DNA of 64,000 nt, from NCBI GenBank assembly GCA_963749705.1, contig CAVVNQ010000008.1:331692-395691 (forward strand), in the 5' to 3' direction. The DNA is from an uncultured Chloroflexia bacterium. Lineage in GTDB: Bacteria; Chloroflexota; Limnocylindria; Limnocylindrales; CSP1-4. Shown piece by piece: positions 1 to 64,000 of the stretch (positions within the stretch are counted from its first letter, which is position 1; each line of letters starts with the position of its first letter). Under the pieces are notes generated by a model. It made no database searches. It saw only the letters and a list, made by a program, of their open reading frames with translations, and was not told the DNA's origin. The translations under genes were made by a program, and so were the position numbers.

Positions 1-1
1 G

Positions 2-79
2 GGACGCAGCGTGGGCGACGTGGTCACGATCCGGACGCCCGGCGGCGAGATCCGGTACACGATCCTCGAGATCGAGTAG
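2..79 (+). CDS. greA: C-terminal end of GreA/GreB transcription elongation factor (partial)
   Basis: Frame from base 2 reads GRSVGDVVTIRTPGGEIRYTILEIE*, a typical Gre-factor C-terminus; greA versus greB cannot be resolved. Confidence 0.75.
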   Translation, partial: GRSVGDVVTIRTPGGEIRYTILEIE

Positions 80-86
80 CCGACGT

Positions 87-767
87 TCAGGCGCGCTGGC
101 CGGGACGGCCGCGGACCAGCGACAGCACGACCATCACCGCGCCCAGCCCGATCACCACGAACGGCAGCGCCTCGTCGAGGCCCGCGAGCCGTTCGCCGGA
201 CAGGCCGATCGCGCCCTCGAAGAACAGGGCGAAGCCGAGGAACAGCCCGAGGCCGATGAGCGTCAGCCGCAGCCCGTCGCCGACGAGCTCGCGATCGCCG
301 CGGGCCAGCCCGTAGACCAGCATCCCGAGGCCCGGACCGGTCGGCGCGACGAGCGCCCAGGCGTAGGCCCACGTCTCGTACAGCCCGTAGCTCTCCTGGA
401 CCCACAGCACGAGGCCGACCATGGTCACGATGGCGCCGGGGATCGCCAGCCCGACGCCGCCACGCGGCGGGATGAACAGCGATCCGGTCAGCATGGCCAG
501 GCCGGGCACGATGATCCACAGCGGCCAGGCGTGCGCACCGAGGGTGATGTCCAGGACCCGGCCGACCAGGAACAGGGTGCCGACGATGACCAGGATGATG
601 CCGCCCACGAGGGCGAGCTGCGGCGACCCCGGCGTGTCGGTACGGAACGGGGGCGGTGCGGCCGGTGTCATCGGCGTGGCTGGCGGCACCGGCGTCGTGG
701 GCGGTGGTGTCGGCGCTGCCGGGGTCGGCTCAACGGGCGGCGGGGCGAACGGATCGGGCGTGGTCAT
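87..767 (-). CDS. Multi-pass membrane protein with Pro-rich N-terminus (LiaF/DUF5668-like helices)
   Basis: 226-aa ORF with several hydrophobic helices and WPLWIIVPG / WAYAWALV motifs; SD-like AGGAGG upstream. Confidence 0.75.
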   Translation of the reverse strand: MTTPDPFAPPPVEPTPAAPTPPPTTPVPPATPMTPAAPPPFRTDTPGSPQLALVGGIILVIVGTLFLVGRVLDITLGAHAWPLWIIVPGLAMLTGSLFIPPRGGVGLAIPGAIVTMVGLVLWVQESYGLYETWAYAWALVAPTGPGLGMLVYGLARGDRELVGDGLRLTLIGLGLFLGFALFFEGAIGLSGERLAGLDEALPFVVIGLGAVMVVLSLVRGRPGQRA

Positions 768-863
768 CGACGGGCTCCCTCCTGCGGTTCGACGATGCTA
801 CTGCCCGCCATCGCCCCGCTCAACGTCCGATGGGAGCGTTCGCAGCGGCCACCAGGCAGGTGT

Positions 864-928
864 GCGACGGCGGCGCCGCGCGATCGTCAGCCGGGTTCGC
901 GACGGCGGCGCCGCGCCACGTCAGCCGG
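864..928. repeat. Two imperfect ~30-bp direct repeats (period 35) overlapping the stop codon of the Tag fusion gene
   Basis: gcgacggcggcgccgcgcgatcgtcagccgg at 864 and gcgacggcggcgccgcgccacgtcagccgg at 899. Confidence 0.7.
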
Positions 929-2123
929 CGCCCTCGCCCTGGACCTCGGACCAGCGGAAGCACCGCGTCACGTGGTCGTTGACGAGCCCGGCCGACTGCA
1001 TCAGCGCGTAGCAGATCGTCGGTCCCACGAACCGGAAGCCCCGGGCGCGCAGCTCGCGGCTCATCGCGCGCGAGACGTCCGTCTCGGCCGGGATCTCGGC
1101 CATGCCGGCCGCGGCGTTGACCACCGGCCGATCGCCGACGAACGACCACAGGAGCGAGGTGAGCGTGGTCCCTGCGGCGTGCAGGGCCAGGGTCGCCCGG
1201 GCGTTGTCGATCGCCGCCGCGACCTTGGCCCGGTTGCGCACGATGCCCGGGTCGTCCAGCAGCCGGGCGACATCGTTCGCGTCGAACGCGGCGACGGCCG
1301 CGGGATCGAAGCCCGCGAACGCGCGCCGGTAGCCATCGCGCTTGTGGAGGATGGTCGACCACGACAGCCCGGCCTGGGCACCCTCCAGGACGAGCAGCTC
1401 GAACAGGTGGCGCTCGTCGCGAACCGGCACGCCCCACTCCCGGTCGTGGTACGCGCGATACAGCGGATCCGGACCCTCCGCCCAGGCGCATCGGGTGGCG
1501 TCGCCGGCGGCCTCGCCGGGGGCATCGGGGCCGACCACGGGGGCGGCGTCGCGTGCGCCGGCATCCTCCGGGTCCGCGTGGTTGTCAATCGCTGCGTCGG
1601 GGGCCGCGTCATCGAGCCCGCGGAGGAAGGCTGCGATCCGGTCGAGCGCGTCATCGAGCACCGGCTTGAGCGAATGGCCGAGCTTCGGATACTCGACCAG
1701 GCTGCCGGCCGCCAACGTGGGCACGGCTGCCCGCAGCAGGTCGTGCCGGGCGAACGGATCCGAGGTGCCGGACAGGAGCAGGGCCGGGACGCGGATCCGG
1801 GACCAATGTTCCGTCCGTGCCGCCGCGGTCTCGGGCGCGCCTGGCCGGTGGAGCGGGTAGCTGAGGCAGACCAGGCCGGCGTATCGGCGGCTGCCGGCGG
1901 CGACGGCCAGCGATGCGACCCGACCGCCGTACGAATGCCCGCCGATCACGATCCCCGGCTCGTCGGGCACCTGGGCCTCGAACGCCGCAACCGCATCCTC
2001 GGCGCGACGTCGCGGGAGGTCGACGGCGTGGGCGTCGAAGCCGCGCGCTCGCAGGCCGTCGACCCAGGGCGCCATCGACGCCGCATTGCCCGATGCACCA
2101 TGGCCGAGGTAGATCCGCGTCAT
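921..2123 (-). CDS. tag: Alpha/beta hydrolase (KANL3/Tex30-like) fused to DNA-3-methyladenine glycosylase I
   Basis: N-half has HGASG, GGHSYGG nucleophile elbow, SYPLH, GTSDPF and GHSL. C-half has RCAWA..YHDREWGVP, LEGAQAGLSW, IVRNRAK, GFRFVGPTICYALMQSAGLVNDH..C. TACCGT lies 6 nt before the ATG. Confidence 0.9.
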   Translation of the reverse strand: MTRIYLGHGASGNAASMAPWVDGLRARGFDAHAVDLPRRRAEDAVAAFEAQVPDEPGIVIGGHSYGGRVASLAVAAGSRRYAGLVCLSYPLHRPGAPETAAARTEHWSRIRVPALLLSGTSDPFARHDLLRAAVPTLAAGSLVEYPKLGHSLKPVLDDALDRIAAFLRGLDDAAPDAAIDNHADPEDAGARDAAPVVGPDAPGEAAGDATRCAWAEGPDPLYRAYHDREWGVPVRDERHLFELLVLEGAQAGLSWSTILHKRDGYRRAFAGFDPAAVAAFDANDVARLLDDPGIVRNRAKVAAAIDNARATLALHAAGTTLTSLLWSFVGDRPVVNAAAGMAEIPAETDVSRAMSRELRARGFRFVGPTICYALMQSAGLVNDHVTRCFRWSEVQGEGAG

Positions 2124-2175
2124 CGGGCGACGGTACCCCGGCGGGCGGGTCGGGGTCGACCGGGCGCGAGCGCGG

Positions 2176-3042
2176 TCACAGCTCGCGGCGGCGGAACAGG
2201 GTCACCCCGGCGAGCAGGACGAGGGCGATCCAGGCCACGCTCCAGGCGACGAACGGCAGCGGCGGCGGCTCGCTCGCAAAGAACGGGTTCGCCTGCATCG
2301 CCTGGATGTTGCGGCCCGCCGCGGCCAGCAGCACCACCGGCGGCTCGAGGCCGTAGATCACGCCGCGCCACAGCCCATCGGTGGGGATCAGCACCCGGAC
2401 GACGTCGGCACCACCGGCCAGCGGCGCCGCGTCGAACGCGATCGCGATGTTGCCCAGCACGCCGGCGAACCAGCCGAGCCCGAACAGCACGACCGTGATG
2501 GCACCCGCGGCGATCGCCGGCAGCCGGGTGCCCAGGGTCAGCGCGACGGTCAGGACCGCGATCGACTGGAGCGCGAGGAAGCCGACCGCGACCATCGGCT
2601 GCGGCGGCACGTGCCCGCTCACCAGTGCCACCACGGCGATCGCGAGCAGCCCGGACACGACGGCATACCCGGTGACCATGATCGAGAGCCCCAGCCAGCG
2701 GCCGACCACGAGGTCGATCCGGCGCAGCGGCCGGGCCAGCATCGCGAGCACCGTCCCCGACTCCACGTCCGACGCGATGGCCGGCGCGGACAGGAACGCG
2801 GCCGACATCGCGAGCACGAAGCTGAACATGAATGCGATCAGGATCAGGACCTGGGACACGCCGATCCGGATCTCCAGCTCCTCGACGCCGTCGGCGCGGG
2901 CCGTGGTCACCAGTCGCTCGACGCCCCAGCCGACGAGCACGACGCTGATCAGCGACAGCGCGAGCAGGACCCACAGGATCCGGCGCCGGACGATCTCGCG
3001 CAGGGTGAGGGCCGCGATCACCAGGACCAGCCGGGGGCTCAT
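2176..3042 (-). CDS. ABC-2 type transporter permease
   Basis: About six TM segments and the DVESGT..MLARPLRR motif; overlaps the ATPase stop by 4 nt. Confidence 0.9.
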   Translation of the reverse strand: MSPRLVLVIAALTLREIVRRRILWVLLALSLISVVLVGWGVERLVTTARADGVEELEIRIGVSQVLILIAFMFSFVLAMSAAFLSAPAIASDVESGTVLAMLARPLRRIDLVVGRWLGLSIMVTGYAVVSGLLAIAVVALVSGHVPPQPMVAVGFLALQSIAVLTVALTLGTRLPAIAAGAITVVLFGLGWFAGVLGNIAIAFDAAPLAGGADVVRVLIPTDGLWRGVIYGLEPPVVLLAAAGRNIQAMQANPFFASEPPPLPFVAWSVAWIALVLLAGVTLFRRREL

Positions 3043-4010
3043 CGGATCGTACCGTCGCTTGCGTGCCCGTCGCCGGCGTCCATGTCATCGCCGGGCGATC
3101 CGTCGCCCGCCCCGGCGGCGCGCACGACGTCGAGGAACGCGTCCTCGAGCGAGCGGCGCGCCGGATCGACGGCATGGACCCGACCGCCCGCGGCGACCAC
3201 GGCCGCGACGACGTCCGGGATGCGGGCCGGGTCCAGCGGCCGGATCGTCAGCCAGTCTCCCTCGCGGGCGAGCGGCCCGAACGGGCGCAGCGTCTCGTCG
3301 CCGATCGGCAGGTCGGTGACCCGGAGCCGCACGGCCGGCTCGCCCAGCAGGTCGCCCAGCGCGCCGGCGGCGACCACGCTGCCGCGGTTGACGATCGCGA
3401 CCCGGTCGCACAGGCGCTCCACCTCGCCCAGGAGGTGGGAGTTGAGCAGCACCGCGGAGCCGCGCTCGCGTGCCTCGCGGATGATCGCCCGTACGTCCTC
3501 GCGACCGAGCGGGTCCAGCGCGGACGTCGGCTCGTCGAGGATGACCAGCGCCGGGTCCCCGAGCAGGGCCGCAGCCAGGCCGAGCCGCTGCTGCATGCCC
3601 TTCGAGAAGCCGCCGATCCGGTCGCGGGCCCGCGCATCGAGCCCGGCGAGCGCGAGGACCCGCCCGATCTCGGGCTCGCGCGAGGCCCGCGGGAGGCCCG
3701 CGAGCTCGGCGTGCAGGGCGAGCACCTCGTGCGCGGACAGCCACGCCTGGTAGCGGAACATCTCGGGCAGGTAGCCGATCCGCCGGCGTGCCTCGCGGTC
3801 GCCGAGCGGGCGTCCGAGCACGCGGCCGGACCCCGAGGTGGGCCGCGCCAGTCCCAGCAGGAGCTTGACCGCGGTCGTCTTGCCGGCGCCGTTGGGACCG
3901 AGGAACCCGAACACCTCGCCCGGCTCCACGCGCAGGTCGAGCGCGTCGAGCGCCAGCGTCTGCCCGTAGACCTTGCGCAGGCCGTGGGTCTCGATCGCGG
4001 GCGGGATCAT
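3039..4010 (-). CDS. ABC transporter ATP-binding protein
   Basis: GPNGAGKT Walker A, FSKGMQQR signature, ILDEPT Walker B, SH switch. Confidence 0.95.
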   Translation of the reverse strand: MIPPAIETHGLRKVYGQTLALDALDLRVEPGEVFGFLGPNGAGKTTAVKLLLGLARPTSGSGRVLGRPLGDREARRRIGYLPEMFRYQAWLSAHEVLALHAELAGLPRASREPEIGRVLALAGLDARARDRIGGFSKGMQQRLGLAAALLGDPALVILDEPTSALDPLGREDVRAIIREARERGSAVLLNSHLLGEVERLCDRVAIVNRGSVVAAGALGDLLGEPAVRLRVTDLPIGDETLRPFGPLAREGDWLTIRPLDPARIPDVVAAVVAAGGRVHAVDPARRSLEDAFLDVVRAAGAGDGSPGDDMDAGDGHASDGTIR

Positions 4011-4029
4011 GGGCCAATTCTCCGGCTTG

Positions 4030-4070
4030 CGGACGGATCCGTCCGGGTTCGTGACAGGCTAGGTGTCACG
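4030..4070. promoter_or_regulatory. Two palindromes in a divergent intergenic region (candidate operators)
   Basis: Perfect 16-bp CGGACGGATCCGTCCG (4030-4045) and CGTGACA-N7-TGTCACG (4050-4070). Confidence 0.5.
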
Positions 4071-4122
4071 GGACGCGCCCAGTCTGGCGATCGTGACGAC
4101 CAACCAGCCGGAGGCCCGAATC

Positions 4123-4260
4123 ATGATCTTCGTCGATTGCCCGCTGTGCGACCGGGCAGCCCCGCTCGACACGGCCGGCGACGCGCTGGACTGCCCCACC
4201 TGCGGGGTCCACCTCGACCTGGCCCCGGACGACGTGCCGGTCCTCGCCGCGGCCGCCTGA
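4123..4260 (+). CDS. 45-aa zinc-ribbon microprotein
   Basis: GGAGG at 4110-4114, 8 nt before the ATG; MIFVDCPLC...CPTCG has two CxxC knuckles. Confidence 0.75.
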   Translation: MIFVDCPLCDRAAPLDTAGDALDCPTCGVHLDLAPDDVPVLAAAA

Positions 4261-4340
4261 TCGGACGGCAACGCACGGACCTGCCGCGACGCGAACCACC
4301 CGCCGCGACGCGGATCCGTGGGTGCACCGGCGTTGCCGGG

Positions 4341-5411
4341 TCAGGCGGCCGGCGGCTCACCCGAGGTCGCGACCACCGATGCGTCGAGCACCGGAAGTCC
4401 CGGGGCACCCTGCTCGACGAGCCAGCAGGCCGCACTCTGGCCACCGCCGACATCGAGCAGCGGCGGCTCCTCGACCTTGCACCGGTCGAACGCCAGCGGA
4501 CACCGCGGGTGAAACCGGCAACCCGTCGGGACGTGCGCGGCGTCGGGCGTCTCGCCCACCAGGATCGTGCGGGTCGCACGGACGCCCTCGTCGGGCGGGT
4601 CCGGCGACGGGCTGACCGAGACCAGCGCCTGCGTGTACGGATTGCGAGGCGCCTTGATGATCCGCTGCGCCGGGCCGATCTCCATGATCTTGCCCAGGTA
4701 CATCACGGCGATCCGGTCGGCAAGCACCCAGGCCAGCGACAGGTCGTGGGTGATGAACAGGTAGGTCAGCCCGCGCTCCTCGCGCAGGTCGAGCATCAGG
4801 TGCAGGAGCTCGGTGCGGATCGAGACGTCGAGCATCGACACGGGCTCGTCCGCGACCACCAGCTGCGGGTCGAGCACCAGCGACCCGGCGATCACGACGC
4901 GCTGGCGCTGGCCTCCGGACAGCTCGTGCGGGTACCGGTTGGCGAAGTCCGAGGCCGGGCGCAGGCCGGATGACTCGAGCGCGGACATGACCCGCTCCTC
5001 GAGCGCCGCCCGCCCGCGCACGATCCGGTTGACCTCGAGCGGCTCGGCCACGAAGTCGCGGATCGTCTGCTTCGGGTTGAGCGTCTCGTACGGGTCCTGG
5101 AAGATCATCTGGACTCGGCGGCGATACGGCCGCAGCGCGCCGACGCCCCACAGGTCGGTGACATCCTGCCCATCGAACACGACCCGGCCGCCGGTCTGCC
5201 GGGTCAGCTTGACGATCACCCGGCCGGTCGTCGTCTTGCCGCTGCCGGACTCGCCGACCAGCGCCAGCACCTCGCCGGCACGGATCGCGATGTCGATCCC
5301 GTCGACCGCGCGGACGAACCCCCGGGGTCGACGGCGCGCCGCGTCGAGCAGGCTGCCGCGAATGGGGAAGTGGACCTCCAGCCCCTCGAGCCGGAGCAGC
5401 TCGTCGCTCAT
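4341..5411 (-). CDS. oppF: Oligopeptide/dipeptide ABC ATPase (OppF/DppF family)
   Basis: GESGSGKT, LSGGQRQR, ADEPVS and C-terminal GCRFHPRC..C..C oligo_HPY domain. Confidence 0.92.
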   Translation of the reverse strand: MSDELLRLEGLEVHFPIRGSLLDAARRRPRGFVRAVDGIDIAIRAGEVLALVGESGSGKTTTGRVIVKLTRQTGGRVVFDGQDVTDLWGVGALRPYRRRVQMIFQDPYETLNPKQTIRDFVAEPLEVNRIVRGRAALEERVMSALESSGLRPASDFANRYPHELSGGQRQRVVIAGSLVLDPQLVVADEPVSMLDVSIRTELLHLMLDLREERGLTYLFITHDLSLAWVLADRIAVMYLGKIMEIGPAQRIIKAPRNPYTQALVSVSPSPDPPDEGVRATRTILVGETPDAAHVPTGCRFHPRCPLAFDRCKVEEPPLLDVGGGQSAACWLVEQGAPGLPVLDASVVATSGEPPAA

Positions 5412-6556
5412 GAGGCAGCCTCGGCACCGGTCGCCGTCGACGGGGCTGTGGCGCGGCTCGGTTCAACGGCGGGCGTCGCCTCCGTCGGCGGGTACAGGTG
5501 GCAGGCCACCCGGACGCCGTCGGCGAGGCGGACCTCGGGCGGCACGACCTCTGAGCACACCGCCATCGCGTGCTCGCAGCGCGGCGCGAACCGGCAGCCG
5601 GGCGGCGGGTTGCGCAGGTCCGGGATGGTGCCCGGGATCACGTCGAGGTTGCGCCGGTCGGTTCGGATGCTGGGGAACGCGGCCAGCAGCTTGCGCGTGT
5701 AGGGATGGTGCGGCTCGCGGAACACCTGTGACACGGGCCCTTCCTCGGCGACCCGGCCGGCGTACATGACCAGGACCCGGTCACACGTCTCGGCGATCAC
5801 GGACAGGTCATGGGTGATCAGCATCAGCGACAGGCCGAGGTCGCGCCGGAGGCGCTCGAGGAGCTCCAGGATCTGGGCCTGGACCATGACGTCCAGCGCG
5901 GTCGTGGGCTCGTCGCCGATGACCAGCGCGGGATCGCACGCGAGGGCCATCGCGATCATGGCGCGCTGGCGCATCCCACCCGACAGCTCGTGCGGGTAGG
6001 CGGACCCCCGCTTCTTGGGGATCCCGACCAGCTCGAGCAGCTCAGCGGCGCGCGCGAGCGACGCCTTCCGCGTCTGGCCCAGCCGGATCTCGACCGGCTC
6101 GGCGATCTGGTCGCCCACCCGCCTGACCGGGTTGAGCGCGTTCATCGCGCCCTGGAACACGATGCTGATCTCGCGCCACCGGTAGCGCAGCAGCTGGCGC
6201 TCCGTCTTGGGCACGAGATCGATCCCGAACAGCTTGACGCTGCCGGACCTGATGCGCGCATTGGGCGGCAGCAGCCGGACCAGCGACAGCGCGGTGGTGG
6301 TCTTGCCGCAGCCGGACTCTCCGGCGATACCCAGGGCCTCACCGTCGTTGACGCGGAACGAGACACCGTCCACCGCCTTGACGCTGCCGCTGGCCAGCCG
6401 GAAGTGGACCCGCAGGTCCTCGACCTCGAGCAGCGGGGCGTCGGGATCGGCCTGCCTGGGCAGCGGCCACTGGCGCCGCTCGCGCAGCGGGACGAGGCGG
6501 GCGGCGGCCTCGCCCGGATCGGTGGCCTCGGGGCGCGGGGCGATCAGATCGGTCAC
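5408..6556 (-). CDS. oppD: Oligopeptide/dipeptide ABC ATPase (OppD/DppD family)
   Basis: GESGCGKT, LSGGMRQR, GDEPTT, HPYT, GCRFAPRC. GTG start at 6556 overlaps the oppC stop; the longer ORF call is spurious upstream. Confidence 0.92.
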   Translation of the reverse strand: MTDLIAPRPEATDPGEAAARLVPLRERRQWPLPRQADPDAPLLEVEDLRVHFRLASGSVKAVDGVSFRVNDGEALGIAGESGCGKTTTALSLVRLLPPNARIRSGSVKLFGIDLVPKTERQLLRYRWREISIVFQGAMNALNPVRRVGDQIAEPVEIRLGQTRKASLARAAELLELVGIPKKRGSAYPHELSGGMRQRAMIAMALACDPALVIGDEPTTALDVMVQAQILELLERLRRDLGLSLMLITHDLSVIAETCDRVLVMYAGRVAEEGPVSQVFREPHHPYTRKLLAAFPSIRTDRRNLDVIPGTIPDLRNPPPGCRFAPRCEHAMAVCSEVVPPEVRLADGVRVACHLYPPTEATPAVEPSRATAPSTATGAEAAS

Positions 6557-7503
6557 TGGCGGGTCCGCAGCTTCGGGTTGAGGACGTCGTCGAGGGCGTT
6601 GCCGAGCAACGTGAACGCGAGCACGACGAGGATGATCGAGACCGCCGGCGGGGCGAGATACCACCAGGCGCCCAGCCCGGGCGCCCCGGCGCCCTGCGCG
6701 GCGTTGAGGATCTGGCCCCACGACGGCTGGAACGGATCGCCGAGCCCGATGAACGAGAGCGTGGTCTCGGTCAGGACGGCACCGGCGAACGTGAGCACGG
6801 CATTGGCCACGATCAGGCTCATCACGTTGGGCAGGATGTGCCGCCACATGATGTGGGCCTGGCTGCTGCCGATGACCCGCGCCCGATCGACGAACGCCCG
6901 CTCGCGCAGGGACAGCGTCTGGCTGCGGATGATCCGCGCGGTCGAGGCCCAGCTGGTGATCCCGATCACGACCACGATCACGACCAGCGTCATGCGCATG
7001 CCCAGGAACTCCGCCTGGGCGCCGATGACATCGAGCAGGACCGGCGCCAGGATGAGCGCGAGCACGAACGTCGGCAGCACCAGGAAGAAGTCCGAGATGC
7101 GCATCAGGATCGTGTCCGTCACCCCACCGACGAACCCGGCGACGATGCCGATCACGGCGCCGATGAGGACCGTGATCAGGGTCGCCAGCAGGCCGATCGC
7201 CATGGATGTCCGCGTCCCGTGGATCGTCAGGTTGAGCACGTCGCGACCGAGCGCGTCGGTCCCGAACAGGTGCGCGGCATCCGGGGCCGCAAGGCGCCCC
7301 CCGCTCGCGGTCACCGCGGTCTCGAGCGGGCCCACCAGCAGCTGGGGTGCGAGCGCGAGCACCGTGAAGAACGCGAGGATCAGCACGCCCAGCACGCCGT
7401 CGCGGCGGGCCACGAAGCGGACGGCGAACGATCGCAGGTTGCGCATCGGCGGACCCACCCCGCCGGCCCGCCCATCCATGAGGGTGGTGACCTCGGCGCT
7501 CAT
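6553..7503 (-). CDS. oppC: Peptide ABC permease (OppC/DppC)
   Basis: HLFGTDALGRD, EAA-like loop and LGNALDDVLNP. Confidence 0.93.
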   Translation of the reverse strand: MSAEVTTLMDGRAGGVGPPMRNLRSFAVRFVARRDGVLGVLILAFFTVLALAPQLLVGPLETAVTASGGRLAAPDAAHLFGTDALGRDVLNLTIHGTRTSMAIGLLATLITVLIGAVIGIVAGFVGGVTDTILMRISDFFLVLPTFVLALILAPVLLDVIGAQAEFLGMRMTLVVIVVVIGITSWASTARIIRSQTLSLRERAFVDRARVIGSSQAHIMWRHILPNVMSLIVANAVLTFAGAVLTETTLSFIGLGDPFQPSWGQILNAAQGAGAPGLGAWWYLAPPAVSIILVVLAFTLLGNALDDVLNPKLRTRQ

Positions 7504-8474
7504 GCCCGCACCCGCGGATCGAGCAGGCCGTAGACGAGATCGGCGGCCAGGTTGGCAAGCACGACCGAGACGGCCAGGAGCAGGAACACGCCCTGGAGGA
7601 CCGGGTAGTCGCGAGCGGACAGCGCGTCGACGGTGAGCGTTCCCAGCCCGGGCCAGTTGAACACGATCTCCGCGGTGATCGCGCCCGCGATCACGTATCC
7701 CAGCTGGAGGGCCACGATCGTGACCGCGGGCAGCAGCGCGTTGGGCAGCGCATGGACGCGCAGGACGCGCCCGTCACGCAGGCCCTTGGCGCGGGCGGTC
7801 TGGACATAGTCCTCGGCCAGGGTCTCGATGATCGACGACCGCATCAGGATCGAGTACAGCCCGATCAGCCCGAACGAGACCGTCACGAGGGGCAGGAACA
7901 GGTGGCTGCCGAAGTCCCACAGCCGGTCGAATACCGAGTTGTAGGTCGCGCCGACCGTCAGCATCCCGTTGGTCGGGAACCAGTGCAGGCCGGTCGCAAA
8001 GATGACCAGCAGGAACATGCCCAGCACGAAATAGGGCGTCGAATACAGGACGAGCGAGACCCCGTTCCCGACATAGTCCACCGATCCCCCGCGTCTCCAG
8101 CCCGCGTACGCGCCGAGCCCCAGCCCCAGGACCACGGCGATGACCTCGCCCGTCCCGAACAGGATGATCGTCGGCCACACGCGGTCGCCGAGGACCTCGG
8201 TGACGGGCTCGCCGCGGTACTTGAACGAGAGGCCCAGGTCGCCCTGGACCGTGGACTCGACGTAGGCGATGAACTGGTCCGGGATCAGCGGCTTGTCGAG
8301 GCCCCACTTCGCCTTGAGGGCCGCCTTGGTCTCGGCCGAGATGTTGGGGTTGCGAGTGAGGATCCGCTCCGGTGACCCGGGCATCAGCCGGAACAGGAAG
8401 AAGTTGAGGACGAGGATGAACAGGATCGTCAGGGTCGCCTGCAGGATGCGACGTCCGAGATACCTGGTGCCCAC
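7500..8474 (-). CDS. oppB: Peptide ABC permease (OppB/DppB)
   Basis: MPGSP, GDLGLSF, DYVQTARAKGL, RDYPVLQG, LDPRVR. Confidence 0.93.
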   Translation of the reverse strand: MGTRYLGRRILQATLTILFILVLNFFLFRLMPGSPERILTRNPNISAETKAALKAKWGLDKPLIPDQFIAYVESTVQGDLGLSFKYRGEPVTEVLGDRVWPTIILFGTGEVIAVVLGLGLGAYAGWRRGGSVDYVGNGVSLVLYSTPYFVLGMFLLVIFATGLHWFPTNGMLTVGATYNSVFDRLWDFGSHLFLPLVTVSFGLIGLYSILMRSSIIETLAEDYVQTARAKGLRDGRVLRVHALPNALLPAVTIVALQLGYVIAGAITAEIVFNWPGLGTLTVDALSARDYPVLQGVFLLLAVSVVLANLAADLVYGLLDPRVRA

Positions 8475-8574
8475 GCCTCGCCCTCTCTAGGGGTGGATGC
8501 CGGCCGGGACCGGTCGGCTGGCGGAGACGCGGTCGCGCTCCGCCAGCATCGGGTCAGCCCGGGGTTGCCGGTGC

Positions 8575-10488
8575 CTACTCCTCCTCGATCGTTGGACGGC
8601 GCCGGCGCGCAAGGACGAGGCCTCCGGCGACGATCACCACCACGAGGACGACAGCCCCGATGAGCAGGGTGTTGTCGCCACCACCCGAGGCAGGCGTGCC
8701 CGAATCCGCGCTGGGCGCCGGGGTGGCTGCCTGGGATGACACGGCGTCCGGGCTCGAGGCGCTCGGGCTTGCCTCGGCGCCGGCCACCGTGAGCACGGTG
8801 TAGCCGAACGAGCCATAGCCGAACAGCGGCGTGCCGTTCTCCGCAGGCTGGAGCTGCCAGCCCGAGAACTTGTCGGTCCGCCACGCATCGAGGTTGGCGT
8901 CATAGAACAGGATGTGGTACGGGGCCTCGTTGTAGATGAGGTCCTGCATCTGGTCCATGTAGCCCTTCCGCTCCTCGTACGAGGTGGCGGCGTTCTGCTT
9001 CTGGAACAGGTCGTCGTAGGTCGGGTTGCAGTACAGGCTGTCGGACGAGCCACCGATCTGGTCGCAGGTGAAGATCTCGAGCAGGGAGTTGGGATCGACG
9101 TCCCCGCCCCAGCCCCAGATGAACATGTCGTAGGTGGCCGTGTACTGACCCGGGTCGCCCGCCTCGGGCGGGAGCATCTTGTCGATCAGGGTGTCCGAGT
9201 CGAACTGCGCCGGCGTGACGGTGATGCCCAGCTCCTTGAACCAGGCCTGGATGAACTGCGCCGACTGCGGGTAGGTGCTCTCGGTGTCCGGGAACACGAG
9301 GCTCAGGCTGATCGGCTTGCCTTCCTTGTCGAGGCGGTTGCCCGAGCCGTCGAGCTTGTAGCCCGCCGTATCGAGCTTCTGCTTGGCGAGCTCGATGTCG
9401 AAGGTTCGCGGCGTGGCCGGTTCCTTGTGCCAGCGGGTCTGGAACGGGGGAACCTCGGTCGTTCCGGGGTCGCCGTAGCCGCCGAGCACCTTCTCGACGA
9501 GCAGGTTCTTGTCGATCGCATAGCCCAGGGCGTCGCGGAACGCCGCGTCCTGGAGGGCCTTCGTCGACGGACCGCCGTCCTTGATCGTGTTCCCCGTGCC
9601 GGTCCCGTAGGTGTTGAACCCGAGCTCGGTGTAGCCGTTGGCGGTTCCGTCGTTCTGCTCGATGTTGGGCTGGCCCTTGAGGGCATCGAACTGGTCGGCG
9701 TTGACGCCGTGCGCGTAGTCCAGCTCACCCGAGCGCAGGGCCTGGGTCATCGTGTCCGAGCTCTTGAAGATCTGGAGCACGACCTGGTCCGCGGCGAGCG
9801 GGCTGCCCTGCCAGTTCGGGTTCTTGGTGAAGTTGACGAACTGGCCGGTCTGCCACTGCTGCGCCTGGTACGGGCCGGTGCCCACCACCGGCGGCTCGTT
9901 CTGGAAGTCGCAGATCGTGTCGATCGTCTGGGTGCCCCAGATGTGCTTGGGCAGGATCGGCACGTAGGCCTGCAGGATCCGCTCGTCCGGCCGGTCGAGG
10001 GTCAGCACGACCGTCTGGGGGTCGGGCGCCGTCACGGAGTTCAGGCTGGCGTTGATGAGGTACGGATCCAGGTAGCCGAGACAGGTCGCCCCGGCGTCGG
10101 TGTTGGCCGCGTCGAGGATGAACTGGTAGGTCCAGACCACGTCATCGGCCGTTGCCGGCGTCCCATCCGACCATTTCTTGTCCGGGTTGATCTTGAACGT
10201 GTACGTCAGCCCGTCGTCGGACTTGGTCCACGAGTCGGCGAACTCGGGCTTCGGCTCGAGGTTGCCGTCGAAGCCCAGCAGCAGCTGGTAGTTGAGGGTG
10301 AACGCCTCAAACCCGACGACCAGCGCCGTCTGGAACGGGTTCATCGAATCGAGGTCCTGGGTCGTGCCGACGCGCAGGACAAGGGGATCCGCAGCCGCGG
10401 CCGGCGCAGCCGCGGGCAGCAGCACCGACAGGGCCAGGAACAGGGCGGCTGCAGAGCGTGCCATGCGAAGGCGCGCAGAGGTTTGCAT
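8575..10488 (-). CDS. oppA: Family-5 solute-binding protein with Sec signal peptide and C-terminal TM anchor
   Basis: KWSDGTPATADDV and GTGPY motifs; strong SD upstream of ATG 10488; AxA signal; S/P/T linker, TM helix and RRRR tail. Confidence 0.9.
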   Translation of the reverse strand: MQTSARLRMARSAAALFLALSVLLPAAAPAAAADPLVLRVGTTQDLDSMNPFQTALVVGFEAFTLNYQLLLGFDGNLEPKPEFADSWTKSDDGLTYTFKINPDKKWSDGTPATADDVVWTYQFILDAANTDAGATCLGYLDPYLINASLNSVTAPDPQTVVLTLDRPDERILQAYVPILPKHIWGTQTIDTICDFQNEPPVVGTGPYQAQQWQTGQFVNFTKNPNWQGSPLAADQVVLQIFKSSDTMTQALRSGELDYAHGVNADQFDALKGQPNIEQNDGTANGYTELGFNTYGTGTGNTIKDGGPSTKALQDAAFRDALGYAIDKNLLVEKVLGGYGDPGTTEVPPFQTRWHKEPATPRTFDIELAKQKLDTAGYKLDGSGNRLDKEGKPISLSLVFPDTESTYPQSAQFIQAWFKELGITVTPAQFDSDTLIDKMLPPEAGDPGQYTATYDMFIWGWGGDVDPNSLLEIFTCDQIGGSSDSLYCNPTYDDLFQKQNAATSYEERKGYMDQMQDLIYNEAPYHILFYDANLDAWRTDKFSGWQLQPAENGTPLFGYGSFGYTVLTVAGAEASPSASSPDAVSSQAATPAPSADSGTPASGGGDNTLLIGAVVLVVVIVAGGLVLARRRRPTIEEE

Positions 10489-10574
10489 GCTGGGTCTCCT
10501 CCTCCAGTTCTCGACCTGTTGACGCTGCGGACACGGGTCGAGGGCGCCGGACGCGCCCGACGGTGTGCTGGAGG

Positions 10575-10602
10575 GTTGCACAGTGAATAGGGCGTATGCA
10601 AC
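10575..10602. promoter_or_regulatory. Inverted repeat GTTGCA-N16-TGCAAC upstream of the SBP gene
   Basis: Seen directly in a locally AT-richer intergenic stretch. Confidence 0.4.
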
Positions 10603-10670
10603 TTCCAGTTGGCACGGACCACGGCACGGGACGGCCCCCTACCCCGCGCGCAGGCCCTGACGCGTCCCGA

Positions 10671-11861
10671 TCAGATGATGAACGTCCGTACCGGTCCGGG
10701 TTCGCGCAGCACCGGGCGATCCATCCGGAAGCCGGCAATCTCGGGCGCCGACGGGGTCGCGCCGTCGACCACGAGCTCGGCCAGGATCCGGCCCAGGACC
10801 GATGCGAACTTGAACGCATGCGCGGAGCCGAGCACGACGTGCACGGCCGCATGACCGGGCACCGCGTCGACCACGAAGTCGCGATCCGGGGTCAGCGTGT
10901 ACAGGCAGGTCTTGGTCAGGAACGGCTCCACCGCCATGCCCGGCAGCCGGGCGGCCAGGAAGGCCATCACGCGGCCGTGCGCGTCCTCGTCGCGCTCGAA
11001 GGTGCGGGTCGCGTTGGTGACCTCGCGCCCGCCGACGTCCTGGCCGATCTTCGGCCCCGGGTGACCGTGCGTGGGGAATCCGTAGAACGACGGCTCGTCC
11101 ATCCAGATCCAGATCGGGAACCGCTGCGGGGAGAACAGGCCCGGATCCGCGCGCGGCGTGAACCAGCTGACCTGCTCCTGGGTGATGGTGAGCGGCAGGG
11201 ACACGCCCAGCGGTTCCAGCAGGTCGTTGGTCCACGAATCGGCCGCGATCACCACCCGGCCCGCGGTGATCCGCTCGCCGCCCTCGAGGACCAGGGTCAG
11301 CTCGCCGCCCAGGTCCTCGATCCTGGCCACCGGCGACCGGTCGCGCAGCACAGCCCCCTGGGCGGTTGCCAGCGTGCGGTGGGCGACGTTGCCGCGCGAC
11401 GGGTCGGCGAGCCCGGCGTCCGGCTGGAACAGGCCGACGTGGCGCTCGTCCAGGCGCCAGGCCGGATGACGGCGCATGATCTCGGCCGCGTCGAGGTCCT
11501 CGAACGGGACGCCTTCAGCGGACATCGCCCGGCGGTACTCGGCGATGTCGATGGCCACGTCCTGGCCCGCCTGCCGCGGCCCGATGTCGAGCCCGCCGGT
11601 CCGAAACACGATCTGCGTCCCGCTGGCACGCTCGACCTCGGCCCAGCTCTCGTAGGCGCGTCTCGCGAGCCGGATGTAGTCGCCCCGGTGGTACGACAGC
11701 CGGATGATCCGGCTGACGTCCTCGGACGCGCCCAGCGAGTGCCCGATCTGGTACCGCTCGAGCCCCAGCACGCGGACGCCGGGACGTCCGGACAGCCAGT
11801 ACGCCGCCGCCGAGCCGAGCGCGCCCAGGCCGACGACGACGACATCCCAGTCGCGCCTCAC
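10671..11861 (-). CDS. solA: Monomeric sarcosine / N-methyltryptophan oxidase family flavoprotein
   Basis: GLGALGS Rossmann motif, SRIIRLSY, KTCLYTLTPD (flavinylated Cys region), HAFKFAS; GTG start overlaps the Rieske stop. Confidence 0.85.
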   Translation of the reverse strand: MRRDWDVVVVGLGALGSAAAYWLSGRPGVRVLGLERYQIGHSLGASEDVSRIIRLSYHRGDYIRLARRAYESWAEVERASGTQIVFRTGGLDIGPRQAGQDVAIDIAEYRRAMSAEGVPFEDLDAAEIMRRHPAWRLDERHVGLFQPDAGLADPSRGNVAHRTLATAQGAVLRDRSPVARIEDLGGELTLVLEGGERITAGRVVIAADSWTNDLLEPLGVSLPLTITQEQVSWFTPRADPGLFSPQRFPIWIWMDEPSFYGFPTHGHPGPKIGQDVGGREVTNATRTFERDEDAHGRVMAFLAARLPGMAVEPFLTKTCLYTLTPDRDFVVDAVPGHAAVHVVLGSAHAFKFASVLGRILAELVVDGATPSAPEIAGFRMDRPVLREPGPVRTFII

Positions 11862-13081
11862 CCGCGGCCGCCCCCGTCCGGCGCGTGCCGCGGAGCCGGC
11901 GTCGCAACCGCATCCTCGCCAAGCCTCGCCGCCAGGTAGCGACGGATGTCCAGGCTCATGTCCTCCATCGGCGCGTACCAGCCGGACTCGAACCGGCGCG
12001 AGGTCATGCCGTCCTGCACGCCTTCGCACACGGCCCAGTCCTGGCGATTGACGAGGTCCCAGAAGTCGACGGCGTCCGAGGGGTCGAATCCCGGCCGGGC
12101 GACCTCGTCGGGGTGGAACAGGAAGTCGACCACGACCAGCGTCCGATCCGGGGCACGGGGAACGAGCATGAACGACGCGACGTGGTCGGCCGACAGGCTG
12201 AGCATCAGGTTCGGGTACACCAGCTCGCCCTTGTGGCGCACCCGCTCGCTCGCATCCAGCCCGGGGAACGGCTCGCGGTTGCTCGTCCCGCTGAGGGTGA
12301 ACGTGAACGTGCCGTCCGCCTGGGGCACGCCGGCGTCCCAGTCGAGGTTGGCGCCGCCGCGATCCCTGAACGCGGGCACGATCCGGCACAGCTCGGGATG
12401 CACGCCCGCGCAGTGATAGCACTCGTTGTAGTTCTCGACGATGACCTTCCAGTTGGCACGCACGTCGTACACGATCCGCCGCACGGCTCGGAGGTCGGCC
12501 AGCGGGTAGCGCGCGATCCGCCCGGGGATCTCGCCCAGCTGGGTTGCCAGCGTGTGTCCCGCCGCAACGCGCTCCGGCGACAGGTTGACGAACAGCCAGC
12601 CGCCCCAGTCATCGATCGCCACCGGGTGGAGGCCGAACGCATCTGGTTCGAAGGCGTCCGACTCGCCCAGGAACGGTGCGTTGCGGACGCGCCCGTCGAG
12701 CTCATAGCACCACGAGTGGTAGCTGCAGCGGATGATCCCCTTGAACGTGCCCGATGGTCCGGGCGCCTCGCCGCTGGCCGGATCGGGGCGCTGGTCGGCG
12801 GTCGTGAGCCGCGAGCCCCGGTGACGGCACAGGTCGTAGTGGGCGCGGAGCGTGCCGGCACGGTCGCGGACCACGATCACGCGCTCGCCGGCGACGTCGA
12901 AGGCCAGGAAGTCGCCCGCGCCTGGGAGCTGCTCGACCCGGCCGACCGCCACCCACTCGGACCACCAGATCGCGTCGCGTTCCAGGTCCAGGAACTCCGG
13001 GGTGACGTACGCGGCGCCGGGCAGCGAGGCCTCGAACGCGCCGCGCGCCATCCGGTTCAGGGTGTCGGGCTCGACGGACAC
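11858..13081 (-). CDS. Rieske non-heme iron oxygenase alpha subunit (GbcA/choline monooxygenase-like)
   Basis: CRHRG...CSYHSW Rieske motif, NWK...ENYNECYHC..VHP iron site, QDWAVCEGVQ. Confidence 0.9.
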   Translation of the reverse strand: MSVEPDTLNRMARGAFEASLPGAAYVTPEFLDLERDAIWWSEWVAVGRVEQLPGAGDFLAFDVAGERVIVVRDRAGTLRAHYDLCRHRGSRLTTADQRPDPASGEAPGPSGTFKGIIRCSYHSWCYELDGRVRNAPFLGESDAFEPDAFGLHPVAIDDWGGWLFVNLSPERVAAGHTLATQLGEIPGRIARYPLADLRAVRRIVYDVRANWKVIVENYNECYHCAGVHPELCRIVPAFRDRGGANLDWDAGVPQADGTFTFTLSGTSNREPFPGLDASERVRHKGELVYPNLMLSLSADHVASFMLVPRAPDRTLVVVDFLFHPDEVARPGFDPSDAVDFWDLVNRQDWAVCEGVQDGMTSRRFESGWYAPMEDMSLDIRRYLAARLGEDAVATPAPRHAPDGGGRG

Positions 13082-13234
13082 GGGACCACCTCGATCGTCG
13101 GGAACGCTGGCCGCGCAATGCTACGGCGCCGCGGGCGTGTCGCGGATGGCCCGTTGCGGGGCGTGGCCGCCTCCCCAGTGGCCTCGGGCCGGCCGATGTC
13201 CGACGCCGGTGGGCGCCTGGTCACTTGGCCCGGG

Positions 13235-13888
13235 TCAGGCGCCGCGGACCTCGAGCGCGTACCGGCAGACGCCCGCGATCGTGATCAGGTCGTGGATCTC
13301 GCCCGCATCGATCTCCGCGATGACCTCGTCCAGGGTCGCCCACCGGATCGCGAGATCCTCGGTCCCGTCCGGCGTCGCCGCCCCCGCGTGGAGGCCGGTC
13401 GCGACGAAGATCGCGCCGCGCTCGTCGGTGACCGAGTTGGACACCGTGATGCGACACAGCTGGCGCCACCGGTCGGCCTCGTAGCCGGTCTCCTCGCGCA
13501 GCTCGCGTCGTGCGCCGGCCTCGAGCGCCTCGCCCGCCCCGACGCCGCCTTCGGGGATCTCCCAGCTGTACTCGTCGAGCGCGTAGCGGTGCTGGCCGAC
13601 CAGGAGCAGCCGCCCGGCGTCATCGGTCGCGACCACGCCCACGGCCGCGCTCAGGAAGTGGACGACGCCGTAGATGCCGGCGCTGCCGTCGGGACGATCC
13701 ACCTCGTCATGGAACAGCTCGATCCACGGGTTCGAATACGCTCGCTCCCGCGATCGTCGCCGCCACGGGCCTACCACCTGCGGGGCCGCGTCGCCGGGCC
13801 CGGCGGCCGGCGCGGGCTCGGTCGGCGCGGGCTCGGCCGTCGGCGCCGGCTCGACGGCTGGTCGCTGCGCGTGGTCGTCGTGCGTCAC
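13235..13888 (-). CDS. NUDIX hydrolase (ADP-ribose pyrophosphatase-like)
   Basis: WEIPEGG.....LEAGARRELREETG Nudix box; TACCGT lies 6 nt before GTG 13888. Confidence 0.88.
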   Translation of the reverse strand: MTHDDHAQRPAVEPAPTAEPAPTEPAPAAGPGDAAPQVVGPWRRRSRERAYSNPWIELFHDEVDRPDGSAGIYGVVHFLSAAVGVVATDDAGRLLLVGQHRYALDEYSWEIPEGGVGAGEALEAGARRELREETGYEADRWRQLCRITVSNSVTDERGAIFVATGLHAGAATPDGTEDLAIRWATLDEVIAEIDAGEIHDLITIAGVCRYALEVRGA

Positions 13889-13949
13889 CCGCACACGGTA
13901 GCGGTTGGTGGCAGGCACACGCCGGGACGCCGCCGGTATCCTGCCCGCG

Positions 13950-15998
13950 ATGAGCATCGACGCCGCCGACGCGAGCCCACCCGACCACGAGGTCGAGGTC
14001 CGCTGGGACGTCCGGATCCCGGTCCGCGACGGCCTCGAGCTGTCGGCCAACCTGTGGCTCCCCCGCCCGCGCGCGGACGAGCCGGATGCGCGGTTCCCGG
14101 CGATCCTCGAGATGATCCCGTACGGCAAGGACAACTGGCGCCGGAACTCGGACGTCGCGCGCGGGGAGTGGCTCGCGGCACGGGGGTTCGCCCTGTGCCG
14201 GGTCGACGTCCGCGGCACGGGCAGCTCGCCCGGCGTGGCCGATGACGAGTACACCGAGGCCGAGACCCGTGATGGCTACGAAGCCGTCGAGTGGCTTGCC
14301 GCCCGGTCGTGGTGCAACGAAAACGTGGGCATGTGGGGCATCAGCTACGGGGGCTTCACCTCGATTCAGGTCGCGAAGCTCCGTCCGCCGCACCTGCGCG
14401 CGATCCTGCCGATGTACGCCACCGACGACCGGTATCGCGACGACGTCCATGTTCGCGGCGGTTGCGTCACCGCGAGCGAGAAGAGCCAGTACGCCGTGAG
14501 CCAGCTGGGCATGAACGCGATGCCGGCGCTGCCTGCGTTCCGCGGCCCGGGATGGCGCGACGAGTGGCGGGCACGCCTCGAGCGGACGCCGCCCTGGCTG
14601 TTCCCCTGGATCCGCGAGCAGACCGACGGCCCCTACTGGCGGCGCGGGTCGCTGGCCCCCGACTACGACGCCCTCGAGTGCGCGGTGTTCCAGGTCGCCG
14701 GCTGGAACGACTCGTACGTCGACCCGGCGTTCCGGATCCAGGAGCGATGCGCCAACGCCAGCGTGCGGACGCTGGTCGGCAACTGGGTGCACTCGTTCCC
14801 CGACGACGCCTACCCGGGTCCCAACCTGAACTGGTACCACGAGATGGTCCGGTTCTTCGACCGCTACCTCAAGGGCATCGACAACGGCTGGGAGCACGAG
14901 CCGGCGGTCGTCTGGTTCGAGCGCACGTGGGCCGAGCCCGTGGCGTTCCCGGTCGCCTGGCCGGGCCGCTGGCGAGCGGCGACGTCGCTGCCGGTGCCGG
15001 GCATCGCGCCGCTCGAGCTGGAGCTCGGCGCGGGGTCGCTGGGTCATGGTGCGGGAGCAAACGTCGGGGTGACCTCGATCCGCCACCGCGCGACGGCGGG
15101 CACGAGCGGGGCGCTGTCCTGGGGCGCCGGCTGGCATCCCAACGGCCTGGCACGCGACCTCCGCCCGGATGAGGCACGCGGCGCGACCTGGACCTCGGAG
15201 CCGCTCACCGAGGCCATCTCGGTGATCGGGATCCCGGTCGCCGTGATCCACGTCTCGACGACGATGCCCATCGCGACGTGCGTCGTGCGGCTGTCCGAGG
15301 TCTCGCCCGACGGCACGTCCGCGCTGGTCGCGACCGGGGTCCTCAACCTCACCCACCGCGACTCGGACACCGACCCCAGCCCGATGCCGCCGGAGCAGGC
15401 GGTGGAGGTGCGCGTCCCGCTGCGCGCCACGGGCTACCGGTTCTCGCCCGGGCACCGGATCCGCCTGACCGTCCTGAGCGGATACTGGCCGGTGCTGTGG
15501 CCGTCCCCGCAGCCGGGCGAGCTGCGCGTCCACCGGGGTCCATCGAGCCCGTCGAGGCTCGTGCTGCCGGTCCTGGCGGAGGGCGTCACGAGTCCCCCGG
15601 TCCCCGCGTTCCGCACCGATCCCGCGGGCCTGCGCGAGGTCGGCCGGAGCGAGGACGAGCCGCCCGTGTGGCGGATCGAGGAGGACGTCATCGGCGGCAG
15701 CGTCGCGGTGACCATCGGCGAGGGCGGGGCGAGCATCCTCGAGGACGGCTCGCGCGTGTACAGCTCGGAGCACCTGGTCCTGACGGCCTCGGACGCCGAC
15801 CCCGCGCACGCGCGGCTGGACACCGACGTGGCCTATCGCTGGACGGCCGACGGCTTCGATGTCGACATCCGGGCAACCGGCGCGATCGTGTCCGACGAGT
15901 CGGCATTCGACGTTCGCGTGAACCTGGACGTACGCCTTGATGGCGAGCCGTTCTTCGAGCGGGCCTGGTCGGAGCGGATTCCCCGGCGACTGGTGTAG
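13950..15998 (+). CDS. CocE/NonD family serine hydrolase
   Basis: RDGLELSANLW, DVRGTGSS, GMWGISYGG nucleophile and C-terminal jelly-roll domain; TATCCT lies 7 nt before ATG 13950. Confidence 0.92.
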   Translation: MSIDAADASPPDHEVEVRWDVRIPVRDGLELSANLWLPRPRADEPDARFPAILEMIPYGKDNWRRNSDVARGEWLAARGFALCRVDVRGTGSSPGVADDEYTEAETRDGYEAVEWLAARSWCNENVGMWGISYGGFTSIQVAKLRPPHLRAILPMYATDDRYRDDVHVRGGCVTASEKSQYAVSQLGMNAMPALPAFRGPGWRDEWRARLERTPPWLFPWIREQTDGPYWRRGSLAPDYDALECAVFQVAGWNDSYVDPAFRIQERCANASVRTLVGNWVHSFPDDAYPGPNLNWYHEMVRFFDRYLKGIDNGWEHEPAVVWFERTWAEPVAFPVAWPGRWRAATSLPVPGIAPLELELGAGSLGHGAGANVGVTSIRHRATAGTSGALSWGAGWHPNGLARDLRPDEARGATWTSEPLTEAISVIGIPVAVIHVSTTMPIATCVVRLSEVSPDGTSALVATGVLNLTHRDSDTDPSPMPPEQAVEVRVPLRATGYRFSPGHRIRLTVLSGYWPVLWPSPQPGELRVHRGPSSPSRLVLPVLAEGVTSPPVPAFRTDPAGLREVGRSEDEPPVWRIEEDVIGGSVAVTIGEGGASILEDGSRVYSSEHLVLTASDADPAHARLDTDVAYRWTADGFDVDIRATGAIVSDESAFDVRVNLDVRLDGEPFFERAWSERIPRRLV

Positions 15999-16049
15999 GC
16001 GGGCGGGCCCGGCCGACCGAGGGCCCCGAGCGACCCTGGCCCGGCGCGG

Positions 16050-16964
16050 TCAGCCGAGCGACGCGAGCGCCGCCTGCGCGATCATGCCGCTGCCGATCGC
16101 GACGAACAGGCTGGCAAACGAGCCCAGCAGGTGGAACTCGACATAGGCCCGGTCGTCGAGCTGGCGGAAGCGGGCCACCGTGTCCACCAGGATGACGAAC
16201 CCGATCACGATCGGAGCGCCCGCGAGCAGCAGGGCGACGATCAGCATCCGTTCCAGGGCGGCAATGGTCGTACCCACCCTGGCCGCCGTGCCGGCCGGCA
16301 GGGTCGACGGGCTGCCCGGTTGGCCGGCGACCGGGACCTGGTTCTCGGGCAGCTCGCGCGGCGTCACCAGCGAGGCCACGAAGTAGAACGCACCCCGGGT
16401 GTTGACCACGAACAGGCCGATCGCCACGACGCCGGTCAACATGGTCGCGTGAACCGCGGACCGGTCCCAGTCGCGGAGCACCGCGTTCGCGAAGTCCACG
16501 AACTGCGGGAGCAGCGCGGTTCCCTCGAGGATCACCAGCCAGCCGACGATCGCGATGGTCAGGTGGAGCACCTGGTCGGCCAGGAACAGCAGGCCCGGGA
16601 TCGGGGTCCATGCGACGCCCAGCTGCGACCGGCCCGGATCGCCGGCGGGGGCCGCCGCAGCTCCCCTCCGGCGCGCGAGGTCCTGCGCGTTGGCAACGGC
16701 GCGCCGCGTCGCGACGACCTTCCAGCGGTCCACCGCCATGTGGGAACCGACGACGAGCACCAGGTACACGAGCCCGGGCAGCCCGAACGCGAGCACCGCC
16801 GGGATGAGGCAGAAGCCGACGTGCGCGCCGTGGACCGCCAGCGCCGAAAATCCCGTTCGATCCGCCCTGCCCTTGTTGAGCGCGATCCAGTCGTTCTGGA
16901 GCACGAAGTCGGCGATCAGGTGCGCGAGCACCAGCATCGCGACCATGAGCACGGAATCCGTCAT
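16050..16964 (-). CDS. DUF3307-like membrane protein
   Basis: AHLIADFVLQ, SHMAVDRWK, DQVLHL and ALER motifs. Confidence 0.8.
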   Translation of the reverse strand: MTDSVLMVAMLVLAHLIADFVLQNDWIALNKGRADRTGFSALAVHGAHVGFCLIPAVLAFGLPGLVYLVLVVGSHMAVDRWKVVATRRAVANAQDLARRRGAAAAPAGDPGRSQLGVAWTPIPGLLFLADQVLHLTIAIVGWLVILEGTALLPQFVDFANAVLRDWDRSAVHATMLTGVVAIGLFVVNTRGAFYFVASLVTPRELPENQVPVAGQPGSPSTLPAGTAARVGTTIAALERMLIVALLLAGAPIVIGFVILVDTVARFRQLDDRAYVEFHLLGSFASLFVAIGSGMIAQAALASLG

Positions 16965-17221
16965 CCGGACACGCGGGCGGGATGGCCGACGCCCACGGCG
17001 AGGCTGCGGCAGGCGCGTTCGATGGCATCCGTTGCGGCGTTGGAGCGAGCGATCTCGGCAGTCACGCGCGGCAGCCTACCCGATGCGAATCCGTCATCGT
17101 CCAAGGTTGCCGCATCCACGGGCCGAATCCGGGCGGGCGGCGCTGTCAATCTGCCGACACCATGACGGCGGGCCAGGCGCGCAGCCGGCCCCGGCGTCCT
17201 CCGGCCGGTCGCCGGAGCAGC

Positions 17222-18748
17222 TCATCCCCCGTGGCCATACCCCGGCAGCAGACCGCTCAGGGCACCGGCGAGGGCCGCCCGATGCTCGGCGGTGGCGAAG
17301 TCGAGCAGTGGATGCGATGGCAGGTCGTGCTCGACCAGGTGTCCGTCCTTGCGCACGTAGACGACCGGATAGATCTGCCCGGTGCCATCGGCCTCGACCG
17401 TCATCGCGACGAGGTCCCTGGTCATCCCGTCGAGTGCGTGGACGAGGGGCACGATCCCCTCATCTCGGATCCCGGCCTCGGGGCTGACCGACACGACGCG
17501 GGCGAGGTACGCCTTCTGGTGCCACAGCTCGGGGGCACAGGTCGCCTCGCGCAGGAGGTAGCCGAGGACGTCGGCAGCGGGCAGCTCCGGCCGGTCCGGG
17601 ACAACGCCGAAGTGCACCTCGGCGATGTGGCGGGCCAGGATCACGCTGTTGTAGCGGTGACCCTGGACCGCGCCCGAGTAGGACGGGATGCCGTGCTTCT
17701 TGAGACCGGCGGCCGCCGAGCTGATCGTGCCGCCGAAGTAGATGCCCGGCACCGAGGTGCTCTCCCACATCGGCGTGAGGGCGGGCAGCCGGGCCGTGCC
17801 GAAGGTGGCGACACCCAGCTCGGGCAGGTCCAGGAGCGGGCACGAGAAGCCGGTCGCGGCGATGACCTCGTCGGCCTCGACGGTCATCTGGGCGCCGGTA
17901 TCGGTGCGCTTGAGGTCGACGCGATAGGCATCCCCGGCGGGCACGATCCCGTCGATCGACGCGTCCAGGATCGAGACGCCCAGGCCCAGGAAGTTGTCCT
18001 CGAACGGTTGCACGTAGCGCGCTCGGACGCCGACCAGCGACCGGGTCTGCACCGAGAGCTTGGCCGGCGACGGGGAGGCAAGCACGATCTGCGACGCCCA
18101 GGAGGCGAGGCCGGAGGCCAGCTCGAACCCGGAATTCTGCTTGCCGATGATGAACAGGCGCTTGCCCGCATAGCTGGACGCCACCCGAGTGTCCGCATAG
18201 TGCCGGGCGTGCTCGATCCCGGGCTTGCTGGGCGTCAACGGCTCGGAGATCCCCACCGCGAGCACCAGGATCCGGCAGCGGTACTCGCCGTCGCTGGTCT
18301 CGAGCACGAACGTCGGGCCCTGGGGGCCATCCTCGCGGCGCGTCCGCTCCCACCGGCAGTCGTAGCGGATATCGAGCGCCGCCCGCTCGGCGAAGGCAAC
18401 CAGGTTGGCCTCCATCTCCTGGCGCGACGGGAAGTACGACGACCCGCTCATGACCTCGGCCTGGAGCGAGCGCAGCTCCGGTTCGTCGGCGATCAGGCTG
18501 TTCCAGTCGAAGCGCTGGTACTCCCTGGCCGTCCGTTCCTCCGGCGCATACGGCTTGGTCCACGACAGCAGCCGCTGGAACAGCGGCCATCGCCGGAACA
18601 TGCCGCCGGGCGCCGGGTCCGCGGACAGCACCGCGTGCGGCACACCCCGCCGGCGCAACCCGTAGCTCAGCTGGAGGCCGCCCGGGCCGCTGCCGATGAC
18701 GATGACCGGGTACTCCCCCGGCGGGAACGGGCGGGTGTCCACCGCCAT
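17222..18748 (-). CDS. FAD/NAD(P)-dependent oxidoreductase (FMO/YpdA/TrxB-like fold)
   Basis: IGSGPGG FAD motif, PGGMF, IGKQNSG second Rossmann motif, AATGF, ESTSVPGIYFGG. Confidence 0.85.
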   Translation of the reverse strand: MAVDTRPFPPGEYPVIVIGSGPGGLQLSYGLRRRGVPHAVLSADPAPGGMFRRWPLFQRLLSWTKPYAPEERTAREYQRFDWNSLIADEPELRSLQAEVMSGSSYFPSRQEMEANLVAFAERAALDIRYDCRWERTRREDGPQGPTFVLETSDGEYRCRILVLAVGISEPLTPSKPGIEHARHYADTRVASSYAGKRLFIIGKQNSGFELASGLASWASQIVLASPSPAKLSVQTRSLVGVRARYVQPFEDNFLGLGVSILDASIDGIVPAGDAYRVDLKRTDTGAQMTVEADEVIAATGFSCPLLDLPELGVATFGTARLPALTPMWESTSVPGIYFGGTISSAAAGLKKHGIPSYSGAVQGHRYNSVILARHIAEVHFGVVPDRPELPAADVLGYLLREATCAPELWHQKAYLARVVSVSPEAGIRDEGIVPLVHALDGMTRDLVAMTVEADGTGQIYPVVYVRKDGHLVEHDLPSHPLLDFATAEHRAALAGALSGLLPGYGHGG

Positions 18749-18750
18749 GC

Positions 18751-19173
18751 CTAGCTCCGCCAGCGGTTCGCGTTCCGGAGGCGGCGGGCCTGGGCCTGGA
18801 GCATCCGGTACATGATCTTCGGATACCCGACCAGGAACGGCTCCACGGCCGGCCCGGCGATCACCAGGCAGCGCATCGCCGAGGTCGCGACGACATCGGC
18901 GGTCGGAGGCTCGCCGAGCAGGATCGACACCTCGCCGAAGAAGTCGCCGCGGTGGAGGGTCGCCCGCTTCTGGCCGTCGACGATGACGTCGGCCGCACCC
19001 TCGAGGATCACGTAGAAGCCGGACCCGGTGAGCCCCTGGCGGAGGATGCGATCCCCTTCCGGGAAGAACACCTCCTCGAAGGCGCTCGCGACGCCGATCA
19101 GCTGCGGTGTCTGGAGGTCTCCGAAGATCGCAAACCCCGCGAGGACATCCGCGATCTCCTCTCGCGTGGCCAT
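18751..19173 (-). CDS. Stand-alone cyclic-nucleotide-binding domain protein (degenerate phosphate-binding cassette)
   Basis: ILRQG..GSGFYVILEG...GDFFGEVSIL...PPTADV; SD upstream. Confidence 0.88.
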   Translation of the reverse strand: MATREEIADVLAGFAIFGDLQTPQLIGVASAFEEVFFPEGDRILRQGLTGSGFYVILEGAADVIVDGQKRATLHRGDFFGEVSILLGEPPTADVVATSAMRCLVIAGPAVEPFLVGYPKIMYRMLQAQARRLRNANRWRS

Positions 19174-19313
19174 CGCCGAACCCTCCTGTCAACCGTCGCC
19201 CGTGATCGCTCCCGTCGCCAGCATGCTCGCACAACCGGCGGGGAGGCGGGCGCGGCGTCCCGGAACACCGCGGGGATGCCCGCCGCGGACCCTCTGTCGC
19301 CACCGGATCCGCG

Positions 19314-19342
19314 TTGACGCGAGCCTGCGCGCAGGGCACCAT
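19314..19342 (+). promoter_or_regulatory. Putative sigma70 promoter with a 12-bp palindrome in the spacer
   Basis: TTGACG-N17-CACCAT; CCTGCGCGCAGG at 19324-19335. Confidence 0.4.
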
Positions 19343-19369
19343 GACCCACTCACGGAACCGGAGGGACCG

Positions 19370-19798
19370 ATGCCCCTGACCCAGGACCGGCGCGCGGAGC
19401 TCATCGGCGGCTGCCGGCTCTTTCACGGCCTTGACGAGCGGGGTCTGGCCGCCATCGCAGCGGCCGCGGTCGAGGTCGACTTTCCGGCCGACCGGGTGAT
19501 CGCCCGCCAGGGGGAGATCGGCACCGGCTTCTTCGTCATCGTTGAGGGCGGCGTCAGGATCGTGCGCGACGGCGCCGTGGTGGCCACGCTCGGGCCGGGC
19601 GAGTTCTTCGGCGAGCTGTCGGTGCTCGATGGTGGGCCACGGGTCGCCCAGGTCGTCGCCGACGGTTCGACCAGGTGCCTCGCGCTGCCGTCATGGGACA
19701 TGGAGCGGGTGCTCCACGATGAGCCGGGGGTCGCGCTGTCGGTGCTGCGGGTGGTCGCGGGCCGGCTGCGCGAGGTCACCACCGACCACCGGACGTAG
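19370..19798 (+). CDS. Stand-alone cyclic-nucleotide-binding domain protein
   Basis: IARQGEIGTGFFVIVEG...GEFFGELSVL...PRVAQV; GGAGGG upstream; no HTH. Confidence 0.88.
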   Translation: MPLTQDRRAELIGGCRLFHGLDERGLAAIAAAAVEVDFPADRVIARQGEIGTGFFVIVEGGVRIVRDGAVVATLGPGEFFGELSVLDGGPRVAQVVADGSTRCLALPSWDMERVLHDEPGVALSVLRVVAGRLREVTTDHRT

Positions 19799-19820
19799 GC
19801 ACGAGCGAGGAGCGGTGACG

Positions 19821-22589
19821 GTGGCGTCCCCCGACCGCCCGACGGGTCAGATCGCGTTCCTGTTCACGGACATCGAGGGCTCGACGCGGCTGGTCGAGTC
19901 GCTTGGCACCGCCGCCTGGGGGTCCGTCCTCGCGCGGCACCGCGCGATCATCCGGGCAGCGCTTGCCCGGCACGGCGGCCACGAGGTCGGGACGGAGGGT
20001 GACGGCTTCTTCGCCGTGTTCGGGGATCCGCTCGCGGCGGTGCGCGCGGCGGCCGACGCCCAGCGCGGGCTCGCGGACGAACCCTGGCCGTCCGGGGCGG
20101 TCCTCCGGGTCCGGATGGGGATCCACGCCGGCATCGGGGAGCTGGATCCGGACGGCGGCTACGTCGGCCACGATGTCCACCGCGCCGCGCGCGTCGCGGC
20201 GGCGGGTCATGGCGGCCAGGTCCTGCTGTCCGAACCCGCGACGGACGCGATCACCGGGCGGGTGCCGGATGACCTCGGCATTCGGCCGCTCGGCGCCCAC
20301 CGTCTCAAGGATCTCCAGCCGGAGCAGATCGCCCAGCTCCTCGTCCCCGGGCTACCGGCCGACTACCCGCCGATCCGGTCGCTCGACGCGCGACCCAACA
20401 ACCTGCCGACCCAGCTGACCTCGTTCGTCGGCCGCGAGCGCGAGCTGACCGAAGCCTCGCCGCTCATCGAGCGGTCCCGGCTGCTCACGCTGACCGGCCC
20501 CGGCGGGACGGGCAAGACGCGCTTGTCGCTCCAGCTGGCGGCGGGCGTGGCCGACCGGTTCCCGGACGGGCTGTGGTGGGTCCCGCTCGCTGCCGTGCGC
20601 GATCCGCTGCTCATCGCGCCCACGATCCTCCGGACGGTCGGCGCGGCCGAGAACGTCGACCGGGCGCCGATCGACCAGCTCGTCGATGCGCTCGCGGGCC
20701 GGCAGGTGCTGATCGTGCTCGACAACCTGGAGCAGCTGCCCGGGGCATCGCCGATCATCGCGAACGTGCTCAAGGCTCTGCCCAAGCTGCACATCCTGGC
20801 CACCAGCCGGTCGCCGCTCCGGATCTCGGGCGAGCAGGAGTACCCGCTGACCGGCCTGCCCGCGCCGATCGCGCTGGAGCGGCTGGGCCTGATGGAGCGC
20901 GAGCGGCTGCCGGCGTCGCAGCGACAGCGGGATGCCGCCAGCCTCGGCGGCTACGAGGCGGTCGTCCTGTTCGTCACCCGTGGTGCCGCGGTTCGGCCGG
21001 GGTTCGAGCTGACCGACGACAACGCCCCCGACGTGGCCGCGATCGTGGCCCGCCTGGACGGGATCCCGCTGGCGATCGAGCTCGCCGCGGCCCGGCTGCG
21101 GTACCTGACCCCGGCGGCGATCCGCGAGCGGCTGGAGCAGCGGCTGGACCTTCCCGGTGCGGGCGCGATGGACGTCCCGGAGCGGCAGCGGACGCTGCGC
21201 GGCGCCATCGAGTGGAGCCACGACCTGCTCGACGAACGGCACCGGCGGCTGCTCGAGCGGCTGGCGGTGTTCACCGGCGGGTTCGACCTCGACTGCGCCG
21301 AGACCGTCGCGGGCCGGAGCGAGGATCCCGGCCTGGACCTGCTGGACGGGCTGGCGACCCTCGCCGACCAGAGCCTGGTACGGACGGGCGATGCCGACGG
21401 CGAGCCGAGGTTCTCGCTGCTCGAGCCGATCCGGGAGTTCGGACTCGAGCAGCTCGAGGAATCCGGGGAGGCGGAGCGACTTCGCGAGCGCCATGCCGGG
21501 GCGTACCTCGCCCTGGCGGCGCGCCTCGAGCCGCTGCTCGCCGGGGACGACCAACGTCGCTGGCTGGACAAGCTGGAGCTGGAGCACGACAACATCCGGG
21601 CAGCGCTCGACTGGTCCGAGGGGGCCGAGAAGCCGGAGATCGCACTCGCCCTGGCCGCCCACAGCTGGCGGTTCTGGCAGAAGCGCGGCCATCTGCGTGA
21701 GGCGCGCCGGCGCCTGAACCGGTTGCTTGCGCGGCCGTGGGCCGCGGCACCGACGCCGCTGCGCGCCGATGCATTGGAGGCGGCCGGGGGTGTCGCGTAC
21801 TGGCACGGCGACTTCGAGGGCGCGCGGCCGCCATACGAGGAGGCGCTCGAGATCCGGCGGGCCACCGGATCAGCCGCGGACGTCGCCAACGCGCTGTACA
21901 ACCTGTCGTTCTGCTTCACGATCGGCGGCGGCGCGACACCCGAGAACCGCCGGCGGGCCCTCGCGATCCTCAACGAGGCGCTGGACCTGTACCGTCGCGA
22001 GGGCAACGCCAGGGGCACGGCCAACGCGCTGTGGGGGATCGGGATCCACCACTACTTCCTCAACGAGAACGCCGAGGCGGTCGAGCCGTTCGAGGAAGCG
22101 CTGCGCAACTATCGCCAGGTCGGTGACCGGACGCAGGAGGCATGGGCGATGCGCCAGCTCGGCTCGGCGCTGTTCAAGCTCGGCGACGTCGAGCGGGCTC
22201 GCCGGCTGCTGCTCGACTCCCTGCGCCTGTTCGACTCGGCGGGCGACGTGGCGGGGGTGACGATGATGTTCGACCGCCTGTCGTGGGTCGCGGCGATCGA
22301 CGGTGATCGCGTCAAGGCCGGGCGGCTCCACGGGCTGGCGCGCCGGCTCCAGCAGTCGTCGGGCGCAGACCTGGCGCGGTTCGTGGAGGAGTCGTTCGAG
22401 GAAGGCTCGAAGTCGTCGGTCCGGGAGGTGCTCCCGCCTGCCGAGCTCGCCCGGTACGCGGCCCAGGGTGCCGCGATGACGCTCCAGGAAGGCGTGCGAT
22501 ACGCCATGTCCGAGGGTGCGGAGCCGGCCGAGGGCCCCGCGCCGTCCGGATCGATCGCCGGTGCGGCACCGCCCGAGGATCGGATATGA
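19821..22589 (+). CDS. Class III nucleotidyl cyclase - STAND/NB-ARC ATPase - TPR protein
   Basis: FLFTDIEGST, EGDGFF, RMGIHAG, HRAARV; GPGGTGKT, LDNLEQ, LDGIPLAIELAAAR; C-terminal TPR-like helices; GAGGAG before the GTG. Confidence 0.92.
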   Translation: MASPDRPTGQIAFLFTDIEGSTRLVESLGTAAWGSVLARHRAIIRAALARHGGHEVGTEGDGFFAVFGDPLAAVRAAADAQRGLADEPWPSGAVLRVRMGIHAGIGELDPDGGYVGHDVHRAARVAAAGHGGQVLLSEPATDAITGRVPDDLGIRPLGAHRLKDLQPEQIAQLLVPGLPADYPPIRSLDARPNNLPTQLTSFVGRERELTEASPLIERSRLLTLTGPGGTGKTRLSLQLAAGVADRFPDGLWWVPLAAVRDPLLIAPTILRTVGAAENVDRAPIDQLVDALAGRQVLIVLDNLEQLPGASPIIANVLKALPKLHILATSRSPLRISGEQEYPLTGLPAPIALERLGLMERERLPASQRQRDAASLGGYEAVVLFVTRGAAVRPGFELTDDNAPDVAAIVARLDGIPLAIELAAARLRYLTPAAIRERLEQRLDLPGAGAMDVPERQRTLRGAIEWSHDLLDERHRRLLERLAVFTGGFDLDCAETVAGRSEDPGLDLLDGLATLADQSLVRTGDADGEPRFSLLEPIREFGLEQLEESGEAERLRERHAGAYLALAARLEPLLAGDDQRRWLDKLELEHDNIRAALDWSEGAEKPEIALALAAHSWRFWQKRGHLREARRRLNRLLARPWAAAPTPLRADALEAAGGVAYWHGDFEGARPPYEEALEIRRATGSAADVANALYNLSFCFTIGGGATPENRRRALAILNEALDLYRREGNARGTANALWGIGIHHYFLNENAEAVEPFEEALRNYRQVGDRTQEAWAMRQLGSALFKLGDVERARRLLLDSLRLFDSAGDVAGVTMMFDRLSWVAAIDGDRVKAGRLHGLARRLQQSSGADLARFVEESFEEGSKSSVREVLPPAELARYAAQGAAMTLQEGVRYAMSEGAEPAEGPAPSGSIAGAAPPEDRI

Positions 22590-25256
22590 GCCTCCCGGCC
22601 GGGACGGTCACCTTCCTGTTCACGGACATCGAGGCCTCGACGAAGCTGGTTGCGGCCGTCGGGGATGCCGCGTACGGCGAGATCCTGGCCACGGAGCGCC
22701 GCCTCGTGTTGGACGCGGCGGTTGCCGAAGGCGGTGTCCCGTTCGGATCGGAGGGCGACGCGCACTTCGTCGCGTTCGGGTCGGCCTCGGCAGCGGTCCG
22801 TGCCTCGATCGCCGCGCAGCGCGCGATCGCCGCCCACCCCTGGCCGTCCGGGCCGGTCCGCGTGCGGATGGGCCTCCACACCGGCGAGGCGCAGGTCGTC
22901 GCCGACGACTACGTGGGGCTCGAGGTCCATCGGGCGGCCCGGGTGGCCGCGGCGGCGCACGGCGGCCAGCTGCTGATCACCGACGCCACGCGGGCGCTGG
23001 CCCACTGAACTGCCGCGCGACATCCGGCTCAAGGACCTGGGCGAGCACCGGCTCAAGGACCTCACGCGGCCGGAGCACCTGTACCAGGTGGGGGCCGCGG
23101 ACCTGGGCGACGACTTTCCACCCCTGCGGACGCTCAACTCGACGCCCAACAACCTGCCGCCGCAGCTGACCAGCTTCGTCGGGCGGGCCGAGCTCGCGGA
23201 CGCGTCGGCGCTCCTCGACGGGACCCGCCTGCTCACGCTCACCGGTCCCGGCGGGACGGGCAAGACGCGGCTGTCCCTTGCCCTTGCGGGCGACTGTGCG
23301 GATCGATTTCCGGGCGGGGCATGGTTCGTCCCGCTGGCCGCCATCAGCGATCCGGACCTGATCGCGTCCGCGATCGCGTCATCGGTCGGGCTGCTCGCCC
23401 CGGGCCAGCCGCCGTTCGAGCGCGTCGTCGAGCACTTCCGGGACCGGACGGCCCTGCTCGTGCTCGACAACTTCGAGCAGCTCGTCGCCGGGGCGCCGCT
23501 CGTCGGCGAGCTGCTGCGGGCCGCGCCGCGCCTCACCGTCATCGCCTCGAGCCGTGCGCCGCTGCGGGTGGCGGGCGAGCAGGAGTTCCCCGTCCCACCG
23601 CTGTCGCTGCCGCCGGCCGGTGCGTCCGACGTCGCCGTGCTGATGGCATCCGAGGCGGTCCGCCTGTTCGTCGAGCGGGCGATGGCCGTGCGGCCGGACT
23701 TCAGCCTGACACCCGCGAACGGTCGCCACGTCGCGCAGATCGTGACGGCGCTCGACGGCCTGCCGCTGGCCATCGAGCTCGCCGCGGCGCGGATCCGCCT
23801 GCTGTCGCCGGCGGCGATGGCCGCGCGCCTCGGCGACCGGCTCGCGCTGCTCGGCTCCGGCGGGCGCGACCTGCCGGAACGGCAGCGAACCCTGCGCGGA
23901 GCCATCGCCTGGAGCCACGACCTGCTCGATCCGGGAGAGCGACGCCTGTTCGCGCGCCTGGGCGTGTTCGCCGGCGGCGGGACCCTCGAGCTGGCGGAAT
24001 CCGTGTGCGCGCTCGATGACGACGATCCGCCCGACGACGTGCTGACCGGCCTCGAGCGCCTGGCCGAGCAGAGCCTCATCCGGATCGGCGACGACGCCCA
24101 CGAGGACATCCGGTTCACCATGCTGGAGACGATCCGCGAGTACGCGCTCGAGCGGCTCGACGAGCGCGGCGAGCACGACGTCCTTCGCACGCGGCACGCG
24201 GCGGCATTCCTCGCCCTGGTCAGCGACGCCGCGGGCGGCGGCGGCGCCGGCGACCGTGCTCGATGGCTCGACCGGCTCGAGGACGACCACGACAACCTGC
24301 GCGCGGCCATCGACCACCTGGTCGCATCCGGCGATCGGGCGGGTGCGGCCGCGTTTGCATACGCAACGTGGCGGTTCTGGCAGATGCGCGGCCACCTCAA
24401 CGAGGGCCGCAACCGGGTGGACCGTGTGCTGGCGATGCCGGGCTGGGACGAAGATCGGTCGATCGCGCGCCTGCACGCGCTCGAAGCCGCCGGCGGGCTC
24501 GCCTACTGGGCTGGCGACATGCGGATCGCCAACGCCCGGTACGCGGAGGCCGAGTCGCTGGCCCGCCGCGTGGGCGACCCGACGGAGCTCGCCAACGCGT
24601 TGTACAACCACTTCTTCGCCAGCCGCCCCAGCGCCTCGACCGAGGACTGGATGGCGGGGCTCGCCGACGACAGCCGGCCGTTCCTCAACGAGGCGCTCGA
24701 GATCTGGACGCGGATCGGCGATGACGACGGACGGGCCAAGGGGCTGTGGGCGCTCGCCGAGCACCACGCATACCGCCTCGAGACCGCGGAGGCCGAGACG
24801 GCGGCGACCGAGGCGCTCGCCCTGTTCGAGCGGAAGGGCGACTCGTTCTGGGTCGGGTGGTCGCACTTCACGCGCGCGTTCGCGCGCGTGCTCGCCGGCG
24901 ACCCTGCCGGGTCTGGCGCGGACCTTGGCTCGGCGCTCCGCGAGTTCCAGCGGGTTCGGGACGTCTCCGGGCTGGTGCTCTGCCTGTCAGCGCTGCCCAG
25001 CGCGCTCCTGCTCGCCGGTCGCGACCTGGAGGCGTATCGGATTGCCGGAGCGGCACGGCGGGCAAGCGCGGAGACGGGCGTCTTGCTGGCCGGCCTGTGG
25101 CCGAGCGGCACGTTCGTGTCCGCCGATCCGGAGACGAGGGACTCGGCCCTCCAGGCGGCCCTGGCCGAGGGCGCCGCATGGACGCGCGAGCACGCGATGG
25201 AGGTCGGGGTCCAGTCTGCCGACAGCCTCGCCTCGGGCCAGTCGGTCCCGTCCTGA
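22586..25256 (+). pseudogene. Second cyclase-STAND-TPR paralogue split by a single +1 frameshift (extra C at 23001-23003; possibly a sequencing error)
   Basis: Cyclase ORF 22586-23008 stops at ALAH*; removing one C gives ALATELPRDIRLKDLGEHRLKDL, continuous with ORF 23088-25256. Confidence 0.88.
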
Positions 25257-25274
25257 CCGCGTAGCATGCCGGGC

Positions 25275-25514
25275 ATGGACGCGCCCGAGATGCACCCGGA
25301 CCTGCACCCTGCCAGCCCGATCCGGCTGCTGGACGAGGCGGGCTTGTCGACGATGGTGCCGGCCACCGTCGGCCCGGGCCGCCCGGACGTCGAGCCCGAT
25401 GACCCGGGCGAGCTCGTGCGCACCTGCGCGAACTGCGGGGCGCCCATGGACGAGCGCAAGTGCAAGCTGATCTGCCGCTGCGGCTACTTCCTGTCGTGCT
25501 CCGACTACTACTGA
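25275..25514 (+). CDS. Small Cys-rich zinc-finger protein
   Basis: CANCGAPMDERKCKLICRCGYFLSCSDYY C-terminus; TAGCAT lies 7 nt before ATG 25275. Confidence 0.75.
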   Translation: MDAPEMHPDLHPASPIRLLDEAGLSTMVPATVGPGRPDVEPDDPGELVRTCANCGAPMDERKCKLICRCGYFLSCSDYY

Positions 25515-25557
25515 TCCGCGGCCCCAGCTGAGACGCCCCGGACGCTAGACTGCGCAG

Positions 25558-26415
25558 ATGGCAGAGGCGCCCGCTCCCCAGCGCACGAAGTCCGGCATCC
25601 CGCGCAATCCCGGCCGCCACGAGCTGGGCATGAAGGCCACGCTCCTGTTCCCCGACAAGGCGATCGTCGAGCGCTACTACGTGCCCCTCGTGTACACGGC
25701 CTGCCGGACCTGCTACTCGGAGCTGGAGCCGCAGGAGATCTTCCGGCGCGCGGTCGAGGGCGAGGTCGCCCCGGCCAGCATGCAGCGCCTGATCGGCAAC
25801 GTGATCGAGTCCGGCCACGGCTCGACCATCGAGCACATCGTGTTCACGTTCGCCCTCAGCGGCGTGTCCCGGACCCTGTCGCACCAGCTCGTGCGCCACC
25901 GGGCCGGCGTGGCGTTCGACCAGCAGAGCCAGCGCTACGTCAAGTACAAGGGCGCGGCCACGATGCTGCCGGCCACGATCGCGGACGCTGACGCGGAGCT
26001 TCGATCGCGATACGAGGAGCACGTGGACGACGCGCTCGGCCTGTACGGCGAGCTGGTCGGCGCGGGCGTGCCGGGCGAGGATGCGCGGTTCGTGTTCCCC
26101 AACGCGACCCGGACGAACCTCGTGATGACCACCAACCTGCGGGCGCTGATCCACATGTCCGGGCTGCGCCTGTGCACGATGGCGCAGTGGGAGATCCGGC
26201 GCCTGTTCCAGCTGATCCGGCACGAGATCTTCGGGGTCTCGCCGTTCCTGGGCTCGTTCCTGGCGCCCAAGTGCGTGGCGCTCGGCTACTGCGACGAGTT
26301 CAACAACCGCGACGAGCACTGCCCGATCCGGCCGCACAAGGACAACGTCCTCGCGGCCTGGGCGCAGAAGCGTGACGCGGCCAAGGCGGCGGGCCGGGAC
26401 CTGACCGTCCGCTGA
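25558..26415 (+). CDS. thyX: Flavin-dependent thymidylate synthase
   Basis: GHGSTIEH, HQLVRHR...SQRYV, EDARFVFP, LRLC..AQWEIR; TAGACT lies 6 nt before the ATG. Confidence 0.95.
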   Translation: MAEAPAPQRTKSGIPRNPGRHELGMKATLLFPDKAIVERYYVPLVYTACRTCYSELEPQEIFRRAVEGEVAPASMQRLIGNVIESGHGSTIEHIVFTFALSGVSRTLSHQLVRHRAGVAFDQQSQRYVKYKGAATMLPATIADADAELRSRYEEHVDDALGLYGELVGAGVPGEDARFVFPNATRTNLVMTTNLRALIHMSGLRLCTMAQWEIRRLFQLIRHEIFGVSPFLGSFLAPKCVALGYCDEFNNRDEHCPIRPHKDNVLAAWAQKRDAAKAAGRDLTVR

Positions 26416-26562
26416 CCCCGCCCGGCGGCCGACGGCCGACGGGCGACGAGGCGCAGCCCGGCGCGAGCTCCGGCGTCTCGCGCGGGCATCACGGGCGAAG
26501 ACCCGGGCTCGACTCCAGCCCGTACAGGGCTCTACCCCCGGGCGATCGAGCTCGCCGGCACA

Positions 26563-26623
26563 ACCTTATACAGAGACTTGACATGTCGCCAATCGTTGGT
26601 AATGTCTGGACATACCTTACACA
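26563..26623 (+). promoter_or_regulatory. Near-consensus sigma70 promoter with overlapping operator-like palindrome
   Basis: TTGACA(26578)-N16-TAATGT(26600) with extended -10 TG; ATGTCTGGACAT at 26602-26613; ACCTTAYACA direct repeats at 26563 and 26614. Confidence 0.7.
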
Positions 26624-26704
26624 TACGTTGGACGTCCCAACGGGACCAGGCCCCGATCGGGTTCCGAGCAACAAGGATCGTCCAACCCATCGGAGGAACA
26701 GCTC

Positions 26705-27523
26705 GTGTCCAGAACCCTCACCCGACCGGCAGCGCTCATCGCCGGTGTGCTTGCGCTCGTCACGTTCGCGGCGCCCGCCGCGGCAGCGGACGATGCCATG
26801 GTTCGCGTGCTCCACGCCTCGCCCGACGCACCTGCCGTCGATGTCTACGTCGATGGCACGAAGGTCGGCGACCCGCTCGCCGGCCTCGAGTTCGGCGACC
26901 TGTCCGCCTATGTCGCACTGCCGGCCGGGACCTACGACATCAAGGTCTGCGCAACGGCCGACGCCTCGATCTGCCCGATCGACGCGAGCGGCGTCACCCT
27001 GACGGCCGGAACGCACTACACGATCGCTGCCACCAACGTGCTCGCTTCGATCGAGGCCCAGATCATCACCGACGACGCCACCCCGGTCGCCGACAAGACC
27101 CTGGTCCGCGTCGTGCACTTCTCGGCGGACACCCCGGCGGTCGACGTCCTGACCCAGGACGGCGCCGCGAAGGTCGTCGAGAACCTCGCCTACCCGAACC
27201 CGACCGGCTACCTCACGCTCGATCCCGGTTCCTACGACCTCAAGGTGTGCGCCAACGCGGACAACAGCGTGTGCCCGCTCGACCCGCCCGCCCTGGACCT
27301 TGCGGCCGGGCGCGCCTACAGCGTGTTCGCAATCGGGTCGCTCACGGCGGAGAGCCTGACGGCCGTCGTCGGGGTGGACGCCATCCTGGCACCCGCCACC
27401 GACACGGTCAGCGACACGGCACCCGCGTCCACCGGCTCGGGCATCGCGCTGCTGCTGCTGGTTGGGTTCGGCCTCACCTTCCTCGGCGCGCTCCGCCTCG
27501 CGACGGGCCCGGTCCGCCGGTAG
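26705..27523 (+). CDS. Secreted DUF4397-domain protein with C-terminal TM anchor
   Basis: Signal peptide; VRVLHASPDAPAVDVY and VRVVHFSADTPAVDV repeats; PATDT followed by TM helix and RR. Confidence 0.9.
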   Translation: MSRTLTRPAALIAGVLALVTFAAPAAAADDAMVRVLHASPDAPAVDVYVDGTKVGDPLAGLEFGDLSAYVALPAGTYDIKVCATADASICPIDASGVTLTAGTHYTIAATNVLASIEAQIITDDATPVADKTLVRVVHFSADTPAVDVLTQDGAAKVVENLAYPNPTGYLTLDPGSYDLKVCANADNSVCPLDPPALDLAAGRAYSVFAIGSLTAESLTAVVGVDAILAPATDTVSDTAPASTGSGIALLLLVGFGLTFLGALRLATGPVRR

Positions 27524-27549
27524 CCCTCCCCGGTTCTCCTCCTCCCGGT

Positions 27550-27577
27550 CGATGCCCCGCCCTCGGGCGGGGCATCG
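27550..27577. terminator. GC-rich hairpin between convergent genes
   Basis: CGATGCCCCGCCC-TC-GGGCGGGGCATCG perfect inverted repeat; no U-tract. Confidence 0.7.
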
Positions 27578-27595
27578 CCATGCCCGCTTAGCAGG

Positions 27596-28483
27596 TCAGC
27601 GGGCGGGCGGCGGCAGGCTCCCGACGAACCGACGGATGACCCGGGCCAGCTGCGGACCGGAGACCTCGCCCGCCTCGAGCACCTCGGCGTGGGTCAGCGG
27701 CTGTCCGCTGTACCCCGCGCCCGCGTTGGTGACCAGGGACACGCCGCACACCTCGAGCCCGATCCAGCGCGCGGCGATCGCCTCGAGCACCGTGGACATG
27801 CCGACGGCATCGGCGCCCATCGTGCGCAGCATCCTGACCTCGGCCGGGGTCTCGTACGTGGGGCCGATCAGGCCGGCATAGATGCCCTCGGCGAGCTCGA
27901 CGCCCTCGGCCGTCCCGGCCGCGTGGAGCCGCTCGCGGAGGCGGGGTGACCAGACGTCGGTCATGTCCGCGAACCGGGGCCCGAGCTCGTCCGCGTTGGG
28001 CCCCAGCAGCGGCGTGCGTCCAGTGAGGTTGAGGTGGTCCGAGATGACCATGAGCGTCCCGGGCCCGAAGGACGGGTTGACGCCGCCGGCGGCGTTGGTC
28101 AGCACCACGAGCTCCGCGCCCAGCTGGCGGAACAGCAGCACCGGCTGGACCACCAGCCCGGGGGCGTTGCCCTCGTACAGGTGGAACCGGCCCTGGAGCA
28201 TGACGACCGGGGTCCCGGCCAGCCGGCCCAGCAGCACCCGGCCCGCGTGCCCCGGTGCCGTCGCGACGGGCCAGCCGGGCAGGTCCTCGAACGGGATGGT
28301 GACCGCATCCTCGAGATCGTCGGCGAGGCTGCCCAGCCCCGATCCCAGGACGATGCCGGCGCGCGGGACGAGGGCCGTTCGCGCTCGCACGGCCGCAGCC
28401 AGGGCCGCCAGGCGAGCCGGTTGCTCCGCGGGCGCGATCGGGCGCGACCGGTCGATGGGCGTCAGGGGAAGGTCGTCGCTCAT
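27596..28483 (-). CDS. punA: Purine nucleoside phosphorylase (trimeric, PNP I)
   Basis: GIVLGSGLG, GHAG, QGRFHLYEG, TNAAGG, GPTYETPAE, VGMSTV, SLVTN; TATCCT lies 6 nt before the ATG. Confidence 0.95.
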   Translation of the reverse strand: MSDDLPLTPIDRSRPIAPAEQPARLAALAAAVRARTALVPRAGIVLGSGLGSLADDLEDAVTIPFEDLPGWPVATAPGHAGRVLLGRLAGTPVVMLQGRFHLYEGNAPGLVVQPVLLFRQLGAELVVLTNAAGGVNPSFGPGTLMVISDHLNLTGRTPLLGPNADELGPRFADMTDVWSPRLRERLHAAGTAEGVELAEGIYAGLIGPTYETPAEVRMLRTMGADAVGMSTVLEAIAARWIGLEVCGVSLVTNAGAGYSGQPLTHAEVLEAGEVSGPQLARVIRRFVGSLPPPAR

Positions 28484-28502
28484 GGGGGCAGGATAGCCGC
28501 GC

Positions 28503-28822
28503 GCCGATGGGTCGGCATCACCGGACGCCTGGGCTGCGGCGGAGTCGCCTGCGCCCGATCGCGGTCCGGGAGCCGAAAACTTCGACGCCCGGAGGGAGTA
28601 CCGACACCGGGATGCCGGTCACGTCCTTCCGGGCGCCCACCGCGACGGCCCTTGCGGACCGCCGACGCTGGCAACGAAGCGCCCGAAGCGACCGGAGAGC
28701 GTCGGTCCTTGATGTGATCGCGGACCTGACGCCGGCGTGGCCTTGAGGTGATCTCAGCCGGCCGGGTGGAACGGGCTTGAGGCGATCGCCTCCGTTCCGG
28801 GCCTCCATCGGCCCCTTCGGGC
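28503..28822 (-). ncRNA. Putative novel structured ncRNA (~310 nt) with three tandem loop-conserved hairpins
   Basis: Own promoter; ends pair (GCCGAUGG/CCAUCGGC); three hairpins with loops GCGAUCGCCUCAA, GAGAUCACCUCAA and GCGAUCACAUCAA; GCAA tetraloop and G-U pairs favour the minus strand. Confidence 0.7.
28707..28787. repeat. Three 13-bp direct repeats at an exact 34-bp period
   Basis: CCTTGATGTGATC (28707), CCTTGAGGTGATC (28741), GCTTGAGGCGATC (28775), separated by unrelated 21-bp spacers. Confidence 0.9.
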
Positions 28823-28829
28823 AGGACCC

Positions 28830-28858
28830 ACACTAGGGGCGCCGCGCCCGACCTCCAA
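28830..28858 (-). promoter_or_regulatory. Sigma70-like promoter for the putative ncRNA
   Basis: Minus strand TTGGAG-N17-TAGTGT. Confidence 0.6.
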
Positions 28859-28863
28859 GCGGG

Positions 28864-28938
28864 TTGTCCACCAACCGCGGGCCACGGCCCGTCCCGTCGT
28901 CCACGAGTTTTCCTCCCCTGTGGACGACCTGTGGACGA
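28864..28938. promoter_or_regulatory. Cluster of four DnaA-box-like 9-mers
   Basis: TTGTCCACC (28864), TCGTCCACG (28897), TGTGGACGA (28919, 28930); 1-2 mismatches to the high-GC box TTGTCCACA. Confidence 0.55.
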
Positions 28939-28965
28939 GCGGGCCTCCCCGGGTGTCGGGCGGCG

Positions 28966-30078
28966 CTAGCCGCCCAGCGCGAACATCTCCACCTTGGGCA
29001 GCAATTCCGTGGCGGCGCTGCGCAGCTCCGAGTACCGGTCGGTGCGCACCGCCCACACGGCCCGCAGCCGCGCCTCGAGCTCCGCGTCCGTCTCGCCGTC
29101 TCGCAGCGGCGTCTTGAGGTCCGTCCCGTGCACCGCGAACAGGCAGGTGTACAGGTGACCCTCGGCAGACAGCCTCGCCCGGGTGCAGTCGCCGCAGAAC
29201 GGCCGGCTGACCGAGGCGATCACGCCGACCTCGCCCGAGCCGTCGCGGAACCGGTACCGGCCGGCCACCTCCCCGCGATAGTTGGCGCCGACGGGCTCCA
29301 GGGGCAGCTCGGCATCGATCGCCGCCAGGATCTCGTCCGCGGGCACCACGTCATCGAGGCGCCAGCCATTCGAGTGCCCCACGTCCATGTACTCGATGAA
29401 CCGCAGGACGAGGCCCCGGTCCCGCGCCCACCGCACGAGCGGCAGGATCGACGCCTCGTTCATGCCCCGGCGCACGACCGTGTTCACCTTGATCGGCGTG
29501 AGGCCGGCGGCGCGGGCCGCGTCGATGCCGTCGAGAACCCGCGACACGGGGAAGTCGACGCCGTTCATCGTGCCGAACACGCGATCGTCGAGCGAGTCGA
29601 GGCTGACGGTGATCCGCCGCAGTCCGGCGTCGGCGAGCGGAGCGGCGAGGGCACGCAGCGCGGAGCCGTTCGTGGTCAGGGTGAGGTCGACCGGTTGCCC
29701 GTCCTCCGTGCGCAGCTTCGCCAGGTGCCCGATCAGGACCGGCAGGTCGCGACGGACCAGCGGCTCACCGCCCGTGATCCTGAGCTTGCCCACGCCGAGC
29801 CGGACGAAGATGCCGGCCAGTCGCGCGATCTCCTCGAACGTCAGCACCTCCGCCCGCGGCAGGAACGCGAAGTCGCGGCCGAACACCTCGGCCGGCATGC
29901 AGTACGGGCAGCGGAAGTTGCAGCGGTCGGTCACCGAGATCCGCAGGTCGCGCAGGGCGCGGCCGAGACGATCCGTCACGCCGGGGCGCCCATCGAACTC
30001 GAGCGCCGAGGCAGACGCGGGTGCGGCGGCGAGCGAGGTTCCAGGCGGGCGGAGGGGAGGATCGGGGACGGGTGCCAT
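28966..30078 (-). CDS. moaA: GTP 3',8-cyclase
   Basis: LRISVTDRCNFRCPYCM radical SAM motif, FCGDCTRARL...C and C-terminal ALGG; TACCAT lies 6 nt before ATG 30078. Confidence 0.97.
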   Translation of the reverse strand: MAPVPDPPLRPPGTSLAAAPASASALEFDGRPGVTDRLGRALRDLRISVTDRCNFRCPYCMPAEVFGRDFAFLPRAEVLTFEEIARLAGIFVRLGVGKLRITGGEPLVRRDLPVLIGHLAKLRTEDGQPVDLTLTTNGSALRALAAPLADAGLRRITVSLDSLDDRVFGTMNGVDFPVSRVLDGIDAARAAGLTPIKVNTVVRRGMNEASILPLVRWARDRGLVLRFIEYMDVGHSNGWRLDDVVPADEILAAIDAELPLEPVGANYRGEVAGRYRFRDGSGEVGVIASVSRPFCGDCTRARLSAEGHLYTCLFAVHGTDLKTPLRDGETDAELEARLRAVWAVRTDRYSELRSAATELLPKVEMFALGG

Positions 30079-30313
30079 GGCGCCATGGTAGTCGGCCGGC
30101 CGCAACGTGCCCCGATCCGGGGGTCGGATCGGTCCGCGGGCCCAACCGCGGCCTGCACCGGGAGGCGGTGCACCGATGCCACGACCCCCACCCGCCGGTA
30201 CCACCGGGATGCCCCACTGGTACCTCTAGCGACTCCACCGGAGCCCACCGGCCCGCCTATTGTCAGGCCAACGCCCGGTTCTCGGTCCCCGAGTGCAGAG
30301 GAACTTCCCGGTC

Positions 30314-32002
30314 ATGGCATCAACCGACACGCGCTCCGGATTCCGGCTCCCCTGGAGCTCGGACCGCTCCAAGGACGAAGACCAGCCCGAGTCACCCGAT
30401 GCAGCCGTCGGGTCAGCCGACCCGACTGACACGCGCGAAGCCCAATCCGACGATGGAACCTGGCCGGTGGTCGATGCCCACGTGCCGCCCGACACGATCG
30501 ACTCCGATGCCAGCCAGACCGACACCGACGCGTCATCCGCCCCCACCCCCGAGGAGCCCCAGGCCATGGTCGACACTGTCAGCGTCACGGCGCCCAAGCT
30601 CGCGGTCGCGCCGAAGAAGCCATCCAAGCTGATCGCCGACCTTGCCGCCGCCATGCGCACGACGGCGGAGTCCGCCCGCGAGCAGGCGGTGTCGCAGCTC
30701 GAGGCCGATGCCACCAAGGTTGTGGAGCAGATCCGCGCCGGCGCGACCGACGGGGCCGCGGCGCTGCACCAGCGCGCCGACGACGACATCGCATCGATCC
30801 GGGAGTGGTCGAAGGCGGAGATCGCACGCGTCCGCGAAGAGACCGACCACCGGATCAGTGACCGCAAGGCCGCGCTCGAGTCCGAGGTCGCCGGCCACGC
30901 CGCCGCGATCGACCGACGTGTCGAGGCGGTGGAGCGCACGGTCGCCGAGTACCAGGCCGAGATGGCCGACTTCTTCGACCGGCTGCTCCAGGAGGATGAC
31001 CCCGGGCAGCTGGCGACCATCGCGGAGACGATGCCCGAGCCGCCGACCCTCGATGGCTGGGCGAACCTCGAGGACCTCGAGATCGACGTTTCGGGTTCGG
31101 ACGATCCGGCCACGGCGGCGGAGGCGGAGGCCGAGGCGATCGCCGAGGCTTCGGCCGAGGCAGAGCCCGCGGCAGAGGTCGTGATCGAAGGCACGGCAGA
31201 CGCCGAGCCGGGCGACGACGCGGAGGCGACGGTCGAAGGCGATGCCACCGACGACGCCGACGCCGGCACCGAGACCACGGGCGAGGCACAGGGCTACGGC
31301 AAGGCGTTCGATCCATGGGGCGCGGACGAGAGCTGGGTCAAGACCTCCGGGTCGACGGCCGTCGCGGAGGCACCCGCCGAGGCGCCCGCGAGCGAGACGA
31401 ATCCATGGGGCCCCGCCGTCCAGGCCGCACCCGACGCCGGGGATGCGGAGCGGGAGGCGATGCTGTCAGCCCTCGAGGCCGCGGCCGAGGCGATCGCAGC
31501 CGAAGAGCCGGCAACGGACTCGAGCTTCGACGGCTACGACGCATCGATGGCCGACGCGGAGGCCGAAGCCGGGACCCTGTCAGCGGACGACGCCGACGCG
31601 GCGATGTCCGCACGCATCGGGACCGCCGACCCCGCCCCCGACGACGCTGACACCGCATCGACCGAGCTCGACCAGTCGCTGGTCGACCGGCTCGCGAGCC
31701 TGATCCCCGGTGGCGAGGAGATTGACGAGTCGACGCTCCAGCAGACGCAGGTCGCGGTCACCGGGCTGGTGTCCGTCGCGAGCATCGCCAGCTTCAAGCG
31801 GCATCTCAACCGGACGCCGGGCGTCCAGCGCGTCACCGTCTCGTCCGGACCGAAGGGCGAGTTCGTGTTCGCCGTCACCCACCGCGACGACGTGTCGCTG
31901 AGCGACACGATCCCGACGATGCCCGGGTTTGCCGCCCGGGTGACGGGTGTCGACGACGACGGCATCAATGTCGAGGCACGTGACCCCGAGTCGGAGGGCT
32001 GA
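30314..32002 (+). CDS. Highly acidic coiled-coil protein with a small C-terminal alpha/beta domain, function unknown
   Basis: 563 codons with strong GC3 bias; central heptad-like A/E/R segment; long D/E/A low-complexity linkers. Confidence 0.8.
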   Translation: MASTDTRSGFRLPWSSDRSKDEDQPESPDAAVGSADPTDTREAQSDDGTWPVVDAHVPPDTIDSDASQTDTDASSAPTPEEPQAMVDTVSVTAPKLAVAPKKPSKLIADLAAAMRTTAESAREQAVSQLEADATKVVEQIRAGATDGAAALHQRADDDIASIREWSKAEIARVREETDHRISDRKAALESEVAGHAAAIDRRVEAVERTVAEYQAEMADFFDRLLQEDDPGQLATIAETMPEPPTLDGWANLEDLEIDVSGSDDPATAAEAEAEAIAEASAEAEPAAEVVIEGTADAEPGDDAEATVEGDATDDADAGTETTGEAQGYGKAFDPWGADESWVKTSGSTAVAEAPAEAPASETNPWGPAVQAAPDAGDAEREAMLSALEAAAEAIAAEEPATDSSFDGYDASMADAEAEAGTLSADDADAAMSARIGTADPAPDDADTASTELDQSLVDRLASLIPGGEEIDESTLQQTQVAVTGLVSVASIASFKRHLNRTPGVQRVTVSSGPKGEFVFAVTHRDDVSLSDTIPTMPGFAARVTGVDDDGINVEARDPESEG

Positions 32003-32006
32003 CCTG

Positions 32007-33236
32007 ATGACCTCCACCGCCGGCCGCCCCGCGATCGCCGTGATGCTCCCGGCCGGCGAGCGCGATCCGATTGCCGCCGAGCTCCGTTCCAGCAACTTCG
32101 AACCGCTCCTGGTCGTCGACGCGGGAGAGCTCGCCGCGGTGCTCGCGGCTCGCCGCGACGTGGTCGTCGCGGTGCTCGATCTCGAGACCGACCCGGAGGA
32201 AGGCGCCGCTGCCCGGGGCGTCCTGCAGGATGCCGCGCACGCGATCCCGGCGCTCCTGATCGTCAAGGCGGCGACGCTCGAGCGCCTCGACAGCGGGGCA
32301 CCCGGTCGCGAGGACGACGAGTACATCACGCGTCCGTATTCGGCCGAGTCGATCCGCTGGCGGGTCGAGGCGATGTGCATCCGGTCGGTCGCCGTCGACG
32401 ACGGCAGCGGGCCGGTCCTGCAGTCGGCGATCACATCGAGCGACTGGAACCACCGCGGCCAGCTGATCGCGATCTTCAACCCCAAGGGTGGCGTCGGAAA
32501 GACGACCCTGGCCACCAACCTTGCCGCATCGCTGACCTCCAAGGGAAAGCGCGTCCTGCTGGTGGACGCCGACACCGTCACCGGCCACGTGACCACGTCG
32601 CTGGGCATGGAGGGTGTCCAGTCCGTCGTCGACGCCTGGCGCGACGAGCTCGACGGTGGTCCGGTGCAGTCGTTCGACGAGCTCGCCGCCGTCCATTCCT
32701 CGGGACTCAAGGTGCTTCCGCTCACGTCCAGCCCGATCCACACCGAGGTCCTCGAGCCGCAGCGCGTCGCCGCGGCCGTGACCGTGGCCCGGCGTGGCGT
32801 CGAGTTCGTGGTGATCGACCTCCATCCGTCGTACAGCCCGCTCAACCGGGCGTTGTTCGACCACGCTGACCGGATCCTGGTCCCGGTGACCCCCGACCTT
32901 CCCGCGATCCGCGCGGTCGTCCAGCTGCGCGATGTCGCCGAGGAGCTGGGCATGCGCGAGCGACTCGAGCTGATCGTCAACCGGGCCAACAGCGGGGTGT
33001 CGGTCGAGGACCTGGAGAAGGCGATCGGGATCCCGGCCTACGCGCAGATCCGCTCGGACGGGCTGCTCCTGGTCAAGGCCGCCAACGAGGGCAAGACGGT
33101 CGTCGAGATGGCGCCCAAGGAGAAGATCACCCAGGACTTCCACGCGATCGCCGATCGCATGCTCGGCGTCACCACGCCGGTGCCGGCCAAACCGGCGATG
33201 CGCCTGTTCGGGCGCGCCGTCAGCGCCCGAGCCTGA
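32007..33236 (+). CDS. Receiver-like domain + CpaE/TadZ/MinD-family ATPase
   Basis: N-terminal pseudo-receiver (VAVLDL...DEYITRPY); deviant Walker A KGGVGKT, LLVDAD, LIVNR, AANEG. Confidence 0.88.
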   Translation: MTSTAGRPAIAVMLPAGERDPIAAELRSSNFEPLLVVDAGELAAVLAARRDVVVAVLDLETDPEEGAAARGVLQDAAHAIPALLIVKAATLERLDSGAPGREDDEYITRPYSAESIRWRVEAMCIRSVAVDDGSGPVLQSAITSSDWNHRGQLIAIFNPKGGVGKTTLATNLAASLTSKGKRVLLVDADTVTGHVTTSLGMEGVQSVVDAWRDELDGGPVQSFDELAAVHSSGLKVLPLTSSPIHTEVLEPQRVAAAVTVARRGVEFVVIDLHPSYSPLNRALFDHADRILVPVTPDLPAIRAVVQLRDVAEELGMRERLELIVNRANSGVSVEDLEKAIGIPAYAQIRSDGLLLVKAANEGKTVVEMAPKEKITQDFHAIADRMLGVTTPVPAKPAMRLFGRAVSARA

Positions 33237-33266
33237 CCGCGCGACGCACCGCCGCCGGGTCCGCCC

Positions 33267-33923
33267 TCAGCGCGACCGGTCCTGCCAGCTGACGCCGCCC
33301 AGGGGCTGACCCGGCAGCCGCTGGTGCCGTTCACCGGTCCGCAGGTCGATCTGCTCCACGCCGCGCAGGTAGAACCGGTTCACGAGGATCGCCTCGACCT
33401 CGGGGTCGCTCACCTCGACATCGCCCAGCCGGGCGACCGCGCCCACGACGGGCACGAACATCTCCGACGAGCGGTCGAGGAGGCGGTCCGGCTCCGACCC
33501 CGGATGGAGGTACACGGTCCCCGCGACCCGGAACGGCGGCGCGTCGAGGCCGACCTCGTAGGCGATCTTGTGCACCTTGAGCGCTGCCCGCTCGCTGTCG
33601 GTCAGCGGCGGCAGGCTCGCCTCGCCGGCCGTCACCAGGATCAGGTCGTACGGATCGACGCTCTGGAGGCCGGGCGCAGGCTCGAGCGGCGCCGACCCGT
33701 CGGGCGGGCCCCAGGTCACATCGGTGATGGCGATCGCCTCTCGGCGGTTGAGCGCGTCCGACAGGCGGCCGCTGATCTCCATCCGCCCCGACAGGCGCCA
33801 GTCCTCGGTGAGCGCGATGAACGGCACCCCGCGCCGGGAGCCGGTCCGCGGGCCGCTGCTCGGGACGGGCGTGGAGGCTGGGGCGTCCGCCGCCTTGGTG
33901 CGCTTCAGGAACCCGAACGGCAC
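33267..33923 (-). CDS. Hypothetical protein with two similar beta-rich domains (DUF6812-like)
   Basis: WRLSGRMEISGRLSDALN and FRVAGTVYLHPGSEPDRLLD are internally similar; GTG start just after the acs stop. Confidence 0.7.
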   Translation of the reverse strand: MPFGFLKRTKAADAPASTPVPSSGPRTGSRRGVPFIALTEDWRLSGRMEISGRLSDALNRREAIAITDVTWGPPDGSAPLEPAPGLQSVDPYDLILVTAGEASLPPLTDSERAALKVHKIAYEVGLDAPPFRVAGTVYLHPGSEPDRLLDRSSEMFVPVVGAVARLGDVEVSDPEVEAILVNRFYLRGVEQIDLRTGERHQRLPGQPLGGVSWQDRSR

Positions 33924-33927
33924 CCGG

Positions 33928-35898
33928 TCACTCCTCTTCCGCCTTGCCGGTGTTCGACCGGATGGTGTCCACGACGGTGGCATCGGCGAGCGTGGTCACG
34001 TCGCCCAGGACCCGGCCCTCGGCGATGTCGCGGAGCAGCCGGCGCATGATCTTGCCCGACCGCGTCTTGGGCAGGTCCGGCACGAACATCAGGAACTTCG
34101 GGCGCGCGATCGGGCCGATCACGTAGGCCACGTGCTCCCGAAGCTGGACCCCCAGCGCGTCGGACGGCTCCTGGCCCGACTTGAGGATCACGAATGCGAA
34201 GATCGCCTGGCCACTGACCGCGTCGGTCTTGCCCACCACGGCCGCCTCCGCGACCGACCGGTGGTCGACGAGTGCCGACTCCACCTCGGCGGTGCTGATC
34301 CGGTGACCTGCCACGTTCATCACGTCGTCCACGCGACCGAGCAGCCACAGGTAGCCCTCCTCGTCGCGCTTGGCGCCATCGCCCGCGAAGTACATCCCGG
34401 GGAACCGGCTCCAGTACGTCTTGCGGTACCGCTCCGGGTCCCCGTAGATCCCGCGGAGCATCGCGGGCCACGGCCGCTTGAGCACGAGGTAGCCGCCACC
34501 ACCCAGCGGCACTGACCGGCCATCGGCATCGACGACGTCCACGTCGATCCCGGGCAGGCCGAACGTCGCCGAGCCGGGCTTGGTCGTGGTCACGCCGGGC
34601 AGCGGGCTGATCAGGATCTGGCCGGTCTCCGTCTGCCACCACGTGTCGACCACCGGCGTCCGATCGCCACCGATGACGTCGCGATACCAGCGCCAGGCCT
34701 CGGGGTTGATCGGCTCGCCGACCGACCCCAGCAGCCGCAGGCTCGACAGGTCGTGGCTGCGCGGGATCTCCTCGCCCTGCTTCATGAACGCGCGGATCGC
34801 CGTCGGCGCGCAGTACAGGATGCTGACCTTGTAGTCCTCGACGATCTGCCACCAGCGGTCCCAGGTCGGCGAATCGGGAGCGCCCTCGTACATCACGCCG
34901 GTGGTCGCGTTGGCCAGCGGCCCGTACACGATGTACGAGTGCCCGGTCACCCAGCCGATGTCGGCGGCGCACCAGTACACGTCGTCGGGCTTGATGTCGA
35001 ACACGGCCCAGTGGGTGAACGCCGATCCCAGCAGGTACCCGGCGGTCGTGTGCAGGATCCCCTTGGGCTTGGCCGTGGTCCCTGACGTGTACAGCAGGTA
35101 CAGCATGTGCTCGGAATCGACCGGGACCGGCGGGCACACGTCGCTCTGGCGGTCGACGATCTCGTGCCACCAGTGGTCACGGCGCGGGACCATGTGGGCG
35201 CCGTCGCCGAAGCGGTCGACGACGATCACGTGTTCGATCGTCGGGGCGTTGGCGACCGCCTCGTCCGCGTGGTGCTTGAGGCCCACCTTCTTGCCCCGCC
35301 GCCAGCCACCGTCCGAGGTGATCAGCACCCTGGCGCCGCAGTCGTTGATCCGCCCCGACAGCGCCTCGGCCGAGAACCCGCCGAACACGACCGTGTGGGG
35401 AGCGCCGATCCGGGCGCAGGCGAGCATCGCGATGGCGAGCTCGGGGATCATCGGCAGGTAGATCGCGACCCGGTCGCCCTTGCGCACGCCGAGCTCGAGC
35501 AGCGCGTTGGCCGCCCGGCTGGTCTCGCGCTGCAGGTCCGCGTAGGTGAGCGTGCGCGTGTCACCCGGCTCGCCGATCCAGTGGTAGGCGACCTTGTCGC
35601 CCAGCCCACGCTCCACGTGCCGGTCGACGCAGTTGTAGGCGATGTTGAGCTCGCCGCCGGTGAACCACTTGGCGAACGGCTCGTCCCACTCGAGCGTCCT
35701 GTCGAAGGGCGTGAACCAGCTGATCCGCTCGCGGGCCTGGCGCTCCCAGAAGCCCACGTAGTCCGCGTTCGCCTCGTCGTACAGCGCGGCCGTCGCGTTG
35801 GCCTGGGCCGCGAACGCCGGATCGGGCGGGAAGGTGCGCTTCTCCGCCAGGAGGTTCTCGATCTCCGGTCCGGTCTGACCCCGGGGCTCAACGCTCAC
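33928..35898 (-). CDS. acs: Acetyl-CoA synthetase
   Basis: YTSGTTAKPKG, DTWWQTETG, GRVDDV, PKTRSGKIMRR. Confidence 0.97.
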   Translation of the reverse strand: MSVEPRGQTGPEIENLLAEKRTFPPDPAFAAQANATAALYDEANADYVGFWERQARERISWFTPFDRTLEWDEPFAKWFTGGELNIAYNCVDRHVERGLGDKVAYHWIGEPGDTRTLTYADLQRETSRAANALLELGVRKGDRVAIYLPMIPELAIAMLACARIGAPHTVVFGGFSAEALSGRINDCGARVLITSDGGWRRGKKVGLKHHADEAVANAPTIEHVIVVDRFGDGAHMVPRRDHWWHEIVDRQSDVCPPVPVDSEHMLYLLYTSGTTAKPKGILHTTAGYLLGSAFTHWAVFDIKPDDVYWCAADIGWVTGHSYIVYGPLANATTGVMYEGAPDSPTWDRWWQIVEDYKVSILYCAPTAIRAFMKQGEEIPRSHDLSSLRLLGSVGEPINPEAWRWYRDVIGGDRTPVVDTWWQTETGQILISPLPGVTTTKPGSATFGLPGIDVDVVDADGRSVPLGGGGYLVLKRPWPAMLRGIYGDPERYRKTYWSRFPGMYFAGDGAKRDEEGYLWLLGRVDDVMNVAGHRISTAEVESALVDHRSVAEAAVVGKTDAVSGQAIFAFVILKSGQEPSDALGVQLREHVAYVIGPIARPKFLMFVPDLPKTRSGKIMRRLLRDIAEGRVLGDVTTLADATVVDTIRSNTGKAEEE

Positions 35899-35961
35899 GG
35901 CACCTCCAACTGTGTCCAGGGCGCCATTCTAAGCGGCGCGCCCGCTGCGGCACGAGAACGG

Positions 35962-36912
35962 TCAACCGGCCTCCGCCGGATCGTCCGCCGATTCCTCCGT
36001 GGCCGCCTCCGGCGCGACGTTCCCGGCCGGCGCGTCGGGCGTCGCCGGGCGGCTGATGACGACCCGGTGCGGGAACGGGATCTCGATGCCCTTCTCGGCG
36101 AACGCGGCCAGCAGCCGCCGGCGGAGCTCGCCGGCCACGGCCCACTGCTCCGCGGCCCGGACGCTGCCCAGCACCTTGATCGTGACGCCCGAATCGGCAA
36201 GCTCCTGCACCCGCAGCATGGCCGGCGGCTCGAGCAGCTGGCGGCGCCAGTCGGGATCGTCGTACATCGCCTGGCCGACGGCGTTCACGGTGGCGGCGAC
36301 CAGGTCCATGTCGCTGTCGTACGCGACCTGGACGTTCTCGTTGATGCGCGCCCACACCCGGGTCCGGTTGGACGCCACGCGGATCTCGCCGTTGGGCACC
36401 GTATGGACGGTCCCGCTCAGGTCCCGCAGCGTCGTGCGCCGAAGGCTGAAGTCCTCGACGCTCCCCGAGACATCGGCGATCGTGACCACGTCGCCCACGC
36501 TGAACTGGTTCTCGATCAGGATCAGCGCCCCGTTGAAGTAGTCCTTGACCAGGCTCTGGGCCCCGAACCCGACCGCGATCCCCAGGATCCCGAGGCCCGC
36601 GATCGCGGGGCCGATGTTGAGGCTGAGCTGGTCCAGGATCATGACCAGGGCGATCAGCAGGATGAACACCCGGATCACGGTCGCGCCCAGGTCATCGAGC
36701 GTGTCCATCCGCTTCTTGATCTCCACGGCGGACAGCTCCTGCGCGGTCCCCTCGGCGACCTCACGGTCGAGCAGCCGCTTGAAGATGCCGAGGATGACGC
36801 TGTGCGACAGCCGGATCAGGACGGCTGCGAGCACGAGGATCAGGGCGATCGGGAGGATCGGGTCCTGGAGCAGCGACAGCAGCTCGTCCTGGACGTCGGG
36901 AGGGATGTTCAT
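35962..36912 (-). CDS. mscS: Small-conductance mechanosensitive channel (YbiO-like)
   Basis: GIAVGFGAQSLVKD, ENQFSVGD, LRRTTLRD, VPNG, IEIPFP. Confidence 0.92.
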   Translation of the reverse strand: MNIPPDVQDELLSLLQDPILPIALILVLAAVLIRLSHSVILGIFKRLLDREVAEGTAQELSAVEIKKRMDTLDDLGATVIRVFILLIALVMILDQLSLNIGPAIAGLGILGIAVGFGAQSLVKDYFNGALILIENQFSVGDVVTIADVSGSVEDFSLRRTTLRDLSGTVHTVPNGEIRVASNRTRVWARINENVQVAYDSDMDLVAATVNAVGQAMYDDPDWRRQLLEPPAMLRVQELADSGVTIKVLGSVRAAEQWAVAGELRRRLLAAFAEKGIEIPFPHRVVISRPATPDAPAGNVAPEAATEESADDPAEAG

Positions 36913-36946
36913 GGTCCCCAAGCCTAGCGCGCGGGCCGGGCCGGGG

Positions 36947-37717
36947 TCAGGCGGGCGTACCGCCGAGCCGGACCGAGACCGCTGCGGCGGTCTCCCGCAC
37001 CTGCTGCACGAGCTCCGGGATGCGCCGCGGCGTGACCCGGAAGGCCGGCCCCCAGACGTCGACGGCGGCGATCACCTGCCCGCGCGCGTCATGCACCGGA
37101 GCCGCCACGGCGTTCAGCGCAGCGTCGAACTCGCCGAATGCGGCCGCATAGCCGCGGCGGCGGACCCGGGCGAGCTCCTCGAGCAGCGGCTCCAGCTGGG
37201 TCAGCGTCCGGTCGGTGAACCGGTCCAGGCCGCCGCGGACGAGCCGGAGCACCTCGCGCTCCGGGAGCGACGCAAGGAGGACCTTGCCCCCGGCGACCGA
37301 ATGGAGCGGCACGCAGCGTCCGGTCCAGTCCCCCATCGCCACCAGGTTGGGACCGTCGGCCTGGGCGACCGTCAGCATCTGGTCGCCGTCGAGGACGCCG
37401 AGCCCGGTGGTCTCGCGCGTGGCGCGCGCGAGACGGTCCAGCTCGGGCATCGCGATCGAGCGCAGATCGAGCGTCCGCTCCGCCCGCTCGGCGAGCCGGA
37501 TGACCACGAGCCCCAGGCGGTACTTGCCCGTCTCCTCGTCCTGCTCCACCAGCCCCCGCTTCTCGAGCGTCGCCAGCAGGCGCGACGCGGTGGACTTGTG
37601 AAGCCCGAGCCGCCGCGCGAGCTCGGTCACGCCCGCCTCGCCATGGCTGTCCCCGAGCGCGAGCAGCAGGGCTGCCGCCCGGTCAACCGACCGGACCGCA
37701 TTTCCGTCGAGCGTCAT
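36947..37717 (-). CDS. IclR family transcriptional regulator
   Basis: VRSVDRA..LL, LGLHKSTASRLL HTH, PLHSVAGGK, VAAPV. Confidence 0.93.
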   Translation of the reverse strand: MTLDGNAVRSVDRAAALLLALGDSHGEAGVTELARRLGLHKSTASRLLATLEKRGLVEQDEETGKYRLGLVVIRLAERAERTLDLRSIAMPELDRLARATRETTGLGVLDGDQMLTVAQADGPNLVAMGDWTGRCVPLHSVAGGKVLLASLPEREVLRLVRGGLDRFTDRTLTQLEPLLEELARVRRRGYAAAFGEFDAALNAVAAPVHDARGQVIAAVDVWGPAFRVTPRRIPELVQQVRETAAAVSVRLGGTPA

Positions 37718-37743
37718 TCCCGGCCGTCCCTTCTCACCGGCCC

Positions 37744-39150
37744 TCAGCCGGCCGGCTTCGCGCTGCCGCCGTACGCGGCCTCTTGCTCGTGCGGCAGGGG
37801 CTGGCCCTTGGCCCGGAGGTCGAGCGCCGCCCGCAGCGAGTCCTCGAAGATCGTGACCACCCGGTCCACGGTGTCGCCCTGCGCATGTGCCTCGCACACG
37901 AACCAGGGCTCGCGGCTGTCCGGCTCGGGCATCGCGCCGCGCGCGTGCATGTCCATCGCGATGGCGTCGTACAGCTCGTGGTCGGTAGTGGCCCAGTCGC
38001 GATATTCGGTCGCGACCTTGTCCGTGAACATGATCCCGAACATCGACGGGTGGCCGGTCAGCTGGTACGGCAGGCCCGTCGGGTTCAGCACCTCGCGCAG
38101 GCCGTCCTGGATCCGTCGCCCGGTGAGGTGGATCGTGTCCAGCGCGTCGGTGTCGCGCAGGATCTCGAGGGTCCTGACCGCCGCCGCCGCCGCGACCCGG
38201 TTGCCCGCGTAGGTGCCCCCGTGGCTGACCTTGTCCGGGAGCATGGCCATGACCTCCTCGCGACCGCCGAACGCCGCCGCCGGATAGCCATTGCCCATCG
38301 CCTTCGCGTACGTGGCGAGGTCGGGGGTGATCCCGAAGTACTCGGCGGCACCGCCCTTGGCGAACCGGAACCCCGTCTTGACCTCGTCGAAGATCAGCAG
38401 GATGCCGAACTCCTCGGTCAGCGCCCGCATCGCCTTGTGGAAGCCCGGCTGGGGCATGATCCCCTGCGCGTTGCCCAGGACCGGCTCGACGATGATCGCC
38501 GCGATGTCGTCGTCACGCTCGAACAGCCGGCGCAGGAACTCGATGTTGTTGTAGCGGGCGGGCACGATGGTGTCCGCGACCGCGGCGGGAATGCCGCGGC
38601 CCCAGGCCAGGCCGACCGGATTGTCGGCATCGCCCAGCTCGGCCATGTCGTTGGGCGCCACGCTGATCAGCGCGTAGTCGTGGACGCCGTGGTACTGGCC
38701 CTCGAACTTCACGATCTTGTTGCGGCCGGTGTAGGCACGGGCGACACGCATCGCGTGCATCGTCGCCTCGGTGCCGGACACGGTCATCCGCGCCTTGTCG
38801 ACCCAGCCGGTGAGCTCCTTGACCAGCTCCATCGCCCGGATCTCGTCCTCGCTGGTCAACGAGAAGCTGACGCCCTTCCGCATCCGCTCGTTGACGTAGT
38901 CATCGACCCGGTCGTCGCCATGACCGAGGATCACGGGGCCGTAGCCCATCCGCAGGTCGATGTACGCATTGCCGTCGAGGTCCCAGACCTGGCCGCCCTT
39001 GCCCCGGTCGACATAGATCGTGTCGTCGCCCCACGCGCGGAAGTTGGAGTTCGCGCCACCCGGCATCGCGTTGCTGGCGCGGCGGTAGCTGTCCCGCTGC
39101 ACGTCACGCTTGAGCTTCGGGGCGGTTCGGCCGACACGTTCGGTGGTCAT
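37744..39150 (-). CDS. Class III PLP aminotransferase (GSA-aminomutase-like)
   Basis: MPGGANSNFR, SGTEATM, FEGQYHG, FDEVKTGFR, YAKAMGNG, HGGTY. Confidence 0.9.
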   Translation of the reverse strand: MTTERVGRTAPKLKRDVQRDSYRRASNAMPGGANSNFRAWGDDTIYVDRGKGGQVWDLDGNAYIDLRMGYGPVILGHGDDRVDDYVNERMRKGVSFSLTSEDEIRAMELVKELTGWVDKARMTVSGTEATMHAMRVARAYTGRNKIVKFEGQYHGVHDYALISVAPNDMAELGDADNPVGLAWGRGIPAAVADTIVPARYNNIEFLRRLFERDDDIAAIIVEPVLGNAQGIMPQPGFHKAMRALTEEFGILLIFDEVKTGFRFAKGGAAEYFGITPDLATYAKAMGNGYPAAAFGGREEVMAMLPDKVSHGGTYAGNRVAAAAAVRTLEILRDTDALDTIHLTGRRIQDGLREVLNPTGLPYQLTGHPSMFGIMFTDKVATEYRDWATTDHELYDAIAMDMHARGAMPEPDSREPWFVCEAHAQGDTVDRVVTIFEDSLRAALDLRAKGQPLPHEQEAAYGGSAKPAG

Positions 39151-39251
39151 GTTCACTCCATGTTGCGTCCCGCCTGTGGAGGCGATCGCCGCCGGCAGCC
39201 CACGGGCGGGGGTCCGCGGCGAGCGCCGGATGATGCACATCCCGGGACACT

Positions 39252-39270
39252 CGTTGCGGACAGTGGAACG
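39252..39270. promoter_or_regulatory. Imperfect palindrome in a divergent promoter region (candidate IclR operator)
   Basis: CGTTGC-N7-GGAACG. Confidence 0.35.
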
Positions 39271-39396
39271 GATGATCGGATCCTGCCACAGCCTCATCCG
39301 GCGCGTCAACGCGAATCTCGCAACACATCCGCCATCTGCACACGAATACCGCACGTCGGATCGCCATCTGGTCGGCAATCCGCGTACATTGAGGGC

Positions 39397-40815
39397 ATGT
39401 TTGATATCGCGGCCGGTGCACCGGCTCAGCCGGATTCGCGGCCCGCGGGCGGGAGCTACTGGTACACGACCGGAGATCCGGGCCCGGTCCGCCCGGCCGT
39501 GCAGGGCAGCCTGACCGCGGATGTCGCGATCGTCGGCGCCGGCTTCACCGGCCTGTGGACGGCGATCCGGCTGCTCGACACGGAGCCCTCGCTGCGCGTG
39601 GTCGTGCTCGAGTCGGACCGGGTCGGCTGGGGGGCGAGCGGTCGGAACGGCGGGTTCTGCGCCGCCTCCCTGACGCACGGGCTTGCGAATGCGCTGCGCC
39701 ACTACCCGGACGAGGTCGACGTCCTCGAGCGCGAGGGCGTCGAGAACCTCGCCGCGCTCGTTGCGTTCGTGGAGTCCGAGGGCATCGACTGCGAGCTCGA
39801 GGCGACGGGCACGCTCGACGTCGCCGTCGCGCCGCACCAGGTCGACGACCTCCGGGAGCACGTGGAGCTGGCCGCCCGCCACGGCCTCGATCTGGAGCTG
39901 CTCGACCGGGAGGCGATCCAGGCGGCCGTCCACTCACCGACCTGGCTGGCGGGCGTACGCGCGGGACCGGACCGGAACGTGGTCCTCAACCCGTCCCGGC
40001 TGGCGTGGGGCCTGGCCGAGGCCGCGGAGCGGCGCGGCGCGGTATTGGCGGAGCACAGCCGCGTCGTCTCGCTGCGCCGGCACGCACGGGGAGTCCGGGT
40101 GGACATCGACGGCGGCGGGATCGTCGATGCCGCGCAGGTGGTCGTGGCGACATCCGCCTACAGCGGGTGGCTGCGCCGGCTGGTGCCGCTGTTCGTGCCC
40201 GTGTACGACTACGTCCTGGTGACCGAGCCGCTGTCACCCGGCCAGCAGGCGTCCATCGGCTGGCGCGGCCGTGAGGGGATGTCGGACGCGGGCAACCAGT
40301 TCCACTACTTCCGCCAGACCGCCGACAACCGGATCCTGTGGGGCGGCTACGACGCGATCTACTACCCCGGCAACCGTGTCGTCCCCGCCCAGGATCGGCG
40401 TGCCGCCACGTTCGATGCGCTGGCCGCGCATTTCGTCCACGCGTTCCCGCAGTTGGACGGGATCCGGTTCGAGCACCGCTGGGGCGGCGCGATCGACACG
40501 ACCACCCGGTTCACGGTGACGTTCGGCGACCTGCTCGGCGGGCGCGTCCACTACGCGCTCGGCTATACGGGGCTGGGCGTCGGCGCCGCCCGCTGGTCGG
40601 CCGGGATCGTCCGGGACCGCCTGCTGCGGCCCGACTCGCCGCTGCTCAAGTTGCGGTTCGTCAACTCGCCCCCGTTCCCCATCCCACCGGAGCCGGTCCG
40701 GACGCCGGCCGTCGAGCTGGTCCGGCGCGAGGTGATCCGGGCGGACGCCTCGGCGGGCCGTCGCAGCCTGGTCCTGCGCACCCTCGACGCGCTCGGGATC
40801 GGCTTCGACAGCTAG
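39397..40815 (+). CDS. FAD-dependent amine oxidoreductase (PuuB/OrdL-like)
   Basis: SYW, VGAGFTGLW, GASGRNGG, GYTGLGVG; TACATT lies 6 nt before ATG 39397. Confidence 0.9.
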   Translation: MFDIAAGAPAQPDSRPAGGSYWYTTGDPGPVRPAVQGSLTADVAIVGAGFTGLWTAIRLLDTEPSLRVVVLESDRVGWGASGRNGGFCAASLTHGLANALRHYPDEVDVLEREGVENLAALVAFVESEGIDCELEATGTLDVAVAPHQVDDLREHVELAARHGLDLELLDREAIQAAVHSPTWLAGVRAGPDRNVVLNPSRLAWGLAEAAERRGAVLAEHSRVVSLRRHARGVRVDIDGGGIVDAAQVVVATSAYSGWLRRLVPLFVPVYDYVLVTEPLSPGQQASIGWRGREGMSDAGNQFHYFRQTADNRILWGGYDAIYYPGNRVVPAQDRRAATFDALAAHFVHAFPQLDGIRFEHRWGGAIDTTTRFTVTFGDLLGGRVHYALGYTGLGVGAARWSAGIVRDRLLRPDSPLLKLRFVNSPPFPIPPEPVRTPAVELVRREVIRADASAGRRSLVLRTLDALGIGFDS

Positions 40816-40840
40816 CCAGGTTGGGGGCGGGATCGGTGGG

Positions 40841-43543
40841 TCAGCCGCCGAACAGCGCCAGCTGATCGCCCGTCCGCTCGACCGCGGGATCGAGCCCCAG
40901 CAGCGGCTCCAGGTCCGCGAGCGTGGCGTCGTCGCGGGCTGCCCACTCCTGCAGGTGGTTCGCCTTGAGCAGGTGCCAGGCACCCGCCTCGAGCTCGCTG
41001 CGGAGCAGCGGCGAGCGCTCCAGCTTGTGACGCACCAGCTCGGCGCGCTCCGGCAGCACCACCAGGAAGCGCACCAGCCGGCCGTCGGCCGGGATCCGGC
41101 CATGACGGCGCAGGACCGTCTCGCTGAGCATCGCGGTCCACTCGACCTCCCACAGGAAGGCCGCCCGTCCGCGGACGTACCAGATGACGTCCACCTCCTC
41201 GAGGTCCTCCGCGCGGATCCGGCCGAGGTACGGCGGGCCCGCCAGCTCGCGATCGTCGAGCAGGTCGGACAGGGACATTCCCTCGATGCGCCGCGATTGC
41301 TGGCGACCGCCGATCCAGCACGAGAAGCCGATCCGATGGCCGAGGTCGACCAGGCGGGCGATCTGCTGCCCGTGCTCCTGGCTGCGGCGGACGAGGTCGT
41401 CGGTCGTGAACAGTCGGTCGGGAGTGCTCGCGATCGTGCGGTAGCTGTCGAGGCACGCGCGCACGAGCGCCTCGTCGGGAAGGTCCGGTCCGGTGAACAT
41501 GCCGGCGATCCGCTCCTGGAAGGCGACCTCCGACATCGGTCCCGAGGTCGACAGCAGGCTGTACACCGCCCACTCCACGCGGTCCGCGAGCGGGACCGCC
41601 GCACTCTCGCGGTCGGAGCGGTCCGCCAGCCACCAGCGATCGCCGTCGAGCCGGACCAGCCGTCGCTCGCCGTCGCCTTCGAGCGCGTCGCGGACCAGGT
41701 CGAGCAGCCGGTCCACGTGGTCGGCTGCCGGCTCGAACAGGCCCTCGGCCGGGCGCCCGGCGTCATCGGGTGTCGCCGCATCGCCCGTAGCGTCGGGTTC
41801 GGATGGAGCGGGCGGACGGACGAGGCGACGGAGATGCCCGGCGCGATCCAGGCCGACCAGGATCTCTCCCAGCAGGCCGTCCAGGTGAACGGCTTCGCCG
41901 CGCAGCTTCAGCACGTCGACGGCCGCGTCGACCACCGCGCTCGCCGCATCGGCGGGCGAGAACGGGGCGTTGACGACCCGCTCCGCGGGCGCGAACAGCC
42001 GCTCCGCCGGTATCAGGTCGGGATCGCCCGCGCCTCCGGGCACGGGCGGCAGGGCGACGTTGGCCCGGGTCCGCGGGCCGCCCGGCACCGCACCCGAGCC
42101 CGGCGGGACGAGCTCGACCACCCCGCCCTCCTGGCGTCCCGCCTCGGGCAGCCGGGCACCCGCCAGGCGATACCCGGCACCGACACCGCCGAGCACGGTC
42201 GCCACCAGTCCCTGGGCGTCGTCACCCTCGAGCAGGAGCACGACCCGTGCATCCCGGTCAAGGACCGGGTCGATGGCGCGCAGCGACCGCGTGAGCGCCG
42301 CAGCCTGCCAGCCCCAGGCGGGTCGCACGGTCGGCCCGAACAGCGGCTCGAGCGGAAGCAGCGTGGCCGCCTCACGGCCGAGCGCCCACGCGGTCGCGTG
42401 GTAGGACCATGCGAGGCGCTCCGGCGAGGGTCGGGGCGGCGGCGTCCCGAGGACCATCCGCACGCGGGGCCGGACGGCCAGGCCGGCCAGGTGCTCGGCC
42501 TCGAGCTGGAGGGCGCTGAACGCCGCAGGGCTGGCAAGCTTGACGACCGCGGTCGCCGATCCCTCGACCAGCGCGCGGAGGTCATCGCCGAGCCGCGCCG
42601 GAACGGGACCCCAGGCCCCGCTCTCGAGTCGCTGCACGAACCCGCGCACGACCCGGACGCCGTCCTCGAACGATAGCCATGGGTTGCGCTCCCGCCAGTG
42701 CGCGCCGCCGGGCAGCCGGACATGTCCCCCGGCGATGCGCAGCGGTGCGATCCGACCGGGCGAGGTTGCCAGCCGGCTCGCCGGGGCGAGCGCGTGGAGG
42801 AAGGCGAGCCGGAGTGCTGCCGCGATCGGCGGGGCACGGAGATCGTCCTCGACCCGCTCCAGGATGGCGGCCAGCGCGGCCAGCTGCCGCGGGGTATGCA
42901 GGTCGAGCAGCTCGTCCGCCAGCGTCTCGCCGCCCTCGAGCACGGGGAACCGGTCGCGGAGGCGCGCCCGGACATCGGCATCCTCGGGTTCCGCGACGCT
43001 GCGCGCCACGTCCTGCGCATCGACCGGCGCCTGGCGCAGCTCGGCGCCACCGAGCTGGTCGCGACAGACCCGGCAGTGGTAGTGCTTGCGCTCCGGCTGC
43101 GGTCCCGCGGGTCGGCCATCCTCGTCGACGCGCTCGACGGCCCAGGTGACCTCGTCCAGGATCACCGGGCGGTCGCAGGTCGCGCAGTGGCTCGCGAATC
43201 GATCGCCGATCGACGCCTTGAGGCTCGAATCGCGACGGGCCGAGGCCGCGAGGGCCTGGACCGCCGCATCGAGGTGGCGCAGGTCCGGTGGCCTGAGCAC
43301 GATCTCCGCCAGCAGGCGATCGAGCGGGGTCGTCTCGAGGCTCACCGCCTTGCGCTGGCGGTCGATGGCAGCCCGGGCAATCCAGCCGCCGCGCCCGAAC
43401 ATGTCCAGCACGATGTCGCCCGGGCCCGAGCCGGCGTCGAGACGCGCCGCGACCAGCGTGGGAGGTGGCGGTGGCGCGAACCGCTCGAACGCCGGGAGAC
43501 TGAACCCCGGCTCGGCACGCAGGAGCATCGCTCGGCCGACCAT
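40841..43543 (-). CDS. Large degenerate DNA methyltransferase-like protein with Zn ribbon and C-terminal nuclease-like domain
   Basis: GDIVLDMFGRGG (motif I-like), CATC..CRVC, VLGTPPP (motif IV-like), EVDVIWY...WEVEWT; GACAAT lies 7 nt before the ATG. Confidence 0.7.
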   Translation of the reverse strand: MVGRAMLLRAEPGFSLPAFERFAPPPPPTLVAARLDAGSGPGDIVLDMFGRGGWIARAAIDRQRKAVSLETTPLDRLLAEIVLRPPDLRHLDAAVQALAASARRDSSLKASIGDRFASHCATCDRPVILDEVTWAVERVDEDGRPAGPQPERKHYHCRVCRDQLGGAELRQAPVDAQDVARSVAEPEDADVRARLRDRFPVLEGGETLADELLDLHTPRQLAALAAILERVEDDLRAPPIAAALRLAFLHALAPASRLATSPGRIAPLRIAGGHVRLPGGAHWRERNPWLSFEDGVRVVRGFVQRLESGAWGPVPARLGDDLRALVEGSATAVVKLASPAAFSALQLEAEHLAGLAVRPRVRMVLGTPPPRPSPERLAWSYHATAWALGREAATLLPLEPLFGPTVRPAWGWQAAALTRSLRAIDPVLDRDARVVLLLEGDDAQGLVATVLGGVGAGYRLAGARLPEAGRQEGGVVELVPPGSGAVPGGPRTRANVALPPVPGGAGDPDLIPAERLFAPAERVVNAPFSPADAASAVVDAAVDVLKLRGEAVHLDGLLGEILVGLDRAGHLRRLVRPPAPSEPDATGDAATPDDAGRPAEGLFEPAADHVDRLLDLVRDALEGDGERRLVRLDGDRWWLADRSDRESAAVPLADRVEWAVYSLLSTSGPMSEVAFQERIAGMFTGPDLPDEALVRACLDSYRTIASTPDRLFTTDDLVRRSQEHGQQIARLVDLGHRIGFSCWIGGRQQSRRIEGMSLSDLLDDRELAGPPYLGRIRAEDLEEVDVIWYVRGRAAFLWEVEWTAMLSETVLRRHGRIPADGRLVRFLVVLPERAELVRHKLERSPLLRSELEAGAWHLLKANHLQEWAARDDATLADLEPLLGLDPAVERTGDQLALFGG

Positions 43544-43602
43544 CCGCCCGATTGTCGCAGAGGTGTCGCGATGGCGGAAGGGCGGTGCCGCCGAGGTGTC
43601 GT

Positions 43603-43720
43603 GCGTGCCGCCGGCTCAGCGTCCGGCGCGGCCACTCCCCGGGGTTCGGCGCGGCCGTGCCCGGATCACGTCGCCGCCCGGGGTCCGGCGCGTGCCGCCG
43701 GCTCAGCGTCCGGCGCGGCC
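43603..43720. repeat. Two exact 31-bp direct repeats
   Basis: GCGTGCCGCCGGCTCAGCGTCCGGCGCGGCC at 43603 and 43690. Confidence 0.9.
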
Positions 43721-43742
43721 GCCAACGGGACCACGCCGCAGC

Positions 43743-43926
43743 CCGACCAGGCCAGGTCCGTGTCAATGAGTATCCAGGCGGCTGTTCGACCGCTCGGTAG
43801 GCCCTTCCTGGCGTCAGTTCGGGTCAGCCAGCCGCCTCAGGCCCAGGTGTCCCAAGTTCGAGCCATGCGCGTGCGCCGGCCATGACGTACAGGCGCGTGG
43901 ATCCTCGATGACACAAACCGGGTCAG
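43743..43926 (-). ncRNA. ssrS: Probable 6S RNA-like rod-shaped RNA
   Basis: About 185 nt; long irregular closing helix GGUUUGUGUCA/UGACACGGACC, GAG/CUC, AUCCA/UGGAU with G-U pairs on the minus strand; less-paired centre. Family assignment not tested. Confidence 0.55.
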
Positions 43927-43928
43927 CG

Positions 43929-44021
43929 GAGAACGGGGTCGGGTGAGAACGGGGTCGGGTGAGAACGGGGTCGGGTGAGAACGGGGCGCCAGAACGGGGT
44001 CGCGCCAGAACGGGATCGGGT
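43929..44021. repeat. 16-bp tandem repeat (3 perfect and 3 degenerate copies)
   Basis: GAGAACGGGGTCGGGT three times from 43929, then AGAACGGG-led variants. Confidence 0.95.
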
Positions 44022-44104
44022 CCCGGGTGGGCGTGAGCGTCGAGCGGGCGGGCAGGGCCCCATGCCGAGCGGGCCGGCCCGGCCGCATGCCGAGCGCTCG
44101 CCGG

Positions 44105-44962
44105 CTAGGACTCGTCGAGGTCGTCCGCCTCTTCCTCGAACGCTTCGTCGGTCGTCTCCTCGGGCGGCAGCACGCGGTCGAGGTTCTCGATCTCCTCGTC
44201 CTCGATGTCGTCCTCGAGATCGTCCTCGAGCTCCTCCTCCTCGCGAACCAGCGTGCCCTTGGTGTATGGCCGCAGGTCCGTCGACTTGGCGGCGGTCGGG
44301 AAGCTCACCTTGCCGTAGTTGCGGGGATCCTGGAACACCTCGCGGATGATCAGCCGAACATCGCGGTCGCCCAGCGAGGTCACGCCGGCGAGGTACTTGT
44401 TGCCGTCCGCCATGAGCTTGAGCAGGCGCGCCGCGACGCGCGGCTCGACGACCCCGATCCGGATGCCGTTGCTGATCGCGATCAGCCGGTTGGACTCGGG
44501 GATCAGCTCGACCGCATCGCCCGGGTTGACCTGGGCCAGCTCCGCCGGACGGGCGAGGTTGGTGAGGTGCGCGAACCCGGTCTTGCCCGTCTCCTCGACG
44601 AAGATGCTCACCGGCGCCTTCGATCCCTGGAGGGCCGGGACCGTCTTCTCGCCGGCTTCGACGAGCAGGACCTTGAGGCGGTCGATGTTGCGCTCGGCAA
44701 TCCGGTTGGTCGGATCGAGGGCCAGCGCCTTCTGGTAGTGCTCGCGGGCGGTGCCCAGCTCGCCCAGCTCCCAGAGCGCCTTGGCAAGCCGGTTCTCGGC
44801 CTCGGAATCCGCGCCGAGCTCGAGCAGCCGGCGGTTCGTCTCGGCCGCATCGTCCCAGCGGGCGGCCGACGCGTGCGCGATCGCCTGGTCGGCCAGCTGG
44901 CGCTTGAGACGCATCTGGCCTGCGGGCGTCTGGGCGGCGGCATCGATCTCGGGGAAGGTCAC
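44105..44962 (-). CDS. TPR + HIRAN-like domain protein with acidic tail
   Basis: NRLAKALWELGE..AREHYQKALALDPTN TPR; FVEETGKT; PGDAVEL..IGVVEPRVAARLLKLMADG; D/E tail; GAAAGGA upstream of the GTG. Confidence 0.85.
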   Translation of the reverse strand: MTFPEIDAAAQTPAGQMRLKRQLADQAIAHASAARWDDAAETNRRLLELGADSEAENRLAKALWELGELGTAREHYQKALALDPTNRIAERNIDRLKVLLVEAGEKTVPALQGSKAPVSIFVEETGKTGFAHLTNLARPAELAQVNPGDAVELIPESNRLIAISNGIRIGVVEPRVAARLLKLMADGNKYLAGVTSLGDRDVRLIIREVFQDPRNYGKVSFPTAAKSTDLRPYTKGTLVREEEELEDDLEDDIEDEEIENLDRVLPPEETTDEAFEEEADDLDES

Positions 44963-45076
44963 GGAGTGGTCGTCCTTTCGGTCCTTCGGACCGCGGGAGG
45001 CATGCGACGCATCGACAGACGCGTCGAAATCGGCATCACCGCGGGCACGTGTTTCTAGCACCCGCCGGGGATCGCG

Positions 45077-45913
45077 TCAAACGCGCAGCCGGAGGTTCCA
45101 GGCGATCACCACCGCGGCGAGGGCAAACAGCAGGACCGTCTCCCACAGGAACCGCGGGTCGCGCCGCCTCGCCGGGGCCGTGCCGTGGAGCGCGTCCCAC
45201 AGGTAGAACACCAGGGTCAGCACCGCCGGTCCGACCAGGCTCGAGAGGTTGACGGCGCGCGTGGCGCCGGCGGCGACCGCGATCACGATCGCGTAGGTCA
45301 GGGCCGACCGTGCGGCATCGCGGGTCGTGCCGTAGCGGAACGTGGCGACCCGGTATCCCAGCAGCAGCGCCAGCAGCGCGTCGTCGAGCGCCAGGACCGC
45401 GAGCCAGCCCAGCGACAGGGCGTGGCCGGTCCCGACCGCAGGTCCCGCCCCGCCCACCTCGACCAGGCCGCCGGGAACGAGCGCCGCGATGCCGGTGAAC
45501 GCGAGGAATGCCGTGACCACGGCCGCCAGCAGAACCCGCGACCGGTCCGCCTCGGTGACGCCGCCCGTCTGGCCGATCAGCCTCATCTCGAGCGCGACCA
45601 CCCGGTCCAGCAGGACCGCGAAGGCCGCCAGCGACGGCACCAGGCCCAGCCCGGCCGGCACCAGCTGGATCGCCGCCGCCGCCCCGCCCGTCAGCACGGC
45701 CGGGATCAGCAGGCCGTCGAACCCGCCTGACTGGCTCCGATCGCGGCGCAGCACGCCTGCCCCGGCAAGGAGCATCGCCAGTGGCAGCAGCCCGGCCATG
45801 AGGAACGCATCCCCACGGTCAACCAGGCGCGCCATCGCGACCAGCACGACCGCCACGAGCACGAGCTCGCGTCGCGCCAGGACCAGCGACTCGTCGGGGA
45901 GGCTGACCGTCAT
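45077..45913 (-). CDS. Polytopic membrane protein, function unknown
   Basis: Around nine hydrophobic segments; TAGGAT lies 7 nt before the ATG. Confidence 0.8.
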   Translation of the reverse strand: MTVSLPDESLVLARRELVLVAVVLVAMARLVDRGDAFLMAGLLPLAMLLAGAGVLRRDRSQSGGFDGLLIPAVLTGGAAAAIQLVPAGLGLVPSLAAFAVLLDRVVALEMRLIGQTGGVTEADRSRVLLAAVVTAFLAFTGIAALVPGGLVEVGGAGPAVGTGHALSLGWLAVLALDDALLALLLGYRVATFRYGTTRDAARSALTYAIVIAVAAGATRAVNLSSLVGPAVLTLVFYLWDALHGTAPARRRDPRFLWETVLLFALAAVVIAWNLRLRV

Positions 45914-45923
45914 CGGGGCGATC

Positions 45924-47867
45924 CTATCGCCCCCGGACGCGGGCGGGCTTGCCGGCCGCCCATGCGAGGAGGTCGTCGCGGCTCCGGGTGTTGACCACGT
46001 TGTCCGCCTCGACCCATCCCCGCCGCGCCTGGTCGACGCCCCAGCGGACGTACTCGAGCTCCGCGATCCGGTGGGCGTCGGAGTCGATCGAGAGCACGCA
46101 GCCCGCTTCGACCGCGCGACGAGCCCGCTCCGCCGAGAGGTCGAGCCGGTGCGGCGAGCCGTTGATCTCGAGTGCGGTTCCGGTCGCCGCCGCGGCCTCG
46201 AACACGGCGTCCCAGTCGAGGTCCAGGTCGTCCCGGGACTGGATCATCCGGCCGGCCGGATGGGCGATGACGTCCACGTGCGGGCTGCGGATCGCGTTGA
46301 GCGTCCGGCGGGTCAGGTCGGCGCGGGACTGCCGGCGGGCGACGTGAACCGAGGCGACCACGAGGTCGAACCGGGCGAGGAGGTCGTCCTCGTAGTCCAG
46401 CTGCCCGTCCGCGCGGACCTCCAGCTCGCAGCCGTGGAGGAGCCGGAAGCCCCCGGGATCGGCGCCCGCGGGAAGCGTTCCGTCAGCCTCTTCCGCGGCG
46501 AACCGCGCATTGAGCGCCGCGATGATCCCGCGCTGCGCCTCCACCCGATCCGGGTCGAGCCCGTGCGCGATCGCGAGGCTTCGCGAGTGGTCGGTGAGCA
46601 CCTGGTAGGCGTACCCCGACGCGCGTCCCGCTGCGGCCATCCGCTCGATCGTGTCGACGCCGTCGCTCCACTCGGAGTGCGTGTGCAGGTCGCCGCGCAG
46701 GTCGCCGCGCGCGATGAGCCGCGGCAGCCGGCCGTCGCGGGCGGCCTCGATCTCGCCCCGATCCTCGCGCAGCTCGGGCTCGACGAAGGCAAGGTCGAGG
46801 AACCGGTAGACACCGGCCTCGTCGGGGAACGTCCGGAGGTCCGCGCCGTCCCCGGACAGCGGCTGGCTGTCATCCCCCAGCCGCACGAACCCCTTCTCGG
46901 AAAGGCTCCAACCGCGCTCCCGGGCGAGCCCGCGGAGGTGGACGTTGTGCTCCGCCGATCCCGTGAAGTGGACGAGGTAGCTGCCGGCCTCGCCCGGCGG
47001 CATGACCATCAGGTCCACCTGCGGGCCGTGCAGCAACCGGACGCTCGCCTTCGCACCGCCCGCGCCCAGCACCTGGTCGACGCCGGCCAGGCCGGTGAAC
47101 CGGTCCACGACCGACGCGGGATCGTCGGTCTCCACCAGCAGGTCCAGGTCGCCGACGGTCTCGCGCCGCCGGCGCAGCGACCCCGCCTGGACGATCCGCC
47201 GCACGCCGGCGACGTCGGACAGCTGCGCCACGAGCTCGTCCGAGCGCTGCTGCGCCCGGTCGAGCAGGAGCCGCTGGGGGCGCGACTCGAGCTGCGCGAT
47301 CCCCTCCAGGATCCGCGCCTCCGTCCCGACCGACAGTCCACGGAGCCCGCGCAGGTGCCCCGCCTCCGCGGCGCGGCGGAGGTCGTCGAGGCTCTCGATG
47401 CCCAGCCCCTCGTAGACCAGGCGGACGGTCTTCGGGCCCACGCCCGAAATCCGGAGCAGGCCGACCAGGCTGGCCGGAATCTCGGCACGAAGGCGGTCGT
47501 GGACGGCCATCCGCCCCGTGGTCGCCAGCTCGGTGATCTTGTCCGCGATCGCCTTGCCGACGCCGGGGATCGGCCGCCTGTTTCCGGCCGCGTACGCGCT
47601 CCCGACGTCGAACGGGGCGCGGGCGATGGCGTCGGCGGCACGGTGGTAGGCGACGGTCTTGAACACCAGCTCGCCCTTGACCTCGAGGATGTCGCCGATC
47701 TCGTGGAACACCCGGGCAAGGTCGCCATTGGTCACCGGATGTGCCGCTCCGGACGGGGCCGGGTCGCGTCCGCCCGGTCCATCGGGCGGATCCGGGACGG
47801 GATCCGGCCCATCGGGTCCGGCGTTCTGGCCGAGGTCGGGCTCGCGCTTGCGCGGCGTGCGGGGCAT
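45924..47867 (-). CDS. polX: DNA polymerase X / PHP 3'-5' exonuclease
   Basis: HhH IPGVGK, GSLRR, GDLDL, QVDL, HFTGS; PHP DLHTHS, TDHS, IAHP, DSDAH; TACCAT lies 6 nt before the ATG. Confidence 0.96.
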   Translation of the reverse strand: MPRTPRKREPDLGQNAGPDGPDPVPDPPDGPGGRDPAPSGAAHPVTNGDLARVFHEIGDILEVKGELVFKTVAYHRAADAIARAPFDVGSAYAAGNRRPIPGVGKAIADKITELATTGRMAVHDRLRAEIPASLVGLLRISGVGPKTVRLVYEGLGIESLDDLRRAAEAGHLRGLRGLSVGTEARILEGIAQLESRPQRLLLDRAQQRSDELVAQLSDVAGVRRIVQAGSLRRRRETVGDLDLLVETDDPASVVDRFTGLAGVDQVLGAGGAKASVRLLHGPQVDLMVMPPGEAGSYLVHFTGSAEHNVHLRGLARERGWSLSEKGFVRLGDDSQPLSGDGADLRTFPDEAGVYRFLDLAFVEPELREDRGEIEAARDGRLPRLIARGDLRGDLHTHSEWSDGVDTIERMAAAGRASGYAYQVLTDHSRSLAIAHGLDPDRVEAQRGIIAALNARFAAEEADGTLPAGADPGGFRLLHGCELEVRADGQLDYEDDLLARFDLVVASVHVARRQSRADLTRRTLNAIRSPHVDVIAHPAGRMIQSRDDLDLDWDAVFEAAAATGTALEINGSPHRLDLSAERARRAVEAGCVLSIDSDAHRIAELEYVRWGVDQARRGWVEADNVVNTRSRDDLLAWAAGKPARVRGR

Positions 47868-47984
47868 GCCTGCATGGTACGAGGCCGGAGCGGTGGCACG
47901 GACGGGCGCCGCGCCGTGCGGTCAGGAGCCCGGCAGCCGGTGACCCATGCTCAGCTGTCGACCCGCTGCGCTCAGGGTTCGACG

Positions 47985-49478
47985 CTACGCCGCGACGACG
48001 CGATCGCGACCGGCCCGCTTGGCCCGGAACAGCGCCCGGTCCGCCGCATCGATCACCATGTCGAGCCCGACGTCCGGCAATTCGGCAACCGACACCCCGA
48101 CCGACACGCTCACCCCGGGCACGCCCAGCCGGCGCAGGTCGAGCCCGGCGACGGACCGGCGGACCCGCTCACCGACCTCGAACGCGATCTCGGACGTCGG
48201 GTTGCGGAGCAGGACCGCAAACTCCTCGCCGCCGAACCGTGACGGCACGTCACCCTCGCGAACCGCCCTGGCGATCGCCTGGGCGACCTCCCGCAGCACG
48301 TGGTCGCCCACGCCGTGGCCGAAGGTGTCGTTGAGCCGCTTGAAGCGGTCGATGTCGATCATCAGCACGCCAACCCGATCTTCGGCACGGCGTCGCCGCG
48401 ACAGCAGGCCCACGTACTCGTCGAAGTACCGGCGGTTCGGCAGGCCCGTCAGCGCATCCGTCGACGCCCGTGTCTCGGCATCGCGGAGCGAGTACACCCG
48501 AGCCAGCGCCGCGGACGCCTCGACCGCGGACGCGGCGAGGATCCGGTGCGCGCTGGCCGGCCATGGCCCGCTCGTCCGACGCGACAGGACGATCGCGCCC
48601 TCGACCCTGCCGTCGACCCGCAGCGGCGCCGCGAGGAGGTTGCTCAACCCGTAGGCGTCGCGGAGCCGGGCGGCGATCCGGTCCGCGATCCGCTGCTCGG
48701 CACCATCGCGGGCCAGCGATGCCTGGACGATCCGCCGGGTCTGCGGTGGCGCGACCGCGACCGTCGTGCCGCCGGGCTCGCGATCCGGCTGGGCGCGCAC
48801 CCGGAGCGGCATCTGGCCCACAGGCGCGGTGGCACCGGAGCTCGCGGCCCAATCGGCACTGATCCCGAGCGGTGCGAGCTGCGGATCCCCGTCGGGTTCC
48901 GGCCCCATGGGCACCGGCGTGAGCCGCCGGCCACGGGCGGCCGCGACGGCGAGCCGCACCTGCGCCTGCTCGTCGGCCGGATCCTCGAGCTCTGTGAGGG
49001 GCAGCGTCGTCCGCGACGCCGGGGCACCGGCTCGCGTGGGTGTCAGGATGGCCTCGAGGTTTCGAGTGTCCGGGCGGCGGCGGACGACCGCGACGTGATC
49101 GGCGCCGGTCCCCGCCCCCAGCTCCTCGGCGATCGACGCGACGATGGCGTCCGGGGATGCGGATCGCGCGAGACCGCGCAGGATCCGGGCGAACGACTCC
49201 GCCTCCGTGCGCCGGTTGCCCTCGAGACCGGCCACCGCCTCGCGCTCACGAATGGCGGCGAGCCCGACCAGGGCGACCAGGGCGAGGACGACCAGGTCGG
49301 CGGGCCGCGGATCGAGGGCCAGCCGCAGGACCTCGATCGAGCCCAGGGCGACGAACAGGAGGACGAACGGTCGCCGGGTCAGCGAGCGCAGATCGATGCG
49401 CCGCCCGAGGCCGCCAGGATTCCGCTCGTCGAGTGTCACCTGGAACTGAAGGATGGGGCCCGGAAGGGCGCCGGGCAA
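47985..49478 (-). CDS. TM-GAF-GGDEF diguanylate cyclase (start uncertain)
   Basis: DALTGLPNRR, DIDRFK, REGD I-site, GGEEF. Confidence 0.9.
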   Translation of the reverse strand: MPGALPGPILQFQVTLDERNPGGLGRRIDLRSLTRRPFVLLFVALGSIEVLRLALDPRPADLVVLALVALVGLAAIREREAVAGLEGNRRTEAESFARILRGLARSASPDAIVASIAEELGAGTGADHVAVVRRRPDTRNLEAILTPTRAGAPASRTTLPLTELEDPADEQAQVRLAVAAARGRRLTPVPMGPEPDGDPQLAPLGISADWAASSGATAPVGQMPLRVRAQPDREPGGTTVAVAPPQTRRIVQASLARDGAEQRIADRIAARLRDAYGLSNLLAAPLRVDGRVEGAIVLSRRTSGPWPASAHRILAASAVEASAALARVYSLRDAETRASTDALTGLPNRRYFDEYVGLLSRRRRAEDRVGVLMIDIDRFKRLNDTFGHGVGDHVLREVAQAIARAVREGDVPSRFGGEEFAVLLRNPTSEIAFEVGERVRRSVAGLDLRRLGVPGVSVSVGVSVAELPDVGLDMVIDAADRALFRAKRAGRDRVVAA

Positions 49479-49529
49479 GTGGGCATCCCAGTACTCTCGG
49501 CGGGCAGGGTCCTGGTACTTCCGTACCCG

Positions 49530-51443
49530 TCAGTCGGGACCGGACGTCACCCCACCGGCCTCAACCGGAGGCTGCCCGGAATGCAGCTCGGACCCGCGAC
49601 CCGCCATTCGTACCGGCCACTCGGGTCGCCCGTCCACGCCGGAGGCGGTCGCGGCCGGCGAGGTCGAGACAACGTCGCCATCGGACCCCGCCGTCGCCTG
49701 GTTGCCGCCGCGCGCCTTGGATCCGTACAGCGCGGCGTCCGCGATCGAGATCAGATCGGTCGCCGTACGGCCGGCGTCCGGGTATGTCGCGATCCCGATC
49801 GAGGCACCGATCGGGAACGGCCGCCGCCCGTCGGCGGAGAAGGGCGAGGCCTGGAAGGCATCGAGGATGCGGCTGGCCGCACGCGCTGCGCCCTCGCGGT
49901 CGGTCTCGGGCAGGATCAGCGCGAACTCGTCGCCGCCGTATCGGGCGCCCACATCCGACTGGCGAAACGTCGCGCGGATCAGGTCGGCAACGTGGACCAG
50001 CACACGGTCTCCGTACACGTGGCCGAAGGTGTCGTTGACCAGCTTGAAGTCGTCGAGGTCGAGCATCAGGACGCTCAGCGGCCGGCGCGTGCGGACGGCG
50101 CGGACGACCTCCTCGGCCAGGCGCTCGTGGAGATACCGGTGGTTGTAGAAGCCGGTCAGCGGGTCGCGGTCGGCCAGCTTGCGGGCCGTGTCGTACAGCC
50201 GCGCGTTCTGGAGCGCCATCGCGGCCTCGTGGGTCATCGTCCGGGCCAGCGTGATCGGCCCGGCGTCGGCCACCGGACGGCCGCGGAAGGTGAGCTCGAC
50301 GAGGCCGATCGCATCTCCCTTCGCGATCAGCGGCAGCATCACCAGCCCGCCCATGCCTTCCTCGCGCAGCAGCTCCACCTCGGCGCGATCCGCGTCCGGG
50401 TCCTCGACATCGACGAACGCGATCATCCCCTCGGTGAGGACGCGGCGGGTAAGCGGGAACGGCGCGAGTGGATAGAACGCGGCCGCCTGCATCCCGGTGC
50501 CGACCGGGTATGCCCCGAGGCTGCAGACGCGGTCGTTGAGCTGATCCCAGTCGCTGATCTGCGCCTCGTCCGCGCCGACGGCGCGGGCGAGATGCTCGGC
50601 CATCAGGTCCGCCACGTCGTGCGGGTCAAGCGACCTGGCCAGGGCGCTGCTCATGTCGAGCAGCTGGCGGAGCTCGGCCGCGAGCCTGCGGGTCTCGACG
50701 AGCAGCGACGCGCCGGAGAAGGCGGTCGCGGCCTGGTCGGCGAGGATCATCAGCAGCCTGAGGTCGTCGTCGTCGAACTGGTCGAGGCCCAGCTTCGAGA
50801 GGGTGATCACGCCGACGAGGGTGTCGTCATGCCGCATGGGCACGACGAGCATCGATTCGTCGACGTCGTCGGTGCCCGGAATGGTGGCGGCGCGCGGATC
50901 GCGGCCGACATCGCCGATCCTGAGCGGGAAGCCGTTGCGGGCGACCCAGCCGGTAAGCCCCGTGCCCACCTTCGTCCGCAGGATGTCGAGATCGACCTTG
51001 TCGTAGGCACCGACGCGGCCCTCGAACGCGACGGGCACGAGCTCATCCGGCGCCTCGAGCAGGTAGACGCGCGCATTGTGGTAATCGATGACGCGCTGCG
51101 TCTCCTCGACCACCGCCCGGCCCACCTCGGCGGGGCTGAGGCTCGCGCTCATGCGCTTGGCGGCGCCCTGCAGCACCTGCAGCTGGCCGGCGCGACGCGC
51201 TTCCGCCGCCCTGGCCCGGCCAACCAGCGCCCCGGTGAGGAGGACCGTCCCCCCGATGGTGAGATCGAGGACGATGATCAGGTCCTCGATCGAGGATGGC
51301 CCACCTGCGACGGCCCAGCCGGCGACCCCGAGCGCCAGCGCCATCAGGCCGCCGATGAAGGCCACCACGTGGAGGCGTGACGTCTGGGGCGCCGCGCGGC
51401 GTCCCGACCGGAGGCGGCCCATGGCCACACGAAGGCGCTTCAC
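49530..51443 (-). CDS. TM-GAF-GAF-GGDEF diguanylate cyclase
   Basis: Two GAF domains, DPLTGFYN, RQSD I-site, GGDEF. Confidence 0.93.
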   Translation of the reverse strand: MKRLRVAMGRLRSGRRAAPQTSRLHVVAFIGGLMALALGVAGWAVAGGPSSIEDLIIVLDLTIGGTVLLTGALVGRARAAEARRAGQLQVLQGAAKRMSASLSPAEVGRAVVEETQRVIDYHNARVYLLEAPDELVPVAFEGRVGAYDKVDLDILRTKVGTGLTGWVARNGFPLRIGDVGRDPRAATIPGTDDVDESMLVVPMRHDDTLVGVITLSKLGLDQFDDDDLRLLMILADQAATAFSGASLLVETRRLAAELRQLLDMSSALARSLDPHDVADLMAEHLARAVGADEAQISDWDQLNDRVCSLGAYPVGTGMQAAAFYPLAPFPLTRRVLTEGMIAFVDVEDPDADRAEVELLREEGMGGLVMLPLIAKGDAIGLVELTFRGRPVADAGPITLARTMTHEAAMALQNARLYDTARKLADRDPLTGFYNHRYLHERLAEEVVRAVRTRRPLSVLMLDLDDFKLVNDTFGHVYGDRVLVHVADLIRATFRQSDVGARYGGDEFALILPETDREGAARAASRILDAFQASPFSADGRRPFPIGASIGIATYPDAGRTATDLISIADAALYGSKARGGNQATAGSDGDVVSTSPAATASGVDGRPEWPVRMAGRGSELHSGQPPVEAGGVTSGPD

Positions 51444-51551
51444 GCTCCGGATGCTGGCAGCGCGGGGTGCCGCCGGGCACCACCTGAAGGTACCGGGCGC
51501 GGACGCCCGATGGCGACGCGTCCCCTGTTATTGCGCTCCCGGTTTGCGCCG

Positions 51552-52656
51552 CTAGCTGGCAGCGTCGTAGGTGACCTTCGTTCCGGTGGCGACGACCTGG
51601 ATGAAGATCCGCCCGCGGACCAGGGTGACCTCGGTTCCTGCAGCATCGAAGAAGCGCGTGAGGCCGGCGGCCGTGTCCTTGCGCCAGGTGCCCACGATCA
51701 CGCGGCCGTCCCGGAACACGAGTGCCTTGCCGGTCCCGATCTGGTCCAGCACCGGCCGCGCGTGCCCGCGCTCCGATTCCGGGTCGATCGACAGGCGCAT
51801 GAACAGGACGACCACGTTGCGGGCCGTGACGCGCTTGCCATCGGCGGCATCGATCTGCGCCTTGCCGGCGACCGAACGCAGGTAGGCGTTGGTCTTCGCG
51901 TCATAGGTGTAACCGGTGGCGCCGTTGTTGTACGGGATCGTGATCGAGCCCTTCGTCGGGCGTTGGTCGGCGGGCAGGTCGTCGGCAAAGGTGCGGACGC
52001 CAACGTCCCCTGGCATCGTCGTCGGGGCCCCGTGCTTCACCGCCATCGCGCGGATCGCGGTGCTCGACGAGAAGGCGTTGTGGGGTGCGCTCCGCTTCGA
52101 GTCCCGGTGGAACGCGGACCCGCTGCCGGCCAGCGCATCGACGTTGTACAGGACCTTGCCGTCAAGCCCGGGCAGGAGCTTCAGCGTCTTCGCGTCGCCG
52201 CCGTAGTGCGCGAAGGCGGCCCGGTACTCGGACGCCCAGTTGACGAAGTACGGTCGACCGCTGCGAATGGCCTCGATCCGCGGTAGCGTCAAGCTCCTGG
52301 AACAGCGCCATGTACCGGTCCTCGCCGCCGTCCGCGGGCGCCTGGTACACGATCGACGCGGCGTTGAACCCGTACTGGGGGCGAGCTGCCACGCTGTCAT
52401 CGATCATGACGGCGACGGGGAGGCGGCTCGCGGTCGCGGAGTTCGCGGGCAAGCCGTCGAGCCACGCGAAGCCGGGTGGCGGGGTCGGGGCGGGAGTCGG
52501 TGACGGGGTCGCGGTCGGAGCCGTGGTGGCGGTCTCCACCGATGACGGTATCGCCCCGTCGGAAGGTGCGGACGACGACACCTGTGGCGACGCCGTCGGC
52601 GGGTTGGACCCGCAGCCAGTCAGACTAAGGACGACCGCTACCCCTGCCAACGCCAT
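51552..52656 (-). pseudogene. DUF3048 lipoprotein split by one frameshift near 52282 (possibly a sequencing error)
   Basis: LTGC lipobox and PVAVMIDD..ARPQYG in one frame; IRSGRPY, APHN and QID...NVVV in another. Confidence 0.85.
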
Positions 52657-53205
52657 CCGGAGCCCAGTGACGCGAACCAGGGCGCGATTGACGGCGCCAC
52701 TGCCCACCTGCCACTCACATTTGCGCTGTCGTGGCCGCGCGGCCGCGTCGAAAGCTTCGCGATCAGGCTCAAGCATGTCGCCAATGTACGCCCGGCCGGG
52801 TATGCCCGGATCGGCCGATCGCCCGACTCGAGCTGCCTCGCGAGCGTCGAAACAGCCGTCGGATCGACTCATGGGACCCCAGGGTCGATGCAGCCCTGGC
52901 CCGCGGAACCCGAGGACGGCCTCCGCGCCACCGGCCCGCAGCACGCTCGTGTCGATGCAGTCGCCGCCCGCGCGGGCGGACAGGACGGGGCTCGCGAGTT
53001 TGTCGTCGACCCTGCGCCCCGCCCGAGAGGGCGATGTGGCGCTCGACGAGCTCACGCAGGCCGAGGCGTCCGAGCAGAAGGCCCCATTACACGTGGCGCC
53101 TCGTACGTGGTGCCCATCTCTCGTCGGTAAGCCTTCCGGTCAGCGCCTGGAACGTGGGCCCGGAAGCCCGGCGGCCACGCGCCTGGCCGGTCCAGCGCAT
53201 ACCGG

Positions 53206-54834
53206 TCACGGGACCGGCGGGGGCGCGGCAATGGGAGACGCCTCGACATCAATCAGCCGGGAGACCTCTTGCTCGAACGATGGCGATCCGAGGGCTTCCA
53301 GCGCCACGAGCCTCAAGACCTCTAGCACGCCGGGAACCCCACCTCTGGAGGAGACCCGCAGCTCAAGATCCACTGGCGATGGGACGTATTGGTCCATGTG
53401 GTAGGCAGGGCGAGAGATGAAGAAGCCGATCACCTCAGGGCTGGGTTCATTGGTACCATCGGAGGCGAGCCGACGCGTGTTCCCCATCGCCACGCTGAAC
53501 AGTGCGTTGTACTCGTAGAACCGATAGGTCCTCCCCAACGCGTTGAACGCTGTTGCGGAGTCGACGACCCTGATATGTCGCGCAGCTCGCATTTCGGGGA
53601 TCGTCCGCGCCGCAGCGATCAATGCCCTTTGCTTGAACCAGTCCGCTTGATAGGCGACCAGAGTGCGCGCGTCGGCAACGGCGGACATGCCCAACAGGAG
53701 CCCCACCGCCACGCCGAATGCCGGTCCGATCAGCCCGGTGCCTTTCGCGCCTCGCGCGGCAGCTGCTGCGAGGAGGGCGGCACCGAGTGGCACGAGGAGT
53801 TGATGGCGGCTCGACCAGTCCCAGACCGTGGGCACTTTTCCGACGGCGAGGTACGGAAAGACACCGAGACCGAGTGCCACGACGCCGACGAGGGCAAGGG
53901 CGAGGGCGGGCACCACGATGCCCCTTTCGCCTGCCGTGCTTTGCCGCAGGAGCCAGACCGCGACACCGGCGCCGACCGCGACGCCGAGGAGCCCGCTCAC
54001 GGTGACCGCTCGACTCAAGGGCTCGAACAAGACCTGGCTCGGGATCGGGGGCAGCAAACCTGGAACGTCGGCCAGCCCCTGCGGTGTCAGCGTGTTGTAT
54101 CCCTCGTAGACACCGCCCGGGGCGAAGAACGCTGACTTGAGGAGCCAGTAGGCAACCGGCAGCACGACGAAATCGACGTGCCGCAATACGAAGGACCGAA
54201 GTCGCACCGCCGCGGACTTCCAGACGATGAATGCGGCAAGAGCCATCGGCACGACGTAAAGGACCAACAAGGACGCCGTGAAGAACGAGCAGGCGTAGAG
54301 CCCAAGGGCACCCACGCGGCGTGCGTGGCCGCCATCCTCGAGGTAGCGAATCAGCAGCAACGTCGCTGCCAGAAAGGCGAGCAGAGAAATGCCGTACGGG
54401 AGATCGGCCAGCGCGACCCTCGCGTAGTTGACCGGGAGGACTGCGAAGGTCAACGCAGCCACAAGGGCATCCATACGGCTCAGGCCGGGAGCCCGGCGAA
54501 GAATCGCGTGCAGGGCCAGCGTGGACAGCAGGTACGCGCTGAACACGATGATGTGGCCGACGAGCCCGGGCAGCGGCATCGAGACGAGGGCCGCGGAGAA
54601 GAATGCGACCCACGGCACCGCCCCGATCTCCCGCAACCCCAACGCCAACGACGCGGGTGACACGCCGACGGACGTCCAGTCATCCCAGTAGATGCCCCAA
54701 TTCACGACGAGCAAACCCCAGGCGAGGGTGTACGCCAACACGATCATCAGGCGGTCGCGCCGCACGGGATCGCCACGCACAAACGCGATCGAGGCCGGCT
54801 CAGCGAAGGAGCCGGGCGCAGAGCCCTCAGTCAC
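53206..54834 (-). CDS. Integral membrane GT-C/GtrII-like glycosyl-modification protein
   Basis: GIYWDDW in the first loop, many TM helices, SRH motif, soluble C-terminal part; codon usage differs from core genes. Confidence 0.65.
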   Translation of the reverse strand: MTEGSAPGSFAEPASIAFVRGDPVRRDRLMIVLAYTLAWGLLVVNWGIYWDDWTSVGVSPASLALGLREIGAVPWVAFFSAALVSMPLPGLVGHIIVFSAYLLSTLALHAILRRAPGLSRMDALVAALTFAVLPVNYARVALADLPYGISLLAFLAATLLLIRYLEDGGHARRVGALGLYACSFFTASLLVLYVVPMALAAFIVWKSAAVRLRSFVLRHVDFVVLPVAYWLLKSAFFAPGGVYEGYNTLTPQGLADVPGLLPPIPSQVLFEPLSRAVTVSGLLGVAVGAGVAVWLLRQSTAGERGIVVPALALALVGVVALGLGVFPYLAVGKVPTVWDWSSRHQLLVPLGAALLAAAAARGAKGTGLIGPAFGVAVGLLLGMSAVADARTLVAYQADWFKQRALIAAARTIPEMRAARHIRVVDSATAFNALGRTYRFYEYNALFSVAMGNTRRLASDGTNEPSPEVIGFFISRPAYHMDQYVPSPVDLELRVSSRGGVPGVLEVLRLVALEALGSPSFEQEVSRLIDVEASPIAAPPPVP

Positions 54835-55460
54835 GGGGCTGGAGACCCGAGCACGCGCAAATGCGAAGTGCCCTGGCCGTGAGCCCTTACTCCAGTTCTC
54901 CGGTCGACAAGGTTTGCCGCGACCTGACCCACCTGCGCCCCGAGCGTGCCGAACCAGTTGGGCAACTGGTCGAAGACGGTTGCCGTCAGGATCCTAACGG
55001 GCATGGCGATGGCGACAGCCGCTCTCCCGCGGCCCGGCGCGCAGCCGCCCAACGCCCAACATTGAACCTGGAGCTTCGCGAGCACTGGTGGTCGGTTGTT
55101 CATGGTCCACGCTCACGCGGCGTGCTCGGGCCGTCAGGGAGTTGCATGCCTCGGGACCTCAACGGCGCGGCGGTGCCCCGCCGCCCCACAGTAACAAGCG
55201 CAATCCTAATCGGCGACGAGGCCGAAGAAAGCTGAGAGGCGGAAGAAGGCTGATCCGTGCCGACCTGACACGGAAGCGCCATGGGGCCATAACCCCATAA
55301 GGCTGGCAACTGACGCGAGGCTCTCAGCAGTAGGGGCTCGCCCTTGGAACAACCCGTGGGGGGACCCTCCTCCGGTACTATCAACTGCGCGTTTGGGCGA
55401 AGTGCCGCCGAGGACGCGGGAGCCCTGACGGTCCGTATCAACCTGTCGCCGGTGCCACAA

Positions 55461-56499
55461 ATGGCAGACGTCAAGGCCTCCCAACTTTATCTGGCCTGGC
55501 TGGATCAGGCACGTTTAGTGGCGATTGCTGGCGTGGTAGCGATCCACGTCGCGTCGCCCCTGCTCTCGAATCTGGACCCTCACCATCCGGGGCGATGGTG
55601 GGTCGCAAACGCGGTTTTCGCGGTAACCCGGTGGACGGTGCCGGTGTTCGTGATGATCAGCGGAGCGTTGGCGCTCCAGCCACGCTCCGCGGGGACGCTC
55701 TCGTATTACAGGCGGCGAATTCCGCGAATCAGCGTGCCGCTGATCGCTTGGTCGATTCTCTATTGGGCGTTCCTCGTCGTAATCCAACGACAGGCCCTCG
55801 ACCCGATCTGGCTGCTGAGATCGATGCTTGCGGCGACCACCTATGGGCACCTCTACTTCCTGGCGATCCTGCTGGGCCTTGCGTTGGTGAGCCCGGTCCT
55901 TGCAGCGTTTTGGCGGGTCGCGGATCGACGAGAAAGGCTTGCTGTCGCAGCGTTAGCCCTCTGCATGGGTCTCGCGTTTCGCCTGTTCCAGGAGCTGCGG
56001 GATCGGCAGCGTCGCTCTCATCGACTGGTGGCTGCCGTTCGTCGGCTACTTCCTCGCGGGTGCCCTGATCCGCGACATGCGACCTTCGCGGGCGCGCCTC
56101 ATTGGTGGAGTCACGGTCTTTGCAGCGAGCGCAATTCTCACTGGTATGAACGCCTGGCTGGCGCGGACCTCAGGGAGCCCGCTCTCGCTTGGCCTCACCT
56201 ACTCGTACCTGGGACCGCTCGCGATCGTGAATGCCGTGAGCGCATTCGTCGTGGCATCCAACCTTGGAGCCGCCCCGGTACCTCAGCGCCTGCTTCGATC
56301 ATTGGCGATGCTCGTCATGGGCGTGTATCTCGTCAACCCGATGTTGGTCGCAGTCATGGCAACTGTAATCGGGGCTCCCCAAACTACGGCCACCGCAATG
56401 GCATATGTCGCGCTTGGCACGCTGGTCGTCCTCGGCGCATCGGCGCTGATCGCAGCCTCCGGCGCACGAGTACCGCTGCTTCGACGGATCTTCGTTTAG
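55461..56499 (+). pseudogene. Acyltransferase-3 (OafA/WecH-like O-acetyltransferase) with a frameshift near 55998
   Basis: WLDQARLVAI..VVAIH, VPVFVMISG, HLYFL; continues in a shifted frame as FVGYFLAG..MGVYLV. Confidence 0.85.
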
Positions 56500-56548
56500 C
56501 CGGCGCGCGTAGGCCGGAAACAGCTCGATGCTCGATGGCGCCCATACG

Positions 56549-57715
56549 TCACGCGACTGAGACGCGCAGCGCCTCGATAACACGGCTCTGTGCCTCGTGG
56601 CTCAGCGAGGACGACGAAGGCAGACTGATTGCGGCTGCGAAGGCCCGTTCTGCGGCCGCACCCCCAAGTCGCGCAGCGTCAGAATAGGGCGCGAGAGTGT
56701 GGATCGGTGTCCAGATCGGTCTTGCATCTATCGCGCGCTCGGCGAGTGCATCCAGGACGCGGTCCCGCTCGGAGGCATCTGGAGTGGCCAGACGAGCCGT
56801 ATAGAGCCAGAAGCTCGGATCCGCCCACGCCGCCCGGGCCGCAGGCCGCAAGCCGGGTATCGTGGCGATCGCCTCGTCGTAGCGGGCAGCCAACGCTCGT
56901 CGCGCAGCAAGCAGGCCCGGGAGTTGCTCGAGCTGGGCCACGCCAAGGGCAGCGGCAAGATTCGATAGGCGGTAGTTGTAGCCAACCGCGTCGTGGTTGT
57001 AGGCGCGGCCCGGCACACGCGCCTGGGTCGAGAGGTGCCTCGCCGCGTTGGCGAGGGCCTCGTCATTCGTCGTTACCATGCCGCCGCCGCCAGTGGTGAT
57101 CAGTTTGTTGCCATTGAAGCTGAAGCAGCCGACACGGCCAACAGAGCCGATGACGCGCCCTGCCAAGGCACCACCAACGTATGTCGCGCCGAGGGCTTCC
57201 GATGCGTCCTCGATAATCGGCACGCCGTGCTGCTCAGCGGCGCCAAGGATGGGCTCCAGGTCCGCCGGGTGGCCGACCAGGTGAACCACTTCGATTGCTT
57301 TGGGCTGCCGCAGACCAAGTCTGGCTCTCCGGTTGAGCTCATCAACCACGATCCCGGCGTCGATGTTGAGCGTCGCTTCCTCGCTATCGACCAGCACTGG
57401 TGTGGCGCGCTGGTATCGGATCGGGTTGGCGGACGCGATGAAGGTCAGGGTCGGCACGAAGACCTCGTCCCCGGGCCCCACATCGAGGGTTCGCATGGCT
57501 AGATGCAGCGCTGCCGTGCCGGAGGCACAGGCCACGGCGTAACGGCTGCCTACTGCGGAAGCGAACTCGTGTTCAAACCGATCGACGAACGGTCCGACGG
57601 AGGACACGAAGTTGGTGTCGAGACACTCGCGCAGGTATCGCTCCGCGTTCCCTCCAAGCGTCGGCTCGGCCAGCGGGATCCGCGGAAGCGGCTCAGAGCT
57701 GGGCACGATCGACAT
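56549..57715 (-). CDS. legC: LegC/DegT-family PLP sugar aminotransferase
   Basis: FVSSVG, SGTAALH, EDASEALG, SFNGNKLITTGGGG, GYNYRLSN. Confidence 0.88.
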   Translation of the reverse strand: MSIVPSSEPLPRIPLAEPTLGGNAERYLRECLDTNFVSSVGPFVDRFEHEFASAVGSRYAVACASGTAALHLAMRTLDVGPGDEVFVPTLTFIASANPIRYQRATPVLVDSEEATLNIDAGIVVDELNRRARLGLRQPKAIEVVHLVGHPADLEPILGAAEQHGVPIIEDASEALGATYVGGALAGRVIGSVGRVGCFSFNGNKLITTGGGGMVTTNDEALANAARHLSTQARVPGRAYNHDAVGYNYRLSNLAAALGVAQLEQLPGLLAARRALAARYDEAIATIPGLRPAARAAWADPSFWLYTARLATPDASERDRVLDALAERAIDARPIWTPIHTLAPYSDAARLGGAAAERAFAAAISLPSSSSLSHEAQSRVIEALRVSVA

Positions 57716-58686
57716 CACCGGGTTCGGGGTGAGCTCGCATCCAGTCAATCGTCTTCTGGAGACCATCCTCCAGGCTCGTGAGTAGCCTCCCAGCCAAGAA
57801 GCTGGCCGGCACGGGTCGGGTCGGACTGCAAGACGAGCACCTCGCTCGCCGGGGGCCGTAGCCGGTCGGCATCCTCGACGGGGACGGCGTCGATGCCGAC
57901 AAGGCGGCAGGCGACCTCGAAGAGATCGCGGATCGACTCGCTCCGTCCCGTTCCGAGCTGGATCGTCGCACCCTCGATCCCCGGCGCCGTCGCCGCCCGG
58001 ACGAAACCATCCACCGTGTCGGCAACGTAGGTCATGTCGCGGCGTGGATCCAGACGACCGAGGCGGACCTCCGTGCGGCCTGCGAGCAGCTGGCGAAGCA
58101 TCGTGGGCAGGACGGCGCGCGTTGACTGGCGTGGCCCGTACGTGTTGAACGGGCGGAGTACGACGGCTGGCAGCCCGAAGCTCCGGTGGTAGGCGAGCGT
58201 CAACTGGTCTGCTGCCACCTTGGTTGCCGCGTACGGCGACTGCGCGTTGAGCGCGTGCTCCTCGGTGATCGGGAGCGACGTCGGCGTTCCGTAGACCTCG
58301 CTCGTGCTCGTGACAATGAGGCGCCTGACTCCGGCCCTTCGGGACGCCTCGAGAACATTGAGCGTCCCCGGACGTTCGTGTCAACGAATGACTCGGGGGC
58401 CAGCGTATGAGTACGGGATTGCGATTAGCGCAGCGAGGTGGAACACGATCTCGACGCCATCGGATGCCTCGGCAACGAAGCCCGCGTCGCGAATGTCGCC
58501 AAGCCGCACGTCCACTGCGGCCCGAACCTCCGGCGGCGACTCGTCGAGCCAGCCCCAGCTCCCGCGCGATGTGTAGAGGCAGAATGCTCGAACGCGGGCG
58601 CCCTCGGCAACCAGTCGCTCGACGAGGTGGCTGCCGATGAACCCGTCGGCCCCGGTCACAAGGACCGGAGCATCGCGAAGGGTCAT
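57693..58686 (-). pseudogene. legB: NDP-GlcNAc 4,6-dehydratase (LegB-like), several frameshifts
   Basis: VTGADGFIGSHL, HLAALIAIPYSY, RPFNTYGPRQS and RDMTYVADT distributed over different frames. Confidence 0.85.
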
Positions 58687-59715
58687 GCGTCGCCGCCTCC
58701 TCGGGCTCGCTCGAGCTGTTCCCGCTGACCGACGTCGATCCAGTCGTCTTCGATCTCGAAGGCACCGACGCGCTCGCCGCGGTCAAGCGCGTCACCGATC
58801 AGGTCGGGCATCGCAAGCTGCTGTCCGGGCTCGACGCGAGCGACCAGCCGTGGGGAAGGGCATAGATGCCGGTGTTGACGTCGCGTGTCAGCGCCGGTTT
58901 CTCCTCGAGCCGCAGGACTCGGTCGCCGTCACGATCCACGCACCCGAACGGGACTGCATGGACGTAGCGGCGGATGCCGATCGTCGCAGCGCGGTCGTCG
59001 GCGACGTGCGCGTCGAGGAGCCCTCCGAGGTCAGCCTGGGTCACGAGGTCGCCGTTCATGACAAGGATGGGCTCCTCGGGCGCTCCGGGAGGAGGCCGAG
59101 CGCTCCGCCGGTTCCGAGCGGTTCTCCTCGCGCAGATACTCGATCTGCGCCCGAACGGGCCCGTCGCCAAAGTGCGCCTCGATCTGATCGCCGAGGTACC
59201 CGATGGCGAGGTAGATCCGATGGATGCCGTGGCCAACGAGGTGCAGCACGATCCGCTCGAGGATCGGCCGGCCGGCGACTCGGAGCATGGGCTTGGGGAC
59301 GGTCTCGGTCAGGGGCCGCAGCCGAACACCGCGGCCCCCGGCCATAACCACAGCCCATTCGGACGGTCGATCGGGGCAAGAACCTCGTCCAGCAGGTGGA
59401 GCGCAACGGGCGGCCCGCCGTCGACCACCGGGACGGCGCCGATCCGGCGGGCACGCATCAGCTCCAGGACCTGCGCCCGACCCTCGCGAGGCGAAGCGGC
59501 GACGAAGTCGCTCGTCAGATGAGGGCCGAGGGATCGTCCAGTCCAGCCCCGCGGAGAAGCGCCCGTCGGATGTCACCGTCCGTCGCCACGCCGGTTAGTC
59601 GGCCATCCTGCTCGACCGCGAGCACGATCCGCCGCGCACCGGCGTCGAGAGCTTGCATGGCATCGCGAAGCGTTCCGTTGGCGGAGATGACGGAACTTGC
59701 GAACGGCTCCATCAA
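58683..59715 (-). pseudogene. CBS-domain sugar-phosphate nucleotidyltransferase (PtmE-like), several frameshifts
   Basis: TDGDIRRALL, MAGGRGVRLRPLT..PKPML, PLGTGG, VMNGDL, EEKP in different frames. Confidence 0.85.
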
Positions 59716-60364
59716 TGCGTGCCACGCGGTCGCGCTGGCAATCCCAGGACGGTCGTCCCGGGAGGGACGTTGGACACCACGATGGCCCCCATCCCGATGA
59801 TCGCGTTCGCCAACGATGGGTGGTCCCTGATCACGCAGCCCATCCCCGCAAAGACCCCGTCGCCGAGCTTCGCACCCCCGCCGACGATGGCCCCCGGGCC
59901 GATATGGGAAAAAGGACCGACGACCGAGTCATGCTCCACAACCGCGTGAGTGTTGATGATCGCCTGGGGCCCGATCTCAGCCCCCGCATTCACAACCGCG
60001 CCAGCGAGCACGACGGCCCCCGGACGAAGGACGGCCGCGGAGAAACCCAGGCGGCCGGGTGCACAATCGTGGCCCAAGGGCCGGCGCCGGCCATGTCGTA
60101 CCGAGCAGCAGCGGCGCGACGGGCGACAGGCGGACCGATCCCGCCAATACCCAGCATCAGGGTCGCACGACGGTCCGGCGGAACGCCCGCCACCGAGGCC
60201 AGGTATGCCGCGTCATCACCCAGATGCGCCACCCCGAGCAGGGACCGAGTCCGCTCGGCGGGATCGATGTCGATGATCCCGACCACGTCCCAGCCGCCAC
60301 TCTCACGCGCGGCGTCGACGACGACCCGAGCGTGCTCTCCCCCTCCGACCACGATCAGTGGCAC
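59712..60364 (-). pseudogene. neuD: NeuD/PglD-family hexapeptide acetyltransferase, frameshifted
   Basis: GGGEHARVV, IVHP, IINT.AVVEHD, GLPARP across two frames. Confidence 0.85.
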
Positions 60365-60367
60365 GGG

Positions 60368-61534
60368 TCACCCGCCCTGCCGCCTGCCAGACCTTGCGAG
60401 GCGGTAACGGCGGCGACCATGCCGCGATGATACCGGCGATCCGTTCGCCGGCCCGGCCATCCTTCCGGGTGGATGAGCAGCCGCGACGGTGCCCCGGAAG
60501 GCGGGCAGCAGAACTCTTCGGAGGGCACCCGCAATCGCCTCAGGCTCCGCCGCAACGTCGACCACGTCTACTTCCCGGCGTCGCCCGGCCTGACGATCGC
60601 CGACGTTGACTACCGGCAGATCAACCACCGGCGCTTCGATCAGGCCGCTCGAACTGTTACCGAGCATCGCGTCGGCAATCCGCATCAGACCCCAATAGCG
60701 CCGCCCGCCCAGCGCCTCGAGAATGACGGCGCCCCGGGAGAATCAGGTGGTGGGAGTGCCAACATGGCGCCGAATCGCAGCGCCTCCGGGATCTGAGTTC
60801 GGCAGGGTGACCACGTAGGTCGCCGGAATCGCCGACATCGCAGTGATCACGGGATACACGACCGCGGCCGGGTCCGAGCTGAGCGTGGTCGGATGGACCG
60901 TGACGAGCACGACCGGCGCCCGGAGCGGCCGCCCGAGCTCGGGCTCGAGGGATGCCCGATCGGGGAGGTCGCTGCGGAACGCGGAGTCGAGCCCCGGCGC
61001 GCCGACGACATGCACAGTTGCAGGGTCTTCGCCCATGGCGATAACCCGCCGGGCATGGTCCGGGTGGCTCACGAGATGGAGGTGAGCCATCTTCGTGATG
61101 GCATTCCTGAGTTGATCATCGAACGCTCCCGCCGTCACCTCGCCCCCGTGCAGGTGGACGATCGCAACCCGCTCCAGGGTTGCGGCCAAGGCCGCTGCAG
61201 CCGTCTCGAGCCGGTCGCCAGCGAGCACCAGCGCATCGAGGTCTGCCTCGGATGCCACCAGCGACGAGTTCGAGTGCCCGGGCGGCCTGGATCGCCGCCG
61301 GCGGGTCGTCATCGGGCCACCCGTCGAGCCACGGGAGCTCAGCCGCAGGGCTGAAACCGTCTTCCTGCACGATTGAGATGGTGCGCCCGTGCCGGCCCGA
61401 GAGGTGCATCCCCCCGACCAGAAGCACAAGCTCCAGCTTGGTCGCCTCGCGATTGCCGCGCAGGTTGACCGCAGGATCCCCCAGTCCTGGCGACCCGTGG
61501 TGAGAACTCCGATCCGGCGGGTGCGGGTATTCAT
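60368..61534 (-). pseudogene. neuC: Hydrolysing NDP-sugar 2-epimerase (NeuC/LegG), frameshifted
   Basis: TTGRQDWG, GMHLS, GDRLE, HLHGGE, VTVHP, GNSSSGLIEAP, NVGDRQ. Confidence 0.85.
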
Positions 61535-62580
61535 TCAGGGCCGTCGGCGAGGTCGTCAGGCCGGATCAACGTACCGGCCACAACCGTGCGCGCCACACGT
61601 CGGCCGACCACTGACGGGACCTCGCGGGGCGGGATCCCGGTGCCGGGACGAAGAGCCACCACGTCCCCGCACTCACGCCCCCGCGCCCGTGGCCAATGGC
61701 CCAGTGCAGGCTGCGCCGTGCCACCGATGCAACCTCCAGTTCCGCCGCGACGGGGACCTTCTCTCCGTTGCCCCGGGCAGCCTCGACGCCTCGGATCGCG
61801 GCGACCATTGCCTTTAGCTCCTCGGGCTCCAGCGACGCCGCATGATCAGGGCCATGAAGCCCCCGGTCGAGGGTGACGTGCTTCTCCAACAGGTCGGCAC
61901 CGAGCGCGACCGCGGCGATGGGAAGTCCGATGCCGGGGGTGTGATCTGACCAGCCCGCGGGAACTCCAAAGGCTGCACGCAGCGTCTCGATTGCGCGCAA
62001 GTTGGCATCTTCCGGGCGTGCAGGATATGCCGACACGCAGTGGAGGAGCGCGGCCGGCGGGTCGCCTGCGGCGGCGATCGCCTCGACAGCGTCCGCGACC
62101 TCGGCCATGGTTGCCATCCCGGTCGATACGAGGAGCGGCCGCCCCTTCCTCGCGAGATACGCGAGGAAGCCCGTGTTGGTCAACTCGCCGGAGCCCACCT
62201 TGAATGCGGGCACATCGAGGTCCTCCAGCAGGTCGGCGGAGCCCTCATCGAAGGGGCTGGAGAGGAAGACCATTCGTCGCTCGCGCGCATGGGCTTGCAG
62301 GGCGGCCCAAGTCTCCCGCGGAAGCGCGAGTCTGGCCAGCATCTCGCGCTGGTCGGCCGCCCCTTCTCCCGCCGCGCGCTGGTAGGCGGCTGTCGGCGCT
62401 CCGGTAGCTGCGAGTCGCGCCGGGTCAAACGTCTGGAACTTGACGACGTCTGCACCAGCATCGGCGGCGACGTCGACGAGCCTGTGCGCGAGTTCTGGAT
62501 TGCCATTGTGATTGACGCCCACCTCGGCAATCACGAGGCAGCGGCCTGCGCCGACGGATCGATCGCAATTGAAAGCGTGC
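61535..62580 (-). CDS. neuB: Nonulosonic acid synthase (NeuB/LegI); frameshifts at both ends, probably fused to upstream NeuA
   Basis: IAEVGVNHNG, VKFQTF, KVGSGE, STGM, LHCVSAYP, SDHT, EKHVTLD, DH.ASLEP. Confidence 0.88.
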
Positions 62581-63271
62581 GCGGCCGCGCTCGCGCCAAG
62601 GCGTCGGCGACCTGCAGGTCCGCCTCTTCATCGACGTCGATGCTGCGGTCGGCGGGGACGACGAAGGCCCCCGTACGCCCGCTGATAACAAAGCGACCGG
62701 CTGATTGGAGCGCGTCCGGGCCGATCACATAGAACGCGCCCGAGAGCACTAGCGATGGTTCGTCGGGCGGATGTCCGACAATAACCCCACTCTCGTCCAG
62801 AGTCTGGTGCCATGCCACAGGGTGGGTCGGCGTGACCGACACTACCGGGGCCCCAGTTTCATCGAAGCGGGCGATCGCAGCCACGATATCGGCCGGATCG
62901 TCAGTGGTGAGGTCGGCTGCAGCAGAACGACAGCACGGAAGCGCCGACCCGAGGCACGCCAACGTCGCCATGGCGTGGAGAGCGACATCGACGGACGTGC
63001 CGAGTCATCAGCGAGGGCCGCGGGCCTCAGCAGGGGACTTCGGCATGCCATGTCGAGGCGCACGCGGCGATGGCCGGGTCGTCCGTCGAGCAGACAACAG
63101 CATGGGGCCCGCCGGGGATCACGGCAGCGCCGGCCGCTCGTGCCGCACGGACCGTCCTGCGCCACGAGCGGGATTGCCCGCCACCAAGCGCATGTTCTTG
63201 CCTGGCGACGCGGCGGCTGCCTCCGCCGGGTCAGGCACGAGGAAGAGGATAGGCAGGGTCGAGAGTTGCAT
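62581..63271 (-). pseudogene. neuA: CMP-nonulosonate synthetase (NeuA/LegF) domain, frameshifted
   Basis: PGKN, RPAALADDSA, LLQPTSPL, GAFY, SIDVDEEADL in different frames. Confidence 0.8.
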
Positions 63272-63359
63272 GCGCGAACGATCTTACTTGTGCGTGCCCT
63301 GCACGCGACGCGCGGGCGAGCAGGGCAACCTCGCGCTCCTCTATGCCTGCTTGGCGCGG

Positions 63360-64000
63360 CTAACAGGTCGTCCAGCCGCCGCTCGACGACCAGTCCGTGT
63401 CCAGTTACGTACTTCGAGAGATCGCTCGCCAGGAACGCCACCGCACCCTTGAAGTCGTCCTCGACGGCCATGCGGGCAAGTGGGGTCCGTGCCTCGTAGC
63501 GCGCCTTGAACGCGGCATCTTGCCCCCGTTCGATCCCGCCGCACACGATCGCGTTCACCCGGATCCGGGGCGCCAGACTCGTCGCCATCCACCTCGTTCA
63601 GGCCCATCAGCCCGGCCTTGCTGGCAGCGTAGGCGGCGGGATTGTTGAGGTCCGTTCCCTCGTAGAGTCGCCGGTCAGGTCCGACGACGGCGTAGATCGA
63701 GGCCACGTTGATGATCGAGGCAGCAGACGAGGTCGCGAGCAGGGGGGAGCACGCCTGGGCAAGTGCGAACGGCGCAATCAGGTTCACGTCGATGGCCTTG
63801 CGCCACGTACCCAACGACTGATGCTCGAAGGGAACCGCCCAGCCGGGCAGCCCGGACGTCCCGACCAGCGCGGCGTTGTTCACGATGACGTCGAGTCGCC
63901 CGAAGCGGTCCTCGATCGCGTCCGGAACTCTCCGGACCGCGTCGTCCCTGGCTAGGTCGACCGCCAGCGGCATCACATCCACGCCGTGGGTCGTCCGCAA
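63360..64000 (-). pseudogene. SDR oxidoreductase (PtmA-like), 5'-truncated by the window edge and frameshifted
   Basis: LDVIVNNA, IINVASIY, YAASKAG, IRVNAIVCGG, TPLARMA, YVTG. Confidence 0.8.

Follow-up and report, generated by a model that had tools for sequence, protein, structure and literature searches.

A structured RNA upstream of punA

The window analysed here, that is, the whole 64,000-nt stretch of DNA from an uncultured bacterium of the Limnocylindria (Chloroflexota), contains a small RNA preceded by a promoter and four DnaA boxes and followed by punA, whose product is a phosphorylase of the PNP_UDP_1 type (E 1.3e-49). The features of the locus, listed in the direction of transcription and with the basis of their assignment, are:

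28930-28938, minus strand: DnaA box 1 (TCGTCCACA, forward, offset -114 from the RNA 5' end; fixed offset)
28919-28927, minus strand: DnaA box 2 (TCGTCCACA, forward, offset -103; fixed offset)
28897-28905, minus strand: DnaA box 3 (CGTGGACGA on the RNA strand, box reversed, offset -81; fixed offset)
28864-28872, minus strand: DnaA box 4 (GGTGGACAA on the RNA strand, TTGTCCACC reversed, offset -48, adjoining the -35)
28830-28858, minus strand: promoter, with -35 TTGGAG (28858-28853), 17-nt spacer and -10 TAGTGT (28835-28830) (conservation)
28579-28823, minus strand: small RNA of ca. 245 nt, made up of the clamp helix P1, the three hairpins with the repeated loop and a 3' domain (conservation block and RNA contigs)
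28803-28822, minus strand: 5' strand of the P1 clamp helix (GCCCGAAGGGGC .. GG.AG), pairing with 28699-28681
28768-28798, minus strand: hairpin 1, with loop GCGAUCGCCUCAA at 28789-28777 (fold and covariation)
28732-28765, minus strand: hairpin 2, with loop GAGAUCACCUCAA at 28755-28743 (fold and covariation)
28701-28730, minus strand: hairpin 3, with loop GCGAUCACAUCAA at 28721-28709 (fold and covariation)
28681-28699, minus strand: 3' strand of the P1 clamp helix (CUCU..GUCGCUUCGGGC) (consensus fold)
28579-28680, minus strand: 3' domain, helices 7-10, with closing helix GCUUC (28680-28676)/GAAGU (28583-28579)
28659-28648, minus strand: GCAA-capped hairpin of the 3' domain (conserved)
28637-28584, minus strand: long hairpin of the 3' domain, GCCCGGA.GGA/UCC.UCCGGGC plus ACCGG/CCGGU (conserved)
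28490-28495, minus strand: candidate -10 for leaderless transcription of punA, TATCCT, separated by 6 nt from the ATG at 28483; outside the RNA

The minus strand of the locus encodes a structured RNA with a conserved fold and conserved loops. In the genus alignment, the 64 pairs of the fold are formed in 97.0% of the cells, against 31-49% when the partners were slid, and both sides changed at 16 pairs (78 cells), compared with 1-6 pairs (1-13 cells) after sliding; none of 500 shuffles attained these values. The family-level alignment, which was fitted to the model, gave 95.5% pairing, with both-side change at 32 pairs and 136 cells versus 6-17 and 10-33 in the control. Invariant G-U pairs in the genus alignment mark the minus strand as the RNA strand, the fold z-score is -4.13 for this strand versus -2.04 for the plus strand, and the small RNA scores 269 bits with covariance model R1. 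P1 (helix 1 of the genus alignment) shows compensatory change at three of its ten pairs, while hairpin 1 (helix 3), hairpin 2 (helices 4 and 5) and hairpin 3 (helix 6) complete the clamped part; at the family level, the stem of hairpin 1 changed on both sides at all six pairs. The tip of the long hairpin, ACCGGCAUCCCGGUGUCGGU (28619-28600), is nearly invariant, and an exact-pattern scan retrieved it from at least 120 stretches of public genomes.

Much of this had been described in a first-pass annotation of the sequence. Its GCAA-capped hairpin and long nested stem are real and conserved, and we recovered on the minus strand the three 13-nt loops that it had placed at an exact 34-nt period on stems of unlike sequence, every one of which pairs and covaries among relatives. 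Its extent of 28503-28858 (ca. 300-356 nt) has to be corrected, including the 3' boundary: the RNA measures ca. 245 nt, because the 5' end pairs into P1 and GCUUC/GAAGU closes at 28579. The two outer pairings that it had proposed (GUCGCGGU/ACCGCGAU and GCCGAUGG/CCAUCGGC) were not confirmed; they need sequence 3' of 28579, which is unconserved and lacks cover by RNA contigs.

Exact matches to the loop in the whole 3.6-Mb assembly are limited to those of the three hairpins (none with a reversed-pattern control) and, allowing up to one mismatch, the window holds seven matches versus 0.86 expected, a number reached in none of 100 shuffles. The 154 loops from 61 RNAs have the consensus G-N-G-A-U-Y-R-C-M-U-C-A-A, in which positions 5, 8 and 12 are nearly invariant and variation is confined to positions 2, 6, 7 and 9; positions 1, 3, 4, 10, 11 and 13 were set by the regular expression, and are invariant in alignments of relatives. 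Positions 6 and 7 vary by transitions (C/U and A/G), 19 of the 20 loops with U at position 6 having G at position 7, and C/A transversions occur at positions 2 and 9. GAUCA is found within 101 loops and has its second adenine replaced by G (GAUCG, GAUUG) in 50; all ten loops of the RNAs from a second family of the class (f4) contain GAUUG. Position 9 is A in 80 loops, breaking CCUC, positions 1-8 form the full 8-nt palindrome GCGAUCGC in 22, and a single loop has G at position 2, which would give GGGA. The commonest loop family-wide, GAUCACAUCAA, is devoid of the anti-Shine-Dalgarno core. Every RNA of the own genus carries three loop hairpins (29/29 sequences), those of other genera of the own family (f1) carry one (14 RNAs), three (11) or five (2), and all five f4 RNAs carry two. 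The loops are kept in relatives while the stems covary, and the variable number of hairpins fits the multivalent logic put forward in the first-pass annotation.

The RNA is abundant in RNA libraries. Twenty-four public runs from 14 studies, 23 of the runs being recorded as RNA, contained 10-20% of the sampled words, and word depth on the RNA stretch reached 7909, 2184 and 1866 in the metatranscriptome runs examined. In four runs from four studies, the cover of the RNA contigs was restricted to 28577-28822, with a single 241-nt contig spanning 28580-28813. Poly(A)-tailed contigs have their 3' ends at 28579/28580 (visible as poly-T loose ends on the plus strand), and some contigs extend 77 and 255 nt beyond the RNA 3' end. 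The flanks 28450-28568 and 28824-28950 have no RNA-contig cover, which is a weak hint given that they are less conserved than the RNA. These metatranscriptome contigs, which are not strand-specific, represent relatives of this organism and strains nearly identical to it; they agree with the earlier claim of independent expression, in that the element is transcribed, with contigs confined to it and tailed with poly(A).

Two open frames, one of 96 and one of 117 codons, run across the RNA region. They are not coding, judging from indels (91 of 92 events are not multiples of three), from stop codons that interrupt them in relatives and from the absence of a third-position excess. These same data bear on the notion that the locus is not an RNA feature at all, either of the two ORFs being a gene or the repeats being DNA sites for a dimeric DNA-binding protein. 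Apart from the frames themselves, it could appeal to G.GATC.C being palindromic as DNA; but stem covariation, G-U pairs specific to one strand and plentiful RNA-library contigs restricted to the element add to the coding tests against it, and at the level of sequence we regard it as refuted, with hardly any probability left to it.

Rfam 15 gave no matches for the 64-kb window at gathering thresholds, and only five chance-level ones (11.8-18.1 bits versus cut-offs of 35-70) for 28400-29050 with E up to 10. This search, which the first-pass annotation had suggested as a check of novelty, included the models for cuckoo, 6C, 6S, tmRNA, RNase P, SRP, riboswitches and Y RNA. RNase P itself sits elsewhere in the genome, on contig C15. 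Within the accessible portions of the literature, we found neither a paper on this RNA, the sequence strings matching only primers in unrelated papers, nor a described regulatory RNA of Limnocylindria. The RNA is, apparently, a new and undescribed family of soil-dwelling Limnocylindria (Chloroflexota).

Promoter architecture, paralogues and gene context

The promoter TTGGAG-17-TAGTGT, already pointed out in the first-pass annotation, was located upstream of the RNA; its T-T-G and TAnnnT letters do not vary among 29 genus sequences and are kept family-wide. A simple consensus scan called neither a promoter nor a terminator at the RNA locus. Further upstream are the four DnaA boxes, which that annotation had missed; it also lacks the paralogues, and the joint transcription with punA that is likely in other genera, both described below. 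TCCAC of box 1 and GTGGA of box 3 are invariant in the genus, and boxes 1 and 2 were called together as an 11-nt x2 tandem repeat. Box 4 reads TTATCCAC(G/C) in most other genera; among the sequences compared it has this form or TTGTCCAC, and it is present at all four paralogue loci. Almost all of the 61 sequences, which represent the two families, have their boxes within 2 nt of the offsets -114, -103, -81 and -48. The spacing of these TTATCCACA-like boxes from the -35 and -10 is thus conserved, as sought in a DnaA-regulated promoter. Boxes of the same kinds are found just downstream of dnaA in the own genome. Since 9-mers that resemble the box under relaxed criteria abound in this GC-rich genome (2.24 per kb, with 22 clusters of at least four), the case for DnaA lies in the conserved box positions, not in enrichment in one genome. 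From this layout, we infer that DnaA may bind and control the RNA promoter. A replication origin at the RNA locus was also considered and discarded, because GC skew is flat there and the box cluster beside dnaA, on contig C3, is a better oriC candidate.

The RNA is present in 108 of 150 genomes of the own family, with one, three or five loop hairpins. Family f4 has a two-hairpin form with the same boxes, P1 and loops, in which the 3' domain is absent and which punA does not adjoin. In addition, the own genome contains, at unrelated places, three smaller paralogues (B, C and D) that share the DnaA-box promoter and P1, including the P1 5' sequence. The loop of paralogue B reads GAUGAC, though the next gene starts with GUGAUC, and one GAUGAC-type loop also appears among the 154. 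Likewise, the unit of boxes, promoter and P1 was detected in 28 of 35 f1 and 14 of 40 f4 genomes, in one to four copies each (reversed control, none). A two-loop pattern matched in 16 of 401 Chloroflexota genomes; the matches outside the class look unrelated, for instance the 21-nt-period repeats of family f15, and were rejected.

At 54 of 57 distinct f1 places, the RNA is immediately followed by punA in the same orientation (60 loci were retrieved, three of the places twice); at one f1 locus, L020, the RNA occurs with no punA within 1.5 kb. In the own genus, the arrangement TAnnnT-N6-ATG of punA lies 97 nt from the RNA end, and it is also seen in genus relatives and in some other genera. The earlier proposal that punA has its own leaderless -10 is accordingly plausible in the own genus, as judged from this motif, but it does not extend to several other genera, where the Shine-Dalgarno leader of punA starts right at the RNA end, without space for a promoter of its own, and where RNA and punA are likely co-transcribed. 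In the genera with this type of leader, the RNA may act in cis.

Possible roles of the repeated loops

The explanation that we prefer, although tentatively, is that the locus produces a stable, abundant and trans-acting multivalent RNA, controlled by DnaA, whose loops dock one putative protein partner. The four DnaA boxes, helically phased and with the last one touching the -35, would make transcription depend on the state of DnaA, the replication initiator. The GC-rich clamp P1, formed by pairing of the 5' part of the RNA with its 3' part, holds out one to five hairpins (three here), each displaying the same 13-nt loop as a putative docking site. These loops would be repeated sites for a single partner, most likely an RNA-binding protein, and the RNA would work as a multivalent sponge or scaffold; in the own genus, the transcript ends with the 3' domain, just upstream of punA. 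Action in trans is suggested because the f4 form and the paralogues share boxes and P1 without punA adjoining. As a point against this reading, Hfq (PF17209) was detected in none of 61 genomes of the class, and the own genome (88% complete) yielded neither a CsrA (PF02599) nor a ProQ gene. The four DnaA boxes ahead of the promoter of such an RNA hint at a link between replication control and RNA regulation.

A possible alternative, to which we grant a smaller but appreciable probability, is a base-pairing regulator whose loops are seeds for RNA targets, several loops binding several targets at once. Shine-Dalgarno sequences would be the targets of CCUC loops (loop 2 has GAGGUGAUC as its perfect complement), and G-AUG start regions or GUGAUC-type 5' ends those of CAUC loops. 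In organisms without Hfq, exposed loops often act as seeds, and the absence of Hfq from the class genomes agrees with this. Positions 6 and 7, which vary only C/U and A/G between invariant letters, fit wobble with a fixed 5'-GUGAUC-3', and loop 2 matches nine letters of the 16S 3' tail of its own genome, GGAUCACCUCCUU, and therefore would pair with the partners of the anti-Shine-Dalgarno. Nevertheless, complements are not enriched: TTGA[GT]G[CT][AG]ATC yields three non-self 11-mers genome-wide, all in coding-looking DNA, and the 192 matches with up to one mismatch to TTGAnGTGATC resemble ordinary coding sequence. Leaderless mRNAs starting with GUGAUC make up 11 of 558 candidate starts, with clear enrichment absent, and a feedback pairing with the dnaA leader was rejected, its duplexes (-14.7 to -17.4 kcal/mol) being within the background of 300 random windows. 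Nor does pairing account for the loops themselves, since no single target base pairs with both C and A at positions 2 and 9, independent wobble does not predict the coupling of U6 and G7, and the commonest loop has no anti-Shine-Dalgarno core. It is unlikely, in turn, that the punA mRNA has this RNA as its 5' untranslated region, a cis-acting leader in which a protein or ligand on the hairpins or 3' domain sets termination or processing at the domain end versus read-through and punA translation. The f4 form and paralogues B, C and D share promoter and P1 (and the f4 form and B also the loops) without a downstream punA, L020 has none nearby, the own-genus punA has a separate TAnnnT-N6-ATG, contigs stop with poly(A) at 28579/28580, and one to five hairpins would be unusual for a ligand-binding leader. 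This reading would, on the other hand, explain why punA follows so regularly in f1, why the 3' domain is found only with punA following and why some contigs run past the RNA 3' end. It would also fit the loci L039, L048, L049, L050, L052 and L057, where GCGGGCCUC after the RNA can pair with GAGGCCCGC, covering the Shine-Dalgarno and abutting the AUG; L047 bears the compensating pair CGGGACC/GGUCCCG, and the gap from RNA to start codon is only ca. 40 nt.

We consider it improbable that the loops mimic the 16S rRNA 3' tail, GAUCACCUCC, bound by the Era KH domain, so that the RNA would titrate Era or another reader of the 16S 3' end and couple ribosome maturation to DnaA status. Loop 2 and the own 16S 3' end have GAUCACCUC in common, and GAUCA, which predominates among the loops, is read by Era via its GxxG motif, chiefly through the two adenines and the guanine, followed by CCUCC, according to the accessible part of PMC10582724. 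In this same part of the source, the 16S site is the single-stranded tail past helix 45 and not a hairpin loop (PMC10582724); moreover, the frequent G for the second adenine, universal in f4 loops, and A at position 9 would spoil the site, and the conserved 3' part of the loop is UCAA, not UCC. A DnaA-controlled regulon of very abundant clamp-stem RNAs, up to four per genome, has an equally small chance of being correct; in it, the largest RNA, with its one to five GAUCA(CCUC) loops, would titrate a 16S 3'-end factor such as Era, and thereby couple ribosome maturation or the initiation of translation to the state of replication initiation. Self-association of the loops, kissing within or between RNAs to form dimers or networks, is more doubtful still. 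The stretch G1-N2-G3-A4-U5-Y6-R7-C8 is a near-palindrome (G1/C8, G3/Y6, A4/U5) with its invariant letters placed symmetrically, either letter of position 6 pairs with G3, and some loops reach the full palindrome. By our own arithmetic, however, three of four symmetric pairs are complementary by chance in ca. 15% of 8-mers, positions 2 and 7 mostly oppose letters that do not pair (A.A, C.A), the GAUGAC variants break the symmetry and the invariant UCAA is left unexplained.

Limnocylindria are common in soils and fresh water, and have hardly been cultured. Given its high metatranscriptome depth in several studies, the RNA would be, in the runs that contain it, a dominant non-ribosomal transcript of Limnocylindria, and would serve as a ready marker of their activity. 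If our preferred reading is true, promoters with four phased boxes on up to four paralogous small RNA genes would represent an unusual role of DnaA as a transcription factor for non-coding RNA; through the conserved box layout, a coupling of replication control to post-transcriptional regulation can be put to the test, and the variable count of identical loops provides a clean handle for pull-down and mutational tests.

Comparison with known RNA and DnaA-controlled systems

The RNA resembles the CsrB/RsmZ sponges, the analogy drawn in the first-pass annotation, in having one short motif repeated in hairpin loops, with a copy number that differs among relatives. However, it is not a CsrB-type sponge, because its loops (GNGAUYRCMUCAA) are without GGA and genes for CsrA, Hfq and ProQ were not found; it also differs in the clamp helix that encloses the hairpins, in the DnaA-box promoter and in being without a match in Rfam. 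Cuckoo RNAs, the Yfr2 family and actinobacterial 6C RNA carry the same loop motif on several hairpins. They share with our RNA the repeated hairpins with unrelated stems, a conserved loop motif and several paralogues per genome, and are set apart by loop motif and taxon, by the P1 clamp and 3' domain present here, by Rfam models that remained unmatched and by target pairing, which we did not find.

The type III antitoxin RNAs (ToxI) also consist of tandem units of ca. 34-36 nt upstream of a protein gene, but the units described here have only the loop in common (Tandem Repeats Finder called no 34-nt array at the locus), and the downstream product is of the PNP_UDP_1 type and not a ToxN/AbiQ-type toxin. 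Both 6S RNA and Ms1 are abundant and stable, and bind RNA polymerase. Their high abundance in RNA libraries and the pairing of their 5' and 3' ends recall our RNA, which is a multi-branch clamp with hairpins, whereas theirs is a rod with a central bubble; the own genome gave no match to the 6S model RF00013, which detects 6S in 5 of 14 control genomes. Two further identities were rejected, that of a Y RNA, because a Ro60/TROVE gene (PF05731) was not found in the own genome, and that of an Hfq-dependent small RNA, given the lack of PF17209 in the 61 class genomes.

With respect to its putative control, the closest parallels are found outside these families. The sda gene of Bacillus subtilis has a DnaA-activated promoter with several upstream DnaA boxes. 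CcnA is a cell-cycle non-coding RNA of Caulobacter, as presented in the accessible part of PMC8959179. In our case, the regulated product would be a structured RNA family, with a box layout conserved in two families and control by DnaA that is suggested by that layout; as far as that part of the source describes CcnA, the three systems are alike in that the synthesis of a small regulator is, or here would be, coupled to a factor with a master role in replication or in the cell cycle.

RNA A, a conserved structured RNA between moaA and punA

The minus strand of the gap between moaA and punA contains, as the first-pass annotation described, three hairpins whose repeated loops follow an exact 34-nt period. 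They belong to a small RNA, RNA A, made up of a clamp helix (P1), the loop hairpins and a 3' domain:

28966-30204, minus: moaA, with Radical_SAM and Mob_synth_C domains
28822-28803 with 28699-28681, minus: clamp helix P1, 5' GCCCGAAGGGGC..GG.AG with CUCU..GUCGCUUCGGGC, long-range, enclosing the three loop hairpins
28789-28777, minus: loop 1 GCGAUCGCCUCAA, hairpin 1
28755-28743, minus: loop 2 GAGAUCACCUCAA, hairpin 2
28721-28709, minus: loop 3 GCGAUCACAUCAA, hairpin 3
28680-28676 with 28583-28579, minus: closing helix GCUUC/GAAGU of the 3' domain (consensus fold)
inside the 3' domain, minus: GCAA-capped hairpin (consensus fold)
inside the 3' domain, minus: long hairpin with a nearly invariant tip, ACCGGCAUCCCGGUGUCGGU
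27596-28483, minus: punA (PNP_UDP_1, E 1.3e-49)

The longest open frame for moaA (412 aa from a GTG) probably extends too far at its N-terminus: alignment to relatives sets in only around residue 30-78, and Radical_SAM begins at residue 89.

With up to one mismatch, the loop pattern matches the window seven times against 0.86 expected (0/100 shuffles reach seven), and the only three exact copies in the 3.6-Mb assembly are all in RNA A. Folding energy on the minus strand gave a z of -4.13 (0/100 shuffles as good), and the plus strand a less clear -2.04. By blastn, the intergenic block was matched in 32 of the 36 other genomes of the genus, with 71-92% identity, and in none of 24 genomes of a neighbouring family; its conservation sets in ca. 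120 nt before the hairpins and breaks off abruptly near 28577.

For 29 sequences of the genus RNAalifold predicted 67 pairs, with compensatory changes at 15. For counting we used a curated fold of 64 pairs in 10 helices, with partners slid by 1-3 columns and 500 shuffles as controls. Of the pair cells, 97.0% were paired, versus 31-49% with slid partners; changes on both sides affected 16 pairs and 78 cells, versus 1-6 and 1-13, and no shuffle reached any observed pairing value. The proposed hairpin stems do pair in relatives, and G-U pairs without variation show which strand is the RNA. The two outermost pairings proposed earlier rely on unconserved sequence 3' of 28579 and are unsupported.

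Protein coding of the overlapping frames was rejected: among the 92 indel events counted against the window, 91 have a length not divisible by three, the frames contain stops in relatives and a third-position excess is absent. Neither did the whole window match Rfam 15 at gathering thresholds, and raising E to 10 yielded chance-level matches only. A 6S model search gave no match, and identity with RNase P was discarded because RNase P sits elsewhere in the same genome. RNA A is, in all, a conserved structured RNA.

Paralogues, distribution and loop motif

Scanning the genome of origin (assembly GCA_963749705.1) for a promoter preceded by a DnaA-box-like 9-mer at -48 retrieved four loci, on four contigs, each continuing with GCCCGAAGGGGCC:

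C8:360513, minus strand of the window: paralogue A (RNA A), ~245 nt; P1, three loop hairpins, 3' domain
C10:33745, minus: paralogue B, 73 nt; 13-bp P1, one hairpin, loop GGCGAUGACAUCAACGCC
C4:22014, plus: paralogue C, ~180 nt; P1, three other hairpins
C2:290084, plus: paralogue D, 86 nt; P1, one hairpin

Paralogues B, C and D, small-RNA-like loci outside the window, share the clamp GCCCGAAGGGGCC/GGUUCCUUCGGGC and the DnaA-box promoter, with a P1 of 13-14 bp followed by a U-rich stretch; the single loop of B is of the RNA A type (GAUGACAUCAA). All four loci have two or three boxes besides that at -48, and these types occur in relatives too. The exact box-promoter-P1 pattern was found, in one to four copies, in 28/35 genomes of the same family (f1) and in 14/40 of f4, another family of the class, versus 0/5 and 0/39 in two further families, f2 and f3; a reversed control gave none anywhere. 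RNA A thus belongs to a family of paralogues, of which it is the largest.

Counts of genomes with a match to a covariance model, R1, were 108/150 genomes and 38/49 genera in a family draw of f1 (own genus counted; one unpublished genome, G141, included), 30/44 f1 genomes in a class draw, 8/50 in f4, 0/6 in f2 and 0/49 in f3. Nearly every matching genome has one match, two having a weak second one, and lengths range from 50 to 343 nt, mostly owing to the number of loop hairpins. This is three in 29/29 sequences of the genus; one (14 sequences), three (11) or five (2) in other f1 genera; and two in 5/5 f4 sequences, whose form comprises only P1 and two hairpins (~125 nt), without the 3' domain and without punA nearby. 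Genome G216 (f4), with a two-hairpin RNA on its contig C1, has a second locus at a contig start (C40:13-78), where three GAU(C/U)GCAUCAA loops recur every ~28 nt.

An exact-pattern scan of public genomes for the invariant 3' hairpin gave at least 120 stretches; among the matches listed, 76/80 are in MAGs assigned to Chloroflexota, Chloroflexia, Limnocylindria, Limnocylindrales or Anaerolineaceae, and four (L073, L074, L099 and L129) in MAGs that bear the labels Deferrimicrobiaceae, Sulfomarinibacteraceae, Polarisedimenticolia and Binatia, which may reflect mis-binning, wrong labels or a true presence beyond Chloroflexota. Loci L206-L208, from a family outside the class (f15), contain 21-nt-period repeats with GATCGCCTCAA- or GATTACCTCAA-like words, which look like a coding repeat unrelated to RNA A.

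The consensus of 154 loops from 61 RNAs is G-N-G-A-U-Y-R-C-M-U-C-A-A, six positions being preset by the search expression and likewise invariant in the alignments. Variation concentrates at positions 2 (C 83, A 70), 6 (C 132, U 20), 7 (A 104, G 50) and 9 (A 80, C 74); U6 occurs with G7 in 19/20 cases, and GCGAUCACAUCAA is the most frequent loop. Window loop 2 shares GAUCACCUC with the 3' tail of the genome's own 16S rRNA, a tail that PMC10582724 describes as the binding site of the Era KH domain. In many loops the second adenine or CCUC is missing, so this apparent likeness remains a minor lead.

DnaA-box promoter and expression

Four DnaA-box-like 9-mers precede RNA A, at -114 and -103 (forward) and at -81 and -48 (reverse), offsets that shift by no more than 2 nt across nearly all of the 61 f1 and f4 sequences. 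Successive boxes are 11, 22 and 33 nt apart, each distance being a whole number of helical turns, and the -48 box, mostly TTATCCAC(G/C), adjoins the -35 element. Words that fit a relaxed box abound in a genome this rich in GC, with a density of 2.24 per kb and 22 clusters of at least four, so the case for DnaA boxes rests on positional conservation and not on enrichment in a single genome.

The same box types cluster closely downstream of dnaA in this genome, the usual place of oriC. Seven DnaA-box-like 9-mers, including TTATCCACG and TTGTCCACG, occupy C3:187647-187868, just past the stop of dnaA (about 189371-188010, minus strand), in what is likely oriC. Elsewhere, C8:207179-207307 contains five same-strand GTCCAC(A/G) or ATCCACG words in 130 nt, spaced by ~21 or 42-44 nt.

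The transcript is present in RNA runs. In 24 public runs from 14 studies, all but one of them recorded as RNA (23), 10-20% of the words sampled from 28450-28950 occurred; four of these runs, from four studies, were compared with the window as Logan contigs of at least 80% likeness. Contigs fell within 28577-28822 only, one of 241 nt covering 28580-28813; the contig-free flanks are no more than a weak hint. Summed word depths went up to 7909 (run size 31 million letters), 2184 and 1866. The contigs come from relatives and near-identical strains, so they indicate presence and approximate limits rather than levels in the organism itself. Two contigs have poly-T on the plus strand immediately before 28579/28580, which is the poly(A) tail of a minus-strand RNA ending ...CGAAG(U); a few continue past the 3' end by 77 and 255 nt, there differing from the window. 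A simple consensus scan called neither promoter nor terminator at the locus. From the contig limits and the conserved -10 (TAGTGT, 28835-28830), RNA A spans about 28823-28579, roughly 245 nt.

Possible modes of action

The reading that best fits the clamp, the repeated motif, the abundance, the independence from punA seen in f4 and the paralogues, and the conserved DnaA-box promoter is a multivalent RNA acting in trans, which we put forward tentatively. DnaA state would set its synthesis from the four-box promoter, P1 would hold out one to five copies of the exposed 13-nt motif, and the loops would bind one partner, with a protein favoured. The classical RNA-binding partners were not found: Hfq occurs in 0/61 genomes of the class, and searches of the genome of origin, which is 88% complete, gave no CsrA, ProQ or Ro60 gene. 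Next, and less likely, is that the loops bind RNA targets instead; a search for complementary targets found none.

A role in cis at punA appears less probable still. In f1, the gene 3' of the RNA is punA, in the same orientation, at 54/57 distinct places, and the gene 5' of it is moaA at 53/57. The first-pass view that punA has its own leaderless -10 is plausible for the own genus and some other genera, where a TAnnnT ca. 6-7 nt before the start codon suggests a leaderless mRNA. In several other genera the gap is only ~40 nt and the RNA probably doubles as the punA leader: in L039, L048, L049, L050, L052 and L057, GCGGGCCUC, immediately 3' of the RNA, can form a hairpin with the Shine-Dalgarno/start region of punA, GAGGCCCGC, and L047 has a compensating variant, CGGGACC/GGUCCCG, in what looks like a translational control element. 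Against a general role of this kind, the f4 form and the paralogues stand independent of punA.

We found no description of RNA A in the literature. The proposed analogy with CsrB and cuckoo RNAs is sustained in logic, as is one with 6C RNA, but RNA A fails the defining features of all three. As a small RNA that repeats one loop motif it belongs to a known kind; its promoter architecture is unusual and testable.

Follow-up and report, generated by a model that had tools for sequence, protein, structure and literature searches.

The protein-titrating small RNAs CsrB and RsmX-Y-Z carry repeated GGA loops, and their partner is CsrA/RsmA. Variation in loop copy number is typical of titrating RNAs. 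Other RNAs, for example Listeria LhrC, the pneumococcal csRNAs and Staphylococcus aureus RNAIII, pair through pyrimidine-rich loops. Mycobacterial Ms1, like 6S RNA, binds RNA polymerase. At the 3' end of 16S rRNA, Era is the one well-documented reader of GAUCACCUCC, and a review stresses that adenine A1534 is important for Era (PMC10582724).

A 243-base RNA from an uncultured soil member of the Limnocylindria lineage of Chloroflexota can be compared with each of these systems. It is real, very highly expressed and new to description. The window analysed is a 64,000-nucleotide stretch of DNA, in which the small RNA runs from 28822 to 28580 on the minus strand, between a moaA-like and an MTAP-like gene. 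The Limnocylindria, an uncultured group of Chloroflexota, are widespread in soil and freshwater, and a full-text literature search returned no paper on Limnocylindria noncoding RNA or on such an RNA. Metatranscriptome contigs from four runs in four studies give cover confined to 28580-28822 (the sequencing-run search shares were 0.10-0.21). A single 241-nt contig covers 28580-28813, one RNA-library contig stops at 28822, and the conserved block in homologue alignments has the same limits as the transcript. The flanking genes have no contig cover, barring a trivial piece from run X9 at 29009-29047, and the uncovered flanks (28380-28563 and 28840-29000) represent absence of contigs only. In two contigs a non-templated run of T precedes 28579/28580 on the plus strand and corresponds to a poly(A) tail of the minus strand; these two poly(A)-carrying contigs fix the strand and the 3' end of the small RNA. 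One contig from run X6 continues 255 letters beyond 28580, as read-through or DNA.

Summed contig depth for the small RNA reaches thousands in runs of 25-880 million letters, with zero depth over neighbouring coding sequence in the same contig mapping; such depth adds up contributions from relatives, gauges expression poorly and is not a copy number. An RNA with contig depth in the thousands in small metatranscriptomes of soil, sediment and paddy is probably a main non-ribosomal transcript of these cells, and it is a candidate marker of lineage activity in metatranscriptomes.

The small RNA has a two-domain fold that is backed by covariation. The alignment and the covariation count used 21 of 23 same-genus homologous loci; L023 (a long insertion in the third hairpin region) and L024/L029 (one fragmentary locus near a contig end) were omitted. 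Across the 21 homologues 94.3% of cells pair, and compensatory changes are seen in 25 of 90 pairs. None of 500 shuffles gave a fold statistic as high, and slid controls gave 3-8 pairs. The minus strand from 28699 to 28798 forms three hairpins with covarying stems and loops of the form G-M-GAUC-R-C-M-UCAA. The elements of the RNA are:

28580..28822, minus strand: the small RNA, with 5' end GCCCGAAGGGGCC and 3' end ...GGGCGUCGAAG, defined by RNA-library contigs and alignment limits
28810..28822, minus strand: 5' strand of P1 (helix 1), GCCCGAAGGGGCC
28681..28693, minus strand: 3' strand of P1 (helix 1), GGUCGCUUCGGGC, closing the 5' domain
28768..28798, minus strand: hairpin 1, stem GGAACGG/CCGUUCC, loop 13-mer GCGAUCGCCUCAA at 28777-28789, loop core GATCGCCTC at 28779-28787
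28732..28765, minus strand: hairpin 2, stem GGCU/GGCC with outer CGG/CCG, loop 13-mer GAGAUCACCUCAA at 28743-28755, loop core GATCACCTC at 28745-28753
28699..28731, minus strand: hairpin 3 (universal), stem GCGUC-A-GGUCC/GGACC-GACGC, loop 13-mer GCGAUCACAUCAA at 28709-28721, loop core GATCACATC at 28711-28719
28580..28680, minus strand: 3' domain, a three-way junction (helices 8-11) of P5 (GCUUC/GAAG(U)), P6 (a hairpin with a GNRA-type loop, GCAA) and P7 (a long hairpin with the near-invariant GACGYGAYYGGCAUCCCGGUGUCRRUACUC)

Helix 1 has 17 pairs, four of them compensatory (e.g., C-G to U-A and A-U to G-C). The stem of hairpin 1 (helix 2) is 99.2% paired with two compensatory pairs; the inner GAGGC/GCCUC of that hairpin (helix 3) shows no covariation and is broken in 4-6 sequences. 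Hairpin 2 (helix 4) and hairpin 3 (helix 6) each have four compensatory pairs, and the tip of P7 has two independent compensatory changes (C-G to U-A). Hairpin 3 is 3'-proximal and is matched in 122 of the 126 distinct homologues described below. The original prediction, which placed an RNA with repeated hairpins on the minus strand, had both the strand and the RNA nature right. The hairpins are real, with covarying stems and the loop motif occurring three times within 70 bases, and the loops are the functional, selected part of the RNA; the 13-mer is almost invariant while the stems covary. The poly(A)-tagged 3' end, the placement of the promoter, the many G-U pairs and the better consensus fold of the minus strand (-196.8 sense, -172.1 antisense) all contradict the prediction's further suggestion that the opposite strand might display "super-SD" (Shine-Dalgarno) loops.

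Upstream of the RNA start are the following elements:

28830..28835, minus strand: -10 box TAGTGT (TAnnnT in homologues), 7-8 nt upstream of the RNA start, in conserved alignment columns
28853..28858, minus strand: -35-like TTGGAG (TTGACC in most homologues), 17 nt upstream of the -10 box, from alignments and pattern matches
28864..28871, minus strand: upstream box GTGGACAA (GTGGAYAA), immediately 5' of the -35, common to all four paralogous RNA genes
28897-28904, minus strand; 28920-28927, plus strand; 28931-28938, plus strand: three further GTGGACGA-type boxes, read from the sequence

The -35-like TTGGAG is weak in this genome (3/6 identity to TTGACA), and for this reason a consensus promoter scan at the locus left the -10 box uncalled and returned no promoter. 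A consensus scan for a terminator at the small RNA locus found none. The GTGGAYAA box is the sole match to that pattern within the window, and it is found upstream of all four genomic copies of CCCGAAGGGGCC. Four paralogous RNA loci in the genome combine this promoter box with a GCCCGAAGGGGCC/CCUUCGGGC closing stem of 13 bp. One of these paralogues is a short form with one loop, and the full loop motif is present in only two of the four. Clusters of the GTGGACGA-type boxes, which may resemble DnaA boxes, are present at all four paralogue promoters. A composite pattern occurs in 1-4 copies in 13 of 17 family genomes (reversed control, 0/61). Genomes of one Limnocylindria family each hold between one and four paralogous RNAs of the kind to which the small RNA belongs. 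The RNA is present in family f1 and part of family f3, and the sister families f2 and f49 lack it. The P7-type pattern recovers homologues from 118 or more species-level genomes, almost all of which bear a Chloroflexota or Limnocylindria label. Five full-length homologues carry the labels Deferrimicrobiaceae, Polarisedimenticolia, Binatia, Dormiibacterota and Anaerolineaceae (as recorded; binning errors are possible).

The number of loops varies widely among these RNAs. A first census held 140 sequences, of which 14 were duplicates between two collections, and 126 distinct homologues were left after their removal. Counted by motif regex, 54 of these have one loop, 12 have two, 47 have three, 6 have four and 3 have five. 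The remaining 4 have none: the locus end truncates L033 and L085, and the Streptomyces records L081 and L091 have a match to the 21-mer only. The loop itself is far more constant. Among 197 stem-flanked loops (up to two mismatches allowed, before duplicate removal), deviation occurs only at the U/C of GAUC, and GAUC is retained in about 91% of loops (also before duplicate removal). A G and then A/C precede GAUC in 256 of 258 loops, although the search did not demand these letters; the base that follows is A in 177/258 and G in 81/258. The universal loop GAUCACAUCAA has CAUC in 116 of 122 cases and CCUC in the other 6. CCUC is found in 96 of the 258 loops overall and in 90 of the 136 non-terminal ones. 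Across the species of this genus, each hairpin position holds its own loop variant (GCCUC, ACCUC or ACAUC). The pattern GATC[AG]C[AC]TCAA has six matches on both strands of the 3.6-Mb genome, three of them within 70 bases at this locus; the chance expectation, a hand estimate from base composition, is about 1.8 genome-wide. A full complement of any loop was not found elsewhere in the genome, and complementarity of the loops to the rRNA operon gave no site with fewer than two mismatches.

A range of 0 to 5 loops per RNA among 126 homologues fits a titrating RNA. By analogy with the Rsm/Csr systems, we tentatively favour a multivalent RNA that would titrate or scaffold one trans-acting partner. 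The three hairpins are the variable-number module of a discrete, very abundant structured RNA with its own promoter, and each hairpin is a covarying stem presenting the same 13-base loop. These loops could serve as multivalent docking sites for the partner, most likely an RNA-binding protein, and the amount of RNA available to titrate or scaffold that putative protein would be set via the shared GTGGAYAA promoter box. We infer that the loops bind protein and that the effect is titration. Motif position 7 is A or C, and as no single target base pairs with both, this position is counted in favour of protein docking.

Like CsrB and RsmX-Y-Z, the small RNA has many hairpins with the same short loop motif, in numbers that vary by paralogue and species; it likewise has paralogues of differing length, a shared upstream promoter element and high abundance. 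Unlike them, it has a loop 13-mer without GGA and no sequence or Rfam similarity. A search for CsrA (PF02599), whose controls were positive in 3 of 14 genomes, found none in this 88% complete genome. The other candidate partners, Ro60/TROVE (PF05731; searched in the same 88% complete genome) and KH-bearing Era, were also not found, which counts against titration. So do the occurrence of the full loop motif in only two of the four paralogues, a contig depth that sums relatives, the run X6 contig that passes 28580, and the consensus scans, which gave neither promoter nor terminator. The position-specific loop variants would suit separate base-pairing targets no less than one protein. Should a new global RNA-binding regulator prove to be the partner, the phylum would have its first Csr/Rsm-like circuit. 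The modular design (fixed closing stem, fixed promoter box and one to five invariant loops) would make the loop usable as bait for the partner.

Base pairing by the loops is possible but rather doubtful. The RNA would then be a multi-seed regulator whose loops act as antisense seeds at or near mRNA ribosome-binding sites or start codons, CCUC with GAGG and CAUC with GAUG or GUG regions. In favour of this, the exposed loops are conserved and rich in pyrimidines; each hairpin position keeps its own variant across species, CCUC is present in 90/136 non-terminal loops, and the shared promoter box would suit an sRNA regulon with a single regulator. Against these, the entire 13-mer is invariant, well beyond a short seed, the number of seeds ranges from 1 to 5 among species, and the universal loop lacks CCUC. 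The genome offers no full loop complement elsewhere and only three start regions with GAGGTGATC. The very high contig depth would also be unusual for a stoichiometric antisense RNA, depth being a poor measure. Comparison with Listeria LhrC1-5, pneumococcal csRNAs, S. aureus RNAIII/RsaE and actinobacterial 6C gives a similar picture. Pyrimidine-rich hairpin-loop repeats, sibling copies under one promoter motif and CCUC in some loops are common to all, but the small RNA differs in a conserved unit far longer than a seed, CAUC in the universal loop, copies that number 1-5, no full complement found and few GAGGTGATC start sites. The masking of strong SD sites, proposed originally, fares poorly for the same reasons, with only three candidate start sites genome-wide that have GAGGTGATC beside the start codon and no other full loop complement in the genome.

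The likeness of the loops to the 3' tail of 16S rRNA was the centre of the original prediction. The sequence read there for hairpin 2, CGGCTGAGATCACCTC, is indeed the reverse complement of plus strand 28745-28760. Comparison with the genome's own 16S rRNA, which ends ...GGTGCGGCTGGATCACCTCCTTTCT, shows that loop 2 and this 3' end have the exact 9-mer GAUCACCUC in common. When stem letters are added to loop 2, 15 of 16 letters agree with the tail, with one A inserted, and loops 1 and 3 agree with it at 8 of 9 letters each. Only 0.0036 chance matches of one given 9-mer are expected in 16S. Mimicry of GAUCA plus CCUC, whereby the loops would compete for SD sequences or decoy a tail-reading factor or nuclease and so shift translation or 30S maturation, draws on that 9-mer and on GAUC plus R, which is retained in nearly all loops. 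A helix followed by single-stranded GAUCA would, in geometry, resemble helix 45 and the tail, and the contig depth is of the order needed for a ribosome-directed titrator. Readers of GAUCACCUCC also exist, for example Era (PMC10582724), and helix 45 with the tail as read by the Era KH domain (PMC10582724) likewise presents a helix and then single-stranded GAUCA(C)CUC, to which loop 2 is identical over 9 bases.

In the family as a whole the likeness is not maintained, and we regard mimicry as improbable. No more than 49 of 258 loops contain the exact GAUCACCUC, and CAUC stands in place of CCUC in 116/122 universal loops, so anti-SD mimicry is not a conserved feature. Free variation at the CACCUC positions had been named in advance as the outcome that would speak against mimicry, and the variation found goes halfway, the middle C of CCUC being replaced by A in 162/258 loops. 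In the small RNA the motif lies in a closed loop, and the second adenine, equivalent to A1534, is G in 81/258. CCUCC is complete in 0/258 loops, every loop continuing AA(G) instead of CUU. The CGGCUG portion of the 16S match is stem and varies among homologues (pair 79:94). The family consensus 11-mer, with up to two substitutions, matches 34% of shuffled 16S sequences, and its fit to the tail is no better than to GATGACGTCAA, an internal site at 1135 of the 16S. The genome has 176 copies of GATCACCTC, most of which are the codons GAG GTG ATC of the opposite strand. Extended SD sites are few, and a search of 41 class genomes detected no KH-bearing Era. At 8-9 of 9 bases the resemblance to the 16S 3' tail is real, but it is probably incidental.

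Era, to our knowledge, is otherwise near-universal among bacteria. In this genome and 40 other genomes of the class, a full Era with its KH domain was not detected. The TIGR00436 matches in these genomes never pass about model position 202 of 270 and look like a Der-type tandem GTPase; a tally of 32/41 above the cut-off arises only from summing same-frame neighbours. PF07650 has two matches in the own genome, one of which is KhpA-like and adjoins rpsP, rimM and trmD. A decoy for Era was rejected, no full Era having been detected in these genomes; of the decoy originally proposed, only the general form (a decoy of some reader of the 16S tail) survives. In a bolder form, the RNA would be present in high copy and imitate the 16S 3' end (helix plus GAUCA-CNUC) as a decoy in a class apparently without Era, soaking up a tail-reading factor, a nuclease or SD-like sequence and thereby setting the rate of 30S maturation or the balance of SD-led and leaderless translation, with the extra CCUC hairpins as a lineage-specific strengthening of the mimicry. 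This is a shade more doubtful than mimicry in general. If the 16S-tail likeness were functional, it would represent a new control of ribosome biogenesis or translation initiation.

The self-complementary GAUC might allow loop-loop kissing contacts, and the RNA could then be self-assembling or architectural, forming a multimeric particle or a conformational switch. The palindrome GAUC occurs in the great majority of loops, GAUU can self-pair via G-U, and GCGAUCGC loops are 8-base palindromes; the RNA is also highly structured, with a GNRA-type loop in its 3' domain. Such a role is nonetheless very unlikely. The M/R flanks are complementary (C with G) in only 64/297 loops, counted before duplicate removal, and are mostly mismatched. 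Kissing contacts leave unexplained the CMUCAA in the 3' half of the loop, which varies still less, and 54 of 126 RNAs have a single loop.

With 6S (RF00013) and Ms1 the small RNA shares abundance, stability, occurrence throughout its lineage, a size of about 200-300 nt and pairing between its 5' and 3' regions, and canonical 6S is undetectable in this lineage. An RNA polymerase-binding housekeeping RNA in place of 6S would accord with the high contig depth and the family-wide conservation. RF00013 gave no match in the own genome at E up to 1, and the Rfam 6S search was negative for this genome and 15 others of the class, with 35/151 genomes of the phylum positive. That model misses 116 of the 151 phylum genomes, however, and only 4-5 of 14 controls were positive. 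The fold, with two multi-branched domains, is not a rod with a central bubble, there is no Rfam match, and the repeated loops would be given no role; a 6S/Ms1-like function is the hardest of these readings to credit.

Rfam 15 gave 0 matches at the gathering score in the 64-kb window. At E up to 10, the region 28350-29100 had four matches, all far below the gathering score and to eukaryotic or unrelated families, and the three paralogues had one, also below the gathering score (SNORA57). SRP RNA, RNase P RNA and tmRNA are each present elsewhere in the genome, hence the small RNA is none of them. A bacterial Y RNA was rejected, as PF05731 was not found in the own genome and the adjoining genes are moaA-like and PNP_UDP_1. 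Mimicry of the rrn leader was also rejected, the leader having a boxA-like CCUUAACAA, which we liken to the boxA consensus, and nothing resembling the loops. A presumed likeness of the loops to RNA bound by NusA KH domains was dropped, and anticodon-loop, T-loop and K-turn readings, judged by eye, did not fit. A replication origin or other DNA-level element is disfavoured by a flat GC skew in the window and by the location of dnaA on another contig; RNA covariation and expression favour RNA function.

Two minus-strand ORFs (28518-28808 and 28480-28833) were rejected as coding: 5 of 21 homologues lack the ATG, indel lengths do not keep to multiples of three, and the transcript stops short of any stop codon. 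A 5' leader or riboswitch of the MTAP-like gene was likewise rejected. Poly(A)-tagged contigs place the end of the RNA at 28580, 28484-28579 has no contig cover, and the length of the spacer varies; the run X6 contig does extend past 28580. About 6 nt upstream of the ATG of the MTAP-like gene is a conserved TATCCT-type box, and this suggests that the mRNA of the gene is separate and leaderless.

An abundant, discrete small RNA is transcribed from the minus strand of an intergenic gap of 482 bases, within which the bases flagged in the original prediction lie. Both flanking genes are on the minus strand, and the gene order moaA, RNA, MTAP is retained at 102-104 of 118 loci among the matches listed. 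The elements of the locus are as follows.

Features of the small-RNA locus (window positions)
28966-30204, minus strand: moaA-like radical-SAM gene
28931-28938, plus strand: GTGGA(C/T)(A/G)A box
28920-28927, plus strand: GTGGA(C/T)(A/G)A box
28897-28904, minus strand: GTGGA(C/T)(A/G)A box
28864-28871, minus strand: GTGGA(C/T)(A/G)A box
28835-28830, minus strand: -10 box TAGTGT, 7-8 bases before the RNA start
28822-28580, minus strand: small RNA, 243 nt
27596-28483, minus strand: PNP_UDP_1 phosphorylase of the MTAP type

The limits of the RNA come from contig coverage, contig ends and a poly(A) tail. In four metatranscriptome runs from four studies, contigs aligned to 28380-29060 cover 28580-28822 exclusively, bar a trivial piece at 29009-29047 in one run. 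A single 241-letter contig spans 28580-28813, and another terminates at 28822. Two contigs from run X2 show, in plus-strand orientation, a stretch of 24-26 T ahead of 28579/28580 that the genome does not encode; on the minus strand this is the poly(A) tail of an RNA whose 3' end is 28580. A contig from run X6 continues 255 letters beyond 28580; this is read-through or DNA. Summed contig depth, which pools relatives and reflects expression poorly, is in the thousands for runs of merely 25-880 million letters, and is zero over the flanking coding sequence in the same alignment. Since the minus-strand -35 element of the source genome is a weak TTGGAG, the promoter call rests on conservation and the contig ends; a simple consensus scan detected no promoter or terminator at the locus.

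Of 24 other genomes in the genus, 22 conserve the region. In these alignments a conserved block starts a few bases past a TAnnnT box, 17 bases downstream of a TTG-type -35, and is followed by three hairpins, whose stems vary while their loops stay constant, and a second conserved domain. Conservation drops abruptly after ...GGGCGUCGAAG(UUUAA). RNAalifold was applied to 21 same-genus homologues (L023, with a long insertion, and the fragmentary locus L024/L029 were omitted) and gave a two-domain structure that is better on the sense strand (-196.8) than on the antisense strand (-172.1). Paired cells amount to 94.3%, and 25 of 90 pairs have changed on both sides; none of 500 shuffles scored as high, and in slid controls the number of such pairs was 3-8. 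Many G-U pairs are invariant, and the opposite strand would have A-C mismatches at these places. Helix P1, in which GCCCGAAGGGGCC pairs with GGUCGCUUCGGGC, closes the 5' domain, and the three loop hairpins radiate from it. In the 3' domain a three-way junction carries a GNRA-type hairpin and a long hairpin, whose near-invariant tip (GACGYGAYYGGCAUCCCGGUGUCRRUACUC) is backed by two independent C-G to U-A exchanges. The small helices drawn within the loops (helices 3, 5 and 7) have no covariation among the 21 homologues and are broken in several.

A 21-letter pattern from the 3' domain is found in at least 118 stretches of a one-genome-per-species collection. Among the matches listed, almost every record bears the label Chloroflexota, Chloroflexia, Limnocylindria or Limnocylindrales, and two Streptomyces records match the 21-letter pattern alone. 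Also among these matches are full-length homologues with other labels (L037, L048, L063, L080 and L093; Deferrimicrobiaceae, Polarisedimenticolia, Binatia, Anaerolineaceae and Dormiibacterota), which may be mis-binned Limnocylindria contigs or cases of horizontal spread. At up to two mismatches the pattern occurs in 30 of 44 sampled genomes of the window's family, in 5 of 106 from other families of the class, which look like chance matches, and in about 4 of 180 elsewhere in the phylum.

The RNA has three siblings in the source genome (G000), where CCCGAAGGGGCC occurs exactly four times. Upstream of every copy lie a TAnnnT -10, a TTG-type -35 and a GTGGAYAA box, and pairing with CCUUCGGGC forms its 13-bp closing stem.

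Sibling RNAs predicted from sequence in G000 (about 75-190 nt, shared 13-bp closing stem), with their upstream GTGGA(C/T)(A/G)A boxes
C10:33650-33745, minus strand: sibling RNA; boxes at C10:33788-33831
C2:290084-290190, plus strand: sibling RNA; boxes at C2:289983-290035
C4:22014-22230, plus strand: sibling RNA; boxes at C4:21910-21965

The C10 copy is a short form with one hairpin and the loop GCGAUGACAUCAA; its relatives in other genomes have GCGAUCACCUCAA or GCGAUCACAUCAA. The C2 and C4 copies differ in their inner parts: the C2 loop contains GCAUCA, and the C4 copy, with the loop GAGUGAUCAUCGGA, contains GUGUCGGUAC, as does the long RNA in its 3' domain. Of 17 family genomes, 13 have 1-4 copies of a composite pattern made up of box, -10 and cap. 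The pattern also occurs in 3 of 20 from a second family and is absent from all 23 of three others; the reversed control matched 0 of 61. None of the four RNAs has a match in Rfam, and full-text literature searches, judged from listings and abstracts, found no description of such an RNA. It appears to be new as a family, a motif and a lineage, small RNAs with repeated identical loops being known as a kind.

The loops are the most distinctive element. The 3.6-Mb genome contains GATC[AG]C[AC]TCAA at six places, and three of these fall inside 70 bases of this locus. After 14 duplicates were dropped, 126 distinct homologues gave 258 loops matching the regular expression. The number per RNA was 0 in 4 (two loci are truncated, and the other two are the Streptomyces records), 1 in 54, 2 in 12, 3 in 47, 4 in 6 and 5 in 3. 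Conservation extends over a 13-mer, G-M-GAUC-R-C-M-UCAA; its first two letters, which lie outside the search requirement, are G then A/C in 256 of 258 loops. With up to two mismatches allowed, 197 stem-flanked matches (strict stem filter, duplicates included) deviate solely at the U/C of GAUC. This GAUC is palindromic, and self-assembly through kissing loops is a minor alternative. Only the hairpin nearest the 3' domain is universal, and it has CAUC in 116 of 122 cases and CCUC in 6; CCUC predominates in the additional hairpins (90 of 136).

The original prediction held that these loops mimic the anti-Shine-Dalgarno tail of 16S rRNA. Its minus-strand sequence is correct: hairpin 2 holds CGGCUGAGAUCACCUC, and loops 1 and 3 hold GAUCGCCUC and GAUCACAUC. 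Against the organism's own 16S, which is on the same contig and ends ...GGUGCGGCUGGAUCACCUCCUUUCU, loop 2 is exact over nine bases (0.0036 such matches expected in a 16S), but all loops continue with AA(G) and not CUU. The added CGGCUG is stem and varies among homologues, contrary to a functional mimic. The family consensus fits an internal 16S site (GAUGACGUCAA at 1135) no worse than the tail and at that stringency matches 34% of shuffled 16S sequences. Of 258 loops, 49 contain the exact 16S-like 9-mer GAUCACCUC and 81 have G in place of A as the fifth base; the anti-SD core, absent from the ancestral-looking loop, is not a conserved feature. Masking of strong SD sites finds little room, with the extended complement GAGGUGAUC rare at start sites (3 candidates); there is no other full loop complement in the genome and none in the rRNA operon.

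A decoy for a protein that recognizes the 16S end had also been proposed. Among proteins that recognize GAUCACCUCC, Era is the best documented (review PMC10582724); through its KH domain it reads the h45 base, GAUCA (two adenines especially) and CCUCC, and it is described there as near-universal in bacteria and lost in most CPR phyla. The Era version of the decoy fails because, in 41 class genomes, the Era model matches GTPase domains alone, never past about position 202 of 270 and mostly as two GTPase domains per frame, Der-like. Full-length Era with its KH domain was not detected in the source genome or the 40 others. The source genome has only two KH_2 matches, one of them a small KH protein whose gene lies between rpsP and rimM. 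That the loops act as a general mimic of the 16S tail is improbable.

The data establish the transcript with its strand and ends, its fold and conservation, its family and the promoter box. Beyond this we infer a multivalent docking RNA, which would titrate or scaffold one partner, probably a protein. This reading is drawn from the long invariant loop on freely changing stems, the 1-5 loop copies per RNA, the siblings behind a common promoter box, the very high contig depth, and the variable A/C loop position, which no single target base could pair with. The main rival is an antisense regulator with several seeds, best supported by loop variants that are particular to each hairpin position and persist from species to species. 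A role like that of 6S or Ms1 is a lesser one, favored by the distribution of Rfam 6S (0 of 16 class genomes vs 35 of 151 phylum genomes). The working logic proposed for docking matches that of CsrB/RsmXYZ; membership in that family is ruled out because the RNA has no GGA motif and CsrA was not found in the source genome. Ro60 was not found there either.

A conserved TATCCT/TATGCT/TAGACT box lies about 6 bases 5' of the ATG of the MTAP-like gene, and an SD-like sequence is absent (window 28484-28500, minus strand, and homologous loci), which suggests that the mRNA of this gene may be leaderless. Genes 3' of two paralogous RNAs are arranged likewise, with TATGAT then GTG and TATCAT then ATG.

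Each of the four RNA genes has a cluster of 3-4 GTGGA(C/T)(A/G)A boxes, positioned at the -35 and 5' of it, and the box closest to the gene, GTGGAYAA, is conserved family-wide. We take it to resemble the reverse complement of a DnaA box, or an MraZ-type repeat. In the rRNA operon leader on C8, 16S is preceded by a boxA-like CCUUAACAA and by two TTGACA-type promoters in tandem. Neither promoter contains GTGGAYAA, so the family is not simply reusing the rRNA promoter design. Elsewhere on that contig (G000 C8:207180-207290; about 2180-2290 of the extracted locus L161), seven similar boxes, (T/C/G)GTGGA(C/A/T)(A/G)(G/A), are spaced about 20 bases apart and adjoin AT-richer stretches and a promoter-like TTGACC-N17-TATCGT. 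From its sequence this array resembles an origin or a strong regulator-binding region; dnaA is on a different contig (C3:188541-189023).
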